From Candidatus Heimdallarchaeota archaeon (GTDB lineage: Archaea > Asgardarchaeota > Heimdallarchaeia > Heimdallarchaeales > Kariarchaeaceae): 32,000 nt of DNA. The notes beneath the pieces are model-generated. The model did no database searches and was not told the DNA's origin. It was given only the letters and a program-made list of their open reading frames with translations. The translations under genes and the position numbers were made by a program. Positions 1 through 32,000 of this stretch are shown in pieces (the stretch's first letter is position 1; every line of letters starts with the position of its first letter). The stretch is taken from positions 240,001 through 272,000 of the forward strand of contig JASBSB010000001.1 of the NCBI GenBank assembly GCA_030149205.1, read 5' to 3'.

Positions 1-332
<332 letters not shown>

Positions 333-1742
333 TCATCCGACTGCGCCATATTCGGCCATATCAATTTCAATTAGTCTGTTAAGTTCTACTGCATATTCCA
401 TTGGTAGTTCTTTGGCAAAGGGTTCGAAGAAACCCATACATATCAGTGCAATCGCTTCATTCTCAGGAAGTCCACGTGACATTAGATAAAACATTGTCTC
501 CTTTCCAATCTTACCTACTGTAGCTTCATGAGTAATTGTGGCATCGTCTCGCTGAATCTCTTGATATGGGTATGTATCGTTTGTTGAATCTTCATCTAAT
601 AACAGGGCATCACAAACAACATTGGACACAACATTACCTGCATTAGGGGCAACAGTTATCAATCCACGGTATGTCGTTTTTCCATTTCCCCGTGAAATAC
701 TTTTTGCCGTTATTCTCGAATGAGTTCTTGGAGCTAAATGAAGGATTTTTGCCCCAGTGTCCTGATGTTGACCGTGGGAAGCGTATGCAACTGAGAGAAC
801 CTCACCTTTTGCACCTGGTTCCATTAAATAGATGGAAGGATACTTCATTGTCAATTTTGATCCAATATTTCCATCAACCCATTCAACAAGAGAGTTCTCA
901 TAGGCAAAGGCACGTTTTGTAACGAGATTAAAGACATTATTACTCCAATTTTGTATGGTCGTATATCGTATTCTGGAATTTTTATGTGCTACAAGTTCAA
1001 CTACTGCTGCATGAAGTGAGTCAGAACTATAGGAAGGGGCAGTGCAACCCTCAATATAATGTATATCAGAACCTTCTTCTGCTATAATTAAGGTTCGTTC
1101 AAACTGACCTACATTTTTTGCATTGATCCTGAAATAAGCCTGAAGTGGTACTGAAACCTTCAATCCTTTAGGAATTATAATGAATGACCCGCCAGACCAT
1201 ACCGCTGAGTTTAACGCTGCAAATTTATTGTCATTAGCTGGAATAATTTTGCCAAAGTACTCCTTGAAGTATTCTGGGTATTTTTTCAAACCCTCATCTG
1301 TAGATAGGAAGATAACACCCTGCTTTTCAAGGTCTTCTCTTAACTTATGATAAACTGTTTCGGAATCGTACTGAGCACCTACTCCACCTAAGAATTTCCT
1401 CTCTGCTTCTGGAATTCCTAACTTTTCGTAAGTTTGTTTAATATCATCTGGGACATCATCCCAAGATTCTTCAGTCTTTTCAGAATACCTAGCATAATAC
1501 CTGATCTTCTGGAAGTCAACCTGTAAAAGTTTTTCTTGATCTCCCCATTTTGGCATAGGTAATTGTTTGAAGATCTCTAAAGCCTTTAACCTAAACTCTA
1601 ACATCCATTCAGGTTCGTCCTTTAACTTTGATATCTCTCGAACAATATCCTCAGTCAATCCAAAGTCAGTGGATGCTGTAAATTGTTCTGGATCTGCCCA
1701 ACCTGCTTTATAATCTATTTCTAAATCGAGTTTTGAGTCCAT
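333..1742 (-). CDS. sufB: Fe-S cluster assembly scaffold SufB
   Basis: FLGGVGAQYDSETVYH, QFERTLII, YIEGCTAP, RYTTIQNWS, GSKLTMKYPS, CDALL, HEATVGKI, FYLMSRG motifs. Confidence 0.97.
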   Translation of the reverse strand: MDSKLDLEIDYKAGWADPEQFTASTDFGLTEDIVREISKLKDEPEWMLEFRLKALEIFKQLPMPKWGDQEKLLQVDFQKIRYYARYSEKTEESWDDVPDDIKQTYEKLGIPEAERKFLGGVGAQYDSETVYHKLREDLEKQGVIFLSTDEGLKKYPEYFKEYFGKIIPANDNKFAALNSAVWSGGSFIIIPKGLKVSVPLQAYFRINAKNVGQFERTLIIAEEGSDIHYIEGCTAPSYSSDSLHAAVVELVAHKNSRIRYTTIQNWSNNVFNLVTKRAFAYENSLVEWVDGNIGSKLTMKYPSIYLMEPGAKGEVLSVAYASHGQHQDTGAKILHLAPRTHSRITAKSISRGNGKTTYRGLITVAPNAGNVVSNVVCDALLLDEDSTNDTYPYQEIQRDDATITHEATVGKIGKETMFYLMSRGLPENEAIALICMGFFEPFAKELPMEYAVELNRLIEIDMAEYGAVG

Positions 1743-1771
1743 TTGTATCTATATTTAATATTGAGGCATCT

Positions 1772-1779
1772 ATTATAAA
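1772..1779 (-). promoter_or_regulatory. Candidate TATA box for sufB (TTTATAAT on minus strand)
   Basis: The 8-mer lies 30 nt upstream of the sufB ATG, and the same 8-mer lies 26 nt upstream of cdc6. AT-rich background makes chance matches possible. Confidence 0.4.
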
Positions 1780-1875
1780 TTCAATCATAATCTACATTGT
1801 CTATTTTATTTCTAGACAAGAATAATTATGACTATCTTTACTTTTATTTAATAACATGAGAATTATTTTATTGAT

Positions 1876-3192
1876 ATGAGTGCCACGAAGACTGCTAGGT
1901 TTTTGGAAACTTCTTATACAACTGAAGATTCACTTAACAAACTAGTAAGCGGATTAAATGAGGATACCAGACTTGTAGAAAGAAGGAAACGATTGTGGAA
2001 CATCTTTAACGATCTCCCGATTGACCAAGACACCTTATTTTACAAATATACAACATTTAGGAAATTTGATCCCGAAACCCTCCTCCCAGAATGGAAGACA
2101 CCAACAGTGGAAGCACCAATTATTTCAAAACAAAATGTGAAAAATATATCTTTTAAAGCAACTAGATATCCAAATTCATTGTTGATAGAAAATGCAAATG
2201 GAGTTGTGGTGGAAACTCTTCAAGATTTTATAAATTCTCATGAACAGGTTGCAATCAGGATATTAGAAACCTTGAAAGAGCACGAAAGAGATGATAAGTT
2301 TGGAGCATTGGCTGGATCTTTTACAAGATCTACATTAGTTGTATATATTCCACCTAATATGGAAGTTCCTGAGGCAATTAATCTGTTAACTGCAATATCA
2401 GCTAGTGGAGTTGCATTGTTTTCAGAATTGATAATTTACCTGGATACAAATTCTTCGGGTAAAATCACTGAGTTTTATTTAGGCTCTGGAGAATCTCTTG
2501 CAGCAGCAAATTTAATTGTAAACAGAACACATGTAATTTTAAATGAAAACTCAAGATTGGAATACTCAGTTTTTCAAAAGTTGAATGATCAAGACATCTT
2601 TATAGTAGCTAAATCCTCTGATTTGAAAGATAAAGCTAATTTAACAAATTTCACACAGTTAGAAGGAAGTGAAATGAGTAGAGTAAATTCACTTATGAAA
2701 CTTTTCGGAGAACATTCTGAGGGTTATGATTTATTTAATCAGTTTGGGAGTGAAAGACAAAGATTTGACGTAAAATCTGAATTAATTCATACTGGAAAAT
2801 CAACTATCGGACAAACTCATTCCAGAGCTGTGATGATGAACCGTGCAGAATCGATTTTAAGGGGTTTAATCCACATTACAAAATCTGGTGTAAATGCTGA
2901 TTCTTGGCTTACCTCTCATGGATTAACAGTTGGGAAAGGAAAGATTGTAGCTATACCAGCACTTCAAATTGACCAAAACGATATTGCTGCCTCCCACTCT
3001 GCTTCCGTAGAACCATTAAACAAGGAAAAATTATTTTATATTGAATCCCGTGGGATTACTGAGGAGGATGCTAAATCTTTATTGATTAAGGGATATTTTG
3101 AACCTGTAATCAAATATCTGAAGAATGAAAGTGTAAAAGAATTAGCTAGAACCTTCATCGCTGAATCGTGGGAAACCAAAAAATTAGAGTAG
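1876..3192 (+). CDS. sufD: Fe-S cluster assembly protein SufD
   Basis: SufBD beta-helix with SRAVM, SILRGLIHI, PALQIDQNDIAASHSASV and LFYIESRGITEEDAKSLLIKGYF. Lacks the SufB-specific motifs. Confidence 0.9.
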   Translation: MSATKTARFLETSYTTEDSLNKLVSGLNEDTRLVERRKRLWNIFNDLPIDQDTLFYKYTTFRKFDPETLLPEWKTPTVEAPIISKQNVKNISFKATRYPNSLLIENANGVVVETLQDFINSHEQVAIRILETLKEHERDDKFGALAGSFTRSTLVVYIPPNMEVPEAINLLTAISASGVALFSELIIYLDTNSSGKITEFYLGSGESLAAANLIVNRTHVILNENSRLEYSVFQKLNDQDIFIVAKSSDLKDKANLTNFTQLEGSEMSRVNSLMKLFGEHSEGYDLFNQFGSERQRFDVKSELIHTGKSTIGQTHSRAVMMNRAESILRGLIHITKSGVNADSWLTSHGLTVGKGKIVAIPALQIDQNDIAASHSASVEPLNKEKLFYIESRGITEEDAKSLLIKGYFEPVIKYLKNESVKELARTFIAESWETKKLE

Positions 3193-3201
3193 GAAAAGGT
3201 T

Positions 3202-3510
3202 ATGAGCGAATGGATTGAGCTTTGTGATGTTTCTGAATTGAATGAGAAGGAAATTATGCCTATCGATTTCGAAGACACACCTCTGATGATTATAAAGCAC
3301 AATGGCGAATTTCATGTAACTTCAAGAATATGTACACATCAAACTTTTGATTTAACAAAAGGGATCTATAACGATGGGTACATCACCTGTATTCTCCATG
3401 GTTCAATTTTTGAAATTGACACAGGAGAGGTTCTAAATCCTCCGGCAACTGAGGATTTGTATGTTTATAACACAAAAATTTCTGATGGAAAAATTTTGAT
3501 AGAAATTTAA
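3202..3510 (+). CDS. Rieske [2Fe-2S] ferredoxin
   Basis: CxH (ICTHQ) and CxxH (TCILHGSIFEIDTGEVLNPPA) Rieske ligands; 102 aa; 9 nt after the sufD stop. Confidence 0.93.
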   Translation: MSEWIELCDVSELNEKEIMPIDFEDTPLMIIKHNGEFHVTSRICTHQTFDLTKGIYNDGYITCILHGSIFEIDTGEVLNPPATEDLYVYNTKISDGKILIEI

Positions 3511-3565
3511 AATTGCTTGTCTACATTGCCAAAATTCTTAGAGTTACTATCAAGTAGAAATTCGA

Positions 3566-4858
3566 ATGAAATTAAAATCCTGGGATTCCAGTAGGATTAA
3601 TTTAAATATATTAGGAGTTCTCGCTTTTATCAGTGGGTTCTTGATAACAATGATTTTTGGATGGATAACTGGCTACTTATTGAACCCTCAGTTTGAGTTA
3701 TTGAAATCGACTCATTACTATTACCTTATTCCATTTTCCGTTGCTCTCTTGTTATTGCTAGTGTTATTGTACAAGGTTAGTGTCCAACAAATTCATGGGT
3801 TGGTATTCTTTTTTGCATTCGTTTTAAGTTTAACAATTGCTGACTTGTTTAAACTTCTCGCTGGGGTGACTCAGTTTCAAACCACACCATTTCACAGAAA
3901 TGGAAATATTTTCAGTCAAATCGGAGATGTGATGATGCCATTAGCAATTATCTTCCTCTATGTCCATCTAGAGTTAATAGAAAACAAAAATATTTCATTG
4001 TTTAGAGGTATAGGCATTTTGGGTTCTGGAATTCCTTTAGTTTTAGGAGGGATTCTTCAACAACTAGTTTGGTGGATTCCAGAGATCACTGTATTCTTGA
4101 ACCGACCAACTTTATATCAAGAATTAACCGATTTAATAACAGTTTATCTGTACATATTTGGATTAATTGTCCTCTGGGTGAGTATCTTTGGGATTAAAAT
4201 TATGAGAGACATGGTCTATTTTTCAAATACTTCATCCATAAAAGTGAGTTCATTCCTCGTCATGGTGGGCTTTTCTGTATTCTTAACTCTATTTGCAATT
4301 TTGGGAGTAAGAGATGGATTAAATTTATGGTCAATTGTTATTGGTTCAAAAATTCAATTATTTGAGATTCACACCTCTTGGCTTATCTTATTAGGGAACT
4401 TGTTTCTACTCATAGCTTATATCCAAAATCCAAACTTTGCATATACTGTCCCTTTCGACGTGTATCAGGTAGTAGTAATGGAAAAAGATGAAGGTATAAC
4501 ATTATTTAATTTCATAAATGAAATTAGTCATTACAACGAAGGTAAAACTGTAAAGTCCGAACTCAATGCACCTGCCTTAGTTGCAATACAAGTACTCTTA
4601 AAAGAAATAACAAATGCGAAAGGAAGATTACAAACCATTGATTTATCTGATAAATCACTTCTCTTCTCGACTGTTGAGAGAGTAACTACAATCGTGATTG
4701 CTGACAAGGTTTCATATATACTTGAAAAGACTAATCAAAGTTTTGCCTTAGCATTTTACCAGTTCAACAAATCGAGGATTGAAAAATTTGATGGAGAACA
4801 GAGCATCTTTATGGAATCTGAGAAGGTTTTATATAGATTTTTTCCATTCTTCTTATAA
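3566..4858 (+). CDS. Polytopic membrane protein (~8 TM) with C-terminal soluble longin-like domain
   Basis: About 8 hydrophobic segments in residues ~15-290, then a ~135-aa alpha/beta domain (VYQVVVMEKDEGITLF...PALVAIQVLLKEI...FALAFYQFNKSRIEKFDGEQSIF). The CDS is secure; the longin call is pattern-based. Confidence 0.6.
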   Translation: MKLKSWDSSRINLNILGVLAFISGFLITMIFGWITGYLLNPQFELLKSTHYYYLIPFSVALLLLLVLLYKVSVQQIHGLVFFFAFVLSLTIADLFKLLAGVTQFQTTPFHRNGNIFSQIGDVMMPLAIIFLYVHLELIENKNISLFRGIGILGSGIPLVLGGILQQLVWWIPEITVFLNRPTLYQELTDLITVYLYIFGLIVLWVSIFGIKIMRDMVYFSNTSSIKVSSFLVMVGFSVFLTLFAILGVRDGLNLWSIVIGSKIQLFEIHTSWLILLGNLFLLIAYIQNPNFAYTVPFDVYQVVVMEKDEGITLFNFINEISHYNEGKTVKSELNAPALVAIQVLLKEITNAKGRLQTIDLSDKSLLFSTVERVTTIVIADKVSYILEKTNQSFALAFYQFNKSRIEKFDGEQSIFMESEKVLYRFFPFFL

Positions 4859-7522
4859 TTTGGTATCCCTTATGAGGTTAATTAGATCCTTAGACACATC
4901 TAAATCAAAATAATTTTGTACTCTTATTTCAAGTAATTTCTGGTATTGGAACCAATAATAATTAAGATCTAAAGATGAGATGTGCCTTTGAGTATACTTT
5001 ATCTTAAGCCTGTTAAGGATTAAATTAAAATCAAAATATGAGATACGAATAAAGGAATTTATTCTGTCAGGATCAACCCGTGGATTCCTACTAACGATTT
5101 CATTGATTAGACCTTCACCTGTAGTGATAAATGATATCAGATTTTTATTAAACCTTCTAAGATCGATACCCAACCAAACTATCACCCCTAATAATCCAAT
5201 TAATAGAATTCCAAAAAAACTTAATTGCAATGGAATGGGGAACAAGACCTCAAACAAATTTACCCTATGCACGGGAATGGTTTGGTTAAATGAAGCCAGA
5301 AAATTAAAACCCTGAATATTTCGTATTATTGGGTTTGTGGAAATTGTCGTTGTTATATTTGTCGTATCTAGTACACTGAATGGTACCCCTCGCACATCTA
5401 CCCCCGTTGCATTGATATGTGGCCATTCATAAGATCCCTGAGGTAGACCGCTAGTCTTAAAAATGTAGTCTAAAACAATTAACCCGCTTTCCTGAGTGAA
5501 ATCAATTTTTATAAAAATTTTATCTGTCTGAAGAGAGATTACCTTTCTAAAATCCGAACTTGTACCTACCAGACGATCAAGTGGAAACTTAAAGGAAACA
5601 GTGATCAATAAATCTTTAACTGAATTTAAGTTTTGGAGGTAAATATAAGCCTTGAGCCTCCCATTCTCACCAGGCCTGTAAAAGCTTTTTAGTCCTTCAT
5701 AGTAGGTAAACAGGATTGGATTTGGATTTGCAAACTTTATAATCGGAAACTTATTCAATGGAATAGAGGAGTTTAGAGTTTGATCTTTAACACTGCTATA
5801 GGCCAAAGAAGTTTGGATTGTTGTGACATTGTAATCCTTATATTGTATAACCGCAGGGATTGTTAGTGGACTAGTTGAATTTAAAATTGAATTTGCATAG
5901 TTAATTTTTCCTTCTATATTCCAATTCCTATTTGAATAAACAGACATTACTGTCATAGTACTAGTTGATTCACTTATGTTATTTACACCATTATTTCTAA
6001 ACAAACTAACAAGAGGGGTAGAAGACATATTTAATTTTATATTTAACAGAAAATCGCCCTTGTCATAATTTGTGTTGTTATTTAGGTTGAATAGAACTGT
6101 TAGTGTATCTAACAGACTTACATTGGAAGAATTTGAAGGAGTAAGATCTTGAACTTGTATAAAAAAGTAAAGACCAGTGAAATAATATGCAAACGAAAGG
6201 GTAATATTTGAAATATGAGTCCCAAACAGCAATTTCGTAGGGTTAAGAGGCACTCCTTGCCAAGGAAATCCTCTGATTCCATCTAGAGCAGATTCTTGGT
6301 TCATATATCCGCCATCAATCACATTTGGATTAGGAGAAGGGATAATTTTGATATTACTTACAGAGCTTAAGTTCATCATTTTAAACAAATCTGAGACCCT
6401 GTCTCCTACCTCAGAATTCAAAATAACTCCAAGTTTTCCGAACACTAACTTATTAGATCCCTTTTGAAAAATTAAAGGAACACCAAACCTTCCGTCTAGA
6501 GATTGCCCTAAAACGGTTATATTAGCTCTAAAACTATTGAGACCTTGTAGATAGAAGGAAAACCGCGAATCAAATTTTGTGTAAAGATCTCTTGATAATT
6601 CGAGCGAACCAATATCAGTGTATTGGAAAACATTATTTGTTTCTTGGACTATAATAGAAGAGACTTGGATCCCCAAGACCCTTTCTACCGCGGAACCTCT
6701 TGATTTTACATTACCCCCAGGGTCATACACGTTTACTAAGGGATATCCACCCAATACAGCAACATTTCCACCAGAATTAACAAATCGCATCAGGGGCCCC
6801 GTAGAATCTAAGCTAAAAGAATATACTGAGCCTGGCAGCGTATCATGTGCTGAAAAAAACCACCGCGTTTCGTTTTTAGGAATACTATCACTTAAAAAGT
6901 TTGGAACCATCTCTGCACTCAAACTAACGAGTTGTGCATTTGGATAATTACTTTTAATATTTTCAGTAAAGTTTGAATAAATGTCCCTGCTTGTTTGGTT
7001 AGAAAGGTAAATGTTTTTCCAATTATCCGAATAGAATACCCCAATTACCAGTGAACTATAAATAGGTAACGCTGGTACAGGAAGTGCAATCTCTGCTAAC
7101 CTATTCTTTTCTGACCCATAAGTTGAGTAAATGATATATGCTGTATAATTGGTGTATGATTGAATTTGAAAGCTTGCATTTTGTGGGACAACAACTACAT
7201 TAATCAATCCCTTTGCTAAATAAGGATCACTAGGAAATTTCCATAGTTTTTGAACTCCTAAATTAGAGATAACGAGTGCCTTAAGAAAAACTCCTGATTT
7301 TGGAACGCTAAGGTTAAGATACAACAAATCTATTAGTCCGTTTTTATCTTCATCACGACTGGATAGAATACCATAAAAATTTATTTCCTTGCCATTTTGA
7401 CTCGCTTGTGCTAAATTCGCATTGTAAATAATAAATCCACTTACAGAGAATAATAACAGAAGTAGGAGAAAAATAGCTTTGAAGTTTCCTGACTGATAAT
7501 ATTTGAATGACCCTTTTTCCAC
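4853..7522 (-). CDS. Large type I membrane/surface glycoprotein with GATase-like and CBM9/DOMON-like domains
   Basis: N-terminal hydrophobic signal ending LAQA, DEDKNGLID motif, FVNSGGNVAVLGG segment, PNVIDG...LYFFIQVQD...WNIEGKI segment, C-terminal TM helix and ~100-aa tail. GTG start. Confidence 0.65.
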   Translation of the reverse strand: MEKGSFKYYQSGNFKAIFLLLLLLFSVSGFIIYNANLAQASQNGKEINFYGILSSRDEDKNGLIDLLYLNLSVPKSGVFLKALVISNLGVQKLWKFPSDPYLAKGLINVVVVPQNASFQIQSYTNYTAYIIYSTYGSEKNRLAEIALPVPALPIYSSLVIGVFYSDNWKNIYLSNQTSRDIYSNFTENIKSNYPNAQLVSLSAEMVPNFLSDSIPKNETRWFFSAHDTLPGSVYSFSLDSTGPLMRFVNSGGNVAVLGGYPLVNVYDPGGNVKSRGSAVERVLGIQVSSIIVQETNNVFQYTDIGSLELSRDLYTKFDSRFSFYLQGLNSFRANITVLGQSLDGRFGVPLIFQKGSNKLVFGKLGVILNSEVGDRVSDLFKMMNLSSVSNIKIIPSPNPNVIDGGYMNQESALDGIRGFPWQGVPLNPTKLLFGTHISNITLSFAYYFTGLYFFIQVQDLTPSNSSNVSLLDTLTVLFNLNNNTNYDKGDFLLNIKLNMSSTPLVSLFRNNGVNNISESTSTMTVMSVYSNRNWNIEGKINYANSILNSTSPLTIPAVIQYKDYNVTTIQTSLAYSSVKDQTLNSSIPLNKFPIIKFANPNPILFTYYEGLKSFYRPGENGRLKAYIYLQNLNSVKDLLITVSFKFPLDRLVGTSSDFRKVISLQTDKIFIKIDFTQESGLIVLDYIFKTSGLPQGSYEWPHINATGVDVRGVPFSVLDTTNITTTISTNPIIRNIQGFNFLASFNQTIPVHRVNLFEVLFPIPLQLSFFGILLIGLLGVIVWLGIDLRRFNKNLISFITTGEGLINEIVSRNPRVDPDRINSFIRISYFDFNLILNRLKIKYTQRHISSLDLNYYWFQYQKLLEIRVQNYFDLDVSKDLINLIRDTKL

Positions 7523-7592
7523 TTATGTGTAAACATTTTGAACTGATATAAGTTTTAACTAAGTAGAAAGTTTGTAGTAATCTTTTTTATAG

Positions 7593-8381
7593 CTAATTAT
7601 GAGTTTTGTTTTCGTACTCGTCCTTTAAACTTTGAATAGATTGCATTATACGATCAACAGCCTCCTTTGAAACTTCCTTTGAAGGCGGTAACTTCCTAAG
7701 ATCGTCTAGATATACCGGGGGACCATATTTAACCAAAATTTCAATCGATCGTAATCCTTTTCCCCAGGTTACTGCCTTTCCAAGGGGCATAGCTTTATCG
7801 GTATTCTTAAGATAAACTGGGATTATTGGTGCTCTTGTTTGTTGAGCAATCCATCCACTCCCAACCTTACCTGGATTTAACTTATAATGCTTCGGATCTT
7901 TGTTTCTTTGGCCTTCTGGATACCATAAAAGTGAGGACCCTCTATTCACCAAGTCGATGGAGTAATTAACTACTTTCAACTGTTTTGCCTTTTTACGGAC
8001 TGGGAAAACATTTAATCTAGAGGCCATAGCTCTAAACCATGGGACTGTAAATAATTTTTCATCTGCTATAAAATGAACTGGGATTTTAGGGTAGAGTGGA
8101 ATTAGTGCGGCAACACTGTCAAGGTGAGATAAATGATTTGGCATCAATATCATATGGTAATCTTTTGGAACATGTTCAAGTCCTTCTACTCTAAATTTCC
8201 AGAAAAACTTAATTAATGTCTTAAGTATTGCACCCACCACATAGTAAGCTAACCTATGAGTAACGTAGGAATAATTATAAATTTCCGTAACACCCATAGT
8301 CTTGATTTTATGTGATCCTACAACAGAATTGAAAAATTCGGTGTTTTTTTCGTTTTGATTCTCATCTCTGACCTGTTGCAT
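7593..8381 (-). CDS. plsC: Lysophospholipid acyltransferase family protein (1-acyl-sn-glycerol-3-phosphate acyltransferase-like)
   Basis: NHLSHLD (HX4D catalytic block), FIADEKLF, FPVRK, LLWYPEGQR and IIPVY blocks. Confidence 0.88.
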   Translation of the reverse strand: MQQVRDENQNEKNTEFFNSVVGSHKIKTMGVTEIYNYSYVTHRLAYYVVGAILKTLIKFFWKFRVEGLEHVPKDYHMILMPNHLSHLDSVAALIPLYPKIPVHFIADEKLFTVPWFRAMASRLNVFPVRKKAKQLKVVNYSIDLVNRGSSLLWYPEGQRNKDPKHYKLNPGKVGSGWIAQQTRAPIIPVYLKNTDKAMPLGKAVTWGKGLRSIEILVKYGPPVYLDDLRKLPPSKEVSKEAVDRIMQSIQSLKDEYENKTHN

Positions 8382-8600
8382 AACCGATTTCTGATGAAAA
8401 TGAATAAAAGCTTTACTATAAGCAAAGAATAAGTAAGTATGCTTTTTTTATATAAAGAAATTTGTGATGTGTGAAAATTATGGTAATAGCGTTCAAGGAG
8501 ATTTATTAAATGGGAAATGACTATTATTTGTTTATAAAACAGAAAAAATCAAGTTCGCAAATATTGTGCACTTGTTCAATTTAGGACTTATATGACAAAT

Positions 8601-10325
8601 TCAGCTAGTTAAATTGTCATTAAAAATCATTGATCTGAGGTTAAGCTGTGATTCACTCGGTGTACCCATAAAAGATAACTTAAATTCAAATTCCTTTGAA
8701 ACAAGACTTATATTTGAAAAATAAAGCATTTCATCCTTAAAATAACCAATTTTAACATCTGTTGGGATTTTTGAATTAATTTCCTTCATGATTTGACCTG
8801 AAATTTTTGAACCGTTTATTGAAATTATTTCATCATTGACAGATATCTCTGTTCCGTAAAGGTCAGAATCTGCTGAAATTTCCTTAATCTTATTCGCTGA
8901 GTTTAATTTTACACCAAACAAATTTTCTGACAGAATTTCGTTTTTCTTTATTTCTACTCCGATCCTCTCAAAATACTTATCAAATGGAAGTTCGGTAGTA
9001 CTATAAATAAATTTGTTGAAAAATTCTGTCACGTTTACACCTGTTGCATTCTGAACAATTGAATCAAAACTTTTCTCATCAAAACCCATGGTAGGGTCTT
9101 TCTTATATTCTGTATACAAATAACGATAAACATCATCTAAAGAAGATTTATATTTACTTTCTGTTAAGATTTCAAGGTTTAATAGAAAGCCAACTAACCC
9201 ACCTTTCAAATAGTAACTCACCACAGAGTTAATAGAATTCTCATCTGGCTTGTACAGTTTTATCCATGCGTCAAAGCTTGATAAGGTCAATGACCTTACA
9301 AATCTACCTGGTGTTTTAAGGTAGGAGTTAATTGCCTTCTCTAATAATGATAGGTATTCATTAGCATCAATTAACCCTTCATTATGAATCAACTGTTTTT
9401 CGTAGAAATTTGTCAACCCCTCAGCAATCCATAATGCTGTGGTATAGGTTTCTGATTCATAATTAAATGGCCCCAGCTGTTTAGGTCTAATTCTCTTGAC
9501 ATTAAATACGTGAAAATGTTCATGAGACTCCAGAGTGAGAAATTTGATGTAGTTTTCTCTCTCTCTGAATTTCCAACGATTAAAAATACTTACATTTGAA
9601 AATTTATGTTCCAGACCTCCTCCACCACTTTGAACAACAAAAAGTATCCAAAGGTATCTGTTATAGGGAAGCTCCCCAAATAGTTTAATTGTTGATGATT
9701 GAATCGCTTTTAAATCCTTTGAGATGGATTGAATGTCATAATTTCCTTCTTCTCCAATCACAAGAACTCTGTTTTTTATATCTTCTTTCATATATTCAGA
9801 GATTGAATAATATTCTGGTTTCACTATTGCAACAGGTGAATCAACTAGCTCATCATAGTCTTCTGCAAAATATTTGCCTTTTACATGTGGTAAGGAACTA
9901 AATGTTTCAAAGCCATCTAAGTCAAATGAAATGGTATATTCTTGAGATTTATAATCTAGACCATCTAAATTTTTGAGATAAAAAAAGGTTGCTGCACCAT
10001 TAATTAATCCATATCTGTTATCAAGATAGTTAGTTCTCACACTAAACTCAAAGCAATATAACTCATATTCCAAATTGACCTTACTGTCTTTGGAAACAGG
10101 AATCATCCATTGATTTTTGGTAATTTTGTTCAAGCTGTCATCATGGGATGTTAGTTTTAAATTTTGGATATGACGAGAATAATCACGTATTAAATAACTA
10201 CCAGGTGTCCAGCTTGGAAGTTCGATAATCGGATTGTTACACGGTGCTTCAAATTCCATTGATAAACTGACTAAATGTTTATTAGCCTGTTTTAGACCAA
10301 TTTTGTATTCAATCATAATACCCAA
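8601..10325 (-). CDS. M61 family (glycyl aminopeptidase-like) zinc metallopeptidase with C-terminal PDZ-like region
   Basis: LPSWTPGSYLIRDYSR, DYDELVDSP, GGGGLEH, HEHFH (HExxH), WIAEGLTNFY, SYYLKGG. No signal peptide. Confidence 0.93.
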   Translation of the reverse strand: MGIMIEYKIGLKQANKHLVSLSMEFEAPCNNPIIELPSWTPGSYLIRDYSRHIQNLKLTSHDDSLNKITKNQWMIPVSKDSKVNLEYELYCFEFSVRTNYLDNRYGLINGAATFFYLKNLDGLDYKSQEYTISFDLDGFETFSSLPHVKGKYFAEDYDELVDSPVAIVKPEYYSISEYMKEDIKNRVLVIGEEGNYDIQSISKDLKAIQSSTIKLFGELPYNRYLWILFVVQSGGGGLEHKFSNVSIFNRWKFRERENYIKFLTLESHEHFHVFNVKRIRPKQLGPFNYESETYTTALWIAEGLTNFYEKQLIHNEGLIDANEYLSLLEKAINSYLKTPGRFVRSLTLSSFDAWIKLYKPDENSINSVVSYYLKGGLVGFLLNLEILTESKYKSSLDDVYRYLYTEYKKDPTMGFDEKSFDSIVQNATGVNVTEFFNKFIYSTTELPFDKYFERIGVEIKKNEILSENLFGVKLNSANKIKEISADSDLYGTEISVNDEIISINGSKISGQIMKEINSKIPTDVKIGYFKDEMLYFSNISLVSKEFEFKLSFMGTPSESQLNLRSMIFNDNLTS

Positions 10326-10370
10326 GAATTCGAAACCATTATTAGTCTTTGTGCATTGATTATTATCCTC

Positions 10371-10847
10371 TTAACCTTTCTTCTGCTTTTTTGCTCTCTC
10401 TTTTTCAACAAGCCGAAAATACTCTTGTATGCTAACCTCTCTGCCTTTGAATGTTTTTGGTGCAACCACATCCAAAACGTCATCCCAAGATTCATCTTCA
10501 TCCAATATAATTTGTAATAAAATAGGGCCTAGTGGTATGTTATCATTAAAACCAACAAAACTTATTTTCTCCATTGCTAATGCTTGTCTTGACAAGTAAA
10601 CTGATGACAATGTTTCATTCTCAACGTTTTGCCGAATTTGAGATCTTGCTACATCTGTGATCCTTTGGTCTCTTAATTTTTCAGTAAACCCTTTTAATGG
10701 ATGATTTCCACTAGTTCGACCATAAATATAAACCTCAGAGCCCCTATTGTCAACCTTAAAATCAGCATTAATGAGATGCTTCAGAATTCCAATTAGTTCT
10801 AAAGCTTTTTCTGTTGGACGAACCATTACTTCACAAACAACAATCAT
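10371..10847 (-). CDS. UPF0201 (DUF54) archaeal putative RNA-binding protein
   Basis: V.V.PTE start, LRDQRITDVAR, RQALAMEKISFV and PLGPI motifs; 4-nt overlap with the UPF0200 gene, a known archaeal pairing. Confidence 0.8.
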   Translation of the reverse strand: MIVVCEVMVRPTEKALELIGILKHLINADFKVDNRGSEVYIYGRTSGNHPLKGFTEKLRDQRITDVARSQIRQNVENETLSSVYLSRQALAMEKISFVGFNDNIPLGPILLQIILDEDESWDDVLDVVAPKTFKGREVSIQEYFRLVEKERAKKQKKG

Positions 10848-11419
10848 AGAGATTCACCAAACGTTTTTATCAATGAATGAAACTTCTCAATCGATTCTGA
10901 TAAATTATTCCCAGTCGATACTAAATAATCTGCAAGGGCAATTACACTTCCTATCCCTAATCTTAATTCCTTGAGATCTCTCATGTTAAACCCAACTTTA
11001 TCAATTGGATCATCCCCTCTTTGTCTGGATATAGTTCGTTCAAATCTTAACTTAGGTGAGGCATGTACCGCAATAACTTTAAAATCCCTAATTGATTTCT
11101 TAAAATAATTAACTTCATCTAGGCTTCTAATTCCATCAATTATAATATTTGAGTTGGTTTGGTCCAACAATCTAGAAATCTTTTCCATGGTTCTCTTTGC
11201 CACAACTTCATTACCCTCCGTTTCCCTCAGTTCCAGCATAATTTTGTTACTATTGTCACGGGATGGTGTTAATCCTCGGCTTCTACATTCTTCACGAATA
11301 ACATCCCCCATAACGACTTGAAGAAACCCCTCTTTCTTTGCTTCAATTGCAAAGGTGTTTTTTCCTGACGCTGGAAGTCCTGTCACACCTATGATGGTAC
11401 TATGGCTCTTCTCATTCAA
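10844..11419 (-). CDS. UPF0200 archaeal nucleoside-monophosphate/dephospho-CoA kinase-like P-loop protein
   Basis: IIGVTGLPASGK Walker A, MGDVIREE, IDGIRSLDEV, AVHASPKLRFER, RDLKELRLGIGSVIALAD. Confidence 0.85.
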   Translation of the reverse strand: MNEKSHSTIIGVTGLPASGKNTFAIEAKKEGFLQVVMGDVIREECRSRGLTPSRDNSNKIMLELRETEGNEVVAKRTMEKISRLLDQTNSNIIIDGIRSLDEVNYFKKSIRDFKVIAVHASPKLRFERTISRQRGDDPIDKVGFNMRDLKELRLGIGSVIALADYLVSTGNNLSESIEKFHSLIKTFGESL

Positions 11420-11474
11420 TATTCCTTTCTTGTTGAATGAATTTTATTAACTTGATGAATTATTACAAAAATAC

Positions 11475-12056
11475 TTGAAAATAATTCCAAGAACTTTCCT
11501 AGGAATACCTTTAAAATTGCATGAAGATTATTCAGAGAAATTAAAATTACAAAAAAGTAAATACAAACTTTCAGTGGTACCACCTATTAATTATCATCTA
11601 ACGTTCCATTATTTTGGTGACCGCCATGAAATTTCTTCAATAGTTAATTCGTTAGATTCGATTAAATTCGCAGAATTTGTCATACACGTAATTTCGACAG
11701 GGTACTTCTATCGGAAGAAGTCAAGATCAGGGGTTCTTTATATAGATGTGTTAAAGGATAATGATAAGTTATTATCAGTTTATAATAAAATAAAGATTCA
11801 GTTGAGTAGCTTAAACATAAAAATTTCAGAATATTCCGATTGGAACCCCCATATTACAATAGGTAGAGTAAGAAAAATAACGGATGAAAGTCAGATGGTT
11901 GAAATTTTAAATCAAATAAAAGTTCAAGAACTAGAATTAACAGTTTCTGAGTTCGCCCTTTTTACCTCTCAGGTTTCTTCCTCTGGATCTGTTTATCTGA
12001 AATTGTTTACAATCCATAGTGATTACCACCACACATCCTTCCAACCCATTTTATAA
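11475..12056 (+). CDS. thpR: RNA 2',3'-cyclic phosphodiesterase (2H phosphoesterase, LigT/ThpR family)
   Basis: Two HxT motifs (YHLTFHYFG, PHITIGRV) and C-terminal SSGSVY. TTG start, exact start uncertain. Confidence 0.88.
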   Translation: MKIIPRTFLGIPLKLHEDYSEKLKLQKSKYKLSVVPPINYHLTFHYFGDRHEISSIVNSLDSIKFAEFVIHVISTGYFYRKKSRSGVLYIDVLKDNDKLLSVYNKIKIQLSSLNIKISEYSDWNPHITIGRVRKITDESQMVEILNQIKVQELELTVSEFALFTSQVSSSGSVYLKLFTIHSDYHHTSFQPIL

Positions 12057-12535
12057 GCAAAAGTGTTTGCGATCACATGAAGGAGAATTGTGCCTAAAGA
12101 AGTGATCGATAACCAAAGCCAGTTTAAACCAACAAAAGGAATACAGAAAATAAATGCAAAAATTACAAAACCTATTTGATCCACAAGAGGAAGAGGTCCC
12201 CCAGGTTTCAAATTTATTCGCCTCTTAATGAACGATCCAGTTGAATCTCCAAACATTGCTCCAAACCCTTGGAGAAATCCTAACCAAAGAGGATAATTCA
12301 CAAAAAAATTAGAAAAATATAAAAAAATTGCAATCCCTATTGCTCCTCCCGCCAAGGTTGCAGAGATATATCCACCTATGGTTTTGTTTTTTCCGAATAT
12401 AGGTCTTCCATCAATAAATTTCTTGTTGAAGTCAATAGGTCCTATACCTCCAATAAAAACTGGAACAGTATTTGCGAACAGTGCTGGTAGGATAAAGGTA
12501 AAACCAACAATTGTTTCATGAACCCAATTTATCAA
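12023..12535 (-). CDS. carS: CDP-archaeol synthase
   Basis: PALFANTVPV, PIDFNKKFIDGRPIFGKNKT, GAMFGDSTGSFIKRR, PLPLVDQIGF, GWKDVWW; 170 aa hydrophobic. Confidence 0.93.
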   Translation of the reverse strand: MINWVHETIVGFTFILPALFANTVPVFIGGIGPIDFNKKFIDGRPIFGKNKTIGGYISATLAGGAIGIAIFLYFSNFFVNYPLWLGFLQGFGAMFGDSTGSFIKRRINLKPGGPLPLVDQIGFVIFAFIFCIPFVGLNWLWLSITSLGTILLHVIANTFAYKMGWKDVWW

Positions 12536-12590
12536 TAAGAAGTGATTTTGTCTCTTTACTTAATATTTTGCTTCTATTTACGGTAACTAT

Positions 12591-14693
12591 TTATGCGCTG
12601 AAATAATTTTTAACAAAATTAACTATGGAAGCTTTTGAACTTGAGATAAATTTGAAGCTTCCAACCTGATCATAACCTCCACCTTGAATGTTTGCTGTTG
12701 GGAGATCTGACTGTATAGCTAAAAGCAATTCTGAAAATGATTGGCTTAGCCCCTTGGTTCTTATAATACAATAATCTGACCCAATGCCAAGGGTCACTGT
12801 CTTGTCCGAGTTGCTTTTATCGTTAATTAGGGTTAACAAGAGCCCATGAGGTGGATATTCAAATCTAGGAACATTAAGCTCTAAATCTATAATGTTAAAC
12901 TCAACATCATTGACAGATTCCTTCTCCAAATTTTGCTCCGCTAATTGTAAAACTGAGTCTCTCTGGGTGTTCACCAGCTCTTCCAACCGGGATGTTAACT
13001 CTAGAGATTTTTCCTTTCTGCGACCTATAAATAACAGATCACGGATGACTTCCCCACCATCAGAATACCTCAGGCTAAAGAGGATATAATCCAAAACATC
13101 AGCAATGGTGCTAAGTTTAGATTCATCAAATTTTAATTCATCATTAGATTCGACTTTTTCGAGGTATGATTTGAAAGCATCTCCTTTAGCTCTGGTATAG
13201 AGTGCAGAAATAACCGGTAGATGATGAAAGTTAAAATCATACTCAGCTAAGACTAACCTTGCAACTTCAAAGCTTAACATCCCTGAAGAAATGTTAGTCG
13301 AACTTATAACGTTAGAGGAACCTACTGGATTGGTTAGTTTCTGAACTGCCTCCGCAATACCTTGATGAGATATTGTGACGATTGGTAAATCATAATTTTG
13401 GGCTACATAATAACTGCTCAATGAATCTTCTGTTGTTCCGGTATTAAATAATACAACAAGTGGCATGATTTCCCCAGGAACAGGTCCATCGAGAACAAAC
13501 GATATATCTCTAATAATATCCCCGGAATCTACTACGTTTCCACGTACTGGTAACCTTCTCAAGACATGTCTAAAATCACTTGGTCTAACTCCTCTTGATC
13601 TCAGAAACCCTCGTAGGGCAAAATCCATAGCATAAGCTCCAACAGTACTATCAACAGAATTTGTATTATAACGAAGTATAATATTTCGACCTGATATTGC
13701 AGCTTCTCTGATTTTTAAAGCTGCATTTACGATTTCTTCCTTGTAACTGTTCAATTGCTTCTCAGAAATTGATAGATCGAAATCTGCTACAGTTTTATCT
13801 CCACGGAGAACAACATTAGCAATTTTACCATAGATTTTTTGTCTCTCTTCAAAATCTACAGGTTTTAAGGTGTGAATTAAAAACCGCTCTCTCCCCTTAT
13901 ACTCATCTAATTCCCCTATAACTTCTACAACCGAAAACTGTTCATACTTAGGAAAAGGAATTCTACCACCAATACCAAAGGCGGTTCCAATTATTGACAC
14001 TCCAGATTCGTCCACAAAGGTGAAGAAGGAAGGTCCTCTTCTAAGCCGTTTCACATTTGTAATCTGTCCTACAAATGAATACGCAACTTTCTCTTGCCCA
14101 TTTTCAACTATCTCTTGTATTGACTTCTGTGGAACTTCAGCATGAACTAACTCTATTTTGAATCGTTTCTGCTTAACTGGGACAACATAATACAACCATG
14201 GTCTTTTTGGGTCGGATACCTTTCCTAACCTCACAGGGATGATTTGTCCCTGCCTAAATAGATTAGTTTTTGCAGTTTTAAATTTTCCCTTCAATCCAGC
14301 ACCAAGGTCAACATGAACCTCATCTCTCAGGATTCTGGTAACAATAGCAGCTACGGCTTTCCCGCTGTTAAGCGCCTCTTCATTCAGTGGTTTTATGAAC
14401 CGGATCGCAACTGGATTTTCTTTACATTCTCCACAAAGATTTCCATCTTCTTTGTTAATTTCTTTACCACAAAGATCACAGACATAAAAATATCCCTCTT
14501 CGCAATCTTCAGGGCAGGTTTCAGGATCCACAATTCGACCTGTTCCGCCACAGACTTCACATTTTGCTGATTGATCATTTGAATCTCCCTGACCAATGAC
14601 AAGCTTTGTTGTTCCTAAACCGTTACATGCTGTACAAGTAGTCACATGTTCTATAAATCCTTTGCCTCTACAGGTTGTACACCTTTTTCTCAT
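12591..14693 (-). CDS. Archaeal RecJ-like protein of the HAN type (DnaJ-type Zn finger, S1, OB fold, DHH/DHHA1), catalytic motifs degenerate
   Basis: CxxCxGxG repeats, OB fold (GPSFFTFVDESG...VEVIG), GMLSFEVAR, HHLPVI, PRFEYPPHG, GSFKF. DHH motifs are substituted (see findings). Confidence 0.85.
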   Translation of the reverse strand: MRKRCTTCRGKGFIEHVTTCTACNGLGTTKLVIGQGDSNDQSAKCEVCGGTGRIVDPETCPEDCEEGYFYVCDLCGKEINKEDGNLCGECKENPVAIRFIKPLNEEALNSGKAVAAIVTRILRDEVHVDLGAGLKGKFKTAKTNLFRQGQIIPVRLGKVSDPKRPWLYYVVPVKQKRFKIELVHAEVPQKSIQEIVENGQEKVAYSFVGQITNVKRLRRGPSFFTFVDESGVSIIGTAFGIGGRIPFPKYEQFSVVEVIGELDEYKGRERFLIHTLKPVDFEERQKIYGKIANVVLRGDKTVADFDLSISEKQLNSYKEEIVNAALKIREAAISGRNIILRYNTNSVDSTVGAYAMDFALRGFLRSRGVRPSDFRHVLRRLPVRGNVVDSGDIIRDISFVLDGPVPGEIMPLVVLFNTGTTEDSLSSYYVAQNYDLPIVTISHQGIAEAVQKLTNPVGSSNVISSTNISSGMLSFEVARLVLAEYDFNFHHLPVISALYTRAKGDAFKSYLEKVESNDELKFDESKLSTIADVLDYILFSLRYSDGGEVIRDLLFIGRRKEKSLELTSRLEELVNTQRDSVLQLAEQNLEKESVNDVEFNIIDLELNVPRFEYPPHGLLLTLINDKSNSDKTVTLGIGSDYCIIRTKGLSQSFSELLLAIQSDLPTANIQGGGYDQVGSFKFISSSKASIVNFVKNYFSA

Positions 14694-14700
14694 GATTTAA

Positions 14701-14707
14701 CTCCTCT
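14701..14707 (-). promoter_or_regulatory. Shine-Dalgarno-like site (AGAGGAG) for the HAN-like gene
   Basis: Minus strand reads AGAGGAGTTAAATCATG, 7 nt before the ATG at 14693. Confidence 0.55.
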
Positions 14708-14867
14708 AATTAATTAATCTCACAATTACTTTGAATAGCGAGGATATTTGGTATATTGAACTCTAGATATCAGATTAAGAACCTCTCTATTTTGAACGGA
14801 CTTTTCACGTATCAATATAATTTTTTATGATGATAATATAGATTATTGCAGTAATATTTTCAGTACA

Positions 14868-15902
14868 TCAATCTCTTCGAGGATCAAACCATATAGCTAA
14901 GATATCCGTAATTGAGACTAAAAGGCTACTGACAAAGGTTAAAACCAAAGTACCAGCCATAAGGATCGGGACGTTCAATGATTTCGCTGATTCAATCATC
15001 AAGTTTGCAAGTCCAGGGTACCCAAAAACAAATTCTACAATAGCGCTTGTAGTTATCGCAACTGGTACTGTCGCACCAATACTTGTCATGATTTTTGGAT
15101 TTAGGTTAGGGACTACATGTTTACGAATAATTATAGAGAATTTTAGACCCTTGGCTTTAGCAGTGTTTACATAGGGTTTTCTTAACTCCACGATTGTCAA
15201 TGCTCGTATTTGTCTTGCTAAGAAGGTCGAGGAAATCACTGCAACAAGTGAGATAACAATGATTAACAAATAACCATAAGTTTGCCAATAACTGATAACT
15301 GCAGATGAATCTTGACTCCCGGGGTTCATTATTGAACCTATCAACTGCTGAAAATTAAGGTTTTGAACAGGTTGACGGTTATACTGATCAAATGTTATGA
15401 GCCCCGTTATTGATACTAAGTATCTGAATAGATAAATGGCTAACAGAACTGATGGAACCGCGTATGTGAAGTTTGTGAAGAAACGAAGAATAAAATCTAT
15501 GGGGGTATTGGCGTAACTTCCAGAAACCAAGCCAATCACAACACCAAGAAAAACATAAAGAAAAAAGGCACCAAAAAATAAAAATAAGGTATTAATGGTG
15601 GATTCCCAGAGGACCGCATCAAGTGGTTTGTGAAAGGTACTCCCTTCCCAACCTAAACCAAATGTTTGGTGAAATATCAAATTGTTCCAATAATTTATGA
15701 ATTGATCGAATATGGATTTATCTATACCTAGGAGGACTTCTTCTTGTTTAATTGCCACCTTTGGATTGGATGAGAAGGCATTATGAGCAACCGCAGGATT
15801 ATAATTCATAAAGAAATAAAGAACGAACAATAATATTGAAACCCCAAAAATTTGTGATATAATAGAAATTAATCGAAAAACAATGTAGTTGCTCATTCTC
15901 AT
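14868..15902 (-). CDS. dppB: Dipeptide/oligopeptide/nickel ABC transporter permease, DppB/OppB family
   Basis: LLGIDKSIFDQF, NTLFL, YVNTAKAKGL...RKHVVPN (EAA loop), IVEFVFGYPGLA. Confidence 0.85.
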   Translation of the reverse strand: MRMSNYIVFRLISIISQIFGVSILLFVLYFFMNYNPAVAHNAFSSNPKVAIKQEEVLLGIDKSIFDQFINYWNNLIFHQTFGLGWEGSTFHKPLDAVLWESTINTLFLFFGAFFLYVFLGVVIGLVSGSYANTPIDFILRFFTNFTYAVPSVLLAIYLFRYLVSITGLITFDQYNRQPVQNLNFQQLIGSIMNPGSQDSSAVISYWQTYGYLLIIVISLVAVISSTFLARQIRALTIVELRKPYVNTAKAKGLKFSIIIRKHVVPNLNPKIMTSIGATVPVAITTSAIVEFVFGYPGLANLMIESAKSLNVPILMAGTLVLTFVSSLLVSITDILAIWFDPRRD

Positions 15903-17461
15903 AATGATGGACTCCTCTCATTAGTTTTCCCTAAGGATTCTAATTCTTGCTCCGATGGCTCGACGAATATTTCTCTTACTATGAAATTATCTTCCTGCTT
16001 GTTTACTGTTCTAAATCGAGGGTCTAATACGTCCTTGAGGACATCAGTAAACAACAAAAGACCAAACAATGCAAGTGTTATCCAAATCGTTGAATCAAGA
16101 ACTACCAAGTCATAAATAGTTTGTTTATAAAATGCAGGGTCAAGTCTATAACCTATATCTGAACCCCACATTAATGTGGATTCTAATCCCAAAAGAACGG
16201 AGATGGTAACTGCGATAACAACAAAGTCAACTAATGATGTTATTAATAATAAAATAATTACAGGAAATAAGTTCGGAAGAATATGTTTTCGAAAAATACG
16301 GAACCCCGATGAACCCATGGTTCTTTGAACAAGAATAAACTCTTCATTTTTAATAGATTTTATTTCCTGTCTTATAACCTTACTTGGAGAGCCCCACATA
16401 ATTAAAGCTAACACCAGAAAAGTTTGAATAAAAAAGCCACCTGGAATCTTATTCCTTAATCCACCACTAAATGATGTTGCAAACATCCAAATGGCAAAAG
16501 GAGGGATTAGGTATAACCCATTAGCTACGTTCACAATTATTGTATCAACAACTCCATCTGAAAGTCCTGCAATGATCCCAAAAAATAGTCCCAATGAAAC
16601 TACTAATATAGCCGTTAACCCTGCAATATTAATTGTATAGAACGTTGCATAAACAAGTCTGGAAAAGAGGTCTCTACCTAAAAAATCAGATCCAAGCCAA
16701 AAATTAGCACCTGGAGGTTGGTCTACTGCGAAATTTCGGTATCTGTTATCAAACGCAAATTGGTAAATTGGATTTTTTAAGTATCCAGCATTAGCAATTA
16801 ATGGATCTGGGGGAAAAATGAAATTTGAAAATGCTCCCCAGAGATAGAAAAAAAGAAGTAATCCCACTAAAAATAAGCTAAGTTTCCCACTTGGATCACT
16901 CCAGAGAAGATTTAATTTCCCCCCACGAGTGTGCCCGTAGTAGTATTTTATCACTTTGTCAGTTTTAGAGTAAGAAAGTGTTGCAAAATAGTCAGTTAAT
17001 CCAATATTTTTGTATTTCCTCAAAGGAATCTTAATTTTTTTATCTAAAGTATATAACACGAAATAATATGAGGTCCCAAGTATGCTAGAAAAGATTGTTG
17101 AACCGTCAAGTTCTTCTACAAGATAGAGGGTGTTCAATGAAACAGACTTAAAAGTTATACCTAAAAATTTAAACTTTATTTGCTCTGATTCAATTATCAA
17201 TGTATATGGTACAAGTTCTTTTGATAATCGATATTCTAATAGAATTAGAAACACAAAGAAAAATAGACTAACCAATAAAACATTAATGAAATCATTTGCA
17301 TAGAAGGGAGAAGAAGAAAGAACCATAACAATATTCCCTAGATAAAGAATTGGGAGGATCATTAAAAAGAAAAACAAAAACTTAGCATAAGCAAAAATAG
17401 AAGGGTTAAAGCGTACAAAGTTCTCACTCTCAGCTATGGATGCCATAGATTTAGTATTCAA
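15899..17461 (-). CDS. dppC: Dipeptide/oligopeptide ABC transporter permease, DppC/OppC family, with ~180-aa N-terminal extension
   Basis: FWLGSDFLGRDLFSRLVYA, GSSGFRIFRKHILPNL, LKDVLDPR. The dppC stop overlaps the dppB ATG (ATGA). Order on the minus strand is dppC then dppB. Confidence 0.85.
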   Translation of the reverse strand: MNTKSMASIAESENFVRFNPSIFAYAKFLFFFLMILPILYLGNIVMVLSSSPFYANDFINVLLVSLFFFVFLILLEYRLSKELVPYTLIIESEQIKFKFLGITFKSVSLNTLYLVEELDGSTIFSSILGTSYYFVLYTLDKKIKIPLRKYKNIGLTDYFATLSYSKTDKVIKYYYGHTRGGKLNLLWSDPSGKLSLFLVGLLLFFYLWGAFSNFIFPPDPLIANAGYLKNPIYQFAFDNRYRNFAVDQPPGANFWLGSDFLGRDLFSRLVYATFYTINIAGLTAILVVSLGLFFGIIAGLSDGVVDTIIVNVANGLYLIPPFAIWMFATSFSGGLRNKIPGGFFIQTFLVLALIMWGSPSKVIRQEIKSIKNEEFILVQRTMGSSGFRIFRKHILPNLFPVIILLLITSLVDFVVIAVTISVLLGLESTLMWGSDIGYRLDPAFYKQTIYDLVVLDSTIWITLALFGLLLFTDVLKDVLDPRFRTVNKQEDNFIVREIFVEPSEQELESLGKTNERSPSL

Positions 17462-17583
17462 TGAACTATCTCCTGTTTAGATATTTTTAAACGATTAGGA
17501 ACTTGAATTAGTTTATCTTATAATATCCTAAATTCTATAACCTTTTCTATTATTAAGCGAGGAAATGAGTTCATATTTATATT

Positions 17584-18684
17584 TTGTTTCTAGATCCTCT
17601 GTATATGCTGGATGAATTTCTTAACTCAATCAAGTCTTATCCTGATTTTCAAAGAAAATGGGTAGATGATCTTAATCAGTTTTTGAAGAGATTAGATCCA
17701 AATTCCTCAATAATTGCTACACATGGTCATTGCCCTGACGGGATTGTGGCAGGTTCTATGATAAGATATGATTCCGAATTTGCTGAAATTATCCCCATAG
17801 ATTACTGGGTATTAAATGGAAGGGGAGTTCGCGAAAGATTAGAAGATTTACATTGGAAAGGAATCGTCGATCTTGAACCCTTTAATAAAAGACCAACTGA
17901 GTATTGGGTCGATCATCATATCGGAGTTCTGGGAAAGAAAATAAACAGTCAGAAAATCAGATATGATTATAACGGAGAGAGTGGGTCTTTTCAGTTACTT
18001 CTAAGTAATTTTTTGAGACCAATGCCTGATAAGATCATAGAGTTGGTAACCCTTACAAGAATTACAGACACTGCATCTTACACATTTATTCCCCCAACAT
18101 ATGAGTTAGATGAAGATAATGAGATACTAAACACCAGGTATGAATCCCTTAATTTAGAAAACAAAACTGCAATTCAACATAAAGCTTACGTACTGGATGA
18201 TGCTGTCAGATCAATTTCAACCTTTGAAGAAATGCAGAAAACTTATGATGGATTAGCTAAAGAGGGATTCATCTTTCTCTTTAAGTATAAACAAAAAATT
18301 AACCAACTTAGAATTCAAAGGTTAAAAGAATATGAAATTGCTGAAAACTTACCAAAAGCTGATTGTTTGGTGTTTAAATTCGATGATGGAAAATTAACTC
18401 CCTACTCATTCCACAGAAAATTACTGAATTCTAAATGCTTTGTAAGTATATCAGTTGCAAAGGTTCCAGACGGCTACAAACTCTCCTTTAGAAGAAAAAA
18501 GGGTCTTAACCCAGAGATGAATAAAATATTACAATTACATAATTTGGCAAAACAATTTAATGGTGGGGGTCATGAGGCTGCTTCTGGTGGGTTTACAACA
18601 GATTTTGATAATTTTAAACTTGAGATGGAAAGGTGGTCACTGAAAAATAATCTGTCAATTCAATTCTGTGATGTTGAATTATAA
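17584..18684 (+). CDS. DHH/DHHA1 family phosphoesterase (NrnA-like)
   Basis: THGHCPDG, IVDL, WVDHH, ITDTASY and GGGHEAASG motifs all intact. Likely ATG start at 17605. Confidence 0.85.
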   Translation: MFLDPLYMLDEFLNSIKSYPDFQRKWVDDLNQFLKRLDPNSSIIATHGHCPDGIVAGSMIRYDSEFAEIIPIDYWVLNGRGVRERLEDLHWKGIVDLEPFNKRPTEYWVDHHIGVLGKKINSQKIRYDYNGESGSFQLLLSNFLRPMPDKIIELVTLTRITDTASYTFIPPTYELDEDNEILNTRYESLNLENKTAIQHKAYVLDDAVRSISTFEEMQKTYDGLAKEGFIFLFKYKQKINQLRIQRLKEYEIAENLPKADCLVFKFDDGKLTPYSFHRKLLNSKCFVSISVAKVPDGYKLSFRRKKGLNPEMNKILQLHNLAKQFNGGGHEAASGGFTTDFDNFKLEMERWSLKNNLSIQFCDVEL

Positions 18685-18739
18685 AACCTGATAATGGTAT
18701 CGATTAACTTATTTACAGAACTAATATGCAGTAATTATA

Positions 18740-19633
18740 TTGCAAACGATTATTAGTTTGGACAAAATAAATCCAGTGGCACAGAATCTTCAACGTGCAT
18801 TAAACTGTCAGTTAGTGGTACCAGAGACAAAAAAATTTAGAGATAACGAAACATATATCAGAATAAAGACTGACCTATCAAATCACGAAGTATTAATTGT
18901 ACAATCATTATACTATCCACAGGAGTTCCATCTTTTTCAAGTTTTAAACCTCGCATATTTAATAAAACGACTAGGGGCTACCTCAATAAAACTTATCGCA
19001 CCATACATGTGTTATAGCAGAGCTGACAGGGACATATTAGGTGGAGAAGCGGTAAGTTTGCTAACAGTGCTTTCATTAATTAAAGCCAGTCCCATTAATG
19101 AATTAATTGTCGTAGACCTTCATAACCCCAGTGCAATTCCGGATGAAATCTCCAAAAAGCTGAAGATATCAAACGTTCTCCCTACTAAATCGATAAAAAA
19201 TTTTCTTTCTGCGACAGTCGGAGAAATAGACAGTGAATGGTCAGTTGTTGCTCCTGATAAAGGAGCTGAATATCGTGCTAAGGAGCTTGCTGAGCTGTTG
19301 AAAATCAGATACACCTCCTTTGAAAAGCACCGTGACCCAATAACAGGCACTGTTAATTTACGTAACATAGATGATGTAAACATAATTGGGACAAAGGTCA
19401 TATTGATTGATGATATGGTGACAACTGGCAATTCATTGTTACAGGTAGTTAAAATTTTGAAGAAGAAAAAGATTCAAAAGGTTTGCGTGATAGTTACTCA
19501 TTCTTTGACGAACAATCTGATCGAGAAATTTCAAGACACCAAAATTGACATTCTTGCGTCAACTCTATCAGTCCCATCAGAAATATCGAAAATAGATATT
19601 ACCCCAGATTTATTGGACACGATTTCATTTTAA
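18740..19633 (+). CDS. prs: Ribose-phosphate pyrophosphokinase
   Basis: KFRDNETYIRI, APYMCYSRADR, VDLH, VAPDKGA, ILIDDMVTTGNSL. Confidence 0.93.
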   Translation: MQTIISLDKINPVAQNLQRALNCQLVVPETKKFRDNETYIRIKTDLSNHEVLIVQSLYYPQEFHLFQVLNLAYLIKRLGATSIKLIAPYMCYSRADRDILGGEAVSLLTVLSLIKASPINELIVVDLHNPSAIPDEISKKLKISNVLPTKSIKNFLSATVGEIDSEWSVVAPDKGAEYRAKELAELLKIRYTSFEKHRDPITGTVNLRNIDDVNIIGTKVILIDDMVTTGNSLLQVVKILKKKKIQKVCVIVTHSLTNNLIEKFQDTKIDILASTLSVPSEISKIDITPDLLDTISF

Positions 19634-19634
19634 A

Positions 19635-20648
19635 ATGACTTTACTTATTCGAATCTCCTGTGGTCATACTAATCTAGCGATTGTGGAGTTAAAAGCGTAT
19701 TTTAGAGACAAGCTAACATCCCTCGCATCTAATATTTTCCAAGTTGATGCGAATAAAGAGTTAGAAGAAAAATACCTTGACACCTCAGCTGGCTGTAAGA
19801 TAGGAGGCGATTTAATCTTTTTAGAAGAACCTCCTATTACTGAAGAGAAACTTTTGATAAGATGTGATGAATTTATTAAATCTAATCAATTATTTTTGGG
19901 TTCCACTTTCAGAGTCAGGGTTTACAAGAATGGAAATCTAGGATTCTCAATAAATAGGAACAGAATTGAAAGAAAAATTGGCTCCATAGTATTGAATCGT
20001 AACTCAAATGTATCTGTTAACCTATCAAATCCTGAATCTGAGGTAGGTGTGATAATTTGGGAAACAGGTTTTGGATTAATTTATACCAGGAATTGCCTTA
20101 GCGCTGGTGACTTCTCTGCTCGTTCACCAAAAGTATTTCCTTATTTTCGTGGTGGCGCAATAAAACCAAGAATTGCAAGATTTTTGGTGAACCTTCTATC
20201 TCCAGAGAATGACCAACTAATAATTGATCCATTTGCAGGTCATGGAGGATTACTTATAGAGCTTGCATCATTAGGAATTTCGAGCTTAGGTATTGAGCTA
20301 GATAGAAAAATTGTTAGAGAAGCACAGGTAAATCTGTTACAGGTAAGGGGATCCGAACTTACTATGATAATAATGGGAGACTCCCTCCACATGCCTCTAA
20401 GAAAATTGGGTGACCAAAAGTTTGTAACTGACCCACCTTACGCGATCCAAACCACGACCTCAGGAAGAGAACCAGCAGTACTATTCATGAAATGGTTACT
20501 TTCCCTTTCTCAGACATGTCAAATATCTTTCTCTTTACCAAATAATGTACTAGAACAATTACCCACTCCTTGGAAAGTTGTCCTTGAAGCTGAAGATTTT
20601 GTTCATAAAAATTTAACAAGAAGACTCAGGGTGATCACAAATGGATGA
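19635..20648 (+). CDS. trm11: THUMP-domain tRNA (guanine-10 N2) methyltransferase, Trm11/TrmG10 family
   Basis: FRVRV THUMP segment, PRIARFLVNL, IIDPFAGHGGLLIE (SAM binding), VTDPPY; adjacent to rnz. Confidence 0.82.
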   Translation: MTLLIRISCGHTNLAIVELKAYFRDKLTSLASNIFQVDANKELEEKYLDTSAGCKIGGDLIFLEEPPITEEKLLIRCDEFIKSNQLFLGSTFRVRVYKNGNLGFSINRNRIERKIGSIVLNRNSNVSVNLSNPESEVGVIIWETGFGLIYTRNCLSAGDFSARSPKVFPYFRGGAIKPRIARFLVNLLSPENDQLIIDPFAGHGGLLIELASLGISSLGIELDRKIVREAQVNLLQVRGSELTMIIMGDSLHMPLRKLGDQKFVTDPPYAIQTTTSGREPAVLFMKWLLSLSQTCQISFSLPNNVLEQLPTPWKVVLEAEDFVHKNLTRRLRVITNG

Positions 20649-21582
20649 CATATCGATAACATTTCTTGGGACAGGGGCTGCAATTCCTCCAACTGATAGA
20701 TTTCAATCATCAGTGGCGGTAAGACACAAATTTGGATTAACAATCTTTGATGTTGGAGAGGGAACTCAGTTTAATCTGAGAAAGTTTAATGTTCCAATAC
20801 GGAAAGAAATTGTAATAGCCATAAGCCATTTACACTCAGACCATTATCAGGGACTTCCAGGAATCTTAGCCTCATTAAGTATGTTAGAGAGAAGAGAAAA
20901 AGTTACGATTTTAGGGCCTCCAGGAGTTCATAGAGTCGTAAGAATGGTCTTGAAAACATTTTTCATTAATCCAACTTATGAATTAGAAATAGTTGAAATT
21001 GAACCTAATCAAACTTTTCGTGGAAAAGGATATGTCATTCATACAATCAAAGCCTTACATTTTAACAATTCTTTATCATATAAATGGCAAGAAAACAATC
21101 TTCCTGGGAAGTGGGACACGACAATACTAGAAAAATATAACGTTCCGAATAAACTCAGGAGGGAACTAAAGCTTGGAAACACGATTGAAGTAGGAGAGAT
21201 AAAAATAGCACCTGATCAGGTAATCGGTAAGGAAAGAATGGGGAGAACTATTATTTATTCAGGTGATACAAGACCTAACAATAACTTAGTGGAATTTGCC
21301 CGAGACGCCGATTTACTTATTCATGAGGGAACATATCCTTCAACGTTTGAGCAAATTGGACCTGATAGGGAACACTCAACAGTTAAACAAGCAGTTGAAA
21401 CAGCTATAAAATCAGGTGCTAAAAAATTGGCAGTTACGCATATTGGTACTAGGATATTAGATTTTGTTGAGGAAAAAAAAATTACCAAACAACATCAAGA
21501 TGCAGTAATTGTGCATGATGGAACAGTAATTACTTTACCCTTTTCATTAATTGCCTTAAAAAACAAAAAACCGGAAATATAA
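20641..21582 (+). CDS. rnz: Ribonuclease Z (tRNA 3' processing)
   Basis: FLGTGAAIP, FDVGEGTQ, SHLHSDH, exosite arm, YSGDTRP, LLIHEGT, HST, THI. Confidence 0.96.
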   Translation: MDDISITFLGTGAAIPPTDRFQSSVAVRHKFGLTIFDVGEGTQFNLRKFNVPIRKEIVIAISHLHSDHYQGLPGILASLSMLERREKVTILGPPGVHRVVRMVLKTFFINPTYELEIVEIEPNQTFRGKGYVIHTIKALHFNNSLSYKWQENNLPGKWDTTILEKYNVPNKLRRELKLGNTIEVGEIKIAPDQVIGKERMGRTIIYSGDTRPNNNLVEFARDADLLIHEGTYPSTFEQIGPDREHSTVKQAVETAIKSGAKKLAVTHIGTRILDFVEEKKITKQHQDAVIVHDGTVITLPFSLIALKNKKPEI

Positions 21583-21585
21583 CGA

Positions 21586-22779
21586 TTACTTTTCCTTAAG
21601 CTTAGATTTTAAAGCGTGTTCAACCCTTTCTTTGATAATGAGAGCAGGTATGTCATGCAAGGTTATATAAGAACGCCTCCCTCGTTTTCCTTCGCCTAAA
21701 GCTCTTACTTGAGCACTAACAATACCTAGGCGGGTTAATGTTTCTAAATACAGTCGAAACGACGCCTTAGCTTGTTTTGAGATACTAAATTCACTGCATG
21801 TTTCAAGATACTTAGCATATGCCTCGTTAATTGTTGTGTAGGCAATTCCAGTCCCAGAAGATAGAATTCTTGCAATTGCCAGAGCAACAATCAACTCATT
21901 TGGTTTTAAATCAGTAAAGACTTCAGGTCTCAATTCTGGATAAACTTCATTTTTGGCCGCTCTTACAAATTCTGGGTTTATTTGGGAAGCACCCTTTGAA
22001 TTTGCCATCATTCCACAACGTAACATAATTTCAATACCATGTCTTGCGTTGCCAGTTGCTGCTGCTATGTCAACAATCATCTCAAATACTTCTGGAGGAA
22101 CAACATTTGCAAAGAAACCCAACTTCCTTCTATATTCCAATATCTGTTCAAGTTGATCACGAGTGTATGGTTGTAAATTTAATTGGTCTTGCACTCTACC
22201 TGAAAGGTGTGCATCAAGCATAAGAGTCCAAGCTCTTCTTCTACTGATTATTATTAATGAAAGTCTACCGACACCTGGTTCAAAAAGTTCATTCATATGA
22301 ATAAAAGCCAATATATCTTCACCTCTTAGCATATCAGCTTCATCGATGATCAATACTATCCTTTTGTTCTCGCGTTTGAGCTTATTTGCCAACATTTCCA
22401 TTAATTCCTCATCACTAAATCCCCTACCCTGAATATGAAATCGATCAGTTGCTAACCGTCTAAGGATTGAAGTTTTGGTTCTAAAGGAATGACAGTTGAT
22501 ATAATGGGTCTCAAGACTAATTTTATTTGCAACAGAATAACTTTCTAAGTGTTTTGTCACATGTTTTGCCAGGGTTGTTTTACCTATCCCTGCATTTCCA
22601 ATTATTGCAATATTAACTGATACTGGTCTGAATGGGTCTAAGAGGATGGATAGTCCTTCTACGAGTCTTTGAGTTTCATCATCTCTGCAAGGTAATTCCT
22701 CAGGCACAAATTCGGGTGTTAGACTAAATCTATCTCGAAATACACTATCCCTATTATAATTATCAAAAAGATTCGACAT
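21586..22779 (-). CDS. cdc6: Orc1/Cdc6 replication initiator
   Basis: LTPEFVPEELPCRD, GNAGIGKT Walker A, YINC, IIDEAD Walker B, GNARHGI sensor II, C-terminal winged helix. Confidence 0.95.
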   Translation of the reverse strand: MSNLFDNYNRDSVFRDRFSLTPEFVPEELPCRDDETQRLVEGLSILLDPFRPVSVNIAIIGNAGIGKTTLAKHVTKHLESYSVANKISLETHYINCHSFRTKTSILRRLATDRFHIQGRGFSDEELMEMLANKLKRENKRIVLIIDEADMLRGEDILAFIHMNELFEPGVGRLSLIIISRRRAWTLMLDAHLSGRVQDQLNLQPYTRDQLEQILEYRRKLGFFANVVPPEVFEMIVDIAAATGNARHGIEIMLRCGMMANSKGASQINPEFVRAAKNEVYPELRPEVFTDLKPNELIVALAIARILSSGTGIAYTTINEAYAKYLETCSEFSISKQAKASFRLYLETLTRLGIVSAQVRALGEGKRGRRSYITLHDIPALIIKERVEHALKSKLKEK

Positions 22780-22804
22780 ATATTACAAATAAACTTACAC
22801 ATTC

Positions 22805-22812
22805 ATTATAAA
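22805..22812 (-). promoter_or_regulatory. Candidate TATA box for cdc6 (TTTATAAT on minus strand)
   Basis: 26 nt upstream of the ATG, consistent with a leaderless or short-leader archaeal promoter. Confidence 0.45.
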
Positions 22813-22894
22813 TAAGTATCGACAGAGAGTTCTAAAAGTGAATTAAAAGTAAATTGAAATGTTGTGTATTCCCTTATAATTGCAAATACATGAC

Positions 22895-24361
22895 TCAGAC
22901 TGAACTAGACTCAGGTATATTAGCGTTTTGATTTTCCATTTCACTCCCAATCAAGACGTCCTGAAGATTTTCGGTTTGGCTGCTTGGTTCATCAAGGAAA
23001 TATTTAATCTTTAGATATTTGGAAAGAGTGAGGTCTGTCGTCCTTAGGTCTTCACGTCCCAGGTCCCTTATGTTGTATTTCCCTAGACTTGAGATCAACA
23101 TCTTTGATTCTAGGGTGATTGTTTCTAAATACCTTTTGATGTAACTTTCAGACCTCCCAAGTAACCTTGATGTTAAAAATAAGAAAGAAGCAGTCAAACG
23201 ATTTTGTAAAAGGCCTTTAGACAAGACCTGTTCAGCAAAAGGATATGCATATGCTGAGAATACAATTGGTCTACCTAGAGCAACTGCATCTGCTCCCAAA
23301 GCCAGAGACTTGACAACATCCCCTCCATCTGTTATACAACCAGAGGTAATTAAACTTAGATGGGGAAATTGTTTCTTCTTCAATTCAAAAAGATTTAAAC
23401 TAGCTAATCTTGGCACCCCTAATGTCCTCATTACAACGGTAGGGCTCATCCCTGTACCTCCCTCTCTACCATCAACTGTGATTGCATCAGATTTGGCATT
23501 AGCGACAATATTAATTACCTCTCCAATATCTCTATAGGCTCCAGTCTTAAACCAAATTTTTAACCTTGGATAATCGTTTTTTAATTTTTTAATCCTGTTA
23601 AAAAGTATGTCTTCTGTGTAAATATCTGGAGCAGAATGCCTCTCGTAACTATCACATTCAACAGTCTCAGGGTCAGGTGTGATATGGTATTTCTCTTTCA
23701 TTTTTAAAGCCTGAGGCCTACTCACCAGTTTTTCTCCACCTAATCCTGCTTTTGCACCCTGACCTCCCTTTATTTCAAAGGCGATTCTCCCATCTTGGAT
23801 GAATTCATCAAATCTCTTGTCAGAATATATTCTGTTCCATAGCTCATCAGTGGCATCCTCCTCGTTCTGTTGAATCACCACACCACCAATGCCCTCTTGT
23901 TCAGCTTCAAAATATGTTAATATTCTTTCAACAAAACTTGGTTGTTGTTTTTTGATCCTTTGATCATAACCCCATGTGGATGCCACATTCTCACCTATTC
24001 CAATGATTAATCCTAAAGATGCAAATGTTCTGGCAGATGCTAGTGAGACCTGATTCCAAACATCAGGACTCCCCATTGAGGCTTGAATGAATGGACCAGT
24101 CGTTTCAAACCCTCCAATAACTGATCTAAGGTCTACATCGGTGTAATCAGGCTCTCTAAAAATCAAATCAATGGATTTTGCAAGTCTATGAGGTGTAAAT
24201 TGTGGGGGAGCTAAGACAATTTTTTCTATATCTGAAGAATTTTTTAAACTAGAACCCCCATATACTGAAAGAGGATTCTGAGTGTTACGGTAAGGAAAGA
24301 TAGCTTTTCTTCCTAACCTAGCCTTCTGGATAATTTGTTTATAAGGGTAGCCATCTAACAT
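22895..24361 (-). CDS. FMN-binding glutamate synthase family protein (stand-alone GltB FMN/synthase domain)
   Basis: PFIQASMGS, GEN, FEIKGGQGAKAGLGG, HSAPDIY, VDGREGGTGMSP, DVVKSLALGADAV. I moved the start from 24436 to the ATG at 24361 because GAGGTG lies just upstream and the longer start overlaps asnA. Confidence 0.85.
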   Translation of the reverse strand: MLDGYPYKQIIQKARLGRKAIFPYRNTQNPLSVYGGSSLKNSSDIEKIVLAPPQFTPHRLAKSIDLIFREPDYTDVDLRSVIGGFETTGPFIQASMGSPDVWNQVSLASARTFASLGLIIGIGENVASTWGYDQRIKKQQPSFVERILTYFEAEQEGIGGVVIQQNEEDATDELWNRIYSDKRFDEFIQDGRIAFEIKGGQGAKAGLGGEKLVSRPQALKMKEKYHITPDPETVECDSYERHSAPDIYTEDILFNRIKKLKNDYPRLKIWFKTGAYRDIGEVINIVANAKSDAITVDGREGGTGMSPTVVMRTLGVPRLASLNLFELKKKQFPHLSLITSGCITDGGDVVKSLALGADAVALGRPIVFSAYAYPFAEQVLSKGLLQNRLTASFLFLTSRLLGRSESYIKRYLETITLESKMLISSLGKYNIRDLGREDLRTTDLTLSKYLKIKYFLDEPSSQTENLQDVLIGSEMENQNANIPESSSV

Positions 24362-24367
24362 AATCAA

Positions 24368-24373
24368 CACCTC
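24368..24373 (-). promoter_or_regulatory. Shine-Dalgarno (GAGGTG) overlapping the asnA stop codon
   Basis: Minus strand reads CCT-TGA-GGTGTTGATT-ATG, suggesting translational coupling of asnA and the GltB-like gene. Confidence 0.6.
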
Positions 24374-25520
24374 AAGGATTATACATCCCTGGAACTTTAG
24401 GGTAAGGTAAAGCAAAGTAAACCTTAGGTAAACCACAGAAAAATCTTACCGTTCTTTCAAGACCGATACCAAAACCAGAGGTAGGTTCACCATGCATTTG
24501 AAGGAATTTAAGGTACCATTGATATTTTTTTAGGTTTTCCCCGCTCTCTTTCATCCTTGGTATCACCTTTTTATAATCAAACTCTCTGGCAGCACCAGAA
24601 ATCGCTTCTCCATAACCGTAGGGGAAGATCAAGTCAAAATCCATTAAATACCCAGGTTTTTGAGGGTATTCTCGATCATAAAATCCTCTTGCACCCCTTG
24701 GATAATCATGAATAAAGAAGGGTTCTTTGAACATTGAAGAGAGCAACCACTCATATTCCCAATGAAGTTCAGTTTCTTTGCTTAATTTGTTGGGTTTGAT
24801 TCTAAAGAGACGCTGAATTACCCCACGAACATCCTTATCTTCAGAAAGTTTTACTTGAAGCATTTCTACTGCCTCTTCATGTGTAATTTTTTTGAAGGTA
24901 GACGGTACTTTTATTTCGGTAGGAAGATCAATAAGTCCTCTTTCTCTGCTAAATGGTCTAAAATAATCCCTGACTTCTGAAACTAACCCTGAATGGGGCT
25001 TAAGACCGCTATATATGCTTTTCACCAGAGATTCAGCAACATTCATCGCATCAAAATGGTCTGCATCAACCAGTTCTAGGTCAACTTGGACAAATTCTGA
25101 CAAATGCCTATCTGTACTTGCAGTTTCTAAAGGTTCCATTCTAAGATTGTCAGCAAAAAAGTATATTTTACCTGGATATCCTGAATGCTTACGTGAAATC
25201 GCAAGGTACTGCTTATATAAAATCGCACTGCTCATAAATTTATATGATTTCCCATAAAAATCTATTTCAACCTGCTTAGAACCTCTTGTACCAGGGTCTG
25301 TAACAGGTCCAATTAATGGCGGTTTAAATTCTAAGAATTCTTGAGAATCTAAGTTACCTCTGATTATTTTACTTATTTCACTGTATATTTGGTAAATTTG
25401 TTGAAACGGTTTTGTCTGCAAGAGTTGAAAAGAATCACTTTTGAAAAGTGCTTCTAATTCAGATAGTCCGGATTGAGAGGTATTTTGCATTATCATAATT
25501 TTTATTGTGTCACATGACAT
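24372..25520 (-). CDS. asnA: Archaeal asparagine synthetase A (AsnRS/AspRS catalytic-core paralogue without anticodon-binding domain)
   Basis: PLIGPVTDPG, SSAILYKQ, NLRME, RHLSEFVQVDLE, DYPRGARGFYD, GEAISGAARE, GFGIGLER. No N-terminal OB fold. Confidence 0.88.
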   Translation of the reverse strand: MSCDTIKIMIMQNTSQSGLSELEALFKSDSFQLLQTKPFQQIYQIYSEISKIIRGNLDSQEFLEFKPPLIGPVTDPGTRGSKQVEIDFYGKSYKFMSSAILYKQYLAISRKHSGYPGKIYFFADNLRMEPLETASTDRHLSEFVQVDLELVDADHFDAMNVAESLVKSIYSGLKPHSGLVSEVRDYFRPFSRERGLIDLPTEIKVPSTFKKITHEEAVEMLQVKLSEDKDVRGVIQRLFRIKPNKLSKETELHWEYEWLLSSMFKEPFFIHDYPRGARGFYDREYPQKPGYLMDFDLIFPYGYGEAISGAAREFDYKKVIPRMKESGENLKKYQWYLKFLQMHGEPTSGFGIGLERTVRFFCGLPKVYFALPYPKVPGMYNP

Positions 25521-25883
25521 TTAAATATTTTCCAATAGAATTTTAATTTTATTGAATTTTATCTGATATTTTCAAATAATTTTGATTTTATTCCAATGAA
25601 TTATCAATTCTAATCTTTTTTGTCTTATTCATCAGACTAAACTCCTGCATAATATAACGAATTTCGAACAACACCTGTAGTATAAAATCAAAATTCTGTA
25701 AATACACCTTATTGAAATTTTGGAATACCAACATAACATGAAATCTAACAAAATTCAACATTATCCTCAAAAAAAAGGATTTTTAGACTCTCTATATACA
25801 ATATTTTCATTTTTCTGAATAAATTTTTAGACATTTTCGTAAATTAACAAGATTTAAGAATTCAAACCTATTAAGACTATTTA

Positions 25884-26180
25884 GTGCTTGAGGAAAATCT
25901 AGGGTTTTACAGGGAACAGTTATCCAAATCACTTAGCAATTTCAAGATCATGAATGAGGTTGCAGCCAATATATTTCAAGCAAGAGCTATTTTTAAAGAT
26001 AAACTTGACCTGTTTTACCAAGCTTTCCCTGATTATGTCACTGCCTTGAACCAACTTCAATACTGTTTGCAGACTAATGTGATTTCAACTCAAGAATATC
26101 ATGAGATTGCAACAAGAATGCTCCTTAAAACTCTCAATTTGGAATATCCCCCAAAACCAAATCTGATTCTCAATTCCTAA
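25884..26180 (+). CDS. Small helical hypothetical protein
   Basis: 98-aa ORF with GTG start, not overlapping other genes, ending 2 nt from the convergent helicase stop; protein-like composition. Confidence 0.55.
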   Translation: MLEENLGFYREQLSKSLSNFKIMNEVAANIFQARAIFKDKLDLFYQAFPDYVTALNQLQYCLQTNVISTQEYHEIATRMLLKTLNLEYPPKPNLILNS

Positions 26181-26182
26181 AG

Positions 26183-27571
26183 TTACTGAACAATAATTTC
26201 TTTACTAGGAAAAATCTCAGTTGACCAAGGATAATGTTCCATAATTGATTTCAGTACAGAATCAGCTTTCTCAACTTCTTTTGTATCACTATATGTTAGT
26301 ATTAAGGCTTTGCCACCTCTAGTTCGTTTTAATTTTTGATAAACTGTCTTAGTGGTCCTAACTAAATCAAATATTATTAGTTGATCTGCTTCTGGAATAT
26401 CTAAATCCCTCTCTCCAACATTTGAAAGAATTGCCACCATTTTAGATTCTGACTTCCTAAAGGATTCAAGTAACTCATTTCTTTTCATTTGTGGCACTTT
26501 TCCAGTTATAACGACATTTGATATACCCAAATTTCCAATCAATTGACTCAACCGCTCACAGGTACTAATATAAGAACAGAGAATTACAGATTTATGTGCT
26601 TCTTCTATCAAGAATTTTGTTGCGTGAAACTTTCCTGTGAAAATATTAAGCCATTGACCAGTTAAATCGATTCCTGAAGCCTTGAGGTGATAAATAACTT
26701 TATCACCTGGAAATGCCCATAAATACTTTCTGACAAAGTATAATTTGGACAACTTATTTCTTTCATCTTCATCAATCCTAGGATCCAGATGTACTGCAAT
26801 ATTAGAGTTAGTAGAATTTTCCATTTGAGTTTTAATCATTGCTTTCACTTGAAGAATCTGTTCTTCTAATAATGCAGAGAAGGAGATGATTGAGGGATCA
26901 GTAACATTAACAACACTTATTTCAGTTTTAGTCACATGATTGAAAAAATCTGTATCTAAGATAGAGTCCATTGATATAAATTTAGTATTGGGAATTAACT
27001 TTAAAAGTGAGTCAAGATCTTTTCGTTGTGCTAACTGAAATTTGTCCAGTACAAAGTGGTCATCCCTCAAAGTACCACTCATACCTATTACAACCTGATG
27101 ATGAAGCATGTTAAATAAGCGGTTATAAGGAACTTTAAGATAGTTCTGGGTTGACATCCTTCGAACAATTTGATCTACTTCGTTAATTATGATGACATCA
27201 AATTTATTAAAGTCACTGTCATGATCCTTTATGGTGTTATAGAAGGTCTGAGGTAAAGAAAGAATGATTCGAGATTTTTCAATTATATGCCTTCTAAATT
27301 TTGTGGGAATATTACTAGTTAGAAGACCTATCAATTCATTTGGTAGATGTTTGGACAAATAAGTGAAAGTTTCGTGAAGGCTTGTTGAAGCCTGTAATAA
27401 AAGTAAAATTTTGTCTCCTTCCAAATCATCAACCAGTTTCGTTTGAAGAAATCGCTTTCCAGCTCCACAATCAAGCTCGATTATCACATTTGAACCAGAG
27501 CTTCTATACCCTATTGTTTTGTCTAAAATTTGTTGTTGGTATTGACGTGGTGTGAAGGAGCTTAGAGCCAT
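26183..27571 (-). CDS. Hef/Mph1/FANCM-like SF2 helicase with non-canonical motifs and no nuclease domain
   Basis: TPRQYQ Q-motif, LDCGAGKR, LSLPQT, INEVD, IGMSGT, NVVITG, VGERDLDIPEAD, QKLKRT. Confidence 0.8.
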   Translation of the reverse strand: MALSSFTPRQYQQQILDKTIGYRSSGSNVIIELDCGAGKRFLQTKLVDDLEGDKILLLLQASTSLHETFTYLSKHLPNELIGLLTSNIPTKFRRHIIEKSRIILSLPQTFYNTIKDHDSDFNKFDVIIINEVDQIVRRMSTQNYLKVPYNRLFNMLHHQVVIGMSGTLRDDHFVLDKFQLAQRKDLDSLLKLIPNTKFISMDSILDTDFFNHVTKTEISVVNVTDPSIISFSALLEEQILQVKAMIKTQMENSTNSNIAVHLDPRIDEDERNKLSKLYFVRKYLWAFPGDKVIYHLKASGIDLTGQWLNIFTGKFHATKFLIEEAHKSVILCSYISTCERLSQLIGNLGISNVVITGKVPQMKRNELLESFRKSESKMVAILSNVGERDLDIPEADQLIIFDLVRTTKTVYQKLKRTRGGKALILTYSDTKEVEKADSVLKSIMEHYPWSTEIFPSKEIIVQ

Positions 27572-27680
27572 AAGAGAAAATCTACAACATTAAATTAAAG
27601 CAATACAGACTGGGTTAAAAGTAAAATACATTGAATTTATCACAACAAAGCTTTTGAATAATGTTTGTCTTTAGCTACTT

Positions 27681-28682
27681 ATGACAAATTCATATAAAAC
27701 AATGATGCACTCGAACTCTTTCAAGCTTGTGTTAGGACTTCTCATAGCTGTTGGGATCTGGTTGCAAATACAATTTTTGATTCTAAAAGATACCCTTACC
27801 GGGTTAGGTTTTCTAGCAGGCTCTCTTGCAAGTGTTATTCTTACATATTATATTTGGATTAGATACGGGGCAAAATTAACCCCTAATATTATCAACTTCC
27901 TAATCCATAATATTGTGGGTCAAAAAGTAATTTCTGGTAGTAATAAAATATATTTTGAGGAACAAAAAAGTAAAATTGAGGTAAAACCCTTCGATCCAAT
28001 CTCTAAATTTGTCTCACTCTTAATTTCCTTTTTAGCACTGGCAACTACATTACTTAAATTAGTTGAGAGAATTTTCCCCGTGATTAAACCTGCAAATCCT
28101 TTCGAAAACATAGGGACTTCAATTGGTTGGGTTGCAACCGTAATCGTAGTTCCTCTTTTGCTTACATTAATAATTCCAGTTGTCTGGACTCTTGAAGACC
28201 TATCTGTTAAAGCTTACAATTCTAAGAAAATGACTGTGTGGATGGTTGCAGATAAATACAGGGTGAAGTTCAATAGCTTTATTGCAATTAGTGCTATAAC
28301 AGCTGGAATGTCCCTTACCGGTAACAAAAATTCGACTTTCCTTGACAACCTTATAGTGTTTCTCAACTTATTGTTAAACGGGATATATATTTTGGTATTA
28401 CCTTTATCATTAATCATTCTTGTTTATTATTTTAAATTTAAAGCTGAATCTCAGGAAGGAATTAAAAAATTGATTCACATACCCACCTCAAGAACTTATG
28501 TAGAAGAAATTGTATCGGCAAAGGCCGAAGTAACTTCCAATGAGGTAGAATCACAAAGTCAAACGGATGAGAATTCTAAAAATGGAGACCATGCTTCTAA
28601 GGAATCTGTTTCTTTGAGTTCTGAGGAACCACAATCTGAAACAAAGAAAAAAGAGAATTCAACATCTGAACGGGAAGAATAG
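27681..28682 (+). CDS. Hypothetical polytopic membrane protein with Ser/Glu-rich disordered C-terminus
   Basis: About 6 hydrophobic segments and a low-complexity S/E/K tail; no family recognised. Confidence 0.7.
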   Translation: MTNSYKTMMHSNSFKLVLGLLIAVGIWLQIQFLILKDTLTGLGFLAGSLASVILTYYIWIRYGAKLTPNIINFLIHNIVGQKVISGSNKIYFEEQKSKIEVKPFDPISKFVSLLISFLALATTLLKLVERIFPVIKPANPFENIGTSIGWVATVIVVPLLLTLIIPVVWTLEDLSVKAYNSKKMTVWMVADKYRVKFNSFIAISAITAGMSLTGNKNSTFLDNLIVFLNLLLNGIYILVLPLSLIILVYYFKFKAESQEGIKKLIHIPTSRTYVEEIVSAKAEVTSNEVESQSQTDENSKNGDHASKESVSLSSEEPQSETKKKENSTSEREE

Positions 28683-28754
28683 GCATTAGCATTTAAAACC
28701 TATAAATCAAAAATATTCTTAATTTATGCAAAACAAGGTAATATATGTAGAATT

Positions 28755-29291
28755 TCAAGATTGAAGGTGATTTTGTTCAAATTCTAAGTAACGTTTTTTT
28801 GAGCTCGTTCCACCGTATGCAGAATAATTTCCAAGCATCCCGTTCTCCTTGACCACCCTATGACAAGGGACTAAGATGGGAAGCGGATTTGATGACATGA
28901 CATTTCCTACAAATCTTGCATGATTCTTGGTTAAACCTGATTCAATTGCTAAGGATCGATATGAAATTACTGAACCAGGAGTTGAATTTTTCAGAGTTTC
29001 CATTACTAGTTTCTTCTTATCTGTTAAAAAGCTATAATCAATCTGGATTTCACCAGGATTATGTTTGGGTTCTTTTAAAACCGAGAAGAGTATATCTTCC
29101 AAGATTAGGTCTCTTTCTCCAAAGATAAGGTGAACATGGTCTTTGGTGATTTGCTCTATGCTTTTTTTCAAATTATCGAATGCCTGTTGTTTATCAGGTA
29201 TTGGAGTTGTTGTGGCTACAACTCCTTTATTGCTGTAGGCGTAATATACAAAATAATTTTGATATTCTCCGAATGAGTAGTTTAACTCCAT
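28755..29291 (-). CDS. ogt: Methylated-DNA--protein-cysteine methyltransferase (MGMT)
   Basis: PGSVISYRSLA, RFVGNVMSSNPLPILVPCHRVV (active-site PCHR), KRYLEFE. Confidence 0.95.
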   Translation of the reverse strand: MELNYSFGEYQNYFVYYAYSNKGVVATTTPIPDKQQAFDNLKKSIEQITKDHVHLIFGERDLILEDILFSVLKEPKHNPGEIQIDYSFLTDKKKLVMETLKNSTPGSVISYRSLAIESGLTKNHARFVGNVMSSNPLPILVPCHRVVKENGMLGNYSAYGGTSSKKRYLEFEQNHLQS

Positions 29292-29312
29292 TATAAAATT
29301 ATAGAAGGATAA

Positions 29313-29320
29313 TTTATAAA
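29313..29320 (-). promoter_or_regulatory. Candidate TATA box for ogt (TTTATAAA)
   Basis: Palindromic 8-mer 22 nt upstream of the ogt ATG in a 50-nt intergenic gap. Confidence 0.45.
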
Positions 29321-29341
29321 TCTTAGTTATAGTGGTTATGT

Positions 29342-30424
29342 TTAGGCTATTACAATAGGTTGATAAATCCCGCTTGTCCTAACACCTTTATCGAATCTTA
29401 CTAGAACCTTTGCAGATGACCTTTTACCAAAAGTTCTAACAACAGAACCCTTTATAACAGAATTTGTGTCAGGATAGGTGAGCTTGACCTTTTTCCCAAT
29501 TAACTCTTCTGGGCTATAACCATTGGAAAGTTTTACAATTAACGTGTTGGGATGAATCACCCTTTTACTTCTCCTATAGGATGAGCTTTGGCCAATCACT
29601 GTTCCTGTTCCAACAATACTTCGTGGTTTTGATTCAGTCTTCTTACCTTTGAGACCTCTTGCTCTAACTGAATGCTCCACATGTAATAAATCGTCATTAG
29701 TGTAGACCTCAACAACAGCCTTCTTCTTTTTGGGTTGAATAATAGCTTCTTTGCTGACCCTCTCTTTCTTGATAGGTTTTACTCCTTTCTCACGTTTTCC
29801 AGTTCTTTTGGCTTTAACTGCCTGTGGAGCTGTAGGTATCTCTCTTGTAATTTGATCTGCTTTTTTCCTTTGCTCCCTTCTAATGGCTCTTGCTTCTTTC
29901 TCTTCTTTGGATAATTTTCTAGCAGTAACCTTCCAGGTTTCTCTTTCAGATTTTGTGTCCTCATCAACAGTTTTTACATCTTTAAGATCCTTATCTGTAA
30001 CTTTGGTAACCTGAACACCTTTCTTTTTCTTTGAAAGGAAAATTTCATCCTCAGGAGGAGGAGCTACTGATTTTTTCTTTTTCTTAGGTGAAACCTTCTT
30101 TGGTTTTTCTTCCTTAGCTGGTTCTTCAGAAACCTCTTTTTTAACTTTCTTTTCTACAGATTTCTTAGGCTTTTCTACTGATGGTTCTTTGGAAACCACA
30201 TCTGCAGAAGTTTCAGGAACTACCACCTCAAATGCCTTTTCTTCTGTTGAAGAAACTTCTGCGGCATTTTTAATAATTTTTGAAGCTGTAGCTTTCCCGA
30301 TGCCTAAATTAATGATATCATCTAGTGTAGCCTTAGCAAGCTTTTCAGCACTTTCAAATCCACCGGACTTAAGTTTGTCACTTGTCTTTGGGCCAACACC
30401 CTTTACTTCACTTACATCGGTCAT
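29342..30424 (-). CDS. rpl35ae: Ribosomal protein eL33 (L35Ae) fused to an N-terminal helix-hairpin-helix domain and a long Lys/Glu-rich linker
   Basis: Residues ~272-360 match the L35Ae pattern (SYRR, HPNTLIVK, LIGKKV, KGSVVRTFG, VLVRFDKG). Residues 1-56 match an HhH pair (VKGVGPKTSDKL...LGIGKATASKII). Confidence 0.8.
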   Translation of the reverse strand: MTDVSEVKGVGPKTSDKLKSGGFESAEKLAKATLDDIINLGIGKATASKIIKNAAEVSSTEEKAFEVVVPETSADVVSKEPSVEKPKKSVEKKVKKEVSEEPAKEEKPKKVSPKKKKKSVAPPPEDEIFLSKKKKGVQVTKVTDKDLKDVKTVDEDTKSERETWKVTARKLSKEEKEARAIRREQRKKADQITREIPTAPQAVKAKRTGKREKGVKPIKKERVSKEAIIQPKKKKAVVEVYTNDDLLHVEHSVRARGLKGKKTESKPRSIVGTGTVIGQSSSYRRSKRVIHPNTLIVKLSNGYSPEELIGKKVKLTYPDTNSVIKGSVVRTFGKRSSAKVLVRFDKGVRTSGIYQPIVIA

Positions 30425-30492
30425 AAGTTCTCTGAAATTTTATTTCACGAGTTTTTTAAAAAAGGTATATTTTGATACGCGCTGTTTGATTG

Positions 30493-31203
30493 TTATTCTT
30501 CACCCAATCTTTCTTTCAAGTTTCTAATTATATCATCATTTCTAACCATTTTTTCCATGAAACTTTGTGACAACTCTCCCTGAATTCTCACGTTATCTTC
30601 TCTCTCAGTTTTAAGCGTTTCTTCTAATTCAGAAATTTTCTGTTTTAGTCTCTTTACATCATCCGAGGATCCAACCTGTTGAGAAATTTGCTTCAGAATT
30701 GTGTTGATATCTGTACCTTCTGGAAATTTAGCCTGAGCAATCAACTCTAAACTCTTCTTTTCTTGTTGGAAATGGGACTCCATTAACGATCTCTCATCTT
30801 TTAATCTCGACTCCAAATCACGGCGAACCGTGGCTTCATTTGCCAATGATTTTTTGAGTTCTCGCACTTCATCTGACAAGGCTTGAACATTTTCTTGCTC
30901 AATGGTTAGTGCTCGTCGAGCGCTATCTAATCGACTTTTCAGGTCTTCAATTGAGGCTGCTAAACTGTTATATATCCCAACATAAGAATTTATGTAATCC
31001 CTGATAAGCGGATGTAAAATTTCCCAATACTCATCAATTAAAGCCTCAAGTTCCTTATGTTCAACAGTTACACTGCCTTCTTTGTAAATTGCACGCTTTA
31101 AGGACTCAATATTAGTGTAAGGCTCATGTTCAGGGTAGAAATCAAATAACGATTTATTCTTTTTAGAGCGAAACATTACAAACTGAATTGTGTTTAATAA
31201 CAT
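30493..31203 (-). CDS. Hypothetical coiled-coil protein
   Basis: Long heptad-like E/K/R/L helices over roughly residues 60-236. Alternative ATG at 31176. Confidence 0.7.
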   Translation of the reverse strand: MLLNTIQFVMFRSKKNKSLFDFYPEHEPYTNIESLKRAIYKEGSVTVEHKELEALIDEYWEILHPLIRDYINSYVGIYNSLAASIEDLKSRLDSARRALTIEQENVQALSDEVRELKKSLANEATVRRDLESRLKDERSLMESHFQQEKKSLELIAQAKFPEGTDINTILKQISQQVGSSDDVKRLKQKISELEETLKTEREDNVRIQGELSQSFMEKMVRNDDIIRNLKERLGEE

Positions 31204-31349
31204 TAAAGGTTTTTGTAAATAGGTGTTAATTTTCTATTATTTCTCTCTCAGTTCTGAAAAATGACAATAACTACAGAAATAATGAAAACCTTTGCTTTAA
31301 TAGAACTTCTTTTTAAGGTATAAATCTATATATTATTTGAAGGAAACTA

Positions 31350-32000
31350 ATGGAAGATAAAAATCAAGAATCATTATTAGATATAGATTTCCACGATACC
31401 AGTGAGATTGGTGTTCCTCCCAAGCTAGTTGATCAAGTAATCGGACAGGATAAAGCAGTCAGAATAATAAAAAAAGCCGCTTTACAATCTCGTCATGTTT
31501 TACTCATTGGAGACCCAGGAACAGGAAAATCACTCCTAGGTGCAGCAGCTGCAGAATTATTACCTAAAGACACCCTTGAGGATATTCTAGTCGTTCCAAA
31601 CCCAAGCAATGCAAATAACCCTAAGATAGTTACTCTTCCATCCGGAATTGGAAGACAACGAGTGGAGGAAGGTCAAGAGAAAGCTCGAAAACGAGATAGC
31701 ACTCGCACATTGACCTTGTTTCTTGTTGCTCTTTCAATCCCTCTTATCTTTGGATTTGCAACAGGTTGGAGAGACGCAACAGTAATTTTATTCTCTATTA
31801 TAGCAGCTTTGCTAATTTTTCTTGTATTTGGAGGAATGTTAAGAGGAAGGAGTGAAATCCTGGTACCAAAGTTACTAGTTGACACAGAATCAATGACCAC
31901 TGCCCCATTTATTGATGCAACTGGAGCTCACAGTGGAGCATTATTGGGGGATGTTAGACATGACCCATTTCAATCTGGAGGCTTAGGAACGCCCCCACAT
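31350..32000 (+). CDS. lonB: Archaeal membrane-anchored ATP-dependent protease LonB, N-terminal part (runs off the window end; not in the ORF track)
   Basis: My translation from ATG 31350 gives ...PPKLVDQVIGQDKAV...HVLLIGDPGTGKS...two TM helices...PFIDATGAHSGALLGDVRHDPFQSGGLGTPPH. Confidence 0.96.
   Translation, partial: MEDKNQESLLDIDFHDTSEIGVPPKLVDQVIGQDKAVRIIKKAALQSRHVLLIGDPGTGKSLLGAAAAELLPKDTLEDILVVPNPSNANNPKIVTLPSGIGRQRVEEGQEKARKRDSTRTLTLFLVALSIPLIFGFATGWRDATVILFSIIAALLIFLVFGGMLRGRSEILVPKLLVDTESMTTAPFIDATGAHSGALLGDVRHDPFQSGGLGTPPH

Follow-up and report, generated by a model that had tools for sequence, protein, structure and literature searches.

A eL33 homologue from a Heimdallarchaeota archaeon fused to a predicted tethered nucleic-acid-binding arm

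We describe a 360-amino-acid protein from a Candidatus Heimdallarchaeota archaeon that is best explained as this organism's orthologue of the ribosomal protein eL33, lengthened at its N-terminus by ~270 lineage-specific residues. The protein, encoded within the 32,000-nucleotide stretch of DNA that we analyzed (the window), comprises four parts: an (HhH)2 domain, a K/E/P-rich spacer, a basic module and an eL33 barrel. We put the probability that it is a ribosomal eL33 with a tethered nucleic-acid-binding arm at about 0.7. That it represents a real fused eL33 homologue is nearly certain, and we consider it quite likely to be a genuine component of the ribosome. The gene, its parts and its surroundings are as follows.

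29342–30424, minus strand: eL33-HhH gene (P0001), 360 aa, in the order HhH, spacer, basic module, eL33; stop codon at 29342–29344
30251–30424, minus strand: (HhH)2 domain, residues 1–58, with hairpins VKGVGPKT and LGIGKATA, canonical G-h-G
30053–30250, minus strand: variable K/E/P-rich spacer, residues 59–124 (66 aa), predicted disordered
29642–30052, minus strand: basic middle module, residues ~125–261, conserved and strongly basic, about 137 aa
29345–29641, minus strand: eL33 (L35Ae) domain, residues 262–360; the barrel, residues 272–360, occupies 29345–29611
30452–30473, minus strand: A/T-rich, TATA-like stretch AAAATATACC TTTTTTAAAAAA, 28–49 nt upstream of the ATG
30493–31203, minus strand: upstream gene for a coiled-coil protein of 236 aa, in synteny with the long eL33 within the family
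28755–29291, minus strand: downstream neighbour ogt, O6-alkylguanine-DNA methyltransferase (PF01035, E = 4.5 × 10−20; PCHR site)

The identification of the C-terminus as eL33, proposed in an earlier note on this DNA, was confirmed by both profile and fold. Ribosomal_L35Ae (PF01247) matched residues 278–351 with 24.0 bits when the protein was searched, below the cut-off of 27, and with 28.1 bits, above the same cut-off, in a six-frame search of the genome; the NCBIfam model PRK04337 scored 27.5 on the 360-aa protein against a threshold of 85. A profile built from the last 99 residues of seven orthologues and searched against PDB sequences retrieved P. furiosus eL33 (87 aa; E = 2.8 × 10−5, over its residues 5–81), and every significant match was an eL33. 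The AF2 model of the barrel, with pLDDT mostly 83–92 and one 10-residue block at 59, superposed on the T. kodakarensis and P. furiosus proteins with Z = 11.9 and 11.8, respectively (rmsd 2.0–2.1 Å, 83 residues), and its top 50 Foldseek matches were all eL33 (TM 0.80 to 9qf4_Bc). Known archaeal eL33 chains (1SQR, 4V6U chain Bc, 9QF4 chain Bc P. furiosus; 6SKG chain Bf T. kodakarensis; PF01247) measure 86–87 aa and consist of the barrel alone. The C-terminal 89 residues of our protein form the same beta-barrel at 28–34% identity, with the blocks SYRRS, LIGKKV and GxV...G in common, whereas the ~270 residues that precede it are additional.

The signature blocks of the barrel align with those of canonical short eL33s, including the block corresponding to G-x-V-x-x-x-HG-x-x-G-x-V-R-A-x-F-x-x-x-LP (GSVVRTFGKRSSAKVLVRFDKGVR). 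This signature has diverged here, with the histidine replaced by phenylalanine (HG to FG), two residues inserted and LP/LPG not kept. The domain has a pI of 10.7 and a net charge of +14. A search of the genome, which is 93.5% complete, found a single eL33-like locus, this gene.

The HhH pair proposed for the N-terminus was likewise recovered, as a match of HHH_5 (PF14520) to residues 3–54 (E = 1.8 × 10−10; 41.5 bits on the 360-aa protein, where the cut-off is 27). Because the residues of both G-h-G hairpins are invariant among seven orthologues, the domain is probably functional. Its AF2 model (pLDDT 82–90) resembles the N-terminal domain of RadA/Rad51, AF1548 and NusA AR2 in fold (Z = 10–11), and by sequence it comes nearest, within the PDB, to the RadA N-terminal domain and the N-terminus of haloarchaeal eL32. 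RadA/Rad51 N-terminal domains bind DNA; NusA AR2, whose likeness in fold also leaves protein as a possible target, binds protein. By homology, the (HhH)2 domain is predicted to bind duplex nucleic acid. The best match in both sequence and fold is the RadA/Rad51 (HhH)2 domain, over residues 1–62 (E = 1.6 × 10−5; Z ~11), although the RecA-type ATPase core of those proteins is absent from the 360-aa protein, in which Pfam finds none and RadA models cover residues 2–66 only. Elsewhere in this genome, HHH_5 matches two RadA paralogues, a 470-aa protein in which HhH occurs four times, and frames of 778 and 1086 aa; none of these was recognized as a further fusion of HhH to a ribosomal protein, and the genome's own eL32 is a separate, canonical gene without HhH.

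The suggested parallel with the HhH-bearing eL32 of haloarchaea is real, in that PRK12766 and the PDB eL32 chains (H. marismortui 1JJ2 chain X and 1S72 chain Y, 240–241 aa; 9L94 chain Q) match the N-terminus. Like our protein, haloarchaeal eL32 is a solvent-side protein of the large subunit whose N-terminus bears an (HhH)2 domain joined through a charged linker, and the two HhH domains are alike in sequence (E = 1 × 10−4 to 4 × 10−4). It differs in having another ribosomal-protein core and only one HhH, and in lacking a conserved basic middle module. Only residues 2–105 match, to the N-terminal part of the PRK12766 model (27.9 bits vs 239), and an L32e core was rejected as the identity of the C-terminus, which is eL33. 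On the yeast ribosome, eL32 and eL33 are in mutual contact (PMC9700599).

Between the two end domains, the earlier note had described a charged linker of ~210 aa. The order HhH, long charged region, eL33 was right, and the region is rich in K, E and P with polybasic runs, but it is not one uniform linker: a variable spacer (residues ~59–124) is followed by a conserved basic module (residues ~125–261). The spacer is modeled with pLDDT 34–49 and, among 21 members of the Kariarchaeaceae-type family, ranges from 28 to 84 aa in length and from −24 to +14 in net charge, neither being conserved. HhH copy number also varies in this family (1, 2 or 4). The middle module contains the motifs KKK(K/R)GxQ, (T/G)WxV, ELSxEE, ITRxIPxxPxxVKA, KPxK and YY, has 12 invariant columns in a 17-sequence alignment, and carries a net charge of +11 to +28 in every member. 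Modeled alone with AF2 (pLDDT 73.7, pTM 0.28), it forms one long helix and otherwise extended chain; the single confident helix spans residues 173–190. We rejected the module as a second ribosomal protein, none being recognizable: no Pfam family, L13e included, was matched among 17 members at E ≤ 1, a PDB profile search returned nothing significant (best E = 1), and neither an ESM Atlas feature search nor Foldseek with the module's own AF2 model gave a match.

The fusion is not confined to this gene. About 20 clusters (50% identity) of the Kariarchaeaceae-type family, from many samples, share its architecture, which is fixed in that family, with full-length orthologues at 40–59% identity; simpler forms occur in Heimdallarchaeum and two further lineages. 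Among 301 sampled Asgard genomes, for which lengths refer to frames, some of them stop-to-stop, eL33 frames measured 365–452 aa in the protein's own family, 168–333 aa in the rest of the order, and 97–130 aa in most other Asgard families, with occasional longer stop-to-stop frames. The long form lies at one locus per genome, with one exception that is likely mis-binned, and none of the 301 genomes credibly carries both a short and a long eL33. Genomes of the order carry long forms only and most other Asgard genomes short forms only; on this gene content, the long fused gene stands in for the canonical short eL33. Within the same class, a genus represented by 22 genomes gave no eL33 by either profile, and so eL33 may be dispensable or in flux in the class.

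Among the simpler fusions, Ca. Heimdallarchaeum endolithica UJG44696.1 (218 aa, 'hypothetical protein') is collinear with our protein in the order HhH, basic linker, eL33, and P0030 and P0032 (203–207 aa) from other Asgard lineages share this order. P0046 (213 aa) is a further short HhH-eL33 fusion, named '50S ribosomal protein L35ae' by NCBI. Both end domains of these short proteins are homologous to those of the 360-aa protein, but they have a single HhH and lack the ~135-aa middle module, whereas Kariarchaeaceae-type members have the module and one to four HhH. Most HhH-eL33 fusions are named 'HhH protein' or 'hypothetical' in databases, and full-text literature searches for eL33/L35Ae together with HhH, Asgard or Heimdallarchaeia gave no description of it. 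Eukaryotic eL33s demonstrate that an N-terminal extension is compatible with the barrel in the ribosome (Drosophila 4V6W chain Cf, 157 aa; trypanosomatid chains, 132–144 aa). Their extensions are short, 30–60 aa compared with ~270 residues here, and to our knowledge contain no folded nucleic-acid-binding domain.

For a ribosomal eL33 with such an arm, we propose that the barrel would take the customary eL33 position at the solvent face of the 50S subunit; the equivalent yeast site comprises H41 and the domain II/VI junction and adjoins uL13, eL32 and the H98/ES39 region. The eL33 protein is exposed to solvent and touches eL6, uL13, eL32, domains I/II/VI, ES7 and ES39 (PMC9700599), and ES39 has been placed near uL13, eL14 and 'aL33' (PMC7594248). 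The basic module, as extended chain with one helix, would run along nearby rRNA in the manner of eukaryote-type ribosomal-protein extensions, and the spacer would act as an entropic leash of ~6–20 nm, as estimated from 66 disordered residues. One to four (HhH)2 clamps could then hold a duplex nucleic acid, other than a fixed site on the same ribosome, by its sugar-phosphate backbone. At somewhat less than even odds, we tentatively favor DNA of the nucleoid over rRNA or pre-rRNA as the likeliest target, because the closest sequence relatives of the clamp are the RadA/Rad51 N-terminal domains; binding there would keep ribosomes, or 50S particles still being formed, close to the chromosome. The varying HhH copy number and the free length and charge of the spacer would fit polymer avidity better than a single ribosomal docking site.

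It is also possible, though we judge it unlikely, that eL33 is ribosomal and that the HhH arm and basic module bind rRNA or pre-rRNA duplexes close to the eL33 site, such as H98/ES39, H1 or a 23S processing stem extending from H1, as a built-in assembly chaperone or a stabilizer of surface rRNA. The variation of HhH copies, spacer length and spacer charge between close relatives would be unexpected for fixed docking of this kind, and the nearest HhH relatives are DNA binders. The middle module, being basic, extended and conserved, does resemble an rRNA-bound extension. In yeast, eL33 joins early in assembly and connects domain VI and ES39 with domain II (PMC9700599), and both ES39 and H1 adjoin eL33 (PMC7594248). 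Compared with the Rfam archaeal model, the organism's own 23S rRNA (3219 nt) carries an insertion of 61 nt, in two hairpins, at the H98/ES39 site; this is, however, under the >100 nt of a supersized ES39 (PMC7594248), and we dropped ES39 size as an argument. The 3' part of the same 23S rRNA carries a 189-nt insertion in the hairpin loop just 3' of the conserved GGGAUAAC motif; we read this hairpin as H89, and the insertion is probably an intron.

Improbable, in our assessment, is an eL33 that is no longer ribosomal and whose barrel was kept as an RNA- or DNA-binding module of a nucleoid, chromatin or DNA-repair protein. Such a role would agree with the divergence of the eL33 domain, which lies under the Pfam cut-off, with the sister genus lacking a detectable eL33, and with the basic, histone-H1-like composition. 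A 2023 review shows a patchy occurrence of eL33 in archaea and gives its distribution in Heimdallarchaeota as unknown (PMC9932298). However, no part of the protein is better conserved than the barrel (mean column identity 67% in the C-terminal domain vs 55% overall), the eL33 blocks and a pI of ~10–11 are kept, and the single locus per genome replaces the short form of most other Asgard archaea.

The neighbourhood bears on the same question. DNA-related neighbours of the eL33 gene, namely ogt here and HerA-like helicases (together with a peptidase) in Heimdallarchaeum, would suit an extraribosomal function, but they are not conserved. The ogt gene does adjoin, 50 nt downstream, as the earlier note had it, yet the pair is no conserved operon: of the other loci examined, only two have an ogt homologue close to eL33, in varying arrangement, and we rejected ogt as a functional partner since the adjacency is not conserved across loci. 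Within the window, the eL33-HhH gene does not lie in a group of ribosomal-protein genes, and from family to family its neighbourhood is not conserved. The coiled-coil gene lies directly upstream on the same strand in loci L003, L010 and L026–L029, and its product is present in 40 of the 41 genomes of the order, non-adjacent in Heimdallarchaeum-type genomes. Family searches with this 236-aa protein gave no match. As it also occurs in genomes without the middle module, co-occurrence provides no argument for a module-specific partner, and we discarded that idea.

The claim of one unbroken 360-aa frame with a single Met holds, Met1 being the sole Met. By our estimate, 360 stop-free codons would arise by chance with a probability of ~1 × 10−11 (GC ~36%), and the frame is kept in 21 family members despite spacers rich in in-frame indels. 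The intergenic gap upstream measures 68 nt and contains the TATA-like stretch, which would fit a short-leader or leaderless mRNA beginning near Met1. It is very unlikely that two products are made, with a short eL33 of ~85 aa arising by proteolysis or from an internal start and the long form minor or serving a separate role. Val276, at the start of the barrel, is indeed encoded by GTG, with a weak purine-rich AGGA 5–8 nt upstream, and one distant lineage (L017) has an ATG at the barrel boundary. Against an internal start at this codon, the position holds V in three of seven aligned sequences and A, Y, R or K in the others, and so is not conserved as a start. Met1 is the only Met in five members of the family, no internal start, including any Met near the boundary, is conserved among the 21 members, and purifying selection is clearly seen on the 270 residues that precede the barrel.

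An assembly or gene-calling artefact joining two genes, for which we found no supporting point, is effectively refuted by the collinear architecture in the ~20 clusters and in closed Heimdallarchaeum genomes, by even depth over the gene on the source contig, and by contigs from two other studies that agree with the gene, with no indels, over the parts covered.

Taken as a ribosomal eL33 with a tethered arm, the protein and its relatives have consequences for the inventory and systematics of these archaea. The fused, diverged genes are the likely answer to the eL33 gap of Heimdallarchaeota and belong in ribosomal-protein inventories and marker sets; the fusion, and within the family the basic module, may also be of use to the systematics of Heimdallarchaeia as a rare-genomic-change marker. 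For a core solvent-side ribosomal protein, it is unusual to carry a folded nucleic-acid clamp on a long leash, and the fixation of this design in the archaeal class closest to eukaryotes, together with the HhH of haloarchaeal eL32, points to an unrecognized function of that face of the ribosome. One speculative possibility is that Heimdall-group archaea leash ribosomes or assembling 50S subunits to chromosomal DNA through the (HhH)2 arm of eL33, and that haloarchaea do so independently through the neighbouring eL32. If true, this would constitute a ribosome-borne DNA anchor, spatially coupling translation with the nucleoid in the prokaryotes most closely related to eukaryotes.

One conserved gene (window 29342-30424, minus strand) joins an HhH domain, a spacer, a basic module and an eL33 barrel, and replaces the short eL33. 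As the earlier note had read it, the gene is a single open frame of 360 codons that runs without interruption and encodes Met1 as its only methionine. GC content around the gene is ~36%, and by our own estimate a stop-free run as long as 360 codons has a chance of ~1e-11. Family alignments show the frame intact in the gene's own, Kariarchaeaceae-type family despite indel-rich spacers. Read mapping had been proposed as a check; at the level of DNA contigs, coverage of the source contig is even across the gene, and two further studies supply small contigs that match it without indels over the covered parts.

At the N-terminus, Pfam HHH_5 matches residues 3-54 (E 1.8e-10; 41.5 bits against a cut-off of 27), confirming the proposed HhH pair. 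Both G-h-G hairpins are invariant across orthologues, and an AlphaFold2 model built from a seven-sequence alignment shows a canonical (HhH)2 domain (pLDDT 82-90). In NCBIfam this region resembles the RadA N-terminal domain and PRK12766, the model for haloarchaeal eL32, in the latter's N-terminal half, and the closest solved sequences are likewise RadA/Rad51 N-terminal domains and the haloarchaeal eL32 N-terminus, in agreement with the parallel to HhH-bearing eL32 drawn beforehand. By structural alignment, the fold is also similar to AF1548, NusA AR2 and the Pol-theta helicase HhH.

Elsewhere in the source genome (G000), a 470-aa protein encoded ~2.5 kb before the window start (locus L023, 324-1736; G000:C4:236123-237535) carries four HHH_5 domains behind an N-terminal region of ~140 aa; it is not a ribosomal-protein fusion. 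Two RadA paralogues (L024, 531-1748, and L025, 548-1846; contigs G000:C8 and C2) have a duplicated N-terminal HhH region, each with two HhH modules ahead of the ATPase core.

The C-terminus is a real eL33, as had been assigned. Pfam Ribosomal_L35Ae matches residues 278-351 at 24.0 bits, just below the cut-off of 27, and the same site scores 28.1 bits in a six-frame search of the whole genome; NCBIfam also finds a resemblance to L35ae. A profile of the last 99 residues from seven orthologues matched residues 5-81 of the 87-aa P. furiosus eL33 (E 2.8e-5), and all of its matches to E 0.01 were eL33 chains. In the AlphaFold2 model the barrel (residues 272-360) has a pLDDT of mostly 83-92, with one 10-residue block at 59. 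A Foldseek search of the PDB gave eL33 chains as all of its 50 best matches (P. furiosus 9qf4_Bc, TM 0.80, 34% identity), and a second structural aligner gave Z scores of 11.9 and 11.8 for the eL33 proteins of T. kodakarensis and P. furiosus, respectively (rmsd 2.0-2.1 A over 83 residues). The family blocks are present on alignment with canonical short eL33s; however, the canonical HG motif is replaced by FG, and the LPG motif is lost.

Between these domains, a single charged linker had been described. Alignments of 7 and then 17 orthologues, with measurements on 21 own-family members, retain a variable spacer (residues 59-124) but show the ~135-residue remainder (residues ~125-261) to be a conserved basic module. 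The spacer after the HhH domain(s) is conserved in neither length (28-84 residues) nor net charge (-24 to +14); its pLDDT is 34-49 in the 360-aa protein. In the module, 12 alignment columns are invariant and 7 nearly so; it carries the motifs KKK(K/R)GxQ, (T/G)WxV, ELSxEE, ITRxIPxxPxxVKA, KPxK and YY, and its net charge is strongly basic in all members (+11 to +28). Modelled alone from the 17-sequence alignment (mean pLDDT 73.7, pTM 0.28), it forms one long helix (protein residues 173-190) and extended chain, a predicted shape that would be typical of those extensions of ribosomal proteins that become ordered only on rRNA. Searches of Pfam, PDB sequences, PDB folds and the ESM Atlas gave no match to the module.

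When 1.84 billion representatives were searched exhaustively with a profile, the full architecture came up in about 19 clusters at 50% identity (308-605 aa), along with fragments. An NCBI name on one member (P0005) assigns the own family to Ca. Kariarchaeaceae. HhH copy number varies among the 21 own-family members, with one domain in 11, two in 9 and four in 1. The fusion proposed from this gene is real but not confined to it: other Asgard lineages also carry it.

Forms of eL33 in 301 Asgard genomes searched with the barrel profile, with examples read from each group
Own family: open frames of 365-452 aa, E ~1e-45 with the barrel profile
Second family of the order: proteins of 218-281 aa that run HhH, linker rich in P/K/A, eL33
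Third family of the order: forms of 203-207 aa
One family from a different Asgard class: a form of 213 aa
Another family of the own family's class (loci L014, L015, L021): eL33 with a 60-130-aa K/T/A/S-rich low-complexity N-terminal tail, HhH absent
One genus of the own family's class (the Asgard genome G089 and kin, 22 genomes): eL33 undetected
Most other Asgard families: typical frame length 97-130 aa, longer stop-to-stop frames now and then

The K/T/A/S-rich tail is histone-H1-like. In the 22 genomes of the G089 genus, including some 94-99% complete, neither PF01247 nor the family profile detected eL33, which has either been lost or diverged past recognition. The second family includes the closed Ca. 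Heimdallarchaeum endolithica genome, whose protein UJG44696.1 is a 'hypothetical protein' at NCBI and an HhH-motif protein in UniRef; the 213-aa form is already named '50S ribosomal protein L35ae' by NCBI. The end domains of the long and short HhH-eL33 forms are collinear and both homologous, for which a single ancient fusion would be the economical reading, independent fusions being also possible.

The surroundings of the gene comprise the following features, all on the minus strand.

21586-22779, minus strand: Orc1/Cdc6 homologue, a few kb from the eL33 gene
26183-27571, minus strand: XPB/Rad25-like SF2 helicase, a few kb from the eL33 gene
28755-29291, minus strand: ogt (O6-alkylguanine-DNA methyltransferase)
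30493-31203, minus strand: 236-aa coiled-coil protein, directly upstream of the eL33 gene

The adjacency to ogt that had been pointed out holds here (50 nt downstream), but a homologue lies near the eL33 gene in only two other loci examined, in differing arrangements; in Heimdallarchaeum the neighbours are a HerA-like ATPase and a peptidase. Together with ogt, the Orc1/Cdc6 homologue and the helicase make up loosely DNA-related surroundings, a grouping that is not conserved among relatives. The one stable own-family neighbour is the coiled-coil protein (six other loci, 47-67% identity), for which searches returned no recognisable family; it occurs in 40/41 genomes of the order, mostly as a single copy, and is adjacent only within the own family.

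Yeast eL33 sits on the solvent-exposed 60S face, touches eL6, uL13 and eL32, and contacts rRNA domains I, II and VI as well as ES7 and ES39 (PMC9700599), with H41 as the main focus of eL33 RNA binding (PMC11354259). Some Loki- and Heimdallarchaeota have an enlarged ES39, a segment that lies near uL13, eL14 and 'aL33' (PMC7594248). The 3219-nt 23S gene of the source genome (G000:C8, 255460-258678) has in its 3' part, relative to the Rfam archaeal LSU model, a 61-nt insertion at the H98/ES39 site (L022 ~4560-4625) that folds as two hairpins on a junction. This insertion exceeds the model consensus and is well below the 100 nt that counts as 'supersized'; we therefore do not use ES39 size as an argument, and a supersized ES39 as a link to the eL33 arm was dropped. 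A 189-nt A/T-rich insertion (L022 ~4063-4252; fold z-score -3.1), probably an rRNA intron, replaces about 3 nt in the apical loop of a hairpin that we take to be H89 and that directly follows the conserved GGGAUAAC motif on its 3' side; this insertion, too, lies in the 3' part of the gene.

We favour a mechanism in which the barrel would be anchored at the eL33 site, the basic module laid along adjacent rRNA, and the spacer would act as an entropic leash for HhH clamp(s) that grip a duplex backbone. The target would lie off the ribosome and would most likely be DNA, since the nearest HhH relatives, the RadA/Rad51 N-terminal domains, are DNA binders, and since HhH copy number and leash vary freely between close relatives, which suits polymer avidity rather than a fixed docking site. 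The main rival, that the HhH arm binds rRNA or pre-rRNA during assembly, is favoured by the early assembly of yeast eL33 (PMC9700599) and disfavoured by the same free variation. An extraribosomal protein re-using the eL33 barrel is a smaller rival: the gene is the sole eL33-like locus of the source genome (93.5% complete), no second copy being detected there, and long and short eL33 occur together credibly in none of the 301 Asgard genomes, the single double hit being on a 4.6-kb contig that is probably mis-binned because its protein closely resembles that in another family's genome. Another smaller rival is a short eL33 product from the internal GTG at Val276, raised in the earlier note: an AGGA lies 5-8 nt ahead of that codon in the source genome, but the aligned residues in six orthologues are V, V, A, Y, R and K, five of the 21 own-family members have no Met beyond Met1, and no internal start is conserved among the 21. 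Upstream of Met1, the 68-nt gap has a TATA-like stretch, rich in A/T, at 28-49 nt from the ATG, compatible with a short-leader transcript that would begin near Met1.

We class the 360-aa protein as a probable ribosomal protein to which a lineage-specific domain has been appended. Eukaryotic eL33 (solved chains of 132-157 aa) also has an N-terminus that can be extended on the ribosome, and haloarchaeal eL32 carries an N-terminal HhH homologous to that of the 360-aa protein, whereas the source genome's own eL32 is canonical. As eL32 and eL33 are in contact in yeast, a like domain has been placed at the same subunit face in two lineages. Full-text literature searches turned up no paper that describes an HhH-eL33 fusion, and a 2023 review gives eL33 in Heimdallarchaeota as 'distribution unknown' (PMC9932298). 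Our analysis contributes the finding that the 'linker' is a spacer followed by a conserved basic module peculiar to the own family, the variation in HhH copies (1, 2 or 4), a map of eL33 forms across Asgard genomes, the eL32-eL33 neighbour relation on the ribosome and the negative outcome on ES39 size. The interest of the fusion would be greater if the leash reaches DNA.
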